Source: an uncultured Candidatus Saccharibacteria bacterium
Lineage (GTDB): Bacteria > Patescibacteriota > Saccharimonadia > Saccharimonadales > Saccharimonadaceae
Direction of reading: 5' to 3'
Assembly: GCA_963456285.1 (NCBI GenBank)
Contig: CAUOLC010000002.1
Location: 25,867-89,866, forward strand
DNA length: 64,000 nucleotides
Part shown: positions 1-64,000 of the stretch, one piece after another
Numbering within the stretch: the stretch's first letter is position 1
Layout: each line of letters begins with the position of its first letter
Program-made: the position numbers and the translations under genes
The notes under the pieces: generated by a model
Told to the model about the DNA's origin: nothing
What the model saw: the letters and a program-made list of their open reading frames with translations, nothing else
The model's database searches: none

Positions 1-254
1 AACGATTATTGCGTGGTGAGTATAGTGTTTTTGGAAAGATAGTTAGGATTGAAAAGTGTGGATTTAATATATTTGAATCAACTGACTTGGGTCTGATAAA
101 GCCGGGATATTTAGATACTATGCTTTCTGGCTCGCTTAACAGTATAGTTAAGGAAGACGGCGAGATAAGTGAGATGTTTAACGTCCCAGATAAAATACCG
201 ATCATTATAGAAGGCACGGTATTTATTGTGAAGCCTATAGCGATTTTTATGTAA
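1..254 (+). CDS. hypothetical protein, 5'-partial (AT-rich island)
   Basis: Frame of ORF 9..254 is open back to the window edge; AT-rich; stop 11 nt before the next ORF. Confidence 0.55.
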   Translation, partial: RLLRGEYSVFGKIVRIEKCGFNIFESTDLGLIKPGYLDTMLSGSLNSIVKEDGEISEMFNVPDKIPIIIEGTVFIVKPIAIFM

Positions 255-265
255 GGAAAGTTAAT

Positions 266-961
266 ATGAGTGATAAAGATTCTAGTTTTCAAAATATAAT
301 AAGCATTCTGGGTTTGGTTGCTGCATTTATAGCAGCCATAATTCCTCTGTTTGGACAATCAGAGTTGGACAAATATTTTGTCGGCACATCTTTTGTTGTA
401 CCTATAACAATACTTACTATCATAATAGGTATTCCTTTGTCATGGAATATTATAGAAAATCATAAGATGATTATGATCCCCGTGAAGAAGAGAGGCCGTG
501 AATACCCTGGATATATCAGGTTGCACCATATAGTATGGGTTTTGATAACCCTAGCTACTACTCTACTTATACTATTTTTTGTTGCGCGGGAGTTAAGGTG
601 GCAACCTTACGTTCAGTATATTATATATCCAGTTTTTTTCTTAAGTATATTCGCTACGTTCTCTCTACTACTCGCTTCAGCTATGGGGCGTTTAGGATAT
701 GAAAATGAAAAAGCAGCCATGCCTTATAAAATACTTAAAACTCTTGAGAATAACGGGTTAGTACAGCCAAAAATCAAGGTGCTGGAAAACATTAGTATCC
801 AAGATAGTGATTTTATACGCACTCAGTTAGATATACCAAATGAGTTTGGTGTAAGACTAGTGACAGTTGAAGTTGATGGTCATGAGATTAAGGCTATTTT
901 AACTCAAGATTTATCCCAATTGTTACGAAAAATTGAACCATCTAGTAGCGAAAGAGGCTAA
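266..961 (+). CDS. hypothetical membrane protein (about 4 TM helices plus soluble C-terminal domain)
   Basis: 231-aa ORF, AAGGA SD upstream, four hydrophobic segments, AT-rich. Confidence 0.7.
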   Translation: MSDKDSSFQNIISILGLVAAFIAAIIPLFGQSELDKYFVGTSFVVPITILTIIIGIPLSWNIIENHKMIMIPVKKRGREYPGYIRLHHIVWVLITLATTLLILFFVARELRWQPYVQYIIYPVFFLSIFATFSLLLASAMGRLGYENEKAAMPYKILKTLENNGLVQPKIKVLENISIQDSDFIRTQLDIPNEFGVRLVTVEVDGHEIKAILTQDLSQLLRKIEPSSSERG

Positions 962-1011
962 TCAAATAAATTTATAGACTAGATAGTTTATAAAAATACC
1001 ATAATATAATC

Positions 1012-1689
1012 GGTGAATATTATGCGGATATTGGCCAGGAAATTACCTTTGACGCCAGTGATTCGTACGTCGTTGACGGTAAGATCACAAAGTACGAATG
1101 GGATTTTGATGGCGATGGTAAGATTGATCAAACAACGACAAACCCAGTTGCTAGCCATGTTTACACTGAAAAATTTGATGGCATCATGCAGGTGCGAATG
1201 AGTGCTGACAACGACACGGTATCAAACATATCGGCACCTGTTAAAGTTGGCATCAAGCCTAATCGGCCTGTTGGTCCTGGAGCGCCTCAGGTCTCGGCAA
1301 AAATTATTGAACGAAATGGTAATAAGGCGACAATTCGGTTAAATTGGCAGCCAGTTGATAATTTGTCTTCGCGCTGGCTGATTCGTCTGGATGATAACAA
1401 TCTTGGCTGGGCGGTCGGTGAACAGCGACAACTTGATATCACCGATGTCGATATATCAAAAACCAGAACAATTACTGTGACGGGTATGAAAGCTGACGGG
1501 TATGTTGGTAAATCCACAACTGTACAAATTGACAATAAGACGGCTCATTCTCAGACGGAGGATCCAGCTGTCAAGCAATGTCCATATCGCATCAAACTAG
1601 GCCCAATCACCATCGCTTGTCGTTACCAGAAAATAACGTTTGGCAAATGGTCGTTTCATTGGATGGTTTGGTATGTCATTAGGGTATAA
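1012..1689 (+). pseudogene. 5'-truncated PKD-domain/Fn3-like surface protein fragment
   Basis: Frame of ORF 1186..1689 continues upstream as GEYYADIGQEITFDASDSYVVDGKITKYEWDFDGDG...HVY (PKD signature) up to a TAA at 991-993, with no start codon. Confidence 0.7.
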
Positions 1690-1717
1690 TTAGTAGTATG
1701 CAAGGAAGGTGCTGCTG

Positions 1718-2536
1718 ATGGAATTATACCAGCAAATGAGCTACGAGCTAGCAGAGCGATTAACGCGGCGATATTCGACCTCGTTTTCGATGAGCAGCCG
1801 GCTGTTCGCGTCACGCATTCGGCTGCATATTTACGCAGTCTATGGCATGGTGCGGCTAGCGGATGAGGTTGTCGATACGTATCGCGGTGATGATGCAATG
1901 GCTCAGCTCGACAACTTTGAATCAGTGGTTTACCAGGCGTGCAATCAGGGCTATTCAACCAATCCAATAGTCCACGCCTTTGCTCTGACAGCCCAAAAGT
2001 ACGGTATCGAGCGGGATCTCATTGCCCCATTTTTTGCAAGTATGCGGATGGATATGACGACCGCCGAATACGATGAATCGACATACCGACGCTATATTTA
2101 TGGCTCTGCGGAAGTAGTGGGGTTGATGTGCCTCAAGGTATTTGTTGAAGGCGATGCGGCTCAGTATGGGCAGTTGCGTGATGGTGCCAGCCACTTGGGT
2201 GCGGCCTATCAAAAGGTGAATTTTTTGCGTGACATGAAGGCAGATTATGAACTGTTGGGGCGGGTGTATTTCCCGGGCGTTGATTACTCATCGTTTAGTG
2301 AGACTAGTAAGCGGGCCATCGAAGCGGATATCGCGGCGGATTTTGCCCTTGCTAAAACAAATATCAAGCAGCTACCACTAACCATCCGGCGGGCTGTACG
2401 CACTAGTATGCTGTATTATGAAGCACTGTTTCGGCGGCTACAAAAAGCATCAGTTGCCGACATTAAAGCGAGGCGCATTCGGGTGCCAAACAGCGTAAAG
2501 CTACTATTATTTGTGAGAGGAGTAGTGGGATTATGA
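1718..2536 (+). CDS. crtB: phytoene synthase
   Basis: YSTSF, RLADEVVD and NFLRDMKAD aspartate motifs; AAGGAAGG SD before ATG 1718. Confidence 0.92.
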   Translation: MELYQQMSYELAERLTRRYSTSFSMSSRLFASRIRLHIYAVYGMVRLADEVVDTYRGDDAMAQLDNFESVVYQACNQGYSTNPIVHAFALTAQKYGIERDLIAPFFASMRMDMTTAEYDESTYRRYIYGSAEVVGLMCLKVFVEGDAAQYGQLRDGASHLGAAYQKVNFLRDMKADYELLGRVYFPGVDYSSFSETSKRAIEADIAADFALAKTNIKQLPLTIRRAVRTSMLYYEALFRRLQKASVADIKARRIRVPNSVKLLLFVRGVVGL

Positions 2537-4047
2537 CAAAGAAAGCGGTGATCATCGGCGCGGGATATGGCGGTCTGGCACTGGCAAATTTGCTGGCGAA
2601 AGCAGGGTACCAGGTGGCGGTATACGAGAAGAACCCGTCAGCCGGTGGTCGGATTCAAGTGGTCAAGCAAGATGGCTTTACGTTTGATCTTGGCCCATCG
2701 TGGTATTTGATGCCAGAGATTTTTGAGCAGTACTATCAATTGTTTGATCGATCGGCCGAGCAAGAACTCGACTTGGTGCGATTTTCGCCTGGCTACAAAG
2801 TCTGGAGCGAAGGTCATGAGCCGCTGATTATTCAGGGTGATGTTGATAAAGACATGACAACCTTTGAAGCCATCGAACCTGGTGCAGGTGAAAAACTACA
2901 GCGCTATGTTACGCGTAGCAGCCAGGTGTATGAGGTGGCGGTGAAGCACGCGCTGTATAACAATTTCATGCGGGTTGGTGATGTGTTACAGTGGCCGCTT
3001 CTGCGCCAGTTACCGACCATGTTGCCGCTAGTGTGGCGGACACTGGACGCTCATGTGAGCCGCTGGTTTCGGGATCTTCGGCTTAAACAATTGCTAGAAT
3101 ATCACATGGTATTTTTGGGTTCCAGCCCGTTTCAAGCACCGGCTGTCTACAGTCTGATGAGTCATCTCGATTTTTGTAGCGGTGTGTATTATCCGCGGCG
3201 TGGCATGATGGAATTGGTAAGCAGCATGGAGCGGCTAGGGAGAAGTTTGGGTGTGAAATATCATTATAATTCGCCGGTAAAGCAGATTGTGCTGGATGGT
3301 CATCAGGCCACGGGTATTGAACTGATGAACGGCGAACATATTGCGGCTGACTTGGTAATTTCAGCAGCCGATATCCATCATACTGAAACCAAATTATTAC
3401 CGCCAGCTGCTCGAAGCTACCCCGAAAAGTATTGGCAAAAACGCCAGCCGGGGCCAGGCGCGTTGCTGGTTTCGCTGGGTGTCAAAGGGGGATTGTCGAA
3501 TTTACAACATCATAATCTCTACTTTGTGAGAAACTGGCGTGAAAACTTTGCGGCGATTTATGAAACTGGCACTGTGCCAGAGCATGCCTCGCTCTACGTC
3601 TGCAACCCATCCAAGACCGACCCTGACTTGGCGCCGCCCGGGCATGAAAATTTGCTTGTATTGCTGCCGTTACCAGCTGGTATAACGCTGACGCCAGAAC
3701 AAAAAGTGTCTTGCAAGGATAAGATAATCCAGATTCTTGTTGAGATGACTGGCGAGCCAGATCTGTCCAAGCGAATTATCTCTCAGCTCATCTATAGTCC
3801 GCAGCAGTTTGGCGAGCAATTTAATGCCTGGCAGTACAACGCCTTTGGTGGTGAATCTCACTTACTCAGCCAAAGCGTTATGTTCCGTACGCGTAATCGC
3901 AGTAAAAAAGTGCCAAATTTGTATTATGTTGGTGCAGGGACGCTACCGGGGATAGGTCTGCCGATGTGCTTGATCAGTGCGCAGCTGACCTACAAGCGCA
4001 TCACGGGAAACCGCCGTCGTGGACCGCTCACCAAGGAGGATATATGA
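2533..4047 (+). CDS. crtI: phytoene desaturase
   Basis: IIGAGYGG FAD motif, GFTFDLGPSW, C-terminal LYYVGAGTLPGIGLPMCLISA; ATGA overlap with crtB. Confidence 0.92.
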   Translation: MTKKAVIIGAGYGGLALANLLAKAGYQVAVYEKNPSAGGRIQVVKQDGFTFDLGPSWYLMPEIFEQYYQLFDRSAEQELDLVRFSPGYKVWSEGHEPLIIQGDVDKDMTTFEAIEPGAGEKLQRYVTRSSQVYEVAVKHALYNNFMRVGDVLQWPLLRQLPTMLPLVWRTLDAHVSRWFRDLRLKQLLEYHMVFLGSSPFQAPAVYSLMSHLDFCSGVYYPRRGMMELVSSMERLGRSLGVKYHYNSPVKQIVLDGHQATGIELMNGEHIAADLVISAADIHHTETKLLPPAARSYPEKYWQKRQPGPGALLVSLGVKGGLSNLQHHNLYFVRNWRENFAAIYETGTVPEHASLYVCNPSKTDPDLAPPGHENLLVLLPLPAGITLTPEQKVSCKDKIIQILVEMTGEPDLSKRIISQLIYSPQQFGEQFNAWQYNAFGGESHLLSQSVMFRTRNRSKKVPNLYYVGAGTLPGIGLPMCLISAQLTYKRITGNRRRGPLTKEDI

Positions 4048-4358
4048 GTTGGCTGTATCTAGCGGGAATTATGTTTAGTTTTGCGGGTATGGCAGTGCTG
4101 GATTGGCGGTATCGCCTGGCCTACTGGCATGATGCTTGCCGTACAGTACTGACCGTGCTCATTATGACCAGCGCGTTCATCGTGTGGGATATGTGTGGTA
4201 TCTCGCTCGGCATCTTTCTCAGTGGACATTCGCTGTATATGTCAGGCGTGTATTTATTTCCAGAATTTCCGCTAGAAGAATTATTCTTCTTGCTGTTTTT
4301 GAGTTATTTTAGCCTGGTAGTCTACCGGGCGGGAGTAAAGCGATGGCGACATATATAG
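4044..4358 (+). CDS. lycopene/C50 carotenoid cyclase subunit (CrtYe/CrtYg-like)
   Basis: Small membrane protein with WD..GI...IF and PLEELFFL motifs; ATGA overlap with crtI stop, AAGGAGG SD. Confidence 0.8.
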   Translation: MSWLYLAGIMFSFAGMAVLDWRYRLAYWHDACRTVLTVLIMTSAFIVWDMCGISLGIFLSGHSLYMSGVYLFPEFPLEELFFLLFLSYFSLVVYRAGVKRWRHI

Positions 4359-4639
4359 TACTCAATCTGCTGTTTTTGACGACAGTACTAGGTGTGCTGG
4401 CATGGCGCAAATTATTAACATTTGGCCGTGCGGTGTGGGCGACGCTAGCGGTGTTGCTGGTGACGACGATTGTGTTTGATTCACTGTTGATTTACCTGGG
4501 TATGTTTACCTATCCTGCAGATAAAATTTTGGGCATACGTATAGGACTGGCACCGATTGAAGATTTGTTTTATGCACTCTTGGCGGGGTTGGCCGTGCCA
4601 GCGATTTGGAAGGGGTTGAATCGTGAAAGAAAAGTGTAA
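4343..4639 (+). CDS. lycopene/C50 carotenoid cyclase subunit (CrtYf/CrtYh-like)
   Basis: 98-aa membrane protein with FD...I and GIRIGLAPIEDLFY motif. Confidence 0.8.
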   Translation: MATYIVLNLLFLTTVLGVLAWRKLLTFGRAVWATLAVLLVTTIVFDSLLIYLGMFTYPADKILGIRIGLAPIEDLFYALLAGLAVPAIWKGLNRERKV

Positions 4640-5483
4640 GATATTATTTATGACCTCGCGGCCACTGTCGTGGGTGAATACGGCTTATCCGTTTGCGGTG
4701 GGCTATGTGGTCATGGGCGGGGCGATTGATGCGCGGCTGATTATTGGTACGCTGTTTTTCCTCATCCCGTACAATTTGCTGATGTATGGTATCAATGATG
4801 TGTGCGACTATGAATCAGATATGCGAAATCCCCGCAAGGGCGGTGTCGAAGGCGCCGTGACGCCGCGGAAATATCATCGGTTGATCGTATGGTCGGCGGT
4901 GTTGTCGTGCCTGCCGTTTGTGTTGGCACTGGTGCTTCTAGGTAATTGGCAAAGTGCGTTGGTGTTAGCGGCGGTGTTGTTTTTTGTGGTGGCATATAGC
5001 GCGAAGGGGTTACGGTTTAAGGAAGTGCCACTGCTGGATTCGGTGACTTCGAGTCTGCATTTTGTCGGTCCGCTGCTGTATGCCTATTCGTTGGTTGACA
5101 CGACGCAAGCGGGATGGTTGGTGGCTGTCGCATTTTTTTGCTGGGGTATGGCTAGTCAGGCGTTTGGTGCGGTGCAAGATATTGTGCCAGACCGCGAAGC
5201 CAAGATTCGCTCCATCGCCACGGTGTTTGGTGCGCGGTCGACCGTCTGGTTAGCGATACTGTTGTACGCGGCGGCGGTCGGGTTGGTAGCGTGCCTGGGT
5301 GTGGCGGCATGGCCAGTGGCATCTGCAGGCGGCTTATATATCATCAATTTACTGCCGTTTGTACGAATTCGTGATGAACGCTCGGCGGAGGCACGGACGG
5401 GCTGGCGACGTTTCTTGTGGCTGAACTATGTCGCTGGGGCGGTGGTAACCGTGACGTTATTGATGAAGGTGTGGGGTGTGTGA
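4623..5483 (+). CDS. crtEb: UbiA-family prenyltransferase, lycopene elongase-like
   Basis: SRPLSWVNTAYPF, YGINDVCDYESD..NPRKGGVEG and QDIVPDREA motifs; position after the cyclase pair. Confidence 0.82.
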   Translation: MKEKCKILFMTSRPLSWVNTAYPFAVGYVVMGGAIDARLIIGTLFFLIPYNLLMYGINDVCDYESDMRNPRKGGVEGAVTPRKYHRLIVWSAVLSCLPFVLALVLLGNWQSALVLAAVLFFVVAYSAKGLRFKEVPLLDSVTSSLHFVGPLLYAYSLVDTTQAGWLVAVAFFCWGMASQAFGAVQDIVPDREAKIRSIATVFGARSTVWLAILLYAAAVGLVACLGVAAWPVASAGGLYIINLLPFVRIRDERSAEARTGWRRFLWLNYVAGAVVTVTLLMKVWGV

Positions 5484-6127
5484 TGAAAATGCAAGATCGC
5501 CGTCCCGATGATCGTCCCCGCGAGAAACTAGTGCGTTACGGTACGGCGCGGCTGAGCGACTTGGAACTCTTGATGGCGATTATCGGCAGCGGTAATAAAC
5601 AGGCGGATGTCTGTAAAATTGCGCGCGAAGTGTTGAAAATTTTGCGTCAAAAAGGCAGCGATATTTCGTACGATGATCTACGCGGCGTGGTTGGTTTGGG
5701 CGAAGCGAAAATTCCGGTGATTTTGGCAAGCTTGGAACTGGCACGGCGGTACTTATTAGACAGTGACCAGCCGATTATTGATAGTCCAGAGAAAGCGGTT
5801 GAGCTACTGGCTGATATTCGTGATAAAAAGCAGGAATATTTTGTCTGCCTGACGCTGGATGGTGCGAATCGTTTGATCGCCAAGCGGGTGGTGACCATCG
5901 GCACGCTGACCGCCAGCCTGGTGCATCCGCGCGAGGTCTTCGCCGACGCCATCGCCGATCGTGCGGCCAGTATCATCGTGGTGCATAATCATCCGAGCGG
6001 GAGCTTGGAGGCTAGTCAGGCTGATAAAGAAGTAACGAATAGGTTGGCAGAAGCGGGGAAATTGCTTGGCATTACGCTTAATGATCATATTATTGTTACG
6101 AAAACTGATTTTGTATCGATCTGCTGA
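5483..6127 (+). CDS. radC: RadC/JAB-domain protein
   Basis: PREKL...LSDLELL, VHPREVF, HNHPSG...S..D, DHII motifs; TGATG overlap with crtEb. Confidence 0.92.
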   Translation: MKMQDRRPDDRPREKLVRYGTARLSDLELLMAIIGSGNKQADVCKIAREVLKILRQKGSDISYDDLRGVVGLGEAKIPVILASLELARRYLLDSDQPIIDSPEKAVELLADIRDKKQEYFVCLTLDGANRLIAKRVVTIGTLTASLVHPREVFADAIADRAASIIVVHNHPSGSLEASQADKEVTNRLAEAGKLLGITLNDHIIVTKTDFVSIC

Positions 6128-6155
6128 TGACAAATATAAACTTAAAAGGAGTTGT

Positions 6156-6690
6156 ATGACAACAGAAAACTGGATATCAATTATAAGTATTATCTCTGGT
6201 GGGTGTATTGGCTATCTTATTAAATACTCATTAGATAAGAGAACACTATTTAGTTCTAAAAAATGCTGAAATTAAAAGGGAAATATATAAAGATTATGTT
6301 AATACTATTTTGAAAACACTAAATGAATTTCAACAATAAGATGGAGCGCCTAGCAAATCCCAGCAGGAAAGGTTAATTAAAGAGCTTCAGGATTTTCACA
6401 AAGAAGCTGTCCTTTACGCGTCTCCAAAGGTGCTTGATAAATTCTCGAATATGCTTCAGCATGCCTATCGTGAATATAAAGATGAGGAAAATGGTTTACG
6501 TACTATGGTTTTAATGACAGCCGTTTTTAAAGAAATGAGAAAAGACATAGGCCTGTCTAGTAGAGGATTAGGCAGTGGAGGTATTCGTTTGTTGAGACCT
6601 TTAATAAACGATTATGATAAAATCATTCGACAAAAGGAGTTTTTGCTTTACGCTAATACAAAATTGTATTTACTTAATAATAAAAAATAA
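6156..6690 (+). pseudogene. disrupted AT-rich hypothetical gene with N-terminal TM helix
   Basis: AAAAGGAG SD plus ATG 6156; frameshift in the A-run near 6258-6263 and an in-frame TAA at 6337-6339 join it to ORF 6430..6690. Confidence 0.6.
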
Positions 6691-6758
6691 ACCACAACGA
6701 ACCATCCATAGACCCCCTTGTCTGGTATAATTAGCTATATACAGGAGGTATTCTTAGT

Positions 6759-8600
6759 GTGGACGGCTACAACGACAATATAAATCAACAACAAATTGAC
6801 AAGCTGGCGCAACTCTTCCCCGAGGTAGTCACCGAAGGTAAAATCGACTGGCAGAAGCTCCAGGCGACTCTGGGCGAAGCGGTTGATTTGGGCGAGCGCT
6901 ACGGGATCGGCTGGAAAGGTAAGAGCGACGTCTTCGCTGCCATCCAGAAGAAGACTGTCCAGACACTCCATCCTGACCGGGCGAATTCCGTCGATTGGGA
7001 TACGACGGGCAATATGTTTATCGAGGGCGACAACCTGGCGGCGCTAAAGATCTTGCACAAGGCGTATTATGGCAAGGTTAAGATGATTTATATCGACCCG
7101 CCTTACAACACTGGTAATGATTTCATCTACAACGATGACTTCAAGCAGACACGCCGTAGCTACGAGGCAGAGGCGGGCATCACCGATGACGAGGGCAATG
7201 TTGTGCGTGACGATGGCTTGCGCACCAATACTGGCGGGCATAAGCACAGCAACTGGCTGAACATGATGTATCCACGCCTCTTTTTGGCACGCAACCTGCT
7301 TCGCCAAGACGGCGTTATCTTCGTCTCGATCGACGACAACGAAGTCCACAACCTCCGCCTGATGATGAATGAGATATTTGGGGAGGAGAATTTTGTAGCA
7401 CAGATTGTGTGGGAACGAGCCTATGCGCCAGTTAATCTGAAACATCATTTTTCGGAGAGTCATGATTATATCGTTTGTTTCGCGCGTAATATTGATTTGT
7501 TGGATAAGCTGTCTTTAAAGCGCAATGAGGCGGCTGATGCACGATATAAAAATCCAGACGATGACCCACGAGGTATATGGCAGAGTGATAATTTCTCAGT
7601 TGGACCAGCAAATCAAAAGAATATTTATGAAATTATAACACCAAGCGGACGAAGGGTATTACCTCCGAGTGGATATTCTTGGCGTTTCTCGGAAAAGAAA
7701 ACGCAAGAGTTAATAGCCGATAACCGCGTCTGGTTTGGGTCTAATGGCAGTGGTGTTCCGCGCTACAAGCGCTTTTTATCAGAAGTCAAAGATGGCGTAA
7801 CGCCAATGACGGTTTGGAAATATACTGATGTTGGGCACTCACAAGATGCAACAAAAGAAGTAAAGGATTTATTTGACGGTATTGCGTATTTTGACTATCC
7901 AAAACCAGTCAAGCTGATTAAGCAGCTAGTGAGTTTATGTACTGATGGCAACGATATTATTCTCGACTTCTTCTCCGGTTCCGGTACAACTGCTCACGCT
8001 GTGATGCAGCTTAATGCCGAAGATGGCGGTAATCGTCGCTGGATTTGCGTGCAGTTACCTGAGCTGACTGACGAGAAGTCGGAGGCGTATAAAGCTGGTT
8101 ACCGCACCATCGCAGACATTGCTCGTGAGCGCATTCGTCGGGCGGGCGCCAAACTCCGTGCTGACCAGGCGGACAAGTTGGCTTCTCGTGATGCTCCGCT
8201 TGACCTTGGCTTTCGGGCATATCGGGTGAGTGATAGTAATTTCAAGCAGTGGAACGAGCTGGTTTCTAACCCGGAGGAGATTCGCCAGCAGGCACTCGCC
8301 AACCTCGACCCGCTGGAGGAGGGTACGACTGACGACGACCTGCTGACCGAGCTCCTGCTCAAGCGTGGTGTCTCGCCGCTGGTGCAGATTGAGCGGCGCG
8401 ATAACTTTTGCTTCATTCCGTCCGAAAAGCTCGCCATTTGCCTAGCGCACTCCATGACAGAGGAACAATTCACAACTGTCCTTGCCGCCAAGCCATCATC
8501 CATCATCCTCCTCGACCGAGCCTTCGGCGGCGACATAAATCTAAAAGTAAACCTACTCCTCCAAGCTGAACGGCAAGGTGTTGAGGTGGAGGTGGTGTGA
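6759..8600 (+). CDS. mod: Type III restriction-modification N6-adenine methyltransferase (Mod)
   Basis: IYIDPPYNTG, WLNMMYPRL, LDFFSGSGTT motifs; AGGAGG SD before GTG. Confidence 0.93.
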   Translation: MDGYNDNINQQQIDKLAQLFPEVVTEGKIDWQKLQATLGEAVDLGERYGIGWKGKSDVFAAIQKKTVQTLHPDRANSVDWDTTGNMFIEGDNLAALKILHKAYYGKVKMIYIDPPYNTGNDFIYNDDFKQTRRSYEAEAGITDDEGNVVRDDGLRTNTGGHKHSNWLNMMYPRLFLARNLLRQDGVIFVSIDDNEVHNLRLMMNEIFGEENFVAQIVWERAYAPVNLKHHFSESHDYIVCFARNIDLLDKLSLKRNEAADARYKNPDDDPRGIWQSDNFSVGPANQKNIYEIITPSGRRVLPPSGYSWRFSEKKTQELIADNRVWFGSNGSGVPRYKRFLSEVKDGVTPMTVWKYTDVGHSQDATKEVKDLFDGIAYFDYPKPVKLIKQLVSLCTDGNDIILDFFSGSGTTAHAVMQLNAEDGGNRRWICVQLPELTDEKSEAYKAGYRTIADIARERIRRAGAKLRADQADKLASRDAPLDLGFRAYRVSDSNFKQWNELVSNPEEIRQQALANLDPLEEGTTDDDLLTELLLKRGVSPLVQIERRDNFCFIPSEKLAICLAHSMTEEQFTTVLAAKPSSIILLDRAFGGDINLKVNLLLQAERQGVEVEVV

Positions 8601-10630
8601 TGGAAAGGCTTAAGATCACTCAGGAATCTATACAAAATGAATTGAATAGTTATAAAAACAAGCCCGAATCAACTATAGCTGAATATATATGGAATTCATT
8701 TGACGCAGGCGCAAAGACGGTAGAGATAAATTACAACAACAACGAACTGGGATATATTGAGAGTGTTATTATTTCTGACGATGGTCAAGGATGGGACTTT
8801 GGCGATAATAATACCGACTATTTCATGGCGTCCGCAAAAAAGAACGCCAGTGTTAAAAATCTAAGTCTACCTCACGGCAAGCTCGGGCGAGGAAGGTATA
8901 CTTTTATATGGCATGCAGATAGTCTTTATGCTAAGAGTAAGGGTCAAAAATTGACACTACTGCCAGACGCTAAATATAAAATAGAAGATTGCGATGATGC
9001 ACCAGAAAATGGAACGACCGTAGAGCTGACAGGCATTAGAGAATCTCTAGGTAATGCACTTAAGAGCGAAGAGGTTTTAAGGAATTTTCTGGTAAAAGAA
9101 TTTTGCTGGTTTTTAGAACAGAACGCAAATAGAAAAATAGTAGTAAATGGAACAAAAATTGACTATAAAGATTTTATTCGCAAAGAAGTAGAGCTAACTG
9201 GTAAAGATTTTAGTAGCGAGGTTCAAGCAGCGATAGGCGACATAAGAGCTAAGGTGATTATCTGGAAAGAGCGACCTTCCGAATACGCGAAATTTTTTGC
9301 TATCAACCCCACTTCTAAAGAAGAGGTTGTCGCCGAACATACAGGGCTCAATAAGAAGAAAGATAGTTTTTGGCATTCCGTATATTTATATTCAAACAAG
9401 TTCACTAAGGAATTAAATAATTTAATAGATGGAGATGAGTCTAATCAAGTTGAGTTATTTGATAAGGACGAAGTAGTCTCAGCCTATAAGTTAATTAAAG
9501 AAGAGATAAAAGAAAAACTGTTAGACCTTAGGAAACCGATTCTGAATGAAAATGCAGATAATCTAATAATGAACCTAAAAGTAGAAAATCTATACCCTAG
9601 CCTACTAGAGTTTCATGTACGAGAAGAGGACTTCAATGACCTACTTAGGCAGGTTTATATAACTGCGCCGCATTTATTCACAGGCAAAGGAAGAGATGAT
9701 CAAAAGTTTGTGGTGACGTCTATTGCCGGATTAGTATCCTCCGGAAATAGTAGCCTAGTAATGAAAGTACTGTCTCACATAGCAGAACTTTCTGAAGAAG
9801 AGTCCAGAACACTAGAAGATATATTGAGCAGGACTCATTTATCTAATATCGTTAAGACAATAGCTGAGATTGATAATAGGCTTCAATCTTTGCAGGACAT
9901 TCATTCTCTACTTTTTGATAATGAAAAGGAAACTCTAGAGGTTAAGCATTTGCAAAGAGTTCTAGATAATAATTTATGGTTGTTTGGAGAAGGCTATTCA
10001 TTGTTTGCGTCCACGGAAGGTGCAATGCGTAATACGCTGCAACGCTATGCTAGGGAAATACTGGGAATTGACCCGGGCGAGATAGAAACCAAGAGCCGCA
10101 AAGAGGTTGATTTATTGCTTACAAGAACTAATGAAGCTTCCGAGGATAGGTGTGAAAATCTTGTAGTTGAAATTAAGCGTCCTAGCGTAACACTTCGCAA
10201 GGATGAATTTGATCAGATTCAGCAGTATGCAAGGATAATTGCAAAAGAAAAATCATTAAACGGCGATAAGATGCATTGGGAATACTATCTGGTGGGGACT
10301 GACTATGACGAGTACATTGCAAGTCAGCTAGAGAACGCGTCTAGCCATGGAGAAAGACACAGGGGTTTGGTTTTTTATGACAAAAGTCTTAGATTTAAGA
10401 TTTATGTAAAGAAATGGTCTGATGTTATTAGTACCGAGAATGGACATAGGCTTAGATACCTTAAGGACAAACTGAAGATTGACCCTAAAGATAATAGTGG
10501 ATACAGTTCAGACGAACTGACGGAAAGACTAGTTACTGCGAATGACTCTAGTTTAGCTAATTCACCCACTGTAGGTACATCTAATAAATCAGGCAGTCAA
10601 AAGAACGGAAATGAAAGCAATAATGACTAA
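8600..10630 (+). CDS. GHKL/MORC-type ATPase fused to a C-terminal PD-(D/E)XK (Shedu/DUF4263-like) nuclease domain
   Basis: EYIWNSFDAGA, DDGQG, GKLGRGR, GTTV Bergerat motifs; C-terminal NLWLFG, VDLLL...VVEIKRP, DQIQQY; AT-rich. Confidence 0.72.
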   Translation: MERLKITQESIQNELNSYKNKPESTIAEYIWNSFDAGAKTVEINYNNNELGYIESVIISDDGQGWDFGDNNTDYFMASAKKNASVKNLSLPHGKLGRGRYTFIWHADSLYAKSKGQKLTLLPDAKYKIEDCDDAPENGTTVELTGIRESLGNALKSEEVLRNFLVKEFCWFLEQNANRKIVVNGTKIDYKDFIRKEVELTGKDFSSEVQAAIGDIRAKVIIWKERPSEYAKFFAINPTSKEEVVAEHTGLNKKKDSFWHSVYLYSNKFTKELNNLIDGDESNQVELFDKDEVVSAYKLIKEEIKEKLLDLRKPILNENADNLIMNLKVENLYPSLLEFHVREEDFNDLLRQVYITAPHLFTGKGRDDQKFVVTSIAGLVSSGNSSLVMKVLSHIAELSEEESRTLEDILSRTHLSNIVKTIAEIDNRLQSLQDIHSLLFDNEKETLEVKHLQRVLDNNLWLFGEGYSLFASTEGAMRNTLQRYAREILGIDPGEIETKSRKEVDLLLTRTNEASEDRCENLVVEIKRPSVTLRKDEFDQIQQYARIIAKEKSLNGDKMHWEYYLVGTDYDEYIASQLENASSHGERHRGLVFYDKSLRFKIYVKKWSDVISTENGHRLRYLKDKLKIDPKDNSGYSSDELTERLVTANDSSLANSPTVGTSNKSGSQKNGNESNND

Positions 10631-11582
10631 CTTCATCCTCTACAATACCCCAGACAACAAAGTCTCTATCAATGTCCAAGTTGAAGACGAAACTGTTTGG
10701 TTGGCGCAAGATCAGATGGCGGAGCTTTTTGATAAGTCGAAGTCAACTATCAATGAGCATATACAAAATATTTATAGTGAAGGCGAGCTGCTAGAGATTG
10801 ATACAATGAGAAAATTCGGAAATTCCGAATTTTCTACAAAGCCGACAAATTATTACAACCTTGACGTTATCATTTCTGTTGGCTATCGGGTTAAGTCATT
10901 GCGTGGCACACAATTCCGCCAGTGGGCGACCAAGCGGCTACGTGAATACATTGTCAAGGGCTTTACGATGGATGACGAAAGGCTGAAACAAGGTGGCGGA
11001 CGCTATTTCAGAGAACTTCTCCAGCGCATTCGCGATATCCGTAGTAGCGAGCGTAATCTGTACCAGCAGGTGACAGATATCTATGCGACGAGCATTGATT
11101 ATCAAAAGGACGCTAAGTTAACTAGACAATTCTTCGCAACAGTGCAGAATAAAATGCATGTTGCAGCGCACGGCAAGACTGCGGCTGAGCTGGTTTACGA
11201 GAGAGCGGATGCCAAGAAATCTAATATGGGGCTGACAAATTTCAAAGGTAGTTATATTACTTCGGACGATGTCGAAGTTGCTAAGAATTATCTGAGTGAA
11301 GAAGAGCTGAATGTTCTCAATCTGATTGTCTCGCAGTACCTTGATTTTGCTGAGTTGCAAGCAACCAGGCAGAAAGCGATGACAATGCAACAATGGATAG
11401 ATAAACTGGATGAGTTTCTAAAAATTAGTGATTCGTCTGTGCTGGTCGGAGCTGGCAAAATTAAGCACGAACAAGCAATGGTCAAGGCGAAGCGTGAGTT
11501 TAAGAAATACCGTGATGAGGAAATGCGCCAGCTGGAGAGTGATTTTGATAAGGCAACAAAAGTGCTAAGAAAAGAAAGTTGA
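10623..11582 (+). CDS. rhuM: virulence RhuM-family DNA-binding protein
   Basis: ETVWLAQDQMAELF, YYNLDVIISVGYRVKS.RGTQFRQWAT, RIRDIRSSE, AKNYL motifs. Confidence 0.88.
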   Translation: MTNFILYNTPDNKVSINVQVEDETVWLAQDQMAELFDKSKSTINEHIQNIYSEGELLEIDTMRKFGNSEFSTKPTNYYNLDVIISVGYRVKSLRGTQFRQWATKRLREYIVKGFTMDDERLKQGGGRYFRELLQRIRDIRSSERNLYQQVTDIYATSIDYQKDAKLTRQFFATVQNKMHVAAHGKTAAELVYERADAKKSNMGLTNFKGSYITSDDVEVAKNYLSEEELNVLNLIVSQYLDFAELQATRQKAMTMQQWIDKLDEFLKISDSSVLVGAGKIKHEQAMVKAKREFKKYRDEEMRQLESDFDKATKVLRKES

Positions 11583-11585
11583 TCT

Positions 11586-12194
11586 ATGAAGGGTGTTGTA
11601 GAAGATAATTTAGAAGCTGCAATAGATATTTTTTCAAAGAGTATCTTTGGTGACAAGCTAACAGACCAGCAACTAGACGCACTAACCAGCATACCTGTTG
11701 TTAAAAATATAACTGCGATAACTTGGTTTTACAGGTCTATACGCGAAGCTTCTACGGTGAAGAAAATTGTGAAGTTTATAGAAACACTGCAAAAGGGACA
11801 CCTAGATAAGGAATGTTATGAAAGATTAAAGAAAAAATACGGTGATGAAAAAATACTAGAAGAGGTATTATTTCGCATTGATCGTATGAGGTCTGTGGCG
11901 CATGTTAAAATCCAAGCCCATTTATATAGAGCGCTTTTGGAAGAAAAAATTACTTGGGACAGGTTTATCCAAATATGTGATGCTGTCGAACAACTGAGCG
12001 TTGTAGATATAGATAAGGAAACTGGGCTGGGCGATCCTGGCTCAAGCTTTATCTCTTCCGGCCTTGCATACCTATATTACAATGACGATGTTCCACCTAG
12101 GATTGCTCGTAATGGCCATTTCTATAATGATTTTTGGGATTATGGCCTAGAACCTTATAAAGAGGAGACTAATGATGAATCAACTATCCGATAA
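11586..12194 (+). CDS. hypothetical protein (R-M operon cargo)
   Basis: 202-aa AT-rich ORF starting 3 nt after rhuM. Confidence 0.7.
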   Translation: MKGVVEDNLEAAIDIFSKSIFGDKLTDQQLDALTSIPVVKNITAITWFYRSIREASTVKKIVKFIETLQKGHLDKECYERLKKKYGDEKILEEVLFRIDRMRSVAHVKIQAHLYRALLEEKITWDRFIQICDAVEQLSVVDIDKETGLGDPGSSFISSGLAYLYYNDDVPPRIARNGHFYNDFWDYGLEPYKEETNDESTIR

Positions 12195-12282
12195 TATGAG
12201 TGGGTTGTTACTATTAAACAGATACGCGAAGATGGAAGAGCTTTTTGTTAAAGAAAGCTTAGAATTTGGGGCAGTGTTATGA
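12172..12282 (+). CDS. 36-aa small ORF bridging cargo gene and res
   Basis: GAGGAG SD, ATG 12172, MMNQLSDNMSGLLLLNRYAKMEELFVKESLEFGAVL; TGA overlaps res ATG (ATGA). Confidence 0.4.
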   Translation: MMNQLSDNMSGLLLLNRYAKMEELFVKESLEFGAVL

Positions 12283-15023
12283 AGCTCCAATTCGAATCCA
12301 ACCAACAGTACCAACTCGACGCCATCAACGCGGTAGTGGATATATTCGCTGGGCAGCCAGCGGATAGTGACGATACGACTCGCTATATGGATCAGGATAG
12401 GCAGTTAAGCCTGGAGGCGACGATCGCCAAGGGAAATAGCTTGACGCTAGATATAGCGCAGATAATCAAGAATACGCATAAAATTCAAGAGAAAAATGGT
12501 ATCGAGAAAAGCGAGGCTGAAGAAGGTGGTTTTAACTTGCCGATGACTTTTCCGCTAGAAATTAACGAAAAATCCCTGAAGCACGGTATGAACTTCTCTA
12601 TCGAGATGGAGACCGGCACGGGCAAAACGTATGTGTACTTGCGGACGATTCATGAACTACACCAGCACTATGGTTGGAAGAAGTTTATCATCGTTGTACC
12701 GAGCGTGGCGATCCGTGAGGGTGTGCTGAAGAATTTGGCGATTACCAGGGAGCACTTCGCCGATCTCTACAATAAGCCGGAGATGGACTACTACGTCTGG
12801 GACAGCAAGAAGACCGGTCAGGCTCGTGAGTTCGCGACGAACGATACGTTGCAGATCATGGTGATTACCATTGATAGCTTCGCTAAGGCACAGAATGTGA
12901 TGAATCGGCAGAGTGACTATGGGCGGCCGCTTGATTTCATCAAGGCCACTCACCCGGTAGTTATTCTCGACGAGCCGCAGAATATGGAGACCGACATACG
13001 AAGGAATGCTATTGCTAGCCTTAATCCGCTGTGCACGTTGCGCTATAGTGCCACGCATAAGCACCTGTACAATTTGCTTTATCGACTGACTCCGGTCGAT
13101 GCCTATGATAAAGGCTTGGTTAAGAAGATTGAGGTACATAGTGTCCAGAGTGAGGATAATTATAATGATGCGTATATCAATGTACTGTCGCTAGAGCGGC
13201 AGTCAAAGACTCGCTCATTCGCCAAGATTGAGGTGGATGCGAGTGACGAGTACGGCTTGCAACGCAAGATTATCAAGGCGTTTCCGGGTGACGACCTGGA
13301 GGCAAAGACGGGTCGTTCGGTCTATGCTGGCTACTATATCGAGTCGATTAATCACGGTGATGATTGCATCGAGTTTAGTAATGGCAAAGTAGTTTATGTT
13401 GGTCAGCACGACGAAAGTCTGCACGATGACATCATCAAGCGGCAGATTGAATTGACGATTGACGATCACTTTGATAAACAGCGTCGGCTAGGTGACGGCG
13501 TCAAGGTACTCAGCCTATTCTTTATCGATAAAGTGGCAAATTATCGTGAATATACGGCAAATGGTGCCAGTAAGGGTAAGTTTGCTAAGTGGTTTGAGGA
13601 AGCCTATATCAAGGTCTCGTCTAAGCAAAAATATGCTGGCGTCATGGACAATTTATTAGCGAGCGAAGTGCATGATGGCTACTTTGCAGCAGACAAGAGT
13701 GGTCAGTGGAAAGATTCCCGTGACACTAAGGGCGAGGGTGGTCGCACTAAGGACGATGATACGGCGTATACCTTAATCATGAAGGATAAAGAAAGACTGC
13801 TGGATATAAATGAGCCGCTGCGGTTTATCTTTAGCCACTCGGCACTGCGTGAAGGCTGGGATAATCCTAACGTATTTCAGATTTGTACGCTTAATGAGAC
13901 GTCGAGTCAAATGAAAAAGCGCCAAGAAATCGGGCGAGGGCTGCGTCTGCCGGTGAATGTTGACGGGCAACGAGTCTATGATGATAGCATCAATATACTG
14001 ACAGTGATTGCCAATGAGAGTTACGCCGATTTTAGCCGTAAGCTTCAGACGGAGATTGAGGAGGAGACGGGTATTCACTTCGGCGGACGAATCAAGAATC
14101 GTGATGATCGGCGACCTGTTAGGTTTCAGAAATCACGGGCGCTTGACCCGGCCTTTAAGGAGCTATGGGATAAAATTAAACATAAAACGACCTACCGGGT
14201 GGCGATTGATACAGAAAAGTTGGTGACGAAGGCGGCCAGTGAATTAGCGCAGGTCGCTATTAGTAAACCGAATATCGCTGATGATAAAACCCTGATTGAT
14301 TCTATGGGTAATGATAATGGCTTTATGGTGCGCGAGACTGGTTGCAACTCGTATGTGGTGCGCCAAACTGAAGTGAAGATGCCGAATTTATTAGCGGATA
14401 TTCAGCGTCAGACACAAATGACGCGTCGGGTGATATTTGAGGTGTTTGATCAAGCGGGGATGTTTGAGCAGGTGACTATTAATCCACAACAGGTGATTGA
14501 TGAAACAGCTCGGGCGATTAATCGGGTGAAACAGCGCTTGGCAGTTGATGGTATTAAATATCACATAACGGGTGAGTGTTATGACATGACATTGTTTGAG
14601 AATGGTGAGCTACAGGCGTACTTGTATGATGTGGCAACGAAGAGCGGGGCGATTGCGGTGACCGACCAGGCAAAAACCATCTACGATTACGTGGCGGTTG
14701 ATTCAGAAGTTGAGCGTGAATTCATGCGGTCACTGGAGGATAATGCTGACGTTAAGTTTTATATTAAGCTACCGGGTTGGTTTAAGATTGATACACCGGT
14801 TGGCAAGTATAATCCAGATTGGGCGGTGGCATTTGATGGCGATAGGCGGATTTACTTTGTGGCGGAGACCAAGGGCTCGGACGATATTCATGATAATCAC
14901 TTGAGTACTAATGAACGGGGTAAAATTACTGCTGCCCGCCAGCATTTTGCAGAAATTGATGTACCATATGTGGCGCCAGTGAGAGATTGGAGAAACACAG
15001 TAACGAGGTTAAGAAATGACTGA
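12279..15023 (+). CDS. res: Type III restriction endonuclease subunit (Res)
   Basis: EMETGTGKT Walker A, ILDEPQ, RYSATH, LREGWDNPNVFQIC, QEIGRGLRL; C-terminal YNPDW...ETKG nuclease motif. Confidence 0.93.
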   Translation: MKLQFESNQQYQLDAINAVVDIFAGQPADSDDTTRYMDQDRQLSLEATIAKGNSLTLDIAQIIKNTHKIQEKNGIEKSEAEEGGFNLPMTFPLEINEKSLKHGMNFSIEMETGTGKTYVYLRTIHELHQHYGWKKFIIVVPSVAIREGVLKNLAITREHFADLYNKPEMDYYVWDSKKTGQAREFATNDTLQIMVITIDSFAKAQNVMNRQSDYGRPLDFIKATHPVVILDEPQNMETDIRRNAIASLNPLCTLRYSATHKHLYNLLYRLTPVDAYDKGLVKKIEVHSVQSEDNYNDAYINVLSLERQSKTRSFAKIEVDASDEYGLQRKIIKAFPGDDLEAKTGRSVYAGYYIESINHGDDCIEFSNGKVVYVGQHDESLHDDIIKRQIELTIDDHFDKQRRLGDGVKVLSLFFIDKVANYREYTANGASKGKFAKWFEEAYIKVSSKQKYAGVMDNLLASEVHDGYFAADKSGQWKDSRDTKGEGGRTKDDDTAYTLIMKDKERLLDINEPLRFIFSHSALREGWDNPNVFQICTLNETSSQMKKRQEIGRGLRLPVNVDGQRVYDDSINILTVIANESYADFSRKLQTEIEEETGIHFGGRIKNRDDRRPVRFQKSRALDPAFKELWDKIKHKTTYRVAIDTEKLVTKAASELAQVAISKPNIADDKTLIDSMGNDNGFMVRETGCNSYVVRQTEVKMPNLLADIQRQTQMTRRVIFEVFDQAGMFEQVTINPQQVIDETARAINRVKQRLAVDGIKYHITGECYDMTLFENGELQAYLYDVATKSGAIAVTDQAKTIYDYVAVDSEVEREFMRSLEDNADVKFYIKLPGWFKIDTPVGKYNPDWAVAFDGDRRIYFVAETKGSDDIHDNHLSTNERGKITAARQHFAEIDVPYVAPVRDWRNTVTRLRND

Positions 15024-15624
15024 TACTAATATACAGCTAACTCCTGAGCAAGATCAGCAACGACAAGAAGCTCAAAAACAGGATATTGATAGCACGAATA
15101 TGCTCAATAAATCAAGTCAAGATATACGAGAAGGAAGAATAGATATATTCGATCAGATTGCAAAATACTCAGGCGGTACGGCTTCAGTGATGTTCACTTT
15201 CCTTGGTGTTCTTATTGGATTAAAGAATGGCCAGGCACATATTGATTGTAGTTTTATTGCTGCAATGATGCTTTTTGTTGTCTGTATTGCCATATCGTTG
15301 TTTTTGCGTCAAGCTACGAGGCTCTATGGTTTCTATCAAACTAACCAGTTGAGATTGGGTAGCTTACAAGACAGGTATACACTTGAAAAGGATATTCTAC
15401 ATGGTCATAATCCCGAAACTAATACAAGAAAAGACATCTCAAACATCTACGCAGAATTAGAAAAAGGAGTCGATACGATAGCCGCTGAAAGAGCAAGAAA
15501 CCAAAAGAAAGCTAGACTATGGAGTGTAATTTTTAAACATGGCCCTTGGGTGCTCTATATAGCATTTGCTGGTGCGTATACATTTTTGTTTTGCTTTGTT
15601 GTTAGGATCTCTAACAATTTATAA
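15016..15624 (+). CDS. hypothetical membrane protein (3 TM, coiled linker)
   Basis: 202-aa AT-rich ORF overlapping the res stop. Confidence 0.7.
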   Translation: MTDTNIQLTPEQDQQRQEAQKQDIDSTNMLNKSSQDIREGRIDIFDQIAKYSGGTASVMFTFLGVLIGLKNGQAHIDCSFIAAMMLFVVCIAISLFLRQATRLYGFYQTNQLRLGSLQDRYTLEKDILHGHNPETNTRKDISNIYAELEKGVDTIAAERARNQKKARLWSVIFKHGPWVLYIAFAGAYTFLFCFVVRISNNL

Positions 15625-15639
15625 ACAGGAGTTAATACT

Positions 15640-15805
15640 GTTGAAAGTTAACGTCAAAAAGATGTTGGCAAAATATGGCTACTCGCCAGACCAGCAGGCG
15701 TTGGTAACTGACATGGTGCTAGAGCAAGCTAAGCGTTACGGTAATGAATGGAGCTATAAACGCGCGACGTATGACACTGGCGGCGGAGCGAGTTTGTTGG
15801 ATTGA
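15640..15805 (+). pseudogene. C-terminal remnant of Type I restriction HsdR (DUF3387-like)
   Basis: LKVNVKKMLAKYGYSPDQQALVTDMVLEQAK matches the typical HsdR C-terminus (L.KYGYPPD.Q..A...VLEQA); no upstream coding body. Confidence 0.62.
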
Positions 15806-15841
15806 TATATAAATTATGATAGACCAGAGTACAATAGGTGT

Positions 15842-16444
15842 ATGAGTAAGTCTAAAAATCCTATTACCATCGCTCGCGCCATCATCCGCATCGGTGATGC
15901 TGCCAGAAATGCTAATGATTATAGTTTGCTAGGCGCGCTGCATGAAATGGTGGAGCAATTGTCGCAGCATGGTGTTAAAGACACTGACGTCGATATGGAT
16001 TTGCTGTTGGAATATGTCGAGGCGACAGATGGTTGCGACTATTGCCGGGCGGCTGATGGCAAGCCAAGTGTTGAGGAATTAACAACAGAAATTAATAAGC
16101 AGCTAGCGCGTCGCGGCCAGGCGCAGGTGGAGGCGAGCGATCAATCAGTGTTGGAATTTGAGCTAGTGGTCCATCTGGTGACGGCGGCGTATGCTAAAAA
16201 TGAAGATGGCGTGACATCGGGTTTGTCGATAGCGCTGGTCATCAATCAGGATGGTTCAGTTGACTTGCCGCGCGACCATTTTTTGAATGCAGAATTGCTT
16301 GATTACTTTGATGAGAATCACCCAGTCAATTGGCGTTCGGTCGAGCGTAATTTGCCGTCAAGGTTGCACGGTTACCACTTAGTGGTAGGTTCGGTGGAGG
16401 TGCAGGAGATTTTACCGCGGGAATTGGAGGCGATGTCATTTTGA
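15842..16444 (+). CDS. hypothetical protein
   Basis: 200-aa ORF; TACAAT 6 nt upstream of ATG. Confidence 0.7.
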   Translation: MSKSKNPITIARAIIRIGDAARNANDYSLLGALHEMVEQLSQHGVKDTDVDMDLLLEYVEATDGCDYCRAADGKPSVEELTTEINKQLARRGQAQVEASDQSVLEFELVVHLVTAAYAKNEDGVTSGLSIALVINQDGSVDLPRDHFLNAELLDYFDENHPVNWRSVERNLPSRLHGYHLVVGSVEVQEILPRELEAMSF

Positions 16445-16463
16445 GGGTAATGATTATTGAACT

Positions 16464-16694
16464 ATGAAAGTCTCCGTCCTCCTCAAGCCCAACTCCCGTC
16501 ACCGTGAAGAGGTCGTCCCGAACGATGATGGTTCGCTGACGGTTTACACCAAGGCACCAGCCATTGAAGGTCGGGCGAATCTAGCGGCGGCGAAACTACT
16601 AGCAAAGCATCTCGGCGTGGCACCCTCAAAGGTAAAATTACTGCGTGGCACTTCTTCGAAATACAAGATATTTGAGATCGATCAGGTGGACTAA
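16464..16694 (+). CDS. DUF167/YggU family protein
   Basis: V.LKPNS, APAIEGRAN, LLRGTSSKYK motifs. Confidence 0.88.
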   Translation: MKVSVLLKPNSRHREEVVPNDDGSLTVYTKAPAIEGRANLAAAKLLAKHLGVAPSKVKLLRGTSSKYKIFEIDQVD

Positions 16695-18190
16695 TGTAAC
16701 CGTTGTATCGTCACAAATGAATACCCCTGCTGCTTCAGTGAGCTGAGGATGCACGGCACGGCATTGACGGAAGTTTGGTGAATGTCATGCATCAAGATGA
16801 CGGCTCCAGGACGAGCGCCAGCGACGGCGCGCGAACAGACGATCTGGCTATTGCGATCAGCCCAGTCCCGGGTGTCGACCGACCATAAGATTGACGACAT
16901 GCCACGCGCCCGAAGTTGTTCTAAAACCACACCGTTGGCTGCACCATACGGTGGTCGCAGAATGGTTGGCTTGACGCCAGCGGCTTGTCTAATGGCTTCG
17001 TTAGTGCGGTCGATTTCGCCAGCAATTTGGTTAACTGATAGTTTAGGTAGTTCAGGGTGTGACCATGAGTGATTGCCTAGCTGGTGGCCGCGCGCCTGGA
17101 TGCTGCGTACGACGCTAGCCTGCCCGGAAACCTTGCTACCGATCAAGAAGAACGTCGCTTTGGCACCGTACTGATCCAAGATGTCCAGTAGGTGTGCAGT
17201 GTATGGTCCCGGCCCGTCATCAAACGTCAAAGCGATCACTTTATTGCCAGTGGTTGGCGTGGGTGCTGGTGCGGCGGGCGCTGGTGCTGGTTCTGGCTTT
17301 GGCTCGGGTGGCTTAGGGAAATTGCCTAGTTTTTGAGCCGTTGGATTTTGCAGGTATTTGGCAACAGTTGCGGTCGGTACTTTGATGGTTAATTCGCCAT
17401 AAGCTGACGGCAACAGGGAGGCTTGTCCAATTGGCCAGACCAGGGTATTGCCATCGTCAGCGATGGTAAAGTTTGCCAATGTTTCTTTGGTGATCATCTC
17501 CTCAAGATTTGCTTCTAGCTGCTGGCGTTGTTTGATGGTTTGCGCGACGTCTCGTTGGGCGGCTGTCACGATAGCCTTGGTGGCTTCCTCTGATTTCTCA
17601 GTCAAATTATCTAGGCCAATCACTTCGCCAGACTCTTTATCAAAGGTCCAAAATAGCGTCAATGACACTGGATGTGCGCCGTGCATGTCTTGTTTGATAT
17701 TGACGATGATCGACAGGGCGACGGAATTATTATGCGTTACTTGATAACTGATGGTTTCGGTCATTGGTCGCTCAAAGGTGATGGTGCTCGACGAGGTGTA
17801 GCGGAAATCGCTGTCAGCGCGGTCAATTGCTCGGGCGATGAGTTTGTTGATTTTGGAATTGCTGGTAATTGGGTATTCAATTGAGACCTTTTCGCGCTTG
17901 CTGTCGCGCGTCACAAACTTGGAGCGAATGCCAGCATAGCGCGAATCGGTGAAATAATATTTTTCATCTTCTAGAACAGTTGGACGTTGGGTTGGTGGCT
18001 GCTTGGAGTGGAGATAAAATAAGACCCCCATTGCGCTAACAGCAAGCAAAAGTAACGTAGTGAATATAATACTGCTCAATCGAGGTCGGTTTGCAGGTGT
18101 TGCGTTGGTTCTTGACCTATGGCTGGTTCGAGCTGGTTGTCGTTTTGTTGACAATTTTTGAGGTTTTGTTTGCGTTTTTTTGGTAGGCAT
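16691..18190 (-). CDS. membrane-anchored polysaccharide (peptidoglycan GlcNAc) deacetylase, PgdA-like
   Basis: N-terminal TM, Pro/Ala linker, CE4 motifs LTFDDGP, GNHSWSHP, RPPYG, ILMHD. Confidence 0.88.
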   Translation of the reverse strand: MPTKKTQTKPQKLSTKRQPARTSHRSRTNATPANRPRLSSIIFTTLLLLAVSAMGVLFYLHSKQPPTQRPTVLEDEKYYFTDSRYAGIRSKFVTRDSKREKVSIEYPITSNSKINKLIARAIDRADSDFRYTSSSTITFERPMTETISYQVTHNNSVALSIIVNIKQDMHGAHPVSLTLFWTFDKESGEVIGLDNLTEKSEEATKAIVTAAQRDVAQTIKQRQQLEANLEEMITKETLANFTIADDGNTLVWPIGQASLLPSAYGELTIKVPTATVAKYLQNPTAQKLGNFPKPPEPKPEPAPAPAAPAPTPTTGNKVIALTFDDGPGPYTAHLLDILDQYGAKATFFLIGSKVSGQASVVRSIQARGHQLGNHSWSHPELPKLSVNQIAGEIDRTNEAIRQAAGVKPTILRPPYGAANGVVLEQLRARGMSSILWSVDTRDWADRNSQIVCSRAVAGARPGAVILMHDIHQTSVNAVPCILSSLKQQGYSFVTIQRLH

Positions 18191-18906
18191 TAGTTCACTC
18201 CGCCAGCTTTCAAGGTTGCCTTTAAGCCAGTTTCACCACCAGCAAATCCACTGGCGACGTAGTCATTGATCACCATGTATGGCAGACCGTTCACACCGAG
18301 TGACAGAGCTTTTTGGGTGTTGTCATCGATCTCTTTTTGGTGCGGTTTTTTGGTCATACAGTCAGTAAACTTCGCCTCGTCCATGCCGACAGCTTTAGCA
18401 GAAGCCAGGAAATAGTCTAACGGCAGTGGTGGAATTTTTTGTGGTACGGCAACGTTTTTCACACCAATTCCTTTGTCAAAATAATCACGTTTAATGCGTG
18501 GCACGATATCGTGGGTATACTGCCAATATTTGTCTTGGTCGGCGGCGCAAAAAGCAGCGTGAGCCCCAGTTTCTGTGTTATCGGTGACTTCTTTGAGCAG
18601 TGTTACCACGCGGTGTTCATAGCGAACCTTGCCTGATTTGAGGTACTCATTTTTGAAGAAATCAGCGTTAGTGGCTGCTTCAACTTCGGCGCAGAATGAG
18701 CAAAAATAATCAGTATAATCAACAAACACATGCTTGGCTTCAGCAGAGCCTTGTGACATCTTTTCATTCCATGGTTTGCCGTCACCGACATGGCGATTTG
18801 GTGGACGATTAACGATGCCGTAGATAAACAATGCGACAATTGCCGTAATCAAAATGCCTGAAATAACCCAAATGATTGCTATGCCTGCTGATTTTTGTCG
18901 ATTCAT
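18190..18906 (-). CDS. membrane-anchored DsbA/thioredoxin-fold protein
   Basis: N-terminal TM, DYFCSFC, GVNGLP cis-Pro loop. Confidence 0.85.
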   Translation of the reverse strand: MNRQKSAGIAIIWVISGILITAIVALFIYGIVNRPPNRHVGDGKPWNEKMSQGSAEAKHVFVDYTDYFCSFCAEVEAATNADFFKNEYLKSGKVRYEHRVVTLLKEVTDNTETGAHAAFCAADQDKYWQYTHDIVPRIKRDYFDKGIGVKNVAVPQKIPPLPLDYFLASAKAVGMDEAKFTDCMTKKPHQKEIDDNTQKALSLGVNGLPYMVINDYVASGFAGGETGLKATLKAGGVN

Positions 18907-19529
18907 AGTTCCTCCTGTTTTGCTAATTCTGTATACATAAAGGCGATTTGTCCAGACTTGTAGAGTGAAAAGAGGCTTAATAGCAGGGCTAACATCAAGA
19001 CGATGGTGCTGGCGACGGTGGCAGCAGTGGCAGCGGCAGCGCCTGAGAAGAACACGGCAACGAGCGGCAGGATGAGTGATGTGCCGCAGGGAACGCAGCC
19101 CAGACCGATGGCAGCAGCTACAGAGGCCAGGCCGCTTAGTCCGACTTGTCTGGTGACCGACTGTTCGTTACGCTTATTTTTCTTGGCAGTGAAAATGACG
19201 ACGGTAATTGACAGTCCTTGGAGGAGTGACACCACAAGGAGTAATGCGCCGTTTAGCGAGCTGAAACCCTGTTTGAATATATCAATGAACATAGTCCCAA
19301 CAAGGGAAGCTTTGTCTAGCATCGGCAACCGCGACATCATCAGTGGGCCGTAAAAGTTGGCATTGATGGCAAAGAAAATAATGAGTGCAACGAGCAAAGA
19401 TAGGGTAAGTGCCAGCAGTGCGTACTGTGGTAGGCTGAGGATTTTACCAACTCCTACCATAGCTGACTTGATGGACTGCTGTTTGTTATATACTCGGCAA
19501 AATTGAACCATGCATCTATTATACGTCAA
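18903..19529 (-). CDS. hypothetical membrane protein with intramembrane CxxC (start uncertain, may be 19460)
   Basis: Four hydrophobic segments, GLGCVPCG; overlaps the start of the DsbA-like gene. Confidence 0.7.
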   Translation of the reverse strand: MTYNRCMVQFCRVYNKQQSIKSAMVGVGKILSLPQYALLALTLSLLVALIIFFAINANFYGPLMMSRLPMLDKASLVGTMFIDIFKQGFSSLNGALLLVVSLLQGLSITVVIFTAKKNKRNEQSVTRQVGLSGLASVAAAIGLGCVPCGTSLILPLVAVFFSGAAAATAATVASTIVLMLALLLSLFSLYKSGQIAFMYTELAKQEEL

Positions 19530-19577
19530 AACTGCATAATAGTATGCATTCCGGTGAGGTTAGTTGTCAGAATAAAC

Positions 19578-19629
19578 TATACACTGAGTGTATAAAACTC
19601 TTGTAATAACTAAACACCGGGTGTATAGT
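19578..19629 (+). promoter_or_regulatory. padR promoter with two palindromic operator sites
   Basis: TATACAC-TGA-GTGTATA (19578-19594) and TAAACAC-CGG-GTGTATA (19611-19627); TTGTAA(19601)-N17-TATAGT(19624). Confidence 0.75.
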
Positions 19630-19635
19630 AAGGGT

Positions 19636-20178
19636 ATGAGCGTTCAATATACCCTGTTAGGTTTTTTAGCGGAAGAGTCAAATTATGGCTATGAGTTGAA
19701 GAAAAAATACGACGGCTATTTTGGTAAGGACAAGCCAATTTTAACCGGTCAGATATATTCAACTCTAGCACGGCTCAAACGCGACAACAAAGTCAAAGAA
19801 ATTACTGATACTAGCGAATCGGGCGGGCCGGACCGGGTTCGGTATGAAATTACTGATGAGGGCAAGCAAGATTTGCAAGCATGGCTGGAATCACCAGAAG
19901 CACCGTCGCCGCAACTGCAAGCGACGATGTATATCAAAGCGGTGCTGGCCATTCTGAAGGATGGCGATGCGTCACCGTATTTGGACAACCAACGGCAGGC
20001 GCACATCCAACGGATGCGCGAGCTGACGGCGCAGCGGCGTGATAGTAACTTGTCGGACATGCTGCTGATTGATCATGCACTGTATCATTTGGAGGCGGAT
20101 TTGCGCTGGATTGAATTAACTATTTCGCGGTTAACGCGGCTAAAGGAGGAAATTTTGCATGAGCAAACCAATAATTAG
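19636..20178 (+). CDS. PadR-family transcriptional regulator
   Basis: LLGFL...YGYELKK, GQIYSTLARL, YEITDEG motifs; C-terminal helical domain. Confidence 0.9.
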   Translation: MSVQYTLLGFLAEESNYGYELKKKYDGYFGKDKPILTGQIYSTLARLKRDNKVKEITDTSESGGPDRVRYEITDEGKQDLQAWLESPEAPSPQLQATMYIKAVLAILKDGDASPYLDNQRQAHIQRMRELTAQRRDSNLSDMLLIDHALYHLEADLRWIELTISRLTRLKEEILHEQTNN

Positions 20179-20884
20179 CGCTAAAAATATTAAGAAGTCG
20201 TTCGGGCAAACGCACGCGCTGCGCGGCGTCAGCTTGGATGTCGAGGCGGGCGAGGTGCTGGCGATCATGGGTCCGTCGGGTTCTGGCAAGTCGACGCTGC
20301 TACACAGCTTGGCGGCGATTACCAAAGTTGATAGCGGTGAGATTGACTTTGATGGCCAGCGGATTGATACGATGAATGATGATAAGCGCAGTATGCTGAG
20401 GCGCACTAGCTTTGGCTTTGTTTTTCAGTTTGGGCAATTGGTGCCGGAGCTGACGGCGCTGGACAATGTAGCGTTGCCATTGCTACTGAACGGCGTCAAA
20501 CGTAAAGAAGCCTATCAACGGGCAAAAACATGGCTGAATAAGGTTGAACTAGGCAATAAAGCTGACAGTATGCTCGGCGAGTTGTCGGGCGGACAAATGC
20601 AGCGGGTGGCGATTGCCCGAGCGATGGTGATTGAGCCAAAAGTGCTGTTTGCTGATGAGCCAACTGGTTCGCTGGATAGCCTGAACTCAGAAAAGGTCAT
20701 GGAATTGTTCATCAAAACCGCCAAAGAGCACGGCACGACAGTCATCATGGTGACGCATGAGCCGACGATTGCCGCCTACGCTGACCGGGAAATCATCGTC
20801 CGTGACGGGCAGATTTCTGGTGCTGAGGCAGCGGTAAACCCGGCACAGGCGAGGCCTCGTAAAGCTAAGGCGAGGATTGTCTGA
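20159..20884 (+). CDS. ABC transporter ATP-binding protein (LolD/MacB-type)
   Basis: GPSGSGKST, LSGGQMQR, ADEPTGSLD, VTHE. Confidence 0.92.
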   Translation: MSKPIISAKNIKKSFGQTHALRGVSLDVEAGEVLAIMGPSGSGKSTLLHSLAAITKVDSGEIDFDGQRIDTMNDDKRSMLRRTSFGFVFQFGQLVPELTALDNVALPLLLNGVKRKEAYQRAKTWLNKVELGNKADSMLGELSGGQMQRVAIARAMVIEPKVLFADEPTGSLDSLNSEKVMELFIKTAKEHGTTVIMVTHEPTIAAYADREIIVRDGQISGAEAAVNPAQARPRKAKARIV

Positions 20885-23112
20885 TGAGCGTTAGTTGGAT
20901 GTTACTACAAAAGTCTGGTCGCCAGTCGTTTGCGCGTCTGGGCTTGACGACGGCAGCGGTGGTGCTGGGTATTATGCTCGTGTGCTGCTTTACGGCTGGT
21001 ATCAATGGGCTTATGGGACGCGCTGGGGGATCAGCCATCAGCCTGGCAGCATACCAAGCTAGTCGCAAAGAGGCTTCGCAACAACCGATTGATGGTATTG
21101 AACCACTAAGAATTAGTAATGTAGCGCGACTTGGCAATGCGTCAAAATGGCGAGGCCAAATTATCCAGACGTATGCAATGCACGGTACAGTGAAGTCCCC
21201 GCAGTTTGCTAAGCTAAAAACGCCAGGTCCGGGCGAATATTACTTATCAAAAGCGTTGGCTGATGCGGTGGCTCAGCATCCTGAGGATGATATCTTGGCG
21301 CGTTTTGGCAATAACACTAAATATCTCGGCGTGCTCCCTAGTGAATATGTTAGCGGCCCAGATACTCTCATGATGGTACGTGGTGCCAGTGCTGATGAAG
21401 TGGCGGCAAGTGATGATGTGGCAAAAGCTCGAGGACAAGTTTCCTACTTTGCTAATGTTTACCGGACGGATGCGAATGGACTAACATCGAATGTTGGACT
21501 AGGCCCTATATCCATCATTGTACTTGGCGTTGGTGGAACTATATTGCTGTTTCCAATTGTCATCTTCGTGTCAGTAGCAACGCAGCTGGGCGCGGCACAG
21601 CGCGAGAAACGCTACGCTGCTTTGCGGTTGATCGGTGCGACTAAGCGACAGGTGGGACGGGTGTTGATATTGGAATCGCTGTTGGCGTCGGTTGTGGGTG
21701 TGCTGATCGGGCTGGGTGCGTTTTGGCTATTACAAGCACCGCTGCAGAATTTCAAGATGGATGGTATGCGGTTTAATCCTAGTGATTTAGCGTTAACTGC
21801 CACGCAGTACGCGCTGATTATTGGCTTGACGTTGGGACTAACGGTTTTTGTTAACTGGCGACGAATGCGCCGAGCGCAGATTTCGCCGCTGGGTGTATCA
21901 CGCTCAATCGAAAAAGTGAAGAAGTTGCGCGTTTGGCGGCCGCTGGTGCCAGCAGCTGGTATTGTGATTTTTGCCTGGTTATCGTCAAAGCCGGGATTGG
22001 ACTGGTTGACGGCAAATAAAGAATCAGCCATGCCGATATTGCTATTAATGGCAGCTTTGCTGTTGGTGATGTTTGGGCTTATCCTGGCTGGTGGCTGGTT
22101 GACGAATAAGCTGTCACTGCTGGCGGCACACTGGGCGAATAATGGTTCAATGTTGATTGCTGGTAAGCGTACCGCGGTGCACTCGCGAACGGTTTTCCGT
22201 GGTGTGAGCGGCGTCGTATTGGCGTTGTTTGCGGGTAGTTTTTATCTGACGGCAACGAGTGGTATTGAGAACTTAAATGTTCAGGCTATCAAAGACAACG
22301 GATACTCACAGTTGAAACACGGTACGGCAGCTGTCATTGGCCGTTCACTGCCGAGCGATATGGCGAAGCAGCTGAACCAGCAGTCGTATGTCACGTCAGT
22401 AGCAACGATCTATCCACGCGAGGATGGCAGTGCAATTCGCTGCCAGGATCTGGCAATATACACTGAGCACACCTGCCCAAGTAATGCTCAGTCCGACCAA
22501 TTTGTGCTGTTGAATTTTGACGCGCCAGTGGTCAAAAATGTATCGCTAATTAACGATACGGTTGATACGAACGGTGCCAAGGAATATTTGGTAACAGTAA
22601 AATCAGACAATGATCTTGAGAAGTTACGCAGCATGGTTGTGATGCGCGCTAATCAGTACGATCTGACATACGTAGTGGGTGGCACTGATTCCAAAAAACC
22701 GCATATCAATCCAACGATTCGCGAATTTGCCAGCTTAGCCTATATTGGTATTGGCGTGACGTTATTTGTGGCGGTAGCGAGCCTGGTTGTCTCGACGATT
22801 GGCGGGCTAATGGAGCGTCGCCGTTCGCTATATACTTTGCGTCTCGGTGGTATGCGCCTCATTCAACTGAAGCGTTTGGTGATGGTTGAATCGGTGGCGC
22901 CGCTGCTGATCACCTCGGTTCTGTCGTGTGGTATCGGTGTTTGGACGGGGGCAGTATTCACGAAGATGTTCTCGACGACACTGAAGCCGGTGTTAACACC
23001 AACCTACTTTGCCATCGTTGGTGCTGGTCTGGCGGCAGCTATCATCGGTATTTACTTGATCCTGCCGATGGTCGACAAGCTGACGCGGGCGGAGGCTAAT
23101 CAAACCGAGTAA
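20884..23112 (+). CDS. FtsX-like ABC permease
   Basis: 742 aa, two FtsX-type repeats (REKRYAALRLIGAT; ERRRSLYTLRLGG). Confidence 0.85.
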   Translation: MSVSWMLLQKSGRQSFARLGLTTAAVVLGIMLVCCFTAGINGLMGRAGGSAISLAAYQASRKEASQQPIDGIEPLRISNVARLGNASKWRGQIIQTYAMHGTVKSPQFAKLKTPGPGEYYLSKALADAVAQHPEDDILARFGNNTKYLGVLPSEYVSGPDTLMMVRGASADEVAASDDVAKARGQVSYFANVYRTDANGLTSNVGLGPISIIVLGVGGTILLFPIVIFVSVATQLGAAQREKRYAALRLIGATKRQVGRVLILESLLASVVGVLIGLGAFWLLQAPLQNFKMDGMRFNPSDLALTATQYALIIGLTLGLTVFVNWRRMRRAQISPLGVSRSIEKVKKLRVWRPLVPAAGIVIFAWLSSKPGLDWLTANKESAMPILLLMAALLLVMFGLILAGGWLTNKLSLLAAHWANNGSMLIAGKRTAVHSRTVFRGVSGVVLALFAGSFYLTATSGIENLNVQAIKDNGYSQLKHGTAAVIGRSLPSDMAKQLNQQSYVTSVATIYPREDGSAIRCQDLAIYTEHTCPSNAQSDQFVLLNFDAPVVKNVSLINDTVDTNGAKEYLVTVKSDNDLEKLRSMVVMRANQYDLTYVVGGTDSKKPHINPTIREFASLAYIGIGVTLFVAVASLVVSTIGGLMERRRSLYTLRLGGMRLIQLKRLVMVESVAPLLITSVLSCGIGVWTGAVFTKMFSTTLKPVLTPTYFAIVGAGLAAAIIGIYLILPMVDKLTRAEANQTE

Positions 23113-23139
23113 TATCCCTCGGTTTGATGACAATCTATC

Positions 23140-23174
23140 AAAAAGCGTTCCGGTTGATGGCTGGAGTGCTTTTT
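23140..23174. terminator. probable bidirectional intrinsic terminator
   Basis: AAAAGCGTTCCGG...CTGGAGTGCTTTT imperfect hairpin between convergent genes. Confidence 0.55.
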
Positions 23175-23251
23175 CTTGCTATGAGCGCAACTTTGAATGG
23201 CTCAAACCACACGGAAGTAGGTATCTGTGATTGATAGAAATGAAGGGACTA

Positions 23252-25390
23252 TTAGTGGAAGGTCACCCGGTCATCAGCGACGCTGACGGTCACCGTCATG
23301 CCATCATGAATCCGCCCGTCGATGAGCTCCAGCGCTAATGGGTCAAGCACCCGCTTTTGTACCAAGCGCTTCAGTGGTCGGGCGCCAAAGGCTGGGTTAT
23401 AACCGTCGCGCGCTAGCATGTCGCGGACGCTGTTGTCAAATTCGAGTGTGATGTCGCGGCTGTCTTTGACCTGGCGGGCGACTTTGGTCAACTGGACATC
23501 GACAATCGCTCGCATGGCCTCTGGTCGAATGCGGTCAAAAATGACGATGTCATCGATGCGGTTGAGAAATTCCGGACGGAAATGCTGGCGTAGTACCTCA
23601 AGCATTTGATTATCGAGTGCCGACAAATCGTCGCCAGAAAAATCCATGATTGCCTGCGAGCCGACATTGCTGGTCATGATGATGACCGTGTTAGAAAAAT
23701 CGACTGTTCGCCCCTGGCCATCGGTCAGGCGGCCATCGTCCAGTACCTGGAGAAGCACGTTGAAGACGTCGGCATGAGCCTTCTCGATTTCATCAAACAG
23801 TACCACACTGTAGGGGCGGCGGCGCACCGCTTCGGTGAGTTGGCCGCCTTGGTCGTAACCAACGTAGCCTGGCGGCGAGCCAATCAGGCGGGCCACGGCG
23901 TGTCGTTCCATATACTCACTCATATCGATACGAATCATGGCGTGCTCGTCGTCAAATAATTCGCGGCACAGGCTGCGGGCCACCTCTGTTTTGCCCACAC
24001 CGGTGGGGCCAAGGAAGAGGAAGGAGCCGATTGGTCGGTTGGTATCACTTAGGCCAGCGCGCGAGCGGCGAATGGCGCTGGCGACTGCAGCGATGGCTTT
24101 GTCTTGACCGATCACTTGGGTGCTGATATGCTCTTCTAATTTGGCTAGTTTGCTTGATTCGGTCTCAATCAGCCGCTCCACAGGGATGCCTGTCCAGCGC
24201 GCCACCACGCTGGCGATGTCATCAGGGGTGACTTCTTCGCGCAGCAGGCGGTCGGCTGGCGGGATAGCCGCCAATTCCTGGCGAGCGGCGGCCAGCTTTT
24301 TCTCCAGCTCTGGCAGGTCGCCGTATTTGATGCGGCTGGCGGTGGCCAGATCGGCGTCGCGCTCGGCGATTTCCAGTTGCGAGCGCAGACTATCCATTTT
24401 TTCGGTAGCGGTATTGACGGTCTGGAGAATGTCTTTTTCGTGCTGCCATTTGCTGTTAATCACCTCGGCCTGAGCCCGAAGGTCGGTGATTTGCTGTTTG
24501 ATTTCCTCTGTGCGGGCTTTGGCGTGGTCGGATTTGTCTTTTTTCAGTGCGGCTTCCTCAATCTCCAGCTGTAAGCGGCGGTTATTGAGCCGATCCAGAC
24601 TAATTGGCACACTCTCCAGCTGCATCTTCAGGGCGCTGGTGGCTTCATCCAGGAGGTCGACCGCTTTGTCAGGCAAAAAGCGGTCAGGCAGATAGCGAGT
24701 CGACAGTCGCGCTGCCGCCACGATGGCATCGTCAGAGATTTTAACACCGTGATGAACTTCATATTTTTCTTTCAGGCCGCGCAAAATCGCCACGGTATCG
24801 TCAAAACTTGGCTCACCGACGTACACTGGCTGAAAGCGCCGCTCCAGGGCCGCGTCTTTCTCGACATGCTGGCGATATTCCGCCAACGTCGTCGCACCAA
24901 TCATATGGAGTTTACCGCGAGCCAGGGCGGGTTTAAGCATATTGCCAGCGTCCATGCTGCCTTCGGTTTTGCCGGCGCCGACCATGGTGTGGATTTCATC
25001 AACGAACAAAATGATTTCGCCAGCAGCCTCTTCGACTTCTTTCAAAATTGCTTTGAGGCGCTCTTCAAATTGACCGCGAAAGCTAGCACCCGCCAGTAAA
25101 CTGGAAATTTCCAAGGAGATTAGCCGCTTGTCTTTCAGCGATGCTGGTACGTCGCCTTTGACAATGCGCTGCGCCAGGGCCTCGACGATGGCGGTTTTAC
25201 CGACGCCCGGTTCGCCGATCAGCACCGGGTTATTCTTGGTGCGTCGGCTGAGGATTTGCATAGTGCGGCGAATTTCCTCATCGCGCCCGATGACCGGGTC
25301 GAGTTTACCCTCACGCGCCAGTGCCGTGATGTCCGTCCCAAACTGCTCGAGGGGCTTGGTGGTTTCTTCTTGGTTTATGGTTGGTGGCAT
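23252..25390 (-). CDS. clpB: ClpB AAA+ disaggregase lacking the N-terminal domain
   Basis: Two AAA modules ([16 protein letters not shown]), coiled-coil M domain, RIDMSEY; AAGGAGG SD. Confidence 0.92.
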
Positions 25391-25462
25391 ATGTCCTCCT
25401 TTTTCTGTGGGCTGAGCCCCGTATTGTTACGTTGCGGCAAGAGGCAGTGTGAGGTGATGTGC

Positions 25463-26983
25463 TTATGAGCTGCTTAAAATTTTTCGTTCATAATAGCTCG
25501 ATCGTTTGCTGAGTTCAGCGTTGAGTTGGTCAATACCGCCAAATTGTTCAACCAGTGTCTGGCGATTTGAGAATAAATTGGTGCCCAGTCCCATGCGGTC
25601 GCCATCTACTGTCACACCCAGTGCTGCCAAGGTCGAAGGGTACATGTCAAAGGTGGCAAATTGGCGGTTGGTGGCGCGAGTTGGCTGAACGGCAGGGTTG
25701 ATGAAGGCGTTGTAGACGGTTCGTTGGTAGGGAGCGCCGGCGATTTTCTCTTCGTAATACGGTGTTTGCATACCGAGGTGATCACCACTGATGATGATAG
25801 TAGTGTTAGCGTAAAACGGTTGTTGTTTAGCCCATTCGACGAAGGCGGCGATTTGTTTGGAAGCGCAAGCATGTACGTTGTCGTATTTTGCTTCAAATTG
25901 TTGTTTACAGGTGTCACTGTCCAGCCAGCCGTCAGTAAAGTGCGTGTCAACGGTCAGCATTTGCAAGTTAAATGGCTTGTCTAATTTACTGAGGCGAGTG
26001 GCTTCATCGCGGGCAAACTGGAAAAGTTTTTTGTCTTCATAGCCCCACCACACTTTGTAGTCCTGAGGAATCAAGCCGTGCTGCTGAGCGTAGGTGAAGT
26101 CGATGATGTGGTAATCGCCATGTTGCTCTAGTAACTTATCGCGCCCACCAAAGGTTTTGTCTGAACCCATGACAAATGATTGATTATAATCAGCTTTTTG
26201 GAGCACTTGCCCCAAGGTATAAGCACCGGGCAAGAATTTATTGAAATCACCCATGCCGTTGCGGTCGCGGCCGCCAAACACGCCGCCGTCTTTGAGTGGC
26301 ACGCCAGCGGATTGCGCAGTCATGCCTGCTACCGTCCAGGTGGTGCCGTGGGCAGGTAGGGCGCCACCAAGGCCGGAGGATTGGTGTGAAAATGAAGTGT
26401 TGGTCAGCGCCAATTTCTCCAGCTCTGGAATGACTGATTTGTCGCTCATGCCGCCGTTGGCTTTGGAGGCGGGCGTATTTTCTAGCGATTCAACATAGAT
26501 ATAAATCAAATTACGTTTGGTGCTTGGAAACGTCAATTTGACGCCGCGCGGATCAACATAGTGCTTGTCGTAGATTTTTGATGATTGAGTAAGAGCGCTG
26601 ACATAGGCTGGGATGCTAAAGCTTTGCGCCAGGAGTGTCAGGCTAACAACAAAAATACCACTTGCATAATAGGTCTGGTGGCGCAGTCGAAATGGCATTG
26701 CTTTCCAGCGTAGTTTGAGGAGTATAGGGATTAGCAATACGATAAATAATCCAATAGCGTATGGCACATTGCCCCAGACTGCTGAAACTAGGCTGCTGGA
26801 TTGTCCGCCCGCCAGACCGTTGTTAAAATAGAACAAAATTTCATCAATTTTGGCGTCGCGAAATTGCACGGTTTTGTACTGACTGGCGACGATGAATATT
26901 GCACTGAGAGCCAGCATCAGGACGATACTGATTCGAACCAAAGTGCGAAAATTGCAGACACGGCTGAGGATCTTTTTCTTCAT
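25463..26983 (-). CDS. LTA synthase / phosphoglycerol transferase (sulfatase superfamily)
   Basis: N-terminal TMs, NLIYIYVESLE, TWTVAG catalytic Thr, WWGYED, TVDTH, GDH. Confidence 0.82.
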   Translation of the reverse strand: MKKKILSRVCNFRTLVRISIVLMLALSAIFIVASQYKTVQFRDAKIDEILFYFNNGLAGGQSSSLVSAVWGNVPYAIGLFIVLLIPILLKLRWKAMPFRLRHQTYYASGIFVVSLTLLAQSFSIPAYVSALTQSSKIYDKHYVDPRGVKLTFPSTKRNLIYIYVESLENTPASKANGGMSDKSVIPELEKLALTNTSFSHQSSGLGGALPAHGTTWTVAGMTAQSAGVPLKDGGVFGGRDRNGMGDFNKFLPGAYTLGQVLQKADYNQSFVMGSDKTFGGRDKLLEQHGDYHIIDFTYAQQHGLIPQDYKVWWGYEDKKLFQFARDEATRLSKLDKPFNLQMLTVDTHFTDGWLDSDTCKQQFEAKYDNVHACASKQIAAFVEWAKQQPFYANTTIIISGDHLGMQTPYYEEKIAGAPYQRTVYNAFINPAVQPTRATNRQFATFDMYPSTLAALGVTVDGDRMGLGTNLFSNRQTLVEQFGGIDQLNAELSKRSSYYERKILSSS

Positions 26984-27068
26984 ATTATCTAATTATACCA
27001 CTATACGCAGTAGGCGTTGATGCGCTTAGGGCTTATCATTTTGGCACAAAGCGCGTATACTGATAAGC

Positions 27069-27893
27069 ATGAACGGAACGAAAACGCGACGTCAAGGCTT
27101 TGGAATTAGTTGGTGGATCGGTCTTGGACTGTTTGTGGCGTTGATTGGCTTCATGGCGTTTGATATTTTGCAGCGCGAAGGTGGCTTTGGCAAGAGTGAT
27201 AATGTATTGGTGATGGGTACAAATGCTGGCTTTAAACCGTTTGAGTACAAGCAGGGCAATGAAATTGTTGGGTTTGATGTTGATCTGGCCAAAGAAATTG
27301 CCCGTAGCATGAATAAAGAATTGAGGATTGAAGACATGTCGTTTGACGGATTGCTACCAGCGTTGGAATCAGGGCAAATTGACATGGCGGTAGCTGGCAT
27401 GTCGGTGACGCCGGAGCGTGCTAAAAACGCGCTGTTTTCCGAGCCGTATTATTCAGCATCGCAGCGGATTATTGTCAAAAAAGGTAGCCCAATTCGTAAT
27501 AGGTATCAGCTGACGGGCAAGAAAATTGGTGTGCAGTTAGGTACGACGGGGGACACGCTGGCTGGAAAAATTACCGGCGCCAAAGTGTCACAATTCCCAA
27601 CCGCGCCAAGTGTGTTGACAGAGCTCAATGCTGGCGGCGTCGAGGCGGTCATTTTGGATGATGCGCCGGCTGCTCAGTACACGGCTGGCTTTCCAGACCT
27701 AGAGATTTTACCGGGTGAGTTATCGAGCGAGCATTATGCGATTGCCATCAAAAACAACAATCACGACTTGCTGGAAAAAATTAACCGAGTGTTGGCGGAG
27801 ATGAAAAAGGACGGTCGGTACGACAATCTCATCCGTAAACATTTTGGCTCTGCAGCGCTTGAGTCGATGAAGAAAAAGGAGCTTGAATCGTGA
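27069..27893 (+). CDS. polar amino acid ABC transporter substrate-binding protein
   Basis: GTNAGFKPFEY, GFDVDLA, FDGLLPAL, TPER, FSEPYY. Confidence 0.9.
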   Translation: MNGTKTRRQGFGISWWIGLGLFVALIGFMAFDILQREGGFGKSDNVLVMGTNAGFKPFEYKQGNEIVGFDVDLAKEIARSMNKELRIEDMSFDGLLPALESGQIDMAVAGMSVTPERAKNALFSEPYYSASQRIIVKKGSPIRNRYQLTGKKIGVQLGTTGDTLAGKITGAKVSQFPTAPSVLTELNAGGVEAVILDDAPAAQYTAGFPDLEILPGELSSEHYAIAIKNNNHDLLEKINRVLAEMKKDGRYDNLIRKHFGSAALESMKKKELES

Positions 27894-28606
27894 ATTTCCT
27901 GGAAGTGATTTTCGGCGATGGTCGGTGGTTGTATTTGTGGCACGGTCTAGAGGTAACGTTGGTTTTGACCGTTTTGTCGCTGCTTCTTGGTACGGCCATT
28001 GGTATCATCATCGCCCTGTTGCGAACCTCGGACGTACGACCGTTTAAGTCACTTGGTCGCTACTCGTGGGCCAAAGGGCTGAGCCGCTGGAATCCGCTGG
28101 CGTGGCTTGGGAAGGTGTATGTCGACATCATTCGGGGTACGCCGCTCTTAGTCCAGCTGTTGATTATGTACTACGTCGTCTTTGGCTCATATCAATTCAT
28201 GCCGAAGATTTTTGTGGCGGCCATCGCTTTTGGCATCAACAGTGGCGCCTACATTGGCGAGATTATCCGCGGCGGTATCGAAAGCGTTGACAAGGGGCAA
28301 ATGGAAGCAGCTCGTTCGCTGGGTTTTAGTCGCTGGCAGGCCATGCGTTTGGTGATTTTGCCACAAGCGCTCAAAAATTCGTTACCAGCACTGATCAGCG
28401 AATTCATCGCCCTACTGAAAGAGACCTCAGTCGTCGGCTGGATTGGGCTAAATGATATCATGCGCGGCGCTGATAATATTCGTTTTCAAACCGCCACGGC
28501 GTTTCAGTCATTGTTTGCCGCAGCGGTGATGTACTTGGCGTTGACCGCGATATTTACCCGTGTAATGACGCGAGTGGAGAGGAGGCTAAAAGATGGCAGT
28601 GAATAA
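27890..28606 (+). CDS. polar amino acid ABC transporter permease
   Basis: RGTPLLVQL, SGAYIGEIIRGG, GQMEAARSLG. Confidence 0.92.
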   Translation: MNFLEVIFGDGRWLYLWHGLEVTLVLTVLSLLLGTAIGIIIALLRTSDVRPFKSLGRYSWAKGLSRWNPLAWLGKVYVDIIRGTPLLVQLLIMYYVVFGSYQFMPKIFVAAIAFGINSGAYIGEIIRGGIESVDKGQMEAARSLGFSRWQAMRLVILPQALKNSLPALISEFIALLKETSVVGWIGLNDIMRGADNIRFQTATAFQSLFAAAVMYLALTAIFTRVMTRVERRLKDGSE

Positions 28607-29372
28607 GATGAAGGAAGTGGCGCAACCAAGCACTGAGCGCCCAGCAATTATCACGGTGGCTAACCTCAAAAAACAGTTTGGTAGCAACCGCGTGCTCAGG
28701 GATATTGATGTTGAGATTCACGAAGGCGAAGTGGTGGTCGTCGTTGGCTCGAGTGGTTCAGGCAAATCAACGTTTTTGCGTTGCTTGAATCTGCTGGAGA
28801 CGCCGACGGGCGGGCGCATTGTCATCGACGGCGTGGAAACGACAGCGCCGAAAGTCGACCTGAACGCTTTGCGCCAAAAAGTTGGCATGGTATTCCAATC
28901 ATTCAATTTGTTCCCGAACTTGAGCGTGCTGGACAATATCAAACTCGCACCGCGGAAACTACGCAAAGTGTCTGACCGGGCGGCGACTCGTTTGGCAAAG
29001 AAATTGCTGGCGGACGTGGGATTGGCGGACAAAGCCGGGGCCTTTCCTTCGCAGCTCTCGGGCGGGCAAAAGCAGCGTGTCGCCATCGCGAGAGCCCTGG
29101 CCATGGAGCCAGACATCATGTTGTTTGATGAACCAACTTCGGCGCTTGATCCAGAGATGATTGGCGAAGTGTTAGACGTGATCCGTGAGGTCGCCGCCAA
29201 AGGTATGACTATGGTTATCGTCACCCACGAAATGAAGTTTGCGCGCGAAGTGGCTACGCGGATGATTTTCCTGGACAAGGGCGAGATCATCGAAAACGGT
29301 CCGCCGGAGCAGGTGATGGATCATCCAGTGACTGAACGAGCACGAAAGTTTTTCGGTGTCAAAGGGAAATAA
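28593..29372 (+). CDS. polar amino acid ABC transporter ATP-binding protein (GlnQ-like)
   Basis: GSSGSGKST, LSGGQKQRVAIARAL, DEPTSALDPE. Confidence 0.92.
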   Translation: MAVNKMKEVAQPSTERPAIITVANLKKQFGSNRVLRDIDVEIHEGEVVVVVGSSGSGKSTFLRCLNLLETPTGGRIVIDGVETTAPKVDLNALRQKVGMVFQSFNLFPNLSVLDNIKLAPRKLRKVSDRAATRLAKKLLADVGLADKAGAFPSQLSGGQKQRVAIARALAMEPDIMLFDEPTSALDPEMIGEVLDVIREVAAKGMTMVIVTHEMKFAREVATRMIFLDKGEIIENGPPEQVMDHPVTERARKFFGVKGK

Positions 29373-29384
29373 CAGGAGGTCCAG

Positions 29385-29996
29385 ATGAAACATGGTACAG
29401 TCACTAAAAACCATAACATATGGCTGTGTTTGACCATCGGTTTTGTTGGTATTATTGTCGCCGTCATATGCGGCTGGTATATCTGGTCGCGCCCACAGAC
29501 ACCTCCGTCACCACAACCATCAGACGCCGCCCGTTTTAAGGCCGCTTACTCCCGGGTGGCTGATGACAATCGTTTTGTCTTTGCTTCGGCTGGTGAGGTT
29601 TTGGAGAAATTTGAATCAGGCAGCGGCTTGGTTTTCCTTGGCTTTCAGCAATGTCCGTGGTGTCAGCAGCTAGCGCCAATTGTCGATGAAGCCGCCAAAG
29701 CCGAAGGGCTGGATAAAATCTACTATCTGGATATTCGCCATGCCCGCGAAACCAATGACGCTACTTACAAAAAATTGGTTGAGAAGCTAAAACCGCATCT
29801 TCGCACTGATGAGAACGGCCAACCGCGAGTCTATGTTCCTGATGTGACGGCACTAAAGGGCGGCCACATTGTCGGTCATTTCCTCCAAGAAACCATCGCT
29901 GATGGCGAAAAGGCCACCGCTGATACCTATTGGACAGAAGAGCGCCGTGCTCGGGCGGTCGAGCAGCTGAGGCAAATGATTCGGGCCATGCGCTAA
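29385..29996 (+). CDS. membrane-anchored thioredoxin-fold protein
   Basis: N-terminal TM, CPWC motif, YVP cis-Pro; AGGAGG SD. Confidence 0.78.
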   Translation: MKHGTVTKNHNIWLCLTIGFVGIIVAVICGWYIWSRPQTPPSPQPSDAARFKAAYSRVADDNRFVFASAGEVLEKFESGSGLVFLGFQQCPWCQQLAPIVDEAAKAEGLDKIYYLDIRHARETNDATYKKLVEKLKPHLRTDENGQPRVYVPDVTALKGGHIVGHFLQETIADGEKATADTYWTEERRARAVEQLRQMIRAMR

Positions 29997-30022
29997 CATA
30001 AGCATTATGGTATAGTAACAAT

Positions 30023-30811
30023 ATGAAGCAAACTAACCAATTATCACAAATACGCCAATTTTTGTTATATATATCCATCAGTCTTTTCTCGGTTTGTGCT
30101 CTCATGGGAATCATGGCTGCCTTATCTGGGCCAGTGGACTGGCGAATCTTAGTGACCACCTTGTTTACTGCAGTCGCCTCGCTGTTTGCCATGGGGGGAG
30201 TTGCCCGCCTGGAGGATGAGCAGCGTTTGATCAAGACACTGTCGGTCGTATCGTTAATTGTCAATGCTTTGTGGCTGTTGGGTGCATTAATACTAGTGTG
30301 GGACTTGTTGTCTTCCTTGGGAATTTGTAACACAAATATTAGTTCCGATTTTCCTGGAGGCTATGATTATATGTTGTGTGGTCAGCTCGAAGAAATATTG
30401 ACCAAGCTGACAGTTACTGCGTTCATCATCACATCGCTAACTGCATTGACTGCCAAGTTTCTTTCCTTCAAACGTAACGATTCAATCATTTCAGGACTGG
30501 TAACGCTGACCATTAGTAGTGCTAGTTTGTTGAGTTTGGTGGGTTTGAGTATTTTGTGGCAAAAACATGGTGGTGATGCCTTGACTGCTAACTGGCAATT
30601 ATTGACCATCTTTGGCATCTTAACGGTATTTGGGTTGGTGGTTACACCGGTGTTGATACGGGCGCAAGCTTACAAACAAAAGTCGCAGGTAGCCGTGTCT
30701 GATGAAGAGCGTCAACGACTGCGCCAGGAGATCGAGCAGGAAGTTCGTGCAGAACTTGCCGTCGAACAACAGTCAGATAAGCCTGAGGATAGCAAGGACG
30801 GAGCGGAGTAG
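30023..30811 (+). CDS. hypothetical multi-pass membrane protein
   Basis: 262 aa, about 6 TM segments, charged tail. Confidence 0.72.
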   Translation: MKQTNQLSQIRQFLLYISISLFSVCALMGIMAALSGPVDWRILVTTLFTAVASLFAMGGVARLEDEQRLIKTLSVVSLIVNALWLLGALILVWDLLSSLGICNTNISSDFPGGYDYMLCGQLEEILTKLTVTAFIITSLTALTAKFLSFKRNDSIISGLVTLTISSASLLSLVGLSILWQKHGGDALTANWQLLTIFGILTVFGLVVTPVLIRAQAYKQKSQVAVSDEERQRLRQEIEQEVRAELAVEQQSDKPEDSKDGAE

Positions 30812-31279
30812 TTATAGCTCGCTGATGATCTGGACGTCAGTTGATTTGTTTATCAGCCAATCCAGATCAACCTCTGTCAGGTAGCTTGGCAAAATCCGCG
30901 TGGTTTTTGGATCAACAAAGCCGCATCTCGCCACTTCTTTGACGCCGTGCGATGTTTGCTCCAGGTCGATGTGCTGGTAATCTTGCCAGTTGGTGATGAG
31001 AAAGAAAAATTCCAATTGCTCATTTGGGCCGTGTGCTGATTGTTCGCCTGATTCGGCGAATTGTTGTATGAATAACAACTTTCCGATCTCTGGTTCAACA
31101 CCCGTTTCTTCAATCATCTCCCGATGCAAACCGTCCAGCAGACTTTCACCGCTTTCCAAGCCGCCGCCCGGCGTACACCAAAAATTCCGTCCTTTGCCAC
31201 TATTTGCGGTCAATTGTTGGCAAAAAATCTCGCCCTGATCGTTGATAATAATTCCGCGTACATTAACTCGCCGCCGCAT
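30812..31279 (-). CDS. NUDIX hydrolase
   Basis: PGGGLESGESLLDGLHREMIEETG Nudix box. Confidence 0.88.
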   Translation of the reverse strand: MRRRVNVRGIIINDQGEIFCQQLTANSGKGRNFWCTPGGGLESGESLLDGLHREMIEETGVEPEIGKLLFIQQFAESGEQSAHGPNEQLEFFFLITNWQDYQHIDLEQTSHGVKEVARCGFVDPKTTRILPSYLTEVDLDWLINKSTDVQIISEL

Positions 31280-31347
31280 ATAACCTCCTTTACTTTCGTA
31301 GTCGCCAGAGGTTCTCGTTGGTGAACGTACGCTTCAAATAATTCCCG

Positions 31348-31424
31348 TGGTCGGGGTGACTGGATTTGAACCAGCGACCTCACCGTCCCGAACGGTGCGC
31401 GCTACCAAGCTGCGCCACACCCCG
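31348..31424 (-). tRNA. tRNA-Pro(CGG)
   Basis: Reverse complement CGGGGTGTGGCGCAGCTTGGTAGCGCGCACCGTTCGGGACGGTG...GGTTCAAATCCAGTCACCCCGACCA; cloverleaf with encoded CCA. Confidence 0.95.
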
Positions 31425-31536
31425 ACGCTAAAAATAGTATACGTCCAGCAGATACTTTTGTCCAATGAGGCTCTGTGACGGTTGGTTTGTATTATGGTAA
31501 AATAGAGACTGGATTTGAGGTACTAAAAGAACAATT

Positions 31537-33300
31537 ATGAAGCATATTTTACGAATTTTTAGCGGCTACTGGCTGATGTTTATCATCTTGGTCAGCTTTA
31601 CCTACGCCATGGTGATGGCGAATTTGTGGCTACCTGACAAGATGTCGGAAATCGTCAATAACGGCATCATCAAACAAGATATGCCGGCGATTTGGCACAA
31701 CGGACTAGCGATGATTGTGGTGACGGCGGCGGGCGGGTTGTGTTCAATTGTCATCGGGTTTTTGGCGGCTCGGATCGCCACCGGTATGGCGCAAAAATTA
31801 CGAACAGAATTGTTTGAGCGAGTCGAAAGTTTCGCGCTGGCGGATTTTAATAAATTTTCCACCGCCTCGCTGATCACGCGCTCGACCAACGACATTCAGC
31901 AAATCCAGATGACGTCAATCCTGCTGCTGCGCCTGGCATTGATGGCACCAATCATGGCAATTGGCGGTCTGCAAAAAGCCATTCATAACGCACCAAATTT
32001 GAGCTGGATCATTGCGCTGGCAGTGTCGGTGTTGCTGGTCGTCATTGCCGTACTGTTCGTCATTGCTGTGCCGCGGTTTAAGAAATTGCAAACGCTGGTG
32101 GACAAGCTCAATTTGGTGACGCGCGAAAATCTGGTCGGCTTGAAAGTCATCCGCGCCTTTCACAATGAAAAGATTGAGCAGAAAAAGTTCCAGCAAGCCA
32201 ACACTGAGCTAAACAAAATGAACTTATTTGTCAATCGGCTGATGATGCTGCTTGACCCAATCATGACGCTGGTGATGAACTTTTCTAGCGTGGCGATTGT
32301 CTGGTTCGGCGCCCATTTGATCAGTAGCGGCAATCTGCAAATTGGTAATATGATGGCGTTTTTGGAATACGCCATGCAGGTGATTATTTCTTTCTTGCTG
32401 CTGTCGATGGTGTTTATCATGGTGCCGCGGGCGGCCGTGTCGGTAAAGCGGGTGGGCGAGGTGCTCGACACGTTGCCGTCAATTGTTGATCCATCGTCGC
32501 CGCAGCAATTGCCAGATGACGCTACGGGTAAAATTGAATTCAAAGATGTGACCTTTACCTATCCAGATGCTGACTTGCCGGTACTGTCTAGTATCAATTT
32601 CACGGCCGAACCAGGGCAAACCACAGCGTTTATCGGTAGTACTGGGTCTGGCAAATCAACGTTGATCAATTTGATTCCGCGTTTTTACGATGTGTCGGCG
32701 GGACAGATCTTACTGGACGGCGTGGATATCAGAAATTTGAAGCTGGAAGATTTGTACGATCAAATCGGCTACGTACCGCAAAAAGGCGTGCTGTTTAGCG
32801 GGACGATTGTCAGTAATATCAAGTACGGCAACGCCAAAGCCAGCCAAAAATTGGTCGAAAAATCCGCTAAAATCGCGCAAGCCGCCGAGTTCATCAGCGA
32901 GCTAAAAAACGGTTACAAAAATGACATCGCTCAAGGCGGCAGCAATGTTTCCGGTGGTCAACGGCAGCGTTTGTCGATTGCCCGGGCGATTGCTGTCGAG
33001 CCGAATGTCTACATTTTTGACGATTCGTTCTCGGCGCTGGATTTCAAGACTGACGCTAAATTACGCTCGGCACTGGCAAAAGAAACCAAGCATAAAACTG
33101 TGCTCATCGTCGGTCAGCGCATCAATACCATCATGAACGCTGACAAAATCATCGTGCTGGACGAAGGTAAAATTGTCGGTCAGGGCACTCACCAGGAATT
33201 GATGAAAAATTGCCAAGTCTATCAAGAAATTGCTGCCTCCCAGCTCTCAGAAGACGACCTGCAGAAAATGTCGGCGACGACCGCGAAAGGAGCGGCATGA
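31537..33300 (+). CDS. heterodimeric multidrug ABC exporter subunit A (TMD+NBD, degenerate site)
   Basis: TM domain, GSTGSGKST, VSGGQRQR, FDDSFSALD. Confidence 0.9.
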   Translation: MKHILRIFSGYWLMFIILVSFTYAMVMANLWLPDKMSEIVNNGIIKQDMPAIWHNGLAMIVVTAAGGLCSIVIGFLAARIATGMAQKLRTELFERVESFALADFNKFSTASLITRSTNDIQQIQMTSILLLRLALMAPIMAIGGLQKAIHNAPNLSWIIALAVSVLLVVIAVLFVIAVPRFKKLQTLVDKLNLVTRENLVGLKVIRAFHNEKIEQKKFQQANTELNKMNLFVNRLMMLLDPIMTLVMNFSSVAIVWFGAHLISSGNLQIGNMMAFLEYAMQVIISFLLLSMVFIMVPRAAVSVKRVGEVLDTLPSIVDPSSPQQLPDDATGKIEFKDVTFTYPDADLPVLSSINFTAEPGQTTAFIGSTGSGKSTLINLIPRFYDVSAGQILLDGVDIRNLKLEDLYDQIGYVPQKGVLFSGTIVSNIKYGNAKASQKLVEKSAKIAQAAEFISELKNGYKNDIAQGGSNVSGGQRQRLSIARAIAVEPNVYIFDDSFSALDFKTDAKLRSALAKETKHKTVLIVGQRINTIMNADKIIVLDEGKIVGQGTHQELMKNCQVYQEIAASQLSEDDLQKMSATTAKGAA

Positions 33301-35297
33301 TGGCCAAGCAAAGCATGAAAAAACGCCAGCCAGTGAAGATGGGTGGTCCAATGGTCGGTGGTATGGGCGCCGGCGAAAAAGCCAAGGATTTCAAAGGCAC
33401 GGTCAAGAAGTTAGCTAAATATTTGGCAGAGTTCCGCTGGCACATGCTCATGGTGGCGATTTTCGCGGTCGGTAGTACAACGTTTGCGATTGTCAGTCCG
33501 AAGATTTTGGGCGGCGCCACCAACCAAATCGTCGAAGATTATGTCAGTATGAAGGCTTACGAAACCATCACCAGTAAGCTGCCAAATGGTGCTTCGTTGC
33601 CAGCTGGCACGACCGGTGCTGATGTTCTGAAGCGGCTACCGAACAAGTCGGAAATTGAAAGCCAAATTCCATCCAACCAGCTTGATACCATCAAAAAACT
33701 GGATCTCAGCCAGCGCCCAGAATTTCACTTTGAGGCAATTTGGCGGGTCGTTAGTTTGCTAATTGGTTTGTATGTGCTCAGCGCCATTTTCCGCTACATC
33801 CAAACCTGGCTGATGACCCAAGTGACGCAGACGGTTACCTTCAGAATGCGCCGGCAATTGTCCGAGAAAATCAACCGCCTGCCGCTGAGCTATTTTGACA
33901 AGCAAACCTACGGCGAGGTGCTCAGCCGCGTCACTAATGACGTCGACACCATCAGCCAGACGCTCAATCAAAGCCTGTCGCAAATCGTCTCCTCAACAGT
34001 GATGGTGCTGGGGATTTTGGCGATGATGTTTTCCATCAGCTGGCAAATGTCGCTGGTGGCGTTCTTGGTGCTGCCACTGGCTGGCGGCGTGGTGACGCTG
34101 ATTGCTAAAAGCTCGCAAAAGCAATTCCTCCGCCAGCAAACGCAGCTGGGTGAACTAAACGGCCACATCGAAGAAATGTACGGTGGCCATCAGGTGATGC
34201 GCGTGTTCAACGGCCAGAAAAAGTCGCTGGCTAAGTTTTCACGGATTAACAATCAGCTGCAGGAAAGCGCCTGGAAAGCTCAATTTTTGTCGGGGCTGAT
34301 TTATCCGATCATGAATTTCATCGGCAATATCGGTTACGTCATCATGGCGATTTTGGGCGGTTGGCTGGCGATTAACGGCCGGCTGAAAATCGGTGACATC
34401 CAAGCCTTCATTCAATACATCGACCAATTCAACCAGCCGCTGGTGCAAGTTGCTAACATCGCCAATGTACTGCAATCGACCGCCGCTGCCGCCGAGCGCG
34501 TGTTTGAATTTTTGGACGAGCCGGAAGAACAGGCGGAAGGTAAGGATTTGGTAAAATTGGCAAACGTCAAGGGCGAAGTTGAATTTGATGATGTGGTCTT
34601 TGGCTATAAGCCTGACCAAACTATCATCAAAGGTTTGTCGGCGCACATCAAGCCAGGCCAGCGCGTGGCGATTGTCGGTCCGACAGGCGCCGGCAAAACC
34701 ACCTTGGTCAATTTGTTGATGCGATTTTACGAAATTAACAGCGGTGCGATTAAAATTGACGGCGTGGATATTCGCCAGATGAAGCGCAGCGATGTGCGGC
34801 AACTGTTTGGTATGGTACTGCAGGACACCTGGCTGTTTAATGGCACGATTCGCCAAAATTTGCTCTACGGCAATCCAACGGCGAGCGAGGAAGAGATGGT
34901 TGCCACCGCCAAGGAGGCGCATATCGATCACTTTGTGCGGTCGCTACCGGGCGGTTATGACATGATGCTGGGCGAGGAAGCCACGAACATTTCACAGGGC
35001 GAGAAGCAGCTACTGACGATCGCCCGGGCAATGCTGGCGCGCACGCCGATGCTGATTTTGGACGAAGCCACCAGCTCGGTTGACACCCGTACCGAAGTGC
35101 TCATTCAAAAAGCTATGGATAAATTAATGCAGGGTAAAACTAGCTTTGTCATCGCTCATCGTCTGAGTACTATTCGCGACGCCGACCTAATCTTGGTCGT
35201 CCGCGACGGCAACATCATCGAACAGGGCAAGCACGACGAACTGCTGCAGCAGAACGGCTTTTACGCTGAGCTGTATAATAGTCAGTTTGCTGAGTGA
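33297..35297 (+). CDS. heterodimeric multidrug ABC exporter subunit B (TMD+NBD)
   Basis: ATGA overlap; GPTGAGKT, ISQGEKQL, LDEATSSVD, IAHRLST. Confidence 0.9.
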   Translation: MMAKQSMKKRQPVKMGGPMVGGMGAGEKAKDFKGTVKKLAKYLAEFRWHMLMVAIFAVGSTTFAIVSPKILGGATNQIVEDYVSMKAYETITSKLPNGASLPAGTTGADVLKRLPNKSEIESQIPSNQLDTIKKLDLSQRPEFHFEAIWRVVSLLIGLYVLSAIFRYIQTWLMTQVTQTVTFRMRRQLSEKINRLPLSYFDKQTYGEVLSRVTNDVDTISQTLNQSLSQIVSSTVMVLGILAMMFSISWQMSLVAFLVLPLAGGVVTLIAKSSQKQFLRQQTQLGELNGHIEEMYGGHQVMRVFNGQKKSLAKFSRINNQLQESAWKAQFLSGLIYPIMNFIGNIGYVIMAILGGWLAINGRLKIGDIQAFIQYIDQFNQPLVQVANIANVLQSTAAAAERVFEFLDEPEEQAEGKDLVKLANVKGEVEFDDVVFGYKPDQTIIKGLSAHIKPGQRVAIVGPTGAGKTTLVNLLMRFYEINSGAIKIDGVDIRQMKRSDVRQLFGMVLQDTWLFNGTIRQNLLYGNPTASEEEMVATAKEAHIDHFVRSLPGGYDMMLGEEATNISQGEKQLLTIARAMLARTPMLILDEATSSVDTRTEVLIQKAMDKLMQGKTSFVIAHRLSTIRDADLILVVRDGNIIEQGKHDELLQQNGFYAELYNSQFAE

Positions 35298-35348
35298 TTG
35301 GGCGTTGGTGAGATTAGCATGAGATAATAGAAATAGAGGGCGTAAATT

Positions 35349-35954
35349 ATGGCACTACCAAAGAATAAAGAAGTTAAAACTATTATAGAAAAATGTGTAT
35401 CGCAGAGATTTAATAGTGTCATGAAGTTTGAGACGCGACCGTTCAATGAATCCCCGCACATTATTCAGCACGAGGGAAAAGTGCTTATGTATAATACTCT
35501 AGATGATCAAGACTCTCAAAAAACTATGGAATATAGGAAAGCGGAATTTACACACAAAACCGACCTCCAGCAGCTTATATCAATGACTCCAGAAGACGTC
35601 ATTAAAGTGTTAGATGAGGGGGCTAAAAGTATAGGTGGTCAAATGGTAAAACATCATTTCCAAGTTTTGGACGCTGCAGTAGAAGAGGCGGAAAATGTTA
35701 TTCATGCCAAAGACCAAGAGATTACACCAGAAACTTTTCTTGACGCGATGCGAAAAATAAGCATATCATTTGATAAAGATGGTAACCCTGAACTTCCCAC
35801 TGTGGTAATTAACGAAAAAATGTCTGATGCATGGAGAGAGGTTATAGAAGAAGCGGAGGTAAACCCTAAACATAAAGAAGAATTCAATAAAATAATTGAA
35901 CAAAAGAGGAAAGAATACAATGCAGAGCAAGCTGGTAGAAAATTGGTTGACTAG
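35349..35954 (+). CDS. hypothetical protein (AT-rich cassette gene 1)
   Basis: 201-aa ORF with AGAGGG SD; overlaps the next gene. Confidence 0.75.
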   Translation: MALPKNKEVKTIIEKCVSQRFNSVMKFETRPFNESPHIIQHEGKVLMYNTLDDQDSQKTMEYRKAEFTHKTDLQQLISMTPEDVIKVLDEGAKSIGGQMVKHHFQVLDAAVEEAENVIHAKDQEITPETFLDAMRKISISFDKDGNPELPTVVINEKMSDAWREVIEEAEVNPKHKEEFNKIIEQKRKEYNAEQAGRKLVD

Positions 35955-37533
35955 TGCTAAAGAACTCAGCTTTACTGCTCCATTTGTTCAGCTATTGATC
36001 GCTGAAGGCTTTACCGTTCTGCAATCCAAGGGTGGGGTTAATGAGCAAGGCAAAGACGTCATAGCTAAAAGTCCTGAAGGTAAGATTTGTTGTTTTCAAT
36101 TGAAATGTGGAAATATAGGCAGTAAAGAGTGGCAGTCTATAAATGGCCAACTGAATGATCTAACTGGCATTGCACCTACTCACCCTAAAATCGCTAAAAT
36201 TCCAAAGGATTGGGAATGTTTTTTGGTGACCAATGGTGATATCACCGGACCAGTATTAAACACAATTTTAGATTATTCAAAGACGAACATAGACAACAAT
36301 AGGATGCCCTTACAAACCATTGCCAAAGATGAGTTGTTGCGCAGGTTTTCTGATGCTTTTGGTAAATTCTTTCCTATTGAACCAAACGAAATACATGTAT
36401 TTTTTGAGTTGTTCTGCGAGGATGGCGATAATATACTGAGAAAACAAAATTTTAAACAGTATCTTGAGAGGTTTTTGTCGAACTTTAATTCCATAAAATC
36501 AAACCAGAAAAAGATAGAAGCCCTTCAGGCTGTCCCAGTTATAGCTAGTTACATACTAACTAACAAGTATACAAAGGAAAATTATATAGCACTTATTGAC
36601 GCCTGGGTTCTTACGCTGTTGACTATATTGTATTATGCAAACAAGTGGTCTCTGAACGAGAATAAATACGAAACAACAGAACGTTTAATACTTGAAGAAA
36701 TAGATAGGCTATCTTTTTGCCTTATCAATGAAGTGGCTAATAATCGTGATTCATTTGTAGATACAACTTACGGATACTTCTCTGAGCCAATATTAGCCCA
36801 TAGGCTTAGATGTACTGAGCTTCTGGGATATATCTCGGGGGCGATAAATTATTTTGCGTTATCAAATCGCGAAGTAGACAATATTTTAAAAAATCTTTCT
36901 GAGAAGATTTCATTTTTATCTAGTAATAGAGCGATGCTTAGTGAGGGTGCTACTCCAAGTTACTTTAATTTATTATTGTTACAACCCAGAATTGCCGACA
37001 CTGACCAGACGATAGTTACAGGCTTGCGGCAATTGGTAGATAATATAATTATGACTCATCTGGATAGCGGTAGTGGATTGGCTAGTCCGTACTACTCAAC
37101 TGAACAGGTGGTAGCTCACTTATTTGGAGCCGGAGATCCTATTGAAGAAGATTTTCATAATAGGAGTTATGTATTATGGTCGGCGATACTTTTACTAGTT
37201 AAGTACAATCAACGAGATTTCTTAAATGATAGATGGAAATACATATCTGAGATAGCCATGGAGGAAATTGTAGCACAAGATCAAAATGACTTATTATTGT
37301 GGAGGGTAAATGATGCAACAATGGTTGATACATTTCCTAATGCAGAACAGTCGTGGTCAGCTTTGCGTAGTCAAGCGTCCAAATCATATAACGAAGAGAT
37401 ACCATCAATACTATTGAAGCGAAAATATTTAATACCTCTCATGATTTTGGCCATGCCTCATAGGCTTACTCCCAAATTGATTATGAGCCTCGCCAATTTC
37501 TCAGCAAAATCAAACAAAGACATTTCTGTCTAA
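35920..37533 (+). CDS. protein with N-terminal PD-(D/E)XK-like restriction endonuclease domain (AT-rich cassette gene 2)
   Basis: E...EQGKDVIA...CFQLKCG motif typical of Mrr-like REases; long helical C-terminus; AGAGGA SD before ATG 35920. Confidence 0.68.
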   Translation: MQSKLVENWLTSAKELSFTAPFVQLLIAEGFTVLQSKGGVNEQGKDVIAKSPEGKICCFQLKCGNIGSKEWQSINGQLNDLTGIAPTHPKIAKIPKDWECFLVTNGDITGPVLNTILDYSKTNIDNNRMPLQTIAKDELLRRFSDAFGKFFPIEPNEIHVFFELFCEDGDNILRKQNFKQYLERFLSNFNSIKSNQKKIEALQAVPVIASYILTNKYTKENYIALIDAWVLTLLTILYYANKWSLNENKYETTERLILEEIDRLSFCLINEVANNRDSFVDTTYGYFSEPILAHRLRCTELLGYISGAINYFALSNREVDNILKNLSEKISFLSSNRAMLSEGATPSYFNLLLLQPRIADTDQTIVTGLRQLVDNIIMTHLDSGSGLASPYYSTEQVVAHLFGAGDPIEEDFHNRSYVLWSAILLLVKYNQRDFLNDRWKYISEIAMEEIVAQDQNDLLLWRVNDATMVDTFPNAEQSWSALRSQASKSYNEEIPSILLKRKYLIPLMILAMPHRLTPKLIMSLANFSAKSNKDISV

Positions 37534-37557
37534 AAATCTATTCGATGAATTGGTAGC

Positions 37558-38019
37558 TTAACTCCGTCGCAAAACATCCAGCACGCCAAACTTTCCAGTC
37601 AATACGGCCTGATCGATGATGTGCGGCGTGAGAGCGGCGATGAGCTCTCTTGGCTTGGTGCTGTCTAGTAAATCTAACGTCGTGTCCAGCGCGTACACAT
37701 AAAATTGGTAGCGGTGTGTGCCAAATGGCGGTTGCGGTCCGCCCCAGCCAGGCTGACCCCAACTCGTAACACCTTCGACCGCGCCCGCTGGCAGTGACTC
37801 GCCAGTTATTTCAGTAGTTTCGGCCGGTAAATTCCAAACCGTCCAATGATAGAACCCATCGCACCCAGGCGCATCAGGGTCGTGGCAGACGATTGCCAGG
37901 CTTTTAGCGTCTGCCGGTACGTCGCTGATCTCGAGTGGCGGGCGTTGATTACCGCCGAGCTTGGCGTAAATTTTTGGTATCTTAGCGTTTTCGGCGAAGG
38001 CGGGGCTGGTGATTTTCAT
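37558..38019 (-). CDS. YbhB/YbcL (PEBP/RKIP) family protein
   Basis: MKITSPAF, DPDAP, HW..WN, GPQPP.GTHRY.FYVYALD. Confidence 0.9.
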   Translation of the reverse strand: MKITSPAFAENAKIPKIYAKLGGNQRPPLEISDVPADAKSLAIVCHDPDAPGCDGFYHWTVWNLPAETTEITGESLPAGAVEGVTSWGQPGWGGPQPPFGTHRYQFYVYALDTTLDLLDSTKPRELIAALTPHIIDQAVLTGKFGVLDVLRRS

Positions 38020-38050
38020 ACTATGATTGTAGCATGAAGCTGGTATACTG

Positions 38051-38674
38051 ATGACAGTAATGATCACCGACCAACTCCTTGCCAAATATCCCATCATCTC
38101 TGACCAAGTTGATGCCAAAGAACTCGGTGCTTTGCTGCGGGAGCTGGAAACAGTGCTGCGTAGTGGTACGACTGGTAACATTGTAGAATTTGGCTGTTAT
38201 GTTGGCACAACGAGTTTATTTATCCGGCGACTGCTGGACGCTTATAATTTTACCGGTGAGTTTCATGTTTACGATTCGTTCGCGGGCTTGCCAGAAAAAA
38301 CCCAAGCAGACAACAGCGCTGCTGGCGAGCAGTTCAAGGCGGGTGAATTGTTGGCGCCGCGTAAAACCTTCGTTCAGAATTTCAAGAAAGCAGGACTAAG
38401 ACCGCCGGTTATTCATAAAGGTTGGTTCGCTGATTTCACTACTGAGGACGTGCCGGAAAGTATCATCTTTGCGTTTTTTGACGGCGATTTTTATGAGTCA
38501 ATTGCCGATTCATTTCGCGTCTGCGACGGCAAGTTTCAGGAAACGGCGACCATCATCGTTGATGACTACGCCAATGAAGCGTTGCCAGGCGCAGCACGGG
38601 CGGTCGACGAGTGGCTGAAGCGCCATCCAGCTCAGGTGATAGTCGAGTCATCGTTGGCCATCATTCGGCGATGA
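38051..38674 (+). CDS. TylF/MycF-family O-methyltransferase
   Basis: VEFGCYVG, YDSFAGLP, HKGWF, DGDFYES, VDDY. Confidence 0.85.
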   Translation: MTVMITDQLLAKYPIISDQVDAKELGALLRELETVLRSGTTGNIVEFGCYVGTTSLFIRRLLDAYNFTGEFHVYDSFAGLPEKTQADNSAAGEQFKAGELLAPRKTFVQNFKKAGLRPPVIHKGWFADFTTEDVPESIIFAFFDGDFYESIADSFRVCDGKFQETATIIVDDYANEALPGAARAVDEWLKRHPAQVIVESSLAIIRR

Positions 38675-38756
38675 GCTAACCTCTGAATGATGCTTGTGTT
38701 CTATTTGGTATATGCTATATTATTAGTATAACCATAAACAAAAAGGGGACGGGGGT

Positions 38757-39992
38757 ATGGATCCAATACATATTACATCGGAAATCGGGAAATTAAAAGT
38801 AGTTGTCTTGCATCGGCCAGGTGAGGAGTTGGAAAATTTGACTCCGGATTATCTGACCGACCTTTTATTTGACGACATCCCATATCTTAAAAAAGCACAA
38901 GAAGAACACGACGCTTTTGCGCAAGTTTTACGTGAGCGTGGCATAGAAGTATTGTACTTGGACCAATTGGCGACAGAAGCCTTGGCGACTGATGCGTTGC
39001 GTGAGCAATTCGTCGACGACATGCTTGCTAACTCCAAGCAAGGCACTCGTCGTGTCACCGAGACCTTGCGTCAATTTTTGCTAGACTTGCCAACCCACGC
39101 CATGGTTCGCAAGTTGATGGCTGGTGTTCGTAAAGATGAAATTACCTTGCCACCAGAGCACCATCAGCAGTTACATGACATGGTCGAGAAAGATTACTAT
39201 CCATTTTATCTTGACCCGATGCCAAACCTGTATTTTACGCGTGACCCAGCTGCTGCCATCGGCCGTGGTTTGACCATCAACAAGATGCACTGGCCAGCTC
39301 GCCGCCGCGAGTCATTGTTCATGCGCTATATCATCGACCATCACCCACGGTTTGCTGGCAAAAACGTACCAGTATGGTATGACCGCCATGAGAAATATTC
39401 TATCGAAGGTGGTGACGAGTTGGTGCTGAATCGAGAAGTGATGGCGATTGGTATCAGCGAGCGTACCTCTGCTGAAGCAATTGAAAAAATGGCAACCAAG
39501 TTGTTTGCTGGCTCTAACTTCAAAAAGGTTATCGCCATGGAGATTCCAAAGTCGCATGCGTTCATGCACCTCGACACGGTGTTCACCATGATTGACCATG
39601 ATAAATTTACCATTCACCCAGAAATTCGTGACCACGGTGGTAAAATCAACTGCTTTATTTTGGAAAAAGTTGAAGGTCAGCCATTCCCACGCATCACTCG
39701 TGAAACTGATCTGGAACATGTCTTGCGAGTCGCGTTGGGCTTGCCAGCAGTGACGTTGATTGAGTGTGGTGGTGGTGACCGAATTGCTGCTGCTCGTGAG
39801 CAGTGGAATGACGGTTCAAACACCTTGGCGATTGCGCCTGGTGTGGTGGTTACCTATGACCGTAATTATGTCACTAACCAGAAATTACGCGATGCTGGTG
39901 TTGAAGTGATTGAAATCAATGGATCAGAACTTGGCCGCGGTCGCGGTGGTCCACGCTGTATGAGCATGCCAATCGTTAGGGAGGATGTGTAA
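38757..39992 (+). CDS. arcA: arginine deiminase
   Basis: [52 protein letters not shown]. Confidence 0.96.
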
Positions 39993-40981
39993 TGGCGTTG
40001 AGTTTGAAAGGGCGATCGTTCCTGACGCTCAATGATTATACTGCGGGAGAAATCCGCCTGTTGCTGGACACGGCACGTGAATACAAGCGCTTGAAATACG
40101 CTGGTGTACCGCACCGAATTCATGAAGGTAAAAACGTGGCGCTACTGTTTGAGAAAACCTCAACTCGCACGCGCTGTGCCTTTACGGTGGCGGCTAATGA
40201 CCTGGGTGTCGCGCCAGAATACCTCGGCAAAGATGACATTCAGCTGGGTAAAAAAGAAACCGTTGAAGACACCGCCAAGGTGCTGGGCCGCATGTTTGAT
40301 GGTATTGAATTTCGCGGGTTTGATCACGGGACAGTTGAGGAGTTGGCTCGTCATGCTGGCGTTCCAGTCTGGAACGGCCTGACCGACAAATTCCACCCGA
40401 CACAGATTCTGGCTGATTTCATGACTATCGAGGAGCATGTCGGCAAGCTCAAAGGCACCAAGCTGGTGTTCGTCGGTGATGGCCGCAATAACATGGCAAA
40501 CTCGCTAATGATTGGTTCAGCCATCATGGGTGTTGATTTCCGTATCTTGGCACCACGTGAACTACATCCCGAGCAGTCGCTGGTAGACCGGGCGCATCAC
40601 TTAGCACGATCAAGCCACGCGCGCATCACTATCACTGATAATTTTGAGGAAGCTCTGCGTGATGCTGACGTGATTTACACGGACGTTTGGGTGTCGATGG
40701 GAGAGGAAGACAAGTTCGCTGAGCGCATCAATCAATTGCGTAACTTCCAGGTTAACCGTGACATGATCAACCTGACAGGAAATCCTGAGGTTAAGTTCAT
40801 GCACTGTTTGCCGGCATTCCACGACGCATTGACTATCACTGGCAAGAAAGTTCAGGAAGATTTTGGTCTAGATTCTATGGAGGTAACGGATGAGGTGTTC
40901 CGCTCGCCGCATTCGATTGTGTTCGATCAAGCGGAAAATCGTATGCATACAATTAAAGCTGTCATGGCTTTGACATTGTAG
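39992..40981 (+). CDS. arcB: catabolic ornithine carbamoyltransferase
   Basis: [31 protein letters not shown]. Confidence 0.95.
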
Positions 40982-41020
40982 TAGTTGTCGTAATAAGGGA
41001 GTGAAGGAGGCTCCGAGGCA

Positions 41021-42568
41021 ATGGTAGAAAAAATTAAAAAAACAAAGCAGAAGCTTCGATCACCATCGGCGTTTACGATTTTGTTTGTCGTGATTGCGAT
41101 CATGGCAGCATTGACATGGATTATTCCGTCGGGCGTCTATAAGACTGATGACGATGGTAACCGTGTTGCGGGATCGTATCATGTGGTTGAAAAAGACCGC
41201 ACCGTCACTGAAGAAAAGGACGGTAAAGAAGAGAAAGTTGACAAGCATGACCGGCAAGGCTTGTGGGACGTCTTCACGGCACCAATTAAAGGTATGTCCG
41301 ATAAGCTAGACGTTATAGTCTTCGTTATGGTACTTGGTGGATTCTTGGGCGTTACCATGAAGACTGGCGCCCTGGATGCTTCACTCGGTGCGCTACTTCG
41401 TAAGATGAAGGGCAAAGAAAAATGGCTCATTCCAATCTTAATGACGTTGTTTGCTATCGGTGGTACAACTTACGGTATGCAGGAAGAAACTGTGGCGTTT
41501 TACGCGCTAGTTATTCCGATGATGATCGCTGCCGGCTATAACGCAATGACTGGTGTGATGATCATTGTGTTGGGTGCTGGTGCTGGTGTGCTTGGTTCGA
41601 CTATTAACCCATTCTCCACCGGTGTTGCCGCAAAGACTGCTGATGTTAAATTGGGCAATGTTATTCCAATTATGTCTATCATTTTGGTGCTATGTTTGAT
41701 CGCGGCAATCATCTTTACTATGCGTTACGCAGCAAAGGTAAAAGCAGGCAAGTACAAGGAAGATGTTCGTTATAAGCCAGTCACAGCAGCCTTGGATATG
41801 ACGAACGTACCAAAATTTACTGGTCCACGAAAAGTCGTCATGGGCGTCTTCGCTATTACGTTTGTCTTGATGGTCCTTTCGCTGATTCCTTGGGGAAGTT
41901 GGGAGATCACAGTATTCACTGACCTATTTAAGTGGGCTTCAGAGTTGCCAATTATCGGTGCAGTATTTGGCGTAGTGCACAGTGCGGCCTTTGGTGACTG
42001 GTACTTTAATGAAATTACCGCATTATTTTTAATCTCAACAATTGTTATTACCGCAATTTACTATAAAGAGTTTAAGAAGGAAGGCGTTTTCCCAGTTGAC
42101 ACATTCATTGATGGTGTGAAAGATATCTTACCAGTTGCTTTGATTATTGCAGTAGCAACGGGAGTGTCTGTAGTAATGACTAACGGTGAAATCCAAGATA
42201 CTATCATTAGCTGGGGTGAAGCGTTGTTGAAAGATGCTGGCGGTGGCGTTGTTGGTGTGCTGGCGTATCTGTTCTACTTGCCAATGTCCTTCATCGTGCC
42301 GTCATCATCAGGTTTGGCAGCAGCAACTATGCCAGTTATTGCGCCGATTGCCGATCTGGTTGGCTCAAGCAAAGAAGTCATGGTGGCAGCCTTTGCTACA
42401 GCATCAGGTTTGCTTAACATGATGGCACCAACCATCGCTTCCTTGATGGGTGGTTTGGCACTGGCTGGTGTCTCATACCGCGCATGGCTGCGACGTTCAG
42501 CACCAATCATGGCAGTTTTCGCAATCATCAGCGTTGTGGTCATCGCTGCCTTTGGAGTATTAGGATAG
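41021..42568 (+). CDS. arcD: YfcC-family arginine/ornithine antiporter
   Basis: 515-aa polytopic membrane protein, GGTTYGMQEE, PSSSGLA; located inside the arc operon. Confidence 0.8.
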   Translation: MVEKIKKTKQKLRSPSAFTILFVVIAIMAALTWIIPSGVYKTDDDGNRVAGSYHVVEKDRTVTEEKDGKEEKVDKHDRQGLWDVFTAPIKGMSDKLDVIVFVMVLGGFLGVTMKTGALDASLGALLRKMKGKEKWLIPILMTLFAIGGTTYGMQEETVAFYALVIPMMIAAGYNAMTGVMIIVLGAGAGVLGSTINPFSTGVAAKTADVKLGNVIPIMSIILVLCLIAAIIFTMRYAAKVKAGKYKEDVRYKPVTAALDMTNVPKFTGPRKVVMGVFAITFVLMVLSLIPWGSWEITVFTDLFKWASELPIIGAVFGVVHSAAFGDWYFNEITALFLISTIVITAIYYKEFKKEGVFPVDTFIDGVKDILPVALIIAVATGVSVVMTNGEIQDTIISWGEALLKDAGGGVVGVLAYLFYLPMSFIVPSSSGLAAATMPVIAPIADLVGSSKEVMVAAFATASGLLNMMAPTIASLMGGLALAGVSYRAWLRRSAPIMAVFAIISVVVIAAFGVLG

Positions 42569-42571
42569 CCT

Positions 42572-43525
42572 ATGGATAAGCAGCGAACTATTGTCGTTGC
42601 TCTTGGAGGTAACGCCCTGCAGAAGCAGGGCGAAGCCTCTTCAGAAGCACAGCGCCGAGTAGCGGCCGAGACGATACGGCAGTTATTACCACTTGTTCAA
42701 GCAGGACACAGAATAGCTATCGTTCATGGCAACGGTCCCCAGGTGGGAAACATTGTCTTGCATGAAGAGGCTGTTAATACTGATGATGTACCGAGCTTAC
42801 CACTGGATGATTGTGGGGCTATGAGTCAAGGTCTGATCGGCTTTTGGTTGCAGCAAGCCTTTCAAGACAGCTTCAGGGCTCATCAGATGACTGACAAACA
42901 TGCCGTCAGTTTAGTGACGCAGACCATTGTCTCTAGGGATGATGCAGCGTTCCAAAACCCAACCAAACCAATTGGCCCCTTCTATTCAGAAGAAGAAGCC
43001 AAAGTAGTGCAGGCTGAGCGTGGCTATGTTGTTAAGGAAGACGCTGGTCGTGGTTGGCGTCGTGTGGTGCCATCACCAAAACCAGTAGAAATTGTTGAGG
43101 CACCGATCATCAAAGCCTTGGTTGAAGCGGGTGTTCTGGTGGTGTCAACTGGTGGTGGCGGTATCCCTGTGTTGCGCCAGGAAGACGGCACGCTCACGGG
43201 TGTTGAAGCAGTTATCGATAAAGACTTTGGGGCGGCAACCTTGGCTAATTTGCTGCATGCAGATACACTGCTCATCTTGACTTCGGTTGATGCAGCCAAG
43301 GTCAATTTCAACCAGCCAAATGAAGAAGCTTTGGGGCAAATCTCTGCAGAAGAGATGCAAAAACACATTGACGACGGTCAGTTTGCAGCTGGATCCATGC
43401 TGCCAAAGGCGCAAGCAGCCTTACAATTTGTGTCAGGTGGCGATGGTCGTACCGCAGTCATTACCTCATTGGAAAAGACCACCGAGGCTATCGACGGGAC
43501 AGCGGGCACGCGGATTGTTTCATAG
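42572..43525 (+). CDS. arcC: carbamate kinase
   Basis: VALGGNAL, HGNGPQVG, PTKPIGPF, RRVVPSP, EAVIDKD, GSMLPK. Confidence 0.95.
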   Translation: MDKQRTIVVALGGNALQKQGEASSEAQRRVAAETIRQLLPLVQAGHRIAIVHGNGPQVGNIVLHEEAVNTDDVPSLPLDDCGAMSQGLIGFWLQQAFQDSFRAHQMTDKHAVSLVTQTIVSRDDAAFQNPTKPIGPFYSEEEAKVVQAERGYVVKEDAGRGWRRVVPSPKPVEIVEAPIIKALVEAGVLVVSTGGGGIPVLRQEDGTLTGVEAVIDKDFGAATLANLLHADTLLILTSVDAAKVNFNQPNEEALGQISAEEMQKHIDDGQFAAGSMLPKAQAALQFVSGGDGRTAVITSLEKTTEAIDGTAGTRIVS

Positions 43526-43570
43526 CCAAGCCATTGCTTTTATCTAATTTTCATGATATAAATAACAGGT

Positions 43571-44482
43571 ATGTTGCAGTATCTTAAATCTGACGATTCT
43601 GGCAAGCTTACCATCAGAGAGAACTTAGTTAAGGGCTCTTGGATTCGTTGTGAGCGGCCAAATGAAGAGGAGATTTCCCAGTTGTTGTCACTGGGGATTG
43701 ATGCTGATATCATCACCGACGCACTGGACCCCCACGAGGTTCCTCGTTTGGACGCGGACAATGAGCGGACATATTTGATTGCCCGATTGCCGGATACTGA
43801 CGATGATTTTAATGACTTTACTACACCAATTTTGTTTGTGATTCATGCGGATTATATCATCACCATTTCGCGAGACAGTCTAGGTAGATTGTGGCAGCCG
43901 TTCATTGATAAACATGTGGTATCCACGTCAAGTCGAATTGCCCTGCTGGTTGACATGATTGACGCACTAGCAACACAATATCAGCGCCGGGTGGCTGCCA
44001 TCAACCGTCAAATGCGGGCGGCGACTGGCGACATTCGAACATTGCGAGCGCGCGATATTGCCACATTAGCTGAATATGAGCGCAAACTGAATGATTATAT
44101 GGACGCCTTGGTGCCGATGAATTTATCGGTGGAGCGGATGATTGCTCACAAAGCGTTGATGCTTCGGTCGGATGCCAAAGAGGATGTTGAAGATATTTCC
44201 ATTGATCTGGAGCAGGTGATTAGTCGCTGTAAATCATTGCTGCGTACCATCACCAACGTGCGCGATAGCTACCGGGCAGTGATGGATACGCGCCTGAACG
44301 AAACCATTCGGTTGCTGACCGTCATCACATTGGCGCTCACCATACCGACCATGATCGCTGGATTGTTTGGTATGAATGTGCCAGTTCCTGGTGGGGATGA
44401 CCCGGCAATGTTTTGGAAGATCACCGGCGTCAGCGCTGTGGCGGCATTGTTGATTGGCTATTATTTCTTGCGCCGCCGCTAG
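43571..44482 (+). CDS. corA: CorA-family divalent cation transporter
   Basis: C-terminal PTMIAGLFGMNV with two TM helices. Confidence 0.87.
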   Translation: MLQYLKSDDSGKLTIRENLVKGSWIRCERPNEEEISQLLSLGIDADIITDALDPHEVPRLDADNERTYLIARLPDTDDDFNDFTTPILFVIHADYIITISRDSLGRLWQPFIDKHVVSTSSRIALLVDMIDALATQYQRRVAAINRQMRAATGDIRTLRARDIATLAEYERKLNDYMDALVPMNLSVERMIAHKALMLRSDAKEDVEDISIDLEQVISRCKSLLRTITNVRDSYRAVMDTRLNETIRLLTVITLALTIPTMIAGLFGMNVPVPGGDDPAMFWKITGVSAVAALLIGYYFLRRR

Positions 44483-44534
44483 CGGTACACAGAACCAAAT
44501 AACCCTATTTCTTGACTAATGCTATACTAGAAGT

Positions 44535-45290
44535 ATGAGTAACATTATTGACGTCCACGGTTTGACCAAACGCTACGGCGATCAAACAGTGGTAAAAGGC
44601 ATAGATTTCAGTGTCGAAAAGGGCGAAATATTCGGTATTTTGGGTCCCAATGGCGCTGGTAAAACAACAACGCTAGAAATGCTGGAGGCATTGCGCACTA
44701 TCGACGGTGGTACAGCTGTTATTGATGGTATTGACGTAGCTAAACATCCCAAGAAGATCAAAGACATCATTGGTATTCAGCTGCAGTCGACCAACTTTTA
44801 TGATCACTTGACATTAACTGAGCAATTGAAAATGTTTGCCAGTTTGTATGGCAGTAAAGTTGACGTGGCTGCGCTACTAGCTAAAGTCCAACTCACAGAA
44901 AAAGCTAGAAACTATGTCGAACAGTTGTCTGGCGGACAAAAACAGCGCTTCGCCATCGCTTCGACCTTGGTCAATAGTCCAAAAGTTTTGTTTCTGGACG
45001 AGCCAACCACTGGTTTGGATCCACAAGCGCGTCGCAACTTATGGGAGCTGATCAAGCAAATACGCGAAGAGGGTGTCACTATCGTGTTAACGACACACTA
45101 CATGGATGAGGCTGAATTGCTATGTGATCGGTTGGCAATCATGGATAATGGTCAAATCATCACTACAGATTCGCCACACAACTTGATTCAACAGTTACTC
45201 AAACGTGGCTTTAAGAAAAAGCAGGTGGTTGAACAGGCAAATTTGGAAGACGTTTTCATCGATCTTACAGGAAAGGCGATACGGGATTAG
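44535..45290 (+). CDS. ABC-2 type exporter ATP-binding protein
   Basis: GPNGAGKTT, LSGGQKQR, LDEPTTGLDP, TTHYMDEAE. Confidence 0.92.
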   Translation: MSNIIDVHGLTKRYGDQTVVKGIDFSVEKGEIFGILGPNGAGKTTTLEMLEALRTIDGGTAVIDGIDVAKHPKKIKDIIGIQLQSTNFYDHLTLTEQLKMFASLYGSKVDVAALLAKVQLTEKARNYVEQLSGGQKQRFAIASTLVNSPKVLFLDEPTTGLDPQARRNLWELIKQIREEGVTIVLTTHYMDEAELLCDRLAIMDNGQIITTDSPHNLIQQLLKRGFKKKQVVEQANLEDVFIDLTGKAIRD

Positions 45291-45294
45291 TAGT

Positions 45295-46410
45295 ATGAAA
45301 AAATATTGGATAGGTATCATTGGTCAGGTCGTAGCTGGCCTTAAGCGTTTGCTGCGCGACAAGATGGCATTGTTCTTCACCTTTTTGTTCCCGCTGATTT
45401 TCTTGTTTGTGTTTGGTTCGATTTTTAACAATCAGACGACTAACTTCAAGGTTGCCATCATCAATCATTCAAACACCGAGTTCGCCAAGCAATTTGTCGA
45501 TGGTGCAAAAAATGACAAGTCAAAACTGCTGCAAGTTCAGGACGTGAAAGACATCGATGAAGCTAAAGAAAAGATGAAGCGTTCGGAAATTGACGGTATC
45601 ATTGAACTACCAAAAGAGTTTGGTGAAGTCAAAGGTGAAGGCGCACAAGCCCGACCGTCTGGTACATTGAACGTGCTACACGCTAAAGGGCAAGATCAGG
45701 CTGCTAGTGCACTGACTGCTGTGATGGGTCAGATTGTTGGTAGTATCAACAAAGCTATGGGTCAGCCAGAACCGCCGTTTAAGGTAGCTTCACAGGCGGT
45801 TGGCGATGAAGCTCTGAAGACGTTTGATTACACCTTCACTGGACTATTGGCATTTAGTTTGATGAGCATGGGTATCTTTGGTCTAGCAAACCAAATGCCA
45901 ACCGAAAAGCAAAAAGGTAACTATCGTCGCTTGCGGGCTGCACCGTTTACTTCTGGTCAGCTCATTATTTCTACGGCTATCGTCTACACCTTGGTGTCTT
46001 TGGCAAGTGCTGCCTTGATGCTGGTTGTCAGTATGCTACTGTTTAAATTTACGATGCGTGGCGACTGGTTGTTGTTTGTGCCATTCTTGACATTGGCTGC
46101 CGTGATGATGGTTGGACTTGGATTGATCGTTGGTGCGTGGGCTAAAAACGAAAATCAGTCAGCGCCACTCTCAAATCTCATCTCTTTCCCGATGATGTTC
46201 TTATCTGGCGCCTTCTTTCCGTCATTCTTGTTCCCAGAGTGGCTCAGATCTATTAGTCAATGTATCCCGATGACTCCCGTCGTTGATGGCCTTCGATTGA
46301 TATCAACAGAACATGCGAGCCTGACAGAAGTTCTGCCGCAGTTTGGTGGAGTTTTGCTGTGTATCGTCATCGTCTACGCCTTGGCTATTAAACTATTCCG
46401 CTGGGAATAA
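45295..46410 (+). CDS. ABC-2 type exporter permease
   Basis: N-terminal TM, extracellular domain, 5 C-terminal TMs, FLSGAFFP...P.WL. Confidence 0.88.
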   Translation: MKKYWIGIIGQVVAGLKRLLRDKMALFFTFLFPLIFLFVFGSIFNNQTTNFKVAIINHSNTEFAKQFVDGAKNDKSKLLQVQDVKDIDEAKEKMKRSEIDGIIELPKEFGEVKGEGAQARPSGTLNVLHAKGQDQAASALTAVMGQIVGSINKAMGQPEPPFKVASQAVGDEALKTFDYTFTGLLAFSLMSMGIFGLANQMPTEKQKGNYRRLRAAPFTSGQLIISTAIVYTLVSLASAALMLVVSMLLFKFTMRGDWLLFVPFLTLAAVMMVGLGLIVGAWAKNENQSAPLSNLISFPMMFLSGAFFPSFLFPEWLRSISQCIPMTPVVDGLRLISTEHASLTEVLPQFGGVLLCIVIVYALAIKLFRWE

Positions 46411-46457
46411 CTACTGAGAGTAGCAAAACATAACCTTTTTTCGTATAATCAAAGTAT

Positions 46458-47381
46458 ATGGTGGTGGAATACTTTGAACGATCAGCGGCAGGTGAGCGTT
46501 TAGAAAAAGTCAGTCGTCCTCGTTCTCATGCGTGGGTGCACATATCTGGCAGGCTATTGGACGTGGCTGACCTGTCAGATAAACTCTTATTGAATGCAAA
46601 TATACTGCGTGACGTTTGTGATGTCCGTGAGTTGTCACGAACAGAGTTTAGTAATGGCGTAGAATATATCTTTTTACGTTTGCCAGTTGGTGCGGCTGAT
46701 GCTGCCAAAACTGCTCCGATATTGATTGCGGTGTCGCGTGATCGGCTGGTAACCGCCAGTCCGCACACTTCTTTTTCACCGTTAGACACTGATGCCTTCA
46801 TGACTACTGACACGCGCCAGCCTTCTGCGGTGGTGTCTGCTGTCATCGCCTCCATCATTACTGAATACGAGCAGCGGCTCCATGCGCTGTCGACCAAAAT
46901 TACCAGCGCTCGCAAGCGGCTCACGCACTTTGATGTTCAAAATGAGGACTTTGTTGAATTTGTTGCCATTGAGGACAGCCTCAATGAATATCGGAGTGGC
47001 TTGGAGGGGCTAGTAACGGTTGTCGGTCAATTGGAAATGAATCGTCGTCAATTGTTCAATCTGCGTGATATTGAAGCCTTTGGCGATATCATACTGCACG
47101 CTCGCCAGTTGTTGGTGGCTATTAGCTCAAGCGCCCAAACGATTGACAGTATCCAGAACGCCTATTCGACCATTGCCAACAACACCCTGAATCAGCGCAT
47201 GAAAGTGTTGACGACTATCACCATCTTACTGGCGGTGCCAAACGTCTTCTACGGCATGTATGGCATGAACATTGGGTTGCCGTTCCAAGGTGAGCAGTGG
47301 GCTTACATTGCCATCATGGGGGTTACACTGTTGTTAATTTTACTAACACTACTACTTGCCAAGCGATTCCGCTTATTCTAA
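46458..47381 (+). CDS. corA: CorA-family divalent cation transporter (second paralog)
   Basis: LNQRMKVLT...FYGMYGMNI.LP motif. Confidence 0.87.
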   Translation: MVVEYFERSAAGERLEKVSRPRSHAWVHISGRLLDVADLSDKLLLNANILRDVCDVRELSRTEFSNGVEYIFLRLPVGAADAAKTAPILIAVSRDRLVTASPHTSFSPLDTDAFMTTDTRQPSAVVSAVIASIITEYEQRLHALSTKITSARKRLTHFDVQNEDFVEFVAIEDSLNEYRSGLEGLVTVVGQLEMNRRQLFNLRDIEAFGDIILHARQLLVAISSSAQTIDSIQNAYSTIANNTLNQRMKVLTTITILLAVPNVFYGMYGMNIGLPFQGEQWAYIAIMGVTLLLILLTLLLAKRFRLF

Positions 47382-47410
47382 AATTAAACTAATAAGTAGG
47401 GAGTAAGCAC

Positions 47411-47439
47411 TTGACGTGCTATATTTCCTTTGGTACTAT
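47411..47439 (+). promoter_or_regulatory. sigma70-type promoter for an intergenic transcript
   Basis: TTGACG-N17-TACTAT with TG extended -10. Confidence 0.65.
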
Positions 47440-47532
47440 GGTTGACGTGTCTCGCGCCGAAGCATTGAGTTGCGGTTTGTAATAAAGGTCGAAGCGCGTG
47501 AGGCTGCATTTAGTACGAAGGAGTACAAATAC

Positions 47533-47625
47533 ATGCCGATAGCAATCAATTTTGTGTCATCACGACGCAAAAAGATCGCAGTGGATGTAGTGCCTGCCGA
47601 ATGGCAAACATACATAGCACAATAA
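47533..47625 (+). CDS. 30-aa small ORF MPIAINFVSSRRKKIAVDVVPAEWQTYIAQ
   Basis: AAGGAG SD upstream, own promoter and terminator. Confidence 0.5.
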   Translation: MPIAINFVSSRRKKIAVDVVPAEWQTYIAQ

Positions 47626-47629
47626 CATA

Positions 47630-47668
47630 TCTAAAACCGCCCGAGCGCTAAACCCGGGCGGTTTTAGA
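47630..47668. terminator. bidirectional intrinsic terminator
   Basis: TCTAAAACCGCCCG-loop-CGGGCGGTTTTAGA perfect inverted repeat. Confidence 0.85.
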
Positions 47669-47683
47669 TTGATTTACGGTAAT

Positions 47684-48379
47684 CTACTCAGCCTTCTTTT
47701 CCTCAGTAGAAACACCTGCTGCTTTGAGCGCGTTCTCTACCTCAGCGTCAATACTGTTGAGGTCTTCTACCTTTTTGCCATTGATGAATATGGTTGGTGT
47801 AGCAGTAATTTCGTGTGCACGGCTAACGGCAGTGTCAAAACTAATTTTTTGCAATACGCGGTCGCTTGTTAGGTCATTGGCAAAGCGTGATTCATCGAGT
47901 TTGAGCTGCTTGGCGTAGTCCATGAAGATATCGTTGCGTTTGTGATTTTGGGCATTGCTCCACGCGTCTTGGTTTTCGTACAGCAAATCGTGCATTTCCC
48001 AGTATTTACCTTGCAAGCCTGCCGCCTCAGCTACTGACGCTGCTAGGCGAGCGTGAGTGTGACCAGACAGTGGGAAGTTGCGGAAGATCAATTGCACATT
48101 ATCTTTGTGCTTTTCGACAGCTGATTTAATACGTGGTGCAACAGTGCGACAACCCGGGCATTGATAATCACCGTATTCAATGATCGTAACTTTCGGCTTG
48201 TCAGCCCCAAATGTGTGCTCCTGAATGTCACCATTACGCTTTTCAGCAGGGATGATTTTTGTGAGTTGATCTTTGGCGATATCGCTAATATCTAAGCGGT
48301 GTGTTACTGACAGGTATACCATGCCACCAAGTATCGTCACCACGATTGCGATAAATACGCCCCAGGTTTTTCCGTTCAT
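47684..48379 (-). CDS. membrane-anchored DsbA-family protein
   Basis: N-terminal TM, EYGDYQCPGC, FRNFPL, ITATPT; GGAGG SD before ATG 48379. Confidence 0.88.
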   Translation of the reverse strand: MNGKTWGVFIAIVVTILGGMVYLSVTHRLDISDIAKDQLTKIIPAEKRNGDIQEHTFGADKPKVTIIEYGDYQCPGCRTVAPRIKSAVEKHKDNVQLIFRNFPLSGHTHARLAASVAEAAGLQGKYWEMHDLLYENQDAWSNAQNHKRNDIFMDYAKQLKLDESRFANDLTSDRVLQKISFDTAVSRAHEITATPTIFINGKKVEDLNSIDAEVENALKAAGVSTEEKKAE

Positions 48380-48436
48380 TCTTGTCCTCCAAATTAACTC
48401 TAGCAATAATAGCATAAAATCAGGTAAAATAAAACC

Positions 48437-49468
48437 ATGAGTGTATTGCTGTTAAGTGTTATATATGGATTGATTATCGTCATTTTGATATTGGTACTAG
48501 GGGTGCATCCACAGCTCTCGTCACATAGCCAATTTGAATTGAAACGTCGGGCGCACCAGGGTGACGAGGAAGCAAAATTACTACTGAAACGCCGCACCTA
48601 CTTGGCTGATTTATTTTCGTTGCAGCGGGTGGTCACGGCATTATTATTGGTGTCGCTCAGTGTCATCGGTGTGGAGTTGTTTCACTGGCTAGTTGGTTTT
48701 TTGGTGTCGTTAGTCATCGCGCTTTATTCGGGCGCCGTGGCTCGCTTGTCGCCGCTACAAAAATTTTCACAGCGCATCTATGAACGGTATGAAGGAGCAA
48801 TCATTCGCTGCATTGAAAAGTATTCAGTTGTATTTTGGGCGATCCGTTCTGTTGTGCCATCGCAAAGTAGTGAATTGGACGTTGAATCGCGTGAGGAGCT
48901 GCTTGAGATAGTCAAGAACGCTGGCGATGCATTGTCCAAGGACGAAAAAAAGCTTATCACCAACAGTCTCAAGTTCAAGGACATGAAAGTCACTGACGCC
49001 ATGATTCCACGTACTATGATTGATAGCATAGGTAAAGATGAAGTACTAGGTCCCATCGTTCTGGATGGGCTGTATCAAACAGGGCACAGTCGTTTTCCGG
49101 TGATTGATGGGGATATTGATCATGTTGTGGGTATGCTGTATGTGCAAGATTTGGTGACCATCGGTAATGCCAAAAAGTCGCAAAAAGCGCACCACGTTAC
49201 TGATGCCATGGAGCACGCTGTGTTTTACATTCGAGAAGACCAATCGTTGCAGCAAGCTTTGGCTGCCTTCATCAAAACCAGACACCATCTATTCATCGTG
49301 ATCAACCAGTACCGTGAAACAGTTGGACTGTTAAGCCTGGAAGATGCTTTGGAAGCGCTTTTAGGAAAGAAAATCAATGATGAATTTGATACCCATGAAG
49401 ATCTGCGTAAGGTAGCCGAGCACAATCCACGTGGCAATAATAGCCCAAAAACTACCGAAACTATCTAA
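48437..49468 (+). CDS. CNNM/CorC-like membrane protein with tandem CBS domains
   Basis: N-terminal TMs, AMIPR, GHSRFPV, GLLSLEDALE..LG..INDEFD. Confidence 0.82.
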   Translation: MSVLLLSVIYGLIIVILILVLGVHPQLSSHSQFELKRRAHQGDEEAKLLLKRRTYLADLFSLQRVVTALLLVSLSVIGVELFHWLVGFLVSLVIALYSGAVARLSPLQKFSQRIYERYEGAIIRCIEKYSVVFWAIRSVVPSQSSELDVESREELLEIVKNAGDALSKDEKKLITNSLKFKDMKVTDAMIPRTMIDSIGKDEVLGPIVLDGLYQTGHSRFPVIDGDIDHVVGMLYVQDLVTIGNAKKSQKAHHVTDAMEHAVFYIREDQSLQQALAAFIKTRHHLFIVINQYRETVGLLSLEDALEALLGKKINDEFDTHEDLRKVAEHNPRGNNSPKTTETI

Positions 49469-50271
49469 GAATTTATCTTTTGCATGTATCGACATTCGGG
49501 ATAATTCGAGCATCCGTAGAATGGTGAATGATTATTTTTGCTGTGCCTTATCACCAGATGACCGCCACGACAGCGTGGGCATGGTTTAATTTTTTGAGAT
49601 ATGTCTGATACGTCAGGAATTGGTATTACGACACCTTTATCTTCAAGGGCGCGAATGATGGTAAGTAGTCCCGTGTTATCAATAAGCCGTATTTTGTTGC
49701 CATTGGTAGAATATTTTACAAATCTTCGCGCGTCCGATGAGAAGATGTTTGTCGTGACAAAGAATGCCTCGCCGCCGTGTAAATGATCAACAACTGCACC
49801 ATAAAAATCACGCACTTCGGATACTTTGACAATTTGTTTAATATACTTTTTACATTGGACATAACTTTGGACGCCGTTTTTGTATAATACAATGTCGATG
49901 CCACCGTCGCGTTTATACGGGGTGGTTGCAGCCGAATAGCCAAAATGCTCAAATAATTGAGCGATGTATTTTTCGAAATCATACGGCGACATGGAGCGAA
50001 TTTTGGTGAGCAGTTCATGGTCGCTGAGTGGTGTGGCTGGATTAGACCTGTTCTCGGTAATGGGCTGCTTGTTCGTTGATTGTGCCCCTTCCGAGACGGA
50101 CACTTTGGTTGACTGGATATCTACTGCGGGCGATACTTCCTGGCGTAATTCCTCTAGCTCCCGGTAGGCTGTGATATATCGTTTATGATAATAAAACACT
50201 ACAAAAGGACTGGCGATGATCCATGTAATTGAACAAAAGATGACTACAGTGCCCACCGTATAGCTATCCAT
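49465..50271 (-). CDS. Mrr-like restriction endonuclease with N-terminal TM and C-terminal topoisomerase-type C4 zinc ribbon
   Basis: FEKYIAQLF..GY, DGGID, VQCK, VTT..FS; CPRC...FYGCSNYPEC. Confidence 0.85.
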   Translation of the reverse strand: MDSYTVGTVVIFCSITWIIASPFVVFYYHKRYITAYRELEELRQEVSPAVDIQSTKVSVSEGAQSTNKQPITENRSNPATPLSDHELLTKIRSMSPYDFEKYIAQLFEHFGYSAATTPYKRDGGIDIVLYKNGVQSYVQCKKYIKQIVKVSEVRDFYGAVVDHLHGGEAFFVTTNIFSSDARRFVKYSTNGNKIRLIDNTGLLTIIRALEDKGVVIPIPDVSDISQKIKPCPRCRGGHLVIRHSKNNHSPFYGCSNYPECRYMQKINS

Positions 50272-50320
50272 AGGGCGATTATAGCATAAAACTGTTGCCG
50301 CTGTGGTATAATAAACAGAT

Positions 50321-52162
50321 ATGAAACAGAGGACTTTTGCAATTGATACACCAACAAAAGTTGGGGAAATGATTACCGTGGCGGGCTGGGTACATTCACG
50401 TCGTGATCACGGTGGGCTGATTTTTATTGACCTGCGCGACCATACTGGGCTGGTGCAGCTGGTGATTAATCCTGAGCAGGCGGAAGCGTTTCGTTTGGCG
50501 GAGAGTCTGCGCGATGAGTTTGTTGTTCGTGCCAGCGGTGTGGTGACTGAGCGCGGTGAAGGTTTGAAAAATCCAAATATCGCCAGCGGTAATGTAGAAA
50601 TTGTGGTAAAAAACCTGGAAATCTTGAACCGTGCTGAAACCTTGCCAATCCAGCCATTTGCCGAGGAAAATCAGGCGGGCGAGGACTTACGTTTTAAGTA
50701 TCGCTATCTTGACCTGCGCCGCCCGAAGATGCAGGACATGCTGCAAAAACGCGCCGAGATGTATCGCCGGATTCATCAGTACATGGACGAGCGCCAATTC
50801 ATCGAAATTCAAACGCCAATTTTGGCAAACTCTAGCCCCGAGGGCGCACGCGATTTTCTCATCCCCAGTCGTTTGCAGGAAAATAAGTTCTACGCTCTGC
50901 CGCAAGCACCCCAGCAGTTTAAGCAGCTACTGATGGTTGGCGGCGTGCCGCGGTATTACCAGCTGGCGGCGTGTTTTCGCGATGAAGATCCGCGAGCTGA
51001 TCGACTGTACGGGGAGTTTTATCAGCTAGACCTTGAGATGAGCTTCGTTGAGGACGGCGAGGAGGTTCGCCAGGAAGTTGAGCCGTTGATGTGTCAGCTC
51101 GCGACCGATTTCGCGGGCAAGAAGTTGCTGGATTTGAGTGGTCTCGTGGTCGGTGACGGCAGTCCAATTCCGCGCATTGCCTACCGCGACGCCATGGAGA
51201 TGTACGGTTCGGATAAGCCGGACTTACGTTTTGGTATGGAGCTGATTGAGCTGACTGATGTGTTTGCCAACACTAAATATGATAAATTCAAGAACGTTGA
51301 GTGTATCAAGGCGATTTGCGTGAAAAACGGTGTCAATCTTAGCCGTAAGCAAATCAAACAGTTTGAGGATATTGCTACAAGTGAGGGTGCGGGCGGCTTA
51401 CCCTACATTAAATATGTTAAAATAAAACATCCCGACGAGGCACGGGGATATGTAATCCCGATCACTAGTAGTGATTTTTATGGCTATGATGCGATTTCGC
51501 CAGTGGCAAAACACTTGTCAGACGAAGAACATCAATTGCTTATAGAGAAAATGAACCCTGATGGCGATGACGTTGTCTTCTTTGGTACTGACACACGCTC
51601 GGTCGTCAACGCCGTACTTGGTCGTCTGCGAAACGAATTTGCTGCCCACTTCGACCTGAAAAAATCGAATGAGGTAGCCTTGGCTTGGATTATCGATTTT
51701 CCGTTTTATGAATGGGATGACCGCGGCAAGAAGCTTGACTTTGGCCACAACCCATTTGGTATGCCAAAGGGCGGCCTAGAGGTACTGGAATCGGCGACGA
51801 CTGACGCTGACAAACTCGCTATCGTTGCAGATCAGTTCGACATGGTGATGAACGGCTACGAAATTTGCTCCGGCGGCGTGCGCAACCACAACCCAGCGGT
51901 GCTATACAAAGTGTTTGACCTGCTCGGCTTTAGTGAAAGCTACGTCGAAGAAAAGTTTGGCGCTATGCTCAACGCCTTCAAATACGGCGCGCCGCCACAC
52001 GCTGGTTGCGCCTTTGGTGTTGACCGCATCCTCATGGAACTCATTGACGAGACGAACGTCCGTGAAACCTTGGCCTTTCCAAAGAACGGTTCGGGTGTTG
52101 ACGTGATGATGGATTCGCCGTCAATGGTTGACCCAGCACAGCTACGAGAATTAGGGCTATAA
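50321..52162 (+). CDS. aspS: aspartate--tRNA ligase (probably non-discriminating)
   Basis: RRDHGGLIFIDLRD, RYLDLRR, YALPQAPQQFKQ, CFRDED, GAPPHAGCAFGVDR. Confidence 0.96.
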   Translation: MKQRTFAIDTPTKVGEMITVAGWVHSRRDHGGLIFIDLRDHTGLVQLVINPEQAEAFRLAESLRDEFVVRASGVVTERGEGLKNPNIASGNVEIVVKNLEILNRAETLPIQPFAEENQAGEDLRFKYRYLDLRRPKMQDMLQKRAEMYRRIHQYMDERQFIEIQTPILANSSPEGARDFLIPSRLQENKFYALPQAPQQFKQLLMVGGVPRYYQLAACFRDEDPRADRLYGEFYQLDLEMSFVEDGEEVRQEVEPLMCQLATDFAGKKLLDLSGLVVGDGSPIPRIAYRDAMEMYGSDKPDLRFGMELIELTDVFANTKYDKFKNVECIKAICVKNGVNLSRKQIKQFEDIATSEGAGGLPYIKYVKIKHPDEARGYVIPITSSDFYGYDAISPVAKHLSDEEHQLLIEKMNPDGDDVVFFGTDTRSVVNAVLGRLRNEFAAHFDLKKSNEVALAWIIDFPFYEWDDRGKKLDFGHNPFGMPKGGLEVLESATTDADKLAIVADQFDMVMNGYEICSGGVRNHNPAVLYKVFDLLGFSESYVEEKFGAMLNAFKYGAPPHAGCAFGVDRILMELIDETNVRETLAFPKNGSGVDVMMDSPSMVDPAQLRELGL

Positions 52163-52167
52163 GATAC

Positions 52168-52193
52168 ATCACGGCGGAATAAACTGCCGTGAT
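52168..52193. terminator. probable terminator hairpin after aspS
   Basis: ATCACGGCGG-loop-CTGCCGTGAT between convergent genes. Confidence 0.55.
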
Positions 52194-52214
52194 TATTCTA
52201 TAGTGACAGGCGAG

Positions 52215-52391
52215 TTATTTGCGTCGTTTTTTCTGGCTGATAAACTGTGCAATAAGCCCAATGATAACAACCAGAACTGCAACGTAAAGCAACCCATTGA
52301 TCAACCAGGCGGCAAGGCGAAATACCATGCTCAATACCCAAGCGATGATGACCAGGACTGCGATACTGTAGATTAATTTAGGAAAAGACAT
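52215..52391 (-). CDS. small 2-TM membrane protein (58 aa)
   Basis: MSFPKLIYSIAVLVIIAWVLSMVFRLAAWLINGLL...KKRRK; TATAAT 6 nt upstream. Confidence 0.7.
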   Translation of the reverse strand: MSFPKLIYSIAVLVIIAWVLSMVFRLAAWLINGLLYVAVLVVIIGLIAQFISQKKRRK

Positions 52392-52407
52392 ATATCCATT
52401 ATACCAT

Positions 52408-53409
52408 CTACCGCGAGCTAAGCATACCGTCAAACCACCCCTTAGCATGGCAATCGCGAAAGTTCCAGGCCCCGGGGCTTTCGGTTTTGTAACTCCAGTA
52501 GAACCAGGCATCGACATTTGCTGGTACGGCAAGTTGCGATTGGCAGTGAGTGTATTCGGTACTATCACTGGCAATGCCTGGCGGCAGAGCGGCACTCCAC
52601 TCACCGATGATTAGCGGCTGTTGCTGGGAGTAATCGCGGTACTCGCCAGACCGTTGGTCAAGCACCTGACGGTGGTGAGTCAGCGATGTTGCTTGATTGT
52701 CTGTGTCGGAAAAGCACTGGTAATGATGTATATCCAGCGTATTAGGCCCGACGCGCCCCGACCACCAAGCTGGCTGGTAACAATCAGATGCCACGATGCG
52801 CACATGAGATGGCAATTTACTACGCAATTTCCGGCTTGTTTTGCGTGTCCACCACCACAACTGCCATCGTTCGCATCGTGTTATCACCAGCGGCTCATTG
52901 AGAAGTTCGATACCCCACAGCGCTGGATGCTCGCCGTATTCATTGGCGATGTCTAGCAGTATCTGCGTGGTCTTTTGCTTATTGGCGCGTTGATACCATT
53001 GAACATTACCGGTATTGCCACTACCGCTGTGGTCGCTGGCGTTTTGAGCACCAGGCGCGGCGTGGAGGTCGAGAAGAACCTGTAAGTTATAGTGCCGAGC
53101 CATGTCCATCAGCCAATCAAGTTGCGGTTTTGCTGATAGATACGGTGGCTGATCCTTGAGCGCCCAATAACCAATCGGTAGCCGCAGTAGTCGTATACCA
53201 GCTTGCGCTAGCCATTTTATATCAGCTTCCTGGATGAATGTTTGTCGATGCTGCTGGATGCGCGCCTGGCCATCTGTGGTTTTAGATAATTCATATTCGT
53301 TGGTCGCGTCTGTTCCGGCAAATACACTTGGCGTCATCCATCGTTCGAGCACCAACCAACCGCCCAGGTTAACTCCAGGTATGGCGGGCGAGGAAGGATG
53401 ACCACTCAT
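52408..53409 (-). CDS. glycoside hydrolase family 5, exo-beta-1,3-glucanase-like
   Basis: GVNLGGWLVLE.WMTPS, RLPIGYW, DLHAAPG.QN..DHSG, LLNEP, HHYQCF, IGEWS. Confidence 0.85.
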   Translation of the reverse strand: MSGHPSSPAIPGVNLGGWLVLERWMTPSVFAGTDATNEYELSKTTDGQARIQQHRQTFIQEADIKWLAQAGIRLLRLPIGYWALKDQPPYLSAKPQLDWLMDMARHYNLQVLLDLHAAPGAQNASDHSGSGNTGNVQWYQRANKQKTTQILLDIANEYGEHPALWGIELLNEPLVITRCERWQLWWWTRKTSRKLRSKLPSHVRIVASDCYQPAWWSGRVGPNTLDIHHYQCFSDTDNQATSLTHHRQVLDQRSGEYRDYSQQQPLIIGEWSAALPPGIASDSTEYTHCQSQLAVPANVDAWFYWSYKTESPGAWNFRDCHAKGWFDGMLSSR

Positions 53410-53432
53410 ATCTCTACTGTAGCACGAATACA

Positions 53433-53879
53433 TTGTCGAATCATAGCGAAACGGATATACTGGAGGTAATGTATGATCGACACGAAGTTAGCGTAAAAGT
53501 GGCGCTGTATAGCAGTGACGGCAAACGTACCTTGTTGATGCGGCATTGGGGTGATGCGGGGTTTGGTCTGCCGGGCGGGCATATCGACGCTGGCGAAATG
53601 CCAGATGAAGCGCTGGAGCGGGAGTTGCGCGAGGAACTAGGTATCACCATTGATGCGACGCCGGCTGACTTTTATGTGCGCGACCCATATGATACCACTG
53701 CTAAAAACCATAAAATCATCCTTGGCTATACAGCCACAATTGACGGTGATATTGAGCTGCCGGACCAGGCCTGTGATGGTAGCGAAGCAGGTCCCGTCTG
53801 GCTGACGCGGGTAGAAGTTGAGACTGCCGACAAACTCGCGCCAGGTTATCGGGATTTTTTGCTGAAATGGTGGCCGTAA
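53433..53879 (+). CDS. NUDIX hydrolase (start may be 53469)
   Basis: LPGGHIDAGEMPDEALERELREELG. Confidence 0.85.
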   Translation: MSNHSETDILEVMYDRHEVSVKVALYSSDGKRTLLMRHWGDAGFGLPGGHIDAGEMPDEALERELREELGITIDATPADFYVRDPYDTTAKNHKIILGYTATIDGDIELPDQACDGSEAGPVWLTRVEVETADKLAPGYRDFLLKWWP

Positions 53880-53913
53880 ATTAATGTAACACAGCAGGAG
53901 ATGATAAAAGGCT

Positions 53914-54492
53914 ATGCAATCAATGTTGAATATAGAATACGAAGCAAAAATATATGATATTGATCCAGCCGATATCGCTGGGAAATTGGTAAAACTTGGC
54001 GCCAAAGAGATTGGTAGTTATAATTTCCGCCGTTACGTATTTGATACAATTCCGGCGACACCAAATCGCTGGGTACGATTGCGCTCCGATGGGCAACACG
54101 CTACTCTGACTGTCAAAGAAATAACCACTGACGCTATTGATGGGACTCACGAGTGGGAGGTTGAAGTCTCCGACCTAGAAACGACCCTGGAGATATTAGC
54201 AAAGATTGGCATTAAACCATGCGGCTATCAAGAAAATAAACGCCAAGAATATGACTTGGATGGCGTCCAGGTCGTCATTGACCACTGGCCGAAGCTAAAA
54301 CCATACATTGAAATAGAGGGTAATAGCGTAGAGGAAGTGATAAACACTGCGAAACTTTTGGGCTATACCAAAAATGATTTGACGACGAAAAATACCACTG
54401 AATTATATCAGGATATTGGTATAGATATTGAGAAAATGCTAGAGTTAACATTCAATTCAACTGTCGAGGACAGAATGCTCACAGGATTATAA
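53914..54492 (+). CDS. CYTH-domain (triphosphate tunnel) protein
   Basis: IEYEAK ExExK motif, WVRLR, TLTVK, EWEVEV, YIEIEG. Confidence 0.85.
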   Translation: MQSMLNIEYEAKIYDIDPADIAGKLVKLGAKEIGSYNFRRYVFDTIPATPNRWVRLRSDGQHATLTVKEITTDAIDGTHEWEVEVSDLETTLEILAKIGIKPCGYQENKRQEYDLDGVQVVIDHWPKLKPYIEIEGNSVEEVINTAKLLGYTKNDLTTKNTTELYQDIGIDIEKMLELTFNSTVEDRMLTGL

Positions 54493-55020
54493 CTGAACAC
54501 CCAGCCACGCTGCCAACACATCGCCGGCAAAGTAGGCCAGTCCAGCGGCGACTGCGCCGAGGAGCAGGGTGATGGCGGCTTCTCGCCATGGCGATTGATT
54601 ACCAACTTTGCCTTTGATGAAGCCAATCGTCAGGAAGGCGGCCGCTGTTAGCACGGAGCTGATATAAAACAAGGTAGTGCTTGGCACTTTTGAGCCTGCA
54701 ATGACGTCAATCAAGTACGGCAATACTGGCACGCTACCCACGGCGACAAAGGCCAAAAATGTAACTGCGCCGATGATTTTTGGTGAAGCTCGTTTTTGGG
54801 TATCGCGGGCCGAATCTTCATGCTCAGCGCTGGCTGCCAGGTAGGCACTGGCACCCATCGAGAAGCCATCGGCGATGAGGTTTGCAATGCCTAAAATGAG
54901 GATAACCGCGCTGGAGATGCCGGCTCCGGCCGAAGCTGCCACGACGGCAAAGGTTGTCACGGTACCGTCAACTGCCCCGTACACAAATTCTGAAATGTAT
55001 CGTCTAAAAAATATGTTCAT
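54487..55020 (-). CDS. VIT1/CCC1 family Fe/Mn transporter
   Basis: VYGAVDGTVTTFAVVA, ANLIADGFSMG. Confidence 0.88.
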   Translation of the reverse strand: MNIFFRRYISEFVYGAVDGTVTTFAVVAASAGAGISSAVILILGIANLIADGFSMGASAYLAASAEHEDSARDTQKRASPKIIGAVTFLAFVAVGSVPVLPYLIDVIAGSKVPSTTLFYISSVLTAAAFLTIGFIKGKVGNQSPWREAAITLLLGAVAAGLAYFAGDVLAAWLGVQL

Positions 55021-55078
55021 AACCGTGCCATTATAGCACAATTAGGCGTTGTCAGGCCTATTCGCGTATACTAAAGCA

Positions 55079-55837
55079 ATGACGACTGATGATTTCCAGG
55101 CGCTGATCCATCAAAAAGGCCGTGAGCTCTACCGGTCGATGCCGTGGCGTGATCAGCCGACCTTGTACTATGTGCTGGTGAGTGAGCTGATGTTGCAACA
55201 AACACAGGTTGCTCGCGTCTTGACGAAGTTTAGAGAGTTTACCGCTGAGTTTCCGGATGTTCAATCACTGGCAGCTGCTGAGCTGACAGAAGTACTGCGT
55301 GCGTGGCAGGGGCTGGGCTATAATCGCCGCGCTCGATATCTCCACCAAACAGCACACGCCATTGCCACTGGCGCCCCAGTGACTACGCTAGATGACCTCG
55401 TTGCATTGCCGGGTATTGGCGTCAATACCGCTGGTGCCATCATGAATTATGCCTATCAAGTGCCAACACCGTTCATTGAGACAAATATTCGTACCGTCTA
55501 TCTCAATCATTTCTTTGCGGGTCAGACAGCGGTAGCAGATCGCGACATACTGACTGTTGTTGAGCAGACGATGGACCGGGCAAATCCGCGCCAGTGGTTT
55601 TGGGCGCTGATGGATTATGGCAATGAATTGAAAGCTCAGGGCAAGGGTAAATTGTCCGCTAGTCGCCACTACACCAAACAATCACAATTCACCGGCAGTC
55701 TCCGCCAGATGCGTGGTGAGATTTTGCGTCGGTATGTTGGCGGGCAGCCACTCGCTGAAATCACTGCTGAATTACAGGATGACCCGCGATTTGCGGCGGC
55801 ACTGGATGGCTTGCGGCGAGATGGCCTCATCACCTAA
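55079..55837 (+). CDS. mutY: A/G-specific adenine glycosylase, short form without the Fe-S cysteine cluster
   Basis: [37 protein letters not shown] HhH. Confidence 0.85.
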   Translation: MTTDDFQALIHQKGRELYRSMPWRDQPTLYYVLVSELMLQQTQVARVLTKFREFTAEFPDVQSLAAAELTEVLRAWQGLGYNRRARYLHQTAHAIATGAPVTTLDDLVALPGIGVNTAGAIMNYAYQVPTPFIETNIRTVYLNHFFAGQTAVADRDILTVVEQTMDRANPRQWFWALMDYGNELKAQGKGKLSASRHYTKQSQFTGSLRQMRGEILRRYVGGQPLAEITAELQDDPRFAAALDGLRRDGLIT

Positions 55838-55924
55838 CGATATGGTATTGACATTTTAAACCGTCTATGCTATCATAGTAACCAGTCGATATGACGAATA
55901 TAAACAACAAATCAAAGGAAAGGT

Positions 55925-56146
55925 ATGGAAGATATGCAAACAGTTATTATACTGATGACTGCGGTGATTGTGGTCCATTCAGTGGCGATCATCATCTTAT
56001 TCAGTATAATAATCTCGCTCTTGGTAAAACTCAAACGTATTGCCAGCCAAGCTGAAACAGCAGCGCACAATATTGCACAAGCTACAGAATGGCTGTCACC
56101 AAGAAAAGTCTTTACTGAAGCTTCTCGGCTTTTTCGTCGGAAATAG
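55925..56146 (+). CDS. small membrane protein
   Basis: 73 aa, one TM plus helix; AAGGAAGG SD; TTGACA(55848)/TATCAT promoter upstream. Confidence 0.65.
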   Translation: MEDMQTVIILMTAVIVVHSVAIIILFSIIISLLVKLKRIASQAETAAHNIAQATEWLSPRKVFTEASRLFRRK

Positions 56147-56194
56147 CAAGGATTCATCAGTAAAATCTAACAATAAACAAACAAAGGAGAAACT

Positions 56195-56464
56195 ATGAAA
56201 AAAGTATTAACTGTCTTAGGTGCTGCGGTAGCTGGTTTTGCGGCTGGTGTATTGACTGCACCAAAAAGTGGTAAGGAAACTCGCAAAGACTTAAAGAAAA
56301 AAGCTAACGAGTTGAAAAAAGATGCTGACAAGTGTGCAGCAAAGGCAAAGACGGTGGCAAAAGACACGGCTGCTTCTCTGAAGTCTGGGGCACAAAAAGT
56401 AGGTAAAGCTACCACTGAAGCGGCTCACGACGTCAAGGGAGACGTTGAAAAAAGCCTGAAATAA
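56195..56464 (+). CDS. YtxH-domain protein
   Basis: GAAVAG..AGVLTAPKSGKETRKDL signature; AAGGAG SD. Confidence 0.88.
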   Translation: MKKVLTVLGAAVAGFAAGVLTAPKSGKETRKDLKKKANELKKDADKCAAKAKTVAKDTAASLKSGAQKVGKATTEAAHDVKGDVEKSLK

Positions 56465-56465
56465 T

Positions 56466-57029
56466 TTGACAACAATCCAAAAACGCGGGACAATGGAACA
56501 GATGAAACAAGCTGTTACAAGTCTCGCGTTTTTGATGATTGTTTTTGGTGTGATTGTCGGGTCCTCGGTTGTTGTGAAAGCGCTTGATGGTCAAGCCGAA
56601 TCTGCAAATGGGATCGATGCCATCAAAGCCAATTGCCAGGATATTCGTGGAAATCTCAGTCGACTGCATTATAGTGACGCAATTTTACGAGTAAACACCG
56701 GTCAAGCGTACAATGATATTTCTTCGCGCCTGATGGCACGCATGAACGGTCGCTTAGCAGTGAACAAGATTGATGCTGCAGACCTCGTTTCTTTGACGAG
56801 TCGGTTCGAAAGGGGTCGGTCATTGTTCTCCTCTCGGTATAATGAATATGAATCTGCCTTGGCAGCGCTTCTGAAGATTGATTGCAAAAATCAGCCAACT
56901 GATTTTTATGCTCAGTTCAACATTGCTCGTGATGCACGGCTCAAATTGTCATCATCAGTTCGCGAGCTCAACGACATTATTGCTGAGTATGGCACTAAAG
57001 TCGAAAAGATAAAGGAAAAACTCAAGTGA
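56466..57029 (+). CDS. hypothetical membrane-anchored helical protein (start may be 56493)
   Basis: N-terminal TM, two Cys, coiled-coil. Confidence 0.7.
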   Translation: MTTIQKRGTMEQMKQAVTSLAFLMIVFGVIVGSSVVVKALDGQAESANGIDAIKANCQDIRGNLSRLHYSDAILRVNTGQAYNDISSRLMARMNGRLAVNKIDAADLVSLTSRFERGRSLFSSRYNEYESALAALLKIDCKNQPTDFYAQFNIARDARLKLSSSVRELNDIIAEYGTKVEKIKEKLK

Positions 57030-57373
57030 TACGCCAGCAAATAATGGAGCATAAATTGCCGGCATTTATCGCAGGTTCGGTGTTGCTAGCTATGCTCTTG
57101 GTTACTTTGTCGATGTTCATCTACTATGCGTCAGGAGCTTCGCGGTTGGATTTGAGCCGCCCAGAGTACAAGTCGATGCGCTCAAAGATCGATCAGGGCA
57201 AGGCGCTAGACGAGGGATTTTCGGCGCAGGGTGAAATCACCAAATCAACCATAGACGAATTTATGAAGCTGTACAAAGCAGAGGCTGAAAAAACTACAAG
57301 CTCGCAGAATTTTTCAGTTGATGCGCTAAGTGACGCTAGTCTAGGAATTACCCAAAGTCAGTCAAATCAATAA
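57026..57373 (+). CDS. hypothetical membrane-anchored protein
   Basis: GTGA overlap; single TM then LDLSRP. Confidence 0.7.
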   Translation: MIRQQIMEHKLPAFIAGSVLLAMLLVTLSMFIYYASGASRLDLSRPEYKSMRSKIDQGKALDEGFSAQGEITKSTIDEFMKLYKAEAEKTTSSQNFSVDALSDASLGITQSQSNQ

Positions 57374-58279
57374 CTATTTTTTCAACGGTCCATTGGTGGT
57401 GAGCGGTAGCGTGGCTAGTTTGATGTCGTTATTTTCGAACTCACGCAGCAGTCGTCGCCGCATTTCTGAAGTGACGCTCCATTGGTCTGAGGGCTGAGTT
57501 TTACCGGCAATGATCACTTCCACTGAATGTCCGGTGATATCGCCCAGGGAAGTAAACTTTGGTGGGTCGATGATTTTTCGTTTCCAGGATTTTTCCAAGG
57601 ATAATTTATAGCCGATGTCATTGATAATTTCGGTGGCGGCTGAGATGTCAACTGACGGATCGAGCTGTAGGATAAACCGAGAGATACTGTAGCCCATGGT
57701 TTTGTTGATGACCTGCTGGATGGTACCGTTTGGAATATAGTGAACGTTACCGTCGGTGTCACGCACGACTGTCGAGCGGGTACCAACGCGCTCTACTTTG
57801 CCGACTGCACCCATGATATCGACAACATCACCAACGCGGTATTGGTTCTCAGCGATGATGAAGATACCAGCCAGGAAGTCCTTGACTAGTGATTGCGCAC
57901 CAAAACCCAACGCCACACCGATGATCCCGGCACTGGCAAACAGCGGGGACAGATCGACCAAAAAGAGTTTATTTGCAACCACTGCCAATGCATAGGCAAT
58001 CATTAAGATTCGCCAGAAGCTGCGGAGCAATTGAATCAAGGTCTCCTGACGTTTCTCGATATCTTTTTTGTGCCAATCTCGATGTTTGGCTGTCGACCTG
58101 ACCACGCTTTTGATGCCCCATTTTAGCAGCACGCGGCCAATATAGTAAGCGATGATGGCGCCGATAACTGTACTCCATGCCTCGATGAAACGCTGCTCCA
58201 TCAGCCAACCCAGACCATTTTGCTTCAGCCACTCATCGAAATTGGAGGAATCTAAAATATACTTAGTAAGCGTATCCAT
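57374..58279 (-). CDS. mscS: small-conductance mechanosensitive channel
   Basis: SAGIIGVALGFGAQSLVKDFLAG, YRVGD, HYIPNG; likely start MDTLTK at 58279. Confidence 0.88.
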   Translation of the reverse strand: MDTLTKYILDSSNFDEWLKQNGLGWLMEQRFIEAWSTVIGAIIAYYIGRVLLKWGIKSVVRSTAKHRDWHKKDIEKRQETLIQLLRSFWRILMIAYALAVVANKLFLVDLSPLFASAGIIGVALGFGAQSLVKDFLAGIFIIAENQYRVGDVVDIMGAVGKVERVGTRSTVVRDTDGNVHYIPNGTIQQVINKTMGYSISRFILQLDPSVDISAATEIINDIGYKLSLEKSWKRKIIDPPKFTSLGDITGHSVEVIIAGKTQPSDQWSVTSEMRRRLLREFENNDIKLATLPLTTNGPLKK

Positions 58280-58303
58280 AATAGATTTAGTATAATGAAT
58301 AAT

Positions 58304-58978
58304 ATGAGTTTTGTCGATCCGAATCAGTTCATCATCACCCGTAAACGCAAGAAATATAAATTTGCGCTGTTCGCCAATTCGCCACTGTGTTTTGAGTATG
58401 ACGAATGGCTGGCAGTGAAGGATCAGCCAGATAAGCAGCCAACGGTCGTGGAGATAGGTGCGGGCAACGGTCTGTTTGCGGTCGAGCAGGCAGCGCGTCA
58501 TCCAGAACAAACCGTTGTGGCGCTTGATGTCAAAGGTGATCGCCTGCAAAAGGGTGCCCGAGAGGCTGAAGCGCGCGGTCTTGCCAATATCTTTTTTGTA
58601 CGAGCGCGGGCTGATCAAATTGATCAATTGGTTGCTCCGGCGTCGCTAGAAACTATTTGGCTAACTTTTTCTGACCCATTTCCTCGAAAACATTCGGCCG
58701 GTCGGCGACTAACCCATCCGCACTTTCTGGCAGTGTACCGCAACCTATTATCGTCAGAGGGTGTGTTGCTCATCAAACACGACAACACTGATTTTTTTTG
58801 TTGGAGCTTGGAACAGCTGGTTAGCCAAGGGTGGTCTTTGCAGGAGTTGACATTTGATTTGCATGAGTCTGAGCTGACTGATGACTATAAGATCCTCACA
58901 TCCTATGAGCAGCGCTGGCTGGATGAAGGGAGAATTACAAAGTTTGTTAATGTTAAAGCAAATGGGAGAAGGAACTAA
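58304..58978 (+). CDS. trmB: tRNA (guanine-N7)-methyltransferase
   Basis: VEIGAGNG, FSDPFP.K....RRLT, KHDN, TSYE. Confidence 0.88.
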   Translation: MSFVDPNQFIITRKRKKYKFALFANSPLCFEYDEWLAVKDQPDKQPTVVEIGAGNGLFAVEQAARHPEQTVVALDVKGDRLQKGAREAEARGLANIFFVRARADQIDQLVAPASLETIWLTFSDPFPRKHSAGRRLTHPHFLAVYRNLLSSEGVLLIKHDNTDFFCWSLEQLVSQGWSLQELTFDLHESELTDDYKILTSYEQRWLDEGRITKFVNVKANGRRN

Positions 58979-58979
58979 T

Positions 58980-59525
58980 ATGCCACACATTCACACCGCA
59001 CCCAACCAGCACGACCACACCGTTACCGGATATGTCATTCGCACCGACGGCGATCAACCGCGGGCGTTGCTGCATGTGCATAAAAAACTAGGAAAATTAC
59101 TGCCGCCGGGTGGACACATAGAACTGGACGAAACGCCATGGGCAGCGATGTTGCATGAACTGCGCGAGGAAGCTGGCTATGACGCTGGGCAATTGTTTGT
59201 TTTGCAACCAGCCTTGCGCATGCATCAAGCGGCAATGCCAGAAGTAACGCTTCACCCGCAGCCGCTGCTCATGAACACCCACGACATCACACCTGAGCAT
59301 TACCATTCAGACACCTGCTATGCGCTGGTGGTTCAGGAAGATCCACGCCATGAGTTAGCCGTGGGCGAATCGACGGATGTGCGGTGGCTGACACGAGACG
59401 ACATAGCGGCGCTACCGTCTGAACAAATCTGGGATAATACACGAGCGAGCTATATGTCATTGTTTGACAAGTTTTTAGACGAATGGGAATTAGTACCTGC
59501 GAGCGAGTTTTCAGCAGGTAAATAA
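58980..59525 (+). CDS. NUDIX hydrolase
   Basis: HKKLGKLLPPGGHIELDETPWAAMLHELREEAG. Confidence 0.87.
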   Translation: MPHIHTAPNQHDHTVTGYVIRTDGDQPRALLHVHKKLGKLLPPGGHIELDETPWAAMLHELREEAGYDAGQLFVLQPALRMHQAAMPEVTLHPQPLLMNTHDITPEHYHSDTCYALVVQEDPRHELAVGESTDVRWLTRDDIAALPSEQIWDNTRASYMSLFDKFLDEWELVPASEFSAGK

Positions 59526-59539
59526 TAAAGGGGAGAATA

Positions 59540-59881
59540 ATGAACATACAAGATTATGCAGATCAAGCCATCACCACATTATCAGATAACTACGCATACG
59601 GTGACATCAGCCCGCAGCTCATGGGGCAGGTACTAGGGCTAGCTGGTGAATCTGGTGAGGTTGTTGAGAAAATTAAAAAGTTGCTGCGTGACAAGCAGGG
59701 AAAACTTGAGGAGTCAGACAGGGCAGATATCCTCAAAGAGTTGGGAGATATCTTGTGGTATGTCAATGCAGTAGCGCATTTATTGGGGTCAAGCCTGGAA
59801 GACGTAGCGCGGATGAACAACGAGAAACTGTTGAGTCGCAAACAGCGTCATCAGCTACACGGCAGTGGCGATAATCGCTAA
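59540..59881 (+). CDS. MazG-like nucleotide pyrophosphohydrolase
   Basis: LGLAGESGEV.EK.KK..RD, KELGDILWY, N..KL..R....GSGDNR. Confidence 0.87.
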   Translation: MNIQDYADQAITTLSDNYAYGDISPQLMGQVLGLAGESGEVVEKIKKLLRDKQGKLEESDRADILKELGDILWYVNAVAHLLGSSLEDVARMNNEKLLSRKQRHQLHGSGDNR

Positions 59882-61140
59882 GCGTCCAGCGCGGTGGCGT
59901 GTTGTCGCACCCAATGATCAATGGTTCCGGCGCCCATACACAAGACTAATTTGCCAGCGTCGAGCGAAGCAGTGATGTGGTCCCACAGTGCATCATCCAG
60001 CTTGGCAAACGTTACAACATCAGGGCGCGAAGCAACGATGTGGCGTGTTAATTCTTGTGGTGTTAAAACTGGCAAGTCTGGATTTTCGCGGGTCAAATAG
60101 GTTGGTAGCCAATAGATCGTCTCAGCGGCCTCAAAGACATCTGCCGTATATTGCGTCATGATTTCGTGCTGACGAACATTTTGATGCGGCTGGTACACTA
60201 GCACCACGTGGTCCGACAGTTCTTGCGCCAGTTGCAGGGTAGCTTTGATCTCCACTGGGTGGTGACCATAATCTGAATACAGTCCTTCGGCTAATTTCTC
60301 AAATCTACGACCAGCGCCAGGGAATTGGTTGATGCTGGTGATGATGGTTGCTTCATCAGTTTCCGTTATGCGCTTGACTGCCTCCAGGGTTAACATCCCG
60401 TTGCGCCGATTGTGCTCACCAGCCAAGTGAATATCTGGGTTATATTTAGTTAGCACTTGTATATTGTCATCATCAAAGCACGCAGCAGTTTCCTGCCAGG
60501 TGACGACACTTTCAGACTGCCTACCAAAGGTGCGGAAAGCTGCCAGATAATCAGCTTCCGTTGGGTAGGTGTCAGGGTGGTCATAGTCAACTGAAGTGAT
60601 GAGGCTCAGCCATGGTTTGAAATTCAAGAAGTTCCGGTCAAATTCGTCACACTCGTAAATAAAAAATTGACTAGTTGGGTCAAACTTGCCACTTGGTCCA
60701 AAGCTCAAGGCTGAGCCGACCGAATAACTGACTGGAATCCCTAACTGTTGCAGTGTCCACACAATCATACTAGTGGTGGTGGTTTTGCCGTGGGTGCCAG
60801 CGACAGCCACGAGCTTTAGGTTTTTATCAGATATGATGTGTGCCAATAATTCATCGCGTTTGCCGGTTTTGATGCCGAGCTTGTGAGCAAGTACTAACTC
60901 AGGGTGATCTGCCGGCAGAGCTGCGGTATAGACAAACCAATCAAATGGCTGCTTATCGTGCTCTTCCTGTAAAAAAGTTCCTGATTGATCAAGGGTAACG
61001 TGAATGCCGCGTTCCATCAAAGCCGCGGTCAGTGGACTGGCTGATTGGTCTGAGCCACAGACGTCATACCCAGCGTCGTGAGCAATCTCAGCCAATGGTC
61101 CTATGCCGACGCCACCGATTCCTGAAAAATAAATTCGCAT
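59878..61140 (-). CDS. murC: UDP-N-acetylmuramate--L-alanine ligase
   Basis: FSGIGGVG, VAGTHGKTTT, ECDEFD, DYDHPD, DYGHHP.E, YQPHQ. Confidence 0.9.
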   Translation of the reverse strand: MRIYFSGIGGVGIGPLAEIAHDAGYDVCGSDQSASPLTAALMERGIHVTLDQSGTFLQEEHDKQPFDWFVYTAALPADHPELVLAHKLGIKTGKRDELLAHIISDKNLKLVAVAGTHGKTTTTSMIVWTLQQLGIPVSYSVGSALSFGPSGKFDPTSQFFIYECDEFDRNFLNFKPWLSLITSVDYDHPDTYPTEADYLAAFRTFGRQSESVVTWQETAACFDDDNIQVLTKYNPDIHLAGEHNRRNGMLTLEAVKRITETDEATIITSINQFPGAGRRFEKLAEGLYSDYGHHPVEIKATLQLAQELSDHVVLVYQPHQNVRQHEIMTQYTADVFEAAETIYWLPTYLTRENPDLPVLTPQELTRHIVASRPDVVTFAKLDDALWDHITASLDAGKLVLCMGAGTIDHWVRQHATALDA

Positions 61141-61212
61141 GGCTTTATTATACCACTTTCGCCCGCCGCTCGGCATGTGTGCTATACTAAAACTAGATCA
61201 AGAAGGGGTGGA

Positions 61213-61860
61213 ATGACAGATAAACGCAACGTCCGATTCAAAATTCGTCGACTCGAGCAGGTCAAGACATGGCAATTATTGATTGTGTTTGTCATGTTTG
61301 CTTTCATCACAGCAACATTCCTACGCCTCAATAATGTTGGTATGGTGGAGCGTCGTGAAGCGGTGTATACTGCAGATAAGACAGATGATTCGGTTGGCTT
61401 GGCGAGCCGATTGTATGATCTACAGAGGTTTGTAAGCGCTCACATGAATGCCGATCCTGGCAGAGTTGCATTGGTTAAGACGTATGAACGAGACAATGAG
61501 CGGCATAAAAAAGCCTATCAAGAAAGCAGCAACAGTACCGCCAATGGTGATGCATTTCAAAAGGCTGAGGCTGTTTGTGGGCCGATCGCGCGGTCCAACG
61601 GCTGGCGTTGGCCGGATATGCGCTATACAAACTGCATCAACCAAGAATTAGAAAAAATTCCTGGCGGACAAGCGGTGATGAGTGAGTTTAAGCCGTTACC
61701 GGTTGAGCCGTATTACCACACCTTTACCTCGCCCCTCTGGTCACCAGATTTTGCTGGTTGGTCGTTGATTGTCACGGTAATAATCGGTCTTATCATCATA
61801 GGTCGACTCGTGGTCTTGGCTATTCTTCGCTTTATTTTACGCCGCCGAAAGCGTTTTTAG
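61213..61860 (+). CDS. hypothetical 2-TM membrane protein
   Basis: TMs at both ends, extracellular Cys pair, WSPDFAGW. Confidence 0.72.
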   Translation: MTDKRNVRFKIRRLEQVKTWQLLIVFVMFAFITATFLRLNNVGMVERREAVYTADKTDDSVGLASRLYDLQRFVSAHMNADPGRVALVKTYERDNERHKKAYQESSNSTANGDAFQKAEAVCGPIARSNGWRWPDMRYTNCINQELEKIPGGQAVMSEFKPLPVEPYYHTFTSPLWSPDFAGWSLIVTVIIGLIIIGRLVVLAILRFILRRRKRF

Positions 61861-61925
61861 GCTTGACAGGGGCCAACAGGGGTAGTAATCTTATAAGGTA
61901 AAGTACTAATAGGAGGTATTACCAC

Positions 61926-62132
61926 ATGGCTTACAAGCACACTAACTCAAAGGGCGTTACGTACTACTTGCACAAGACTGAAGTAACTCTGCGCGGTGGC
62001 AAGACTCAGACCATCTACTTCTTTGCAAAGGTAGAGAAGAACGACAAGGGTACACCATGCGATCTTCCAGAGGATCGTGTTGTTAAAGAAAATCCACGCA
62101 ACGGTTTCTTGACCATTTCTAAAAAGAAATAA
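61926..62132 (+). CDS. small basic hypothetical protein (68 aa), monocistronic
   Basis: TTGACA(61863)-N17-TAATCT promoter, AGGAGG SD, downstream terminator. Confidence 0.8.
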   Translation: MAYKHTNSKGVTYYLHKTEVTLRGGKTQTIYFFAKVEKNDKGTPCDLPEDRVVKENPRNGFLTISKKK

Positions 62133-62154
62133 TTAGCAATACTCGCAATCAATA

Positions 62155-62189
62155 CAATAGCTCTCCAACAGGGGAGCTATTTGATTTTT
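62155..62189 (+). terminator. intrinsic terminator
   Basis: AATAGCTCTCC-AACA-GGGGAGCTATT followed by T-rich run. Confidence 0.75.
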
Positions 62190-62215
62190 TAGATGTATTA
62201 TGATATAATAAAATC

Positions 62216-62761
62216 ATGAGCGAAATTATGACATCTCATGTTGCTATAACTGATGAAGGGGATGTCGTATACCCCGGGGGAGACCCTGATGTTGATCCAG
62301 ATGAGCTGCAGGCAAGGCTAGACCGAGAAGAGGCTGATCGTGCGACTGAGCAGCGCTATGATGAGCACCTGCGGCAGGCGCACTCTGGTAATTTTACTGA
62401 AAGAAATAAGTCATTAGCAGAGGCTGCACGACTGGCTGGTGCCGCCAACCAATCTGAGGGGGCGGCAAAGAGGTATGCTATGGGTATGGCTGATAAGATC
62501 AGAGGTGCGGCTGAGGCTGCTGAAAGAAGCATCGCTGAACGGCAGAAAGCGCTGGAGCTTGCCAGGATAGCCTGCCGGGCTTGTCCACTAAAAGATTTTT
62601 GTGTGATGGGTCCGACGAGATTGGTTGATGCGCTATCAAAGACAGGAAAGCAGGGCAGCAGTACAAGACGGCGGTTTTTAGACAGAGTTAGAGTTAAAGA
62701 GCCAGCCAATAAGCACTTGTGCGAAGAAAACTTACGACCAGGTAGGTTACCGAAGCAATAA
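62216..62761 (+). CDS. hypothetical protein with CxxCx5C motif
   Basis: 181 aa; TATAAT 6 nt before ATG; ACRACPLKDFC. Confidence 0.65.
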   Translation: MSEIMTSHVAITDEGDVVYPGGDPDVDPDELQARLDREEADRATEQRYDEHLRQAHSGNFTERNKSLAEAARLAGAANQSEGAAKRYAMGMADKIRGAAEAAERSIAERQKALELARIACRACPLKDFCVMGPTRLVDALSKTGKQGSSTRRRFLDRVRVKEPANKHLCEENLRPGRLPKQ

Positions 62762-62801
62762 GGCAAGAAAAAATCCCCTCAGTGATGAGAGAATCTTTTC
62801 T

Positions 62802-62878
62802 TGGTTGCGGGGGTAGGATTTGAACCTACGACCTTTTGGTTATGAGCCAAACGAGCTACCAGGCTGCTCTACCCCGCG
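62802..62878 (-). tRNA. initiator tRNA-fMet(CAT)
   Basis: Reverse complement CGCGGGGTAGAGCAGCCTGGTAGCTCGTTTGGCTCATAACCAAAAGGTCGTAGGTTCAAATCCTACCCCCGCAACCA; C1:A72 mismatch. Confidence 0.92.
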
Positions 62879-62930
62879 GCACATAGATGATTGTAGCATA
62901 GACAAGGAGTATTAGCAAATATCGCCGGTC

Positions 62931-63371
62931 CTAGGACTTCTTTCGGTTGGCTCCAAACAGGAAATTAGTCCATTGCTGGAGGTTGCTTTCGGTTAATTGC
63001 TGCTTGGAAACCGTGGCAGTTTTCTCAGTTTCGACATCGGTCGACGGTACGATCAGCTGTTTTTCACCTGGTGATCCATGGCCCAATCGCTGGCGAACTG
63101 CCAAGTCTTGATATTCAACAGTCTGGTAGTATTTGGCTTCGTATTCAGCTAGCGAAACTTTTAATGTTTCTAACTCGACTTGCTGCTTTTTATTGTCCAG
63201 CAGCTGCTGTAAATGATAATTTCTCTGCATAGCCTCAACCGAACCCCAGGCCCAGCTGAGCGCTATCAAAACCGCTCCAGCGATGATGACGTTGTTGAGC
63301 GTCAAATAATCGTGGCGGATGTGATAGACAAGTCTTCTTAGTTCGTGTTTGTCGAGTTTTTTTATCATCAT
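62931..63371 (-). CDS. septum-formation-initiator (FtsL/DivIC)-like bitopic coiled-coil protein
   Basis: Single TM, coiled coil, AVRQRLG...PGEKQLIV resembling the DivIC AR..LG...PGE motif. Confidence 0.6.
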   Translation of the reverse strand: MMIKKLDKHELRRLVYHIRHDYLTLNNVIIAGAVLIALSWAWGSVEAMQRNYHLQQLLDNKKQQVELETLKVSLAEYEAKYYQTVEYQDLAVRQRLGHGSPGEKQLIVPSTDVETEKTATVSKQQLTESNLQQWTNFLFGANRKKS

Positions 63372-63377
63372 GATGTT

Positions 63378-63453
63378 TGGTGGGGGCGGCTGGGATCGAA
63401 CCAGCGACCAATCGGTTATGAGCCGACTGCTCTAACCCCTGAGCTACGCCCCC
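63378..63453 (-). tRNA. tRNA with CAT anticodon, most likely tRNA-Ile2 (lysidine)
   Basis: Reverse complement GGGGGCGTAGCTCAGGGGTTAGAGCAGTCGGCTCATAACCGATTGGTCGCTGGTTCGATCCCAGCCGCCCCCACCA; Ile-type D-arm. Confidence 0.85.
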
Positions 63454-63487
63454 GCTCCGTTCAGTATATCATAGCTTCGGGGATAAA

Positions 63488-64000
63488 TTATAGTAATTTA
63501 CCAGCGGCAATTCGCGTCGCTTCTGACCAGGAAGTGAAGCAGCTTGGCGTGCTGATGAGCTGTTTGGCGGTTAGGCGATGACGGATGGCGATGCTGAGTT
63601 CACTGATGAGGTCGCTTGCGTGCGGCGCAACAATGGCTGCGCCAATGAGCACGCCCTTTGTGTCGATGATTAGCTTAACAAAGCCATTGCGGCAGTCGGT
63701 GATGTTACTGCGAGCCGTTAGGGTGAGTGGAGCGACAGCTGTTTTGTACCGTAGGTCGCGTTTGATGCATTCTTGTTCATTCAATCCAACCTGAGCAACT
63801 TCAGGGAACGTGAACGCCACCAGTAAGTTTGGCGTTAGGTCAGCTTCGATAGCGGTGCGGTGGGTCAGGTTATGAGCGGCGGTTCGACTTTGAGTCAGGA
63901 CAGCGTGGGTTTGGATGGTTGGATCAGTAATATTGCCAGCAGCAAAGATGTGTCTTGCTGAGGTTTGCATGCGAGCATTGACGGTGATGCCCTGGTGAGT
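63488..64000 (-). CDS. pyridine nucleotide-disulfide oxidoreductase (LpdA/MerA-like), C-terminal part; gene starts beyond the window
   Basis: TS..HIFAAG, FT.PEVAQVGL.E, GFVKLI, LIGAAIV...ASDLISE dimerisation domain. Confidence 0.8.
   Translation of the reverse strand, partial: THQGITVNARMQTSARHIFAAGNITDPTIQTHAVLTQSRTAAHNLTHRTAIEADLTPNLLVAFTFPEVAQVGLNEQECIKRDLRYKTAVAPLTLTARSNITDCRNGFVKLIIDTKGVLIGAAIVAPHASDLISELSIAIRHRLTAKQLISTPSCFTSWSEATRIAAGKLL

Follow-up and report, generated by a model that had tools for sequence, protein, structure and literature searches.

A mobile two-gene module of a Saccharibacteria-like genome pairing a predicted nuclease with a small protein of HK97 capsid likeness: a candidate anti-phage system

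Layout and composition of the locus

The window (the whole stretch of DNA that was analysed, 64,000 nt in length) comes from a 0.73-Mb Patescibacteria (Saccharibacteria-like) genome. Two co-oriented genes, here called g1 and g2, lie in it between an ABC-exporter gene and a convergent PEBP-family gene, with the following features.

35298..35348, + strand: left island junction, a 51-nt spacer 3′ of the ABC-exporter stop, placed by sequence reading and the drop in GC
35349..35954, + strand: g1, 201 aa with an ATG start, from the ORF list
35920..35954, + strand: g1/g2 overlap, 35 nt of dual-coding sequence (g1 ends AEQAGRKLVD-stop; g2 starts MQSKLVENWLT)
35920..37533, + strand: g2, 537 aa; the ORF list allows a start at 35896 or 35920
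35920..36369, + strand: g2 N-terminal domain (residues 1-150), predicted PD-(D/E)XK nuclease of the Mrr/FokI-cleavage-domain type
35962-35964, 36055-36057, 36097-36099 and 36103-36105, + strand: g2 catalytic-position codons E15, D46, Q60 and K62, respectively
36367..37533, + strand: g2 C-terminal helical domain (residues ~150-537), alpha/alpha-toroid-like
37534..37557, no strand: right island junction, 24 nt from the g2 stop to the end of the convergent PEBP-family gene

The original prediction had described two co-oriented ORFs overlapping by 35 nt, the first of them only 201 aa long, and both statements were borne out by the ORF list and the homologue-supported start of g2. A Shine-Dalgarno sequence (GAGGG, 35336-35340) precedes the g1 ATG by 8 nt. 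The ATG at 35920 was taken as the start of g2 because homologue alignments begin at MQSKLVENW and a Shine-Dalgarno-like GAGGA (35906-35910), located inside g1, lies 9 nt upstream; this GAGGA suggests that translation of g2 may be coupled to that of g1. The peptides encoded by both frames of the overlap were conserved in the homologue alignments. Its 35-nt length was read in the window only; in the stop-to-stop frames of the 25 loci found through g2, the g1 frame extended beyond the start of the g2 match in every case. Because each gene has about 50 homologue clusters (24-96% identity), both are real genes rather than chance frames. The sole RNA-recorded run yielded a single 151-nt exact contig within g2 (36925-37075), which may represent DNA carry-over, and the sequencing runs contained at most 0.39 of the sampled words, so that the uncovered parts are uninformative on expression.

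The GC content was 0.34-0.39 over 35250-37500 compared with ~0.50-0.54 in the flanks. Whole-gene values were 0.373 for g1 and 0.371 for g2, and GC3 was 0.327 and 0.348, respectively, versus 0.49-0.65 in six flanking genes. These values agree with the predicted AT-richness of the pair between GC-richer housekeeping genes. As had also been noted from the sequence, mobility genes are lacking around the pair, with no integrase or transposase visible among the ORFs of 30000-43000. A promoter scan called no sigma-70-like promoter in the 35298..35348 spacer, no promoter or terminator was called at the island edges, and a repeat search produced no convincing boundary repeats, only short matches consistent with chance.

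Pairing, distribution and exchange of the effector domain

The motif EQGKDVIA...CFQLK at the start of g2, originally singled out as restriction-endonuclease-like, was found to be strongly conserved: E42, G44, K45, D46, Q60, L61 and K62 were invariant in all 41 aligned g2 homologues, as was the catalytic signature E15, D46, Q60 and K62. In the secondary structure of the predicted model, E15 falls in helix 1, D46 in strand 2 and Q60/K62 in strand 3, and residues 1-150 adopt the alpha-beta-beta-beta-alpha-beta core fold of restriction endonucleases. The score of g2 against Pfam Mrr_cat (PF04471) was below the gathering score (12.9 bits against a cut-off of 21; E 0.13). By fold and motif, residues 1-150 are a member of the PD-(D/E)XK superfamily outside the curated Mrr_cat family, and g2 is a predicted metal-dependent DNA nuclease. 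The remaining ~390 aa are predicted to be helical and gave nothing named in an atlas search, which fits the original description of about 400 aa of helical sequence without a family. When g2 was compared with 50,697 phage records no match was obtained, and plasmids gave one weak match to the nuclease domain.

Co-location of the homologues, as expected from the original prediction, was found throughout. In 25/25 loci found through g2, a g1 homologue in the same orientation came immediately before g2 and overlapped its start, and g2 directly followed g1 in all four new loci found through g1 (L032, L033, L034 and L036; one degraded). These loci span many bacterial phyla and one archaeon. The pair was present in 4/351 Acidobacteriota (centre genome included), 1/400 scored Gammaproteobacteria (the centre genome only) and 2/401 Patescibacteria (own genome included, two weak A3 rows, L038 and L039, excluded), and was not found in the 1 same-genus and 11 same-family genomes searched. 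L039 was dropped as a pair locus; it consists of ribosomal proteins L1/L11 and NusG.

A recognised defence-family domain occurred within 4.5 kb of the pair in 10/25 loci (BstXI R-M, pPIWI_RE, AbiJ-TIR, TIR, Shedu SduA_C, SIR2, Mrr, RT and a ResIII-methyltransferase giant). Mobility genes, namely integrases, transposases and conjugation genes, were nearby in 11/25 loci, and 17/25 had a defence domain, a mobility gene or both. The neighbours differed in nearly every locus. In the window and in the syntenic locus L018, the pair has only housekeeping genes around it; the flanks of L018 are NUDIX, two ABC exporters, PEBP, a TylF-type methyltransferase, ADI, OTCase and DcuC. In G263, another genome of the genus, this site is occupied by other low-GC cargo, including HTH and SocA/Panacea genes, with a target duplication of roughly 60 bp. 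The distribution of the pair is rare, patchy and mobile, and these genomic comparisons indicate a horizontally acquired unit. The 3′ end of the ABC-exporter gene is a variable insertion hotspot in Saccharibacteria, whose tiny genomes have seldom been examined for accessory immunity.

A sister family was found in Pseudomonadota, where a g1-like gene precedes a ~630-aa protein in 40 of 41 loci, the 41st having no upstream DNA. The g1-like gene aligned with the g1 family at an hhalign probability of 98.4% (E 8.9e-15). In the ~630-aa protein the nuclease is replaced by a Peptidase_C14 caspase domain (35.1 bits versus a cut-off of 21.4), in which the caspase dyad His84 (AGHG) and Cys133 (DAC) was invariant in 44/44 sequences. 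The C-terminal domains of g2 and of the caspase-type protein are homologous (hhalign probability 95.4%, E 2e-8, 286 columns). As seen in these alignments, nuclease and caspase have been swapped as effectors next to a constant small subunit and a constant helical domain. Passages of PMC7159879 describe Mrr-like REase and caspase domains as recurrent, interchangeable effectors of conflict systems.

Integrative and conjugative contexts are frequent (terminase and serine recombinase genes in L002, T4SS genes in L001 and L005), and together with the capsid likeness of g1 described below they would suit a pair that serves a mobile element or phage satellite, g1 interfering with or redirecting the capsid assembly of a helper and g2 cutting DNA for transfer, packaging or homing. 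We consider this role very improbable. The hallmarks of satellites (primase/replicase, packaging genes and regulators) do not accompany the pair, whose neighbours vary and which is isolated among housekeeping genes in the window and L018; g2 was unmatched in the phage records; and a caspase-like protease in place of the nuclease would be ill-suited to DNA processing.

The predicted g1-g2 complex scored 0.55 versus 0.00 for the best of three controls, which places it in the weak class: the mark was passed by 116/157 solved complexes and 2/215 mismatched pairs, and passing scores of 0.60 or less were obtained for only 18/157 solved complexes, but for both passing mismatched pairs. At least 94% of contacts agreed between runs, and the partner pLDDT was at least 76. 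The models thus point weakly to a physical contact between the two proteins.

This contact score would also fit a toxin-antitoxin-like addiction module, in which g2 is a nuclease toxin and g1 a protein antitoxin and the pair stabilises its carrier DNA without phage sensing. A small upstream gene overlapping and apparently coupled to a larger enzyme gene is the classic type II layout, the pairing is strict in both nuclease-type and caspase-type loci, mobility genes are frequent neighbours, and a Panacea-type antitoxin gene sits at this hotspot in G263. We nevertheless regard this explanation as unlikely, because both proteins, at 201 and 537 aa, far exceed the usual size of type II partners, none of the libraries searched showed a DNA-binding domain in g1 that could serve autoregulation, and the conserved ~390-aa domain beyond the enzyme would be superfluous for a simple toxin. 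Addiction and abortive infection are not mutually exclusive.

HK97 capsid likeness of g1

The g1 family is large and unannotated and consists of ~198-aa proteins (1,818 representatives at 50% identity). In the AF2 model of g1 (pLDDT 70.5), an N-terminal helix, a beta-hairpin, a long helix and helix-strand elements follow one another in the order of the HK97 fold. They may correspond to the N-arm, E-loop and spine helix of HK97-fold capsid proteins and to a portion of the A-domain. Residues 156-200 are modelled as a family-specific helical hairpin in place of the C-terminal P/A-domain strands.

The g1 protein of the window matched the HK97 capsid model NF042927 with 17.6 bits (E 0.0015). Among 18,950 NCBIfam models, NF042927 was the only one matched by more than two of 124 g1-family members; it was matched by 17, with a best E of 4e-6. 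All 16 matches that were re-examined lay in one register, residue n corresponding to profile position ~n+29. The best score in the family was 26 bits against a cut-off of 80 bits. Because g1 has 201 aa and no family member aligns outside positions 37-208 of the 280-position model, g1 lacks the C-terminal end of the fold; it covers about three-quarters of the HK97 fold, short of the ~260 aa or more of a complete one. Four other capsid families were matched by the g1 family (Phage_capsid_4, SU10_MCP, Phage_capsid_2 and N4 MCP), those of Pfam at E 2.9e-4 to 2.3e-3 only and in one or two of the 124 members. When the g1 family was aligned by hhalign with 17 real capsid domains (alignment built from PF25209), the score was 30.8 over 130 columns (E 9.5e-4, probability 22%); six reversed or unrelated profiles scored 10.9-20.2 and 0/40 block-shuffles reached 30.8.

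Among the VIA structural-alignment rows spanning at least 133 residues of g1, 8/8 were capsids or encapsulins. Foldseek searches with the g1 model returned nothing at E ≤0.001 from PDB (best E 0.79) or BFVD (capsids only at E >1, TMq 0.26-0.34), and a profile search of PDB sequences with A3 gave four chance-level rows, none of them a capsid. Of the structure-model checks proposed for the pair, the complex prediction thus gave a weak-class contact and Foldseek gave no match for g1 at E ≤0.001. A genome search with NF042927 was uninformative (0/301 Patescibacteria, 0/5 other and 0/14 control genomes). In a tblastn search of P0202 against phages (E up to 10), 4/8 rows fell on annotated head proteins, those of two Agrobacterium phages each deposited twice; these were treated as chance because the alignment, at capsid residues ~218-301, is out of the HMM register. 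Weak Pfam/NCBIfam rows to DUF7841, Stonustoxin_helical, WGR, EF-hand_6 and PRK07562 were discarded as noise.

Overall, the original interpretation of the pair found partial support. One explanation is that g1 is an unrelated alpha/beta adaptor whose helix and hairpin resemble the HK97 spine helix and E-loop by chance. Against such a coincidence, which we hold to be possible but improbable, stand the recurrence of a single NCBIfam model in one register, the four further capsid families, the uniformly capsid or encapsulin identity of the long VIA rows and the separation of the hhalign score from its controls. Even if the likeness is spurious, a defence role would still be possible for the module, but with neither viral ancestry nor sensing linked to capsids. 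The signals from profiles and models that tie g1 to HK97-fold capsid proteins are weak but agree with one another, and we propose that g1 is derived from, or is at least similar to, the N-terminal three-quarters of such a phage protein.

Capsid likeness would also be expected if g1 formed an encapsulin-like shell with g2 as its cargo. This idea is scarcely credible, since the part of the fold beyond the aligned positions is missing from g1, no encapsulin family of Pfam or NCBIfam was matched by it, and a patchy mobile distribution with a nuclease/caspase swap fits a conflict system rather than a metabolic compartment.

Proposed function and comparison with known systems

We infer that the two genes were acquired horizontally and form a self-contained conflict module, most likely anti-phage and of the abortive-infection type, in which capsid-like g1 regulates nuclease g2; we give this reading a probability of roughly 55%. 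The effector would be g2, a Mrr/FokI-like PD-(D/E)XK nuclease joined to a ~390-aa helical domain. Binding of g1 to the helical domain would keep the nuclease inactive, and an infection cue acting on g1 would release or activate it. The cue would most plausibly come from the phage head-assembly or maturation machinery, i.e. a capsid protein, scaffold or prohead protease.

A bolder version, which we advance tentatively and think doubtful as it stands, is that g1 originated as an HK97 capsid protein, since truncated and domesticated, and serves as bait for the head-assembly pathway. During infection the phage capsid protein or scaffold would capture g1, or the prohead protease would cleave it. 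Either event would liberate the helical domain of the large subunit and turn on the nuclease (the caspase-like protease in Pseudomonadota), which would abort the infection. If this is true, g1 would be the first prokaryotic immune sensor made from a viral capsid gene, and its widespread family a bacterial counterpart of the capsid-derived restriction factors of animals. The capsid likeness makes two questions testable, namely whether viral capsid genes have been recruited for immunity in bacteria as they have in animals, and whether head assembly is sensed through homotypic mimicry. Experiments would not need the unculturable host of the window, since Pseudomonas, Cupriavidus and Mesorhizobium, all culturable, have caspase-type relatives.

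The original prediction could not match the pair to a named system, and the same was true of PADLOC-DB v2.0.0 (2023), where g1 and g2 gave 0 families at E up to 1. No families were obtained at E up to 0.01 for the g2 homologues P0080, P0097 and P0100 or for six further g1-family proteins; the only match was that of the generic 'caspase' model to the N-domain of the sister-family large subunit. The pair is absent from PADLOC, Pfam and NCBIfam, and the family was also missed by PHROGs. The parts of the open literature consulted, including sections of PMC8987985 and PMC7159879, contained no description of a nuclease or caspase partnered by a capsid-like protein. Provided that the pair acts in defence, it would add a large, many-phyla family to those catalogued, with a modular logic of constant small subunit, constant helical domain and exchangeable nuclease or caspase effector.

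Avs4/AVAST-type and other defence proteins combine a sensor with a Mrr-like nuclease; g2 differs in having no STAND NTPase but a helical toroid-like C-domain, and is strictly linked to a separate small partner gene. The PADLOC Avs models did not match the pair. Modification-dependent and Type IIS restriction nucleases (MspJI, AspBHI, the FokI cleavage domain and the AF1548/Mrr family) are also close, but g2 shows neither a recognisable domain for DNA recognition (such as SRA or winged helix) nor a methyltransferase partner. Restriction enzymes do not swap their nuclease for a caspase, as the g2-type large subunit does in the sister family.

The likeness to HK97-fold capsid proteins and encapsulins lies in the in-register, sub-threshold NF042927 matches of the g1 family and in the longest structural alignments of g1, which fall on encapsulins and phage capsids. 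In contrast to these proteins, g1 is ~200 aa long, ends in a family-specific helical hairpin, lacks accompanying portal, protease, scaffold and terminase genes, and always comes with an effector enzyme. In the Fv1-type restriction factors of mammals, the host has turned a domesticated viral capsid gene against viruses. They are the nearest analogy for the bait reading of g1, but an analogy only, with a different capsid fold, a different domain of life and no enzyme partner.

Conceptual precedents for phage head machinery as a trigger exist in CapRel(SJ46), for which capsid proteins act as the infection cue (PMC9712102), and in CBASS activated by phage prohead proteases (PMC12991175). The sensors of those systems are not capsid homologues, whereas here it is the host-encoded partner, g1, that resembles a capsid protein.

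The gene pair and its insertion site

The original prediction described two co-oriented ORFs overlapping by 35 nt, AT-rich among GC-richer genes and free of mobility genes, and all of this was confirmed. The two genes are as follows.

35349-35954, co-oriented with g2: g1, small upstream ORF of 201 aa with a capsid-like product
35920-37533, co-oriented with g1: g2, 537 aa from the ATG at 35920, predicted nuclease with a helical C-terminal domain

The g2 start was placed at ATG 35920 because the homologue alignment begins at MQSKLVENW and GAGGA is located 9 nt 5′ of this codon; g1 and g2 therefore overlap by 35 nt. GC content drops from ~0.50-0.54 in the flanks to 0.34-0.39 over the pair, and GC3 is likewise low (0.327 in g1 and 0.348 in g2 versus 0.49-0.65 in six flanking genes). 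Neither a mobility gene among the ORFs inspected around the pair nor a boundary repeat was found at the island. The host genome (phylum Patescibacteria) comprises 0.73 Mb in 36 contigs, and named homologues are from Saccharibacteria/TM7. Based on the ORFs in the window and Pfam matches on the syntenic locus L018, two ABC exporters lie upstream of the pair, and a convergent PEBP-family gene, a methyltransferase gene and arginine deiminase genes lie downstream. The last form a complete cluster just 3′ of the island (38757-43525; arcA, arcB, a DcuC-type transporter and an arcC-like carbamate kinase), which is kept in L018.

L018 comes from another species of Saccharibacteria; a single alignment with the window (7,246 columns, 82.6% identity) runs colinearly from the exporters through the island to PEBP. 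In the same-genus genome G263, whose flanks are 86-91% identical to those of the window, the counterpart of 35298-37557 (L088, G263:C1:535600-541200) lacks the pair and holds ~3.4 kb of other low-GC DNA, encoding CN_hydrolase, a 279-aa HTH_3 plus SocA/Panacea protein and two unknown ORFs (124 and 365 aa). Because this cargo differs, and ~2.5 kb of it is bounded by a ~60-bp duplicate of the ABC exporter 3′ end, the exporter/PEBP site is a variable insertion hotspot with exchangeable cargo. The PEBP/methyltransferase gap beside it is a second indel site, where L018 (10100-10831) and L088 (131-874) each have an additional low-GC ORF (244-247 aa) that matched nothing in Pfam and the window has just ~28 nt (38035-38063). 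Separately, a bovine metatranscriptome library (run X19) yielded a contig of 151 nt that is identical to g2 at 36925-37075; this places the exact g2 sequence in an animal-associated sample but is no proof of transcription.

A two-gene unit with an exchangeable enzyme

With the g2 alignment as query, 25 loci were recovered, which belong to Saccharibacteria, Nocardia, Actinospica, Acidobacteriota, Solirubrobacteraceae, Gemmatimonadota, Anaerolineae, Nitrospirota, Bdellovibrionota and one Nitrososphaerota archaeon. Conservation of the pair was complete: a g1 homologue lay directly 5′ of g2 and overlapped its start in 25/25 loci, some with split frames, and a g1-based search found g2 downstream in 4/4 new loci, one of them degraded. 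The two genes are an obligate unit, and a rare one, present in 4/351 Acidobacteriota genomes (centre genome counted), 2/401 Patescibacteria genomes (two further weak rows left out of the count) and 1/400 scored Gammaproteobacteria genomes (the centre genome only), and not found in the one same-genus and 11 same-family genomes searched. The weak Patescibacteria row L039 was rejected as a g1 locus and consists of ribosomal genes. Complex prediction gave weak support for g1-g2 contact, with a score of 0.55 versus 0.00 for the best of three controls, at least 94% of contacts agreeing between runs and partner pLDDT of at least 76. The contact mark was reached by 116/157 solved complexes and 2/215 mismatched pairs; passing scores of ≤0.60 included only 18 of the 157 solved complexes but both passing mismatches.

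The g2 model was confident (AF2, pLDDT 87.6, pTM 0.87). E15, E42, D46, Q60 and K62 are invariant in 41/41 homologues and, judged by sequence, are an Mrr-type D...QxK signature; the restriction-endonuclease-like motif noticed earlier at the N-terminus is present. Pfam Mrr_cat scored below threshold on g2 (12.9 vs 21 bits).

Permissive tblastn reached a further locus, L040, in a record filed as 'Bacteriophage sp.'. Its 206-aa gene belongs to the g1 family (hhalign 98.4%, E 8.9e-15) and overlaps by 4 nt a gene for a 636-aa protein with a Peptidase_C14 caspase domain (35.1 vs 21.4 bits). This protein has 96 homologue clusters, named mostly from Pseudomonas, Cupriavidus and Mesorhizobium, and His84 and Cys133 are invariant in 44/44 sequences. 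Its C-terminal domain (325-627) aligns with that of g2 (218-516) over 286 columns (profile-profile probability 95.4%, E 2e-8), and by this comparison the two are homologous. A g1-family gene is directly 5′ of the caspase-type gene in 40/41 genome loci, the 41st having no upstream DNA. The small subunit and the helical domain are therefore constant and the enzyme head exchangeable. Exchange between Mrr-like and caspase-like heads is recurrent in conflict systems (PMC7159879). L040 (MT835554.1, 12089-20625) is an unverified scaffold from faecal samples, and its caspase-family protein is 100% identical to P0251, named from Pseudomonas with a longest contig of 6.1 Mb; the scaffold probably derives from a bacterial chromosome or a prophage region, not from free phage.

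Capsid likeness of g1

No library scanned (Pfam, PADLOC and NCBIfam among them) matched g1 above threshold. The family is large (1,818 matches at E ≤1e-3 and 1,077 at E ≤1e-10 when 1.84 billion representatives were searched with its profile), with lengths mostly of 195-201 aa among the 150 matches listed. Its first ten residues, M-x-L-P-x-x-x-x-x-K (35349-35380; distant-member consensus MLPDFP..K), are among the best-conserved positions even at ~25% overall identity and could be a docking or processing site.

The window g1 reached E 0.0015 against NF042927, the 280-position HK97-fold capsid model of NCBIfam, which 17 of 124 diverse family members scanned singly matched (best E 4e-6). None of the other models among 18,950 was matched by more than two members. 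Phage_capsid_4 (two), SU10_MCP (two) and Phage_capsid_2 (one) were matched in Pfam, and the N4 capsid model (one) in NCBIfam. All 16 re-examined NF042927 matches share one register, residue n falling at profile position ~n+29, and together align residues 7-191 with positions 37-208. As a lead only, a language-model atlas gave Phage_capsid_4 as the first annotated family for g1 (score 0.83). For comparison, 18 Phage_capsid_4 matches were collected from 13/251 gammaproteobacterial genomes and 17 were aligned; comparing these with the g1 profile by hhalign gave a score of 30.8 across 130 columns (E 9.5e-4, probability 22%; g1 38-167, capsid 90-232). All controls stayed lower, at 10.9 and 13.2 for reversed profiles, 12.2-20.2 for unrelated ones and no more than 18.9 for any of 40 block-shuffled capsid alignments.

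A spurious likeness would fit the empty Foldseek searches of PDB and BFVD, the empty profile search of PDB sequences, the mediocre g1 model (pLDDT 70.5, from a shallow alignment) and the missing last quarter, approximately, of the HK97 fold. However, the 16 re-examined matches in a single register and an hhalign score above all controls make this unlikely, and true HK97 ancestry is probable. The predicted short HK97-like protein is partly supported, by sub-threshold profile matches and by length, and Foldseek yielded no structural match in PDB or BFVD. An encapsulin-like compartment as the role of the pair is extremely improbable.

Neighbourhood and proposed function

In the 25 loci, the 221 ORFs of ≥90 aa that lie up to 4.5 kb from the pair were scanned with Pfam (E ≤1e-5). 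As raw counts, 10/25 loci had defence-family domains, 11/25 mobility genes, 17/25 either and 8/25 neither. The ten loci with defence-family domains are as follows.

L002: RT
L004 6253-7323 and L006 6342-7331 (two Nocardia genomes): stand-alone Mrr_cat restriction endonuclease, upstream of the pair
L004 9649-10335 and L006 9651-10316: ArdA anti-restriction gene, downstream of the pair
L007: 1,643-aa ResIII/methyltransferase protein
L008: methylase and BstXI
L009 948-6865 (Actinospica): pPIWI_RE module (pPIWI_RE_X, MID and RNaseH domains), pair directly 3′
L014: AbiJ-TIR
L015: TIR
L016: Shedu SduA_C and Ymh
L019: SIR2

In both Nocardia loci the pair is thus bracketed by a defence and an anti-defence gene. 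In L009 the module's upstream partner has 1,112 aa, and the pair also adjoins a 1,742-aa sacsin-domain protein.

The best-supported reading, with a probability of roughly 55%, is a defence or abortive-infection module in which g1 would keep the g2 nuclease in check via the helical domain and would let it go in response to an infection signal. An obligate unit with a predicted subunit contact could also be a toxin-antitoxin-like addiction module, which we consider decidedly unlikely. Service to a mobile element or satellite, to which the mobility genes in 11 loci might point and the island in the window does not, is very improbable. The boldest version of the defence reading, that g1 may be a capsid-derived bait for the phage head-assembly pathway, is tentative and judged rather unlikely; CBASS enzymes activated by prohead proteases (PMC12991175) are a conceptual precedent.

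The original prediction could name no system for the pair, and this still holds. PADLOC v2.0.0 had no model for g1, g2 or diverse relatives, only its generic caspase model touching the N-domain of the sister family's large subunit, and no description of such a pair was found in the literature searched outside subscription journals and preprint supplements. Nuclease and protease are familiar types of effector, but neither the small subunit nor the helical domain is catalogued, and nor is the two together. The sensing principle is possibly new, in a pair that is of the same general sort as known two-gene conflict systems armed with a nuclease or protease.
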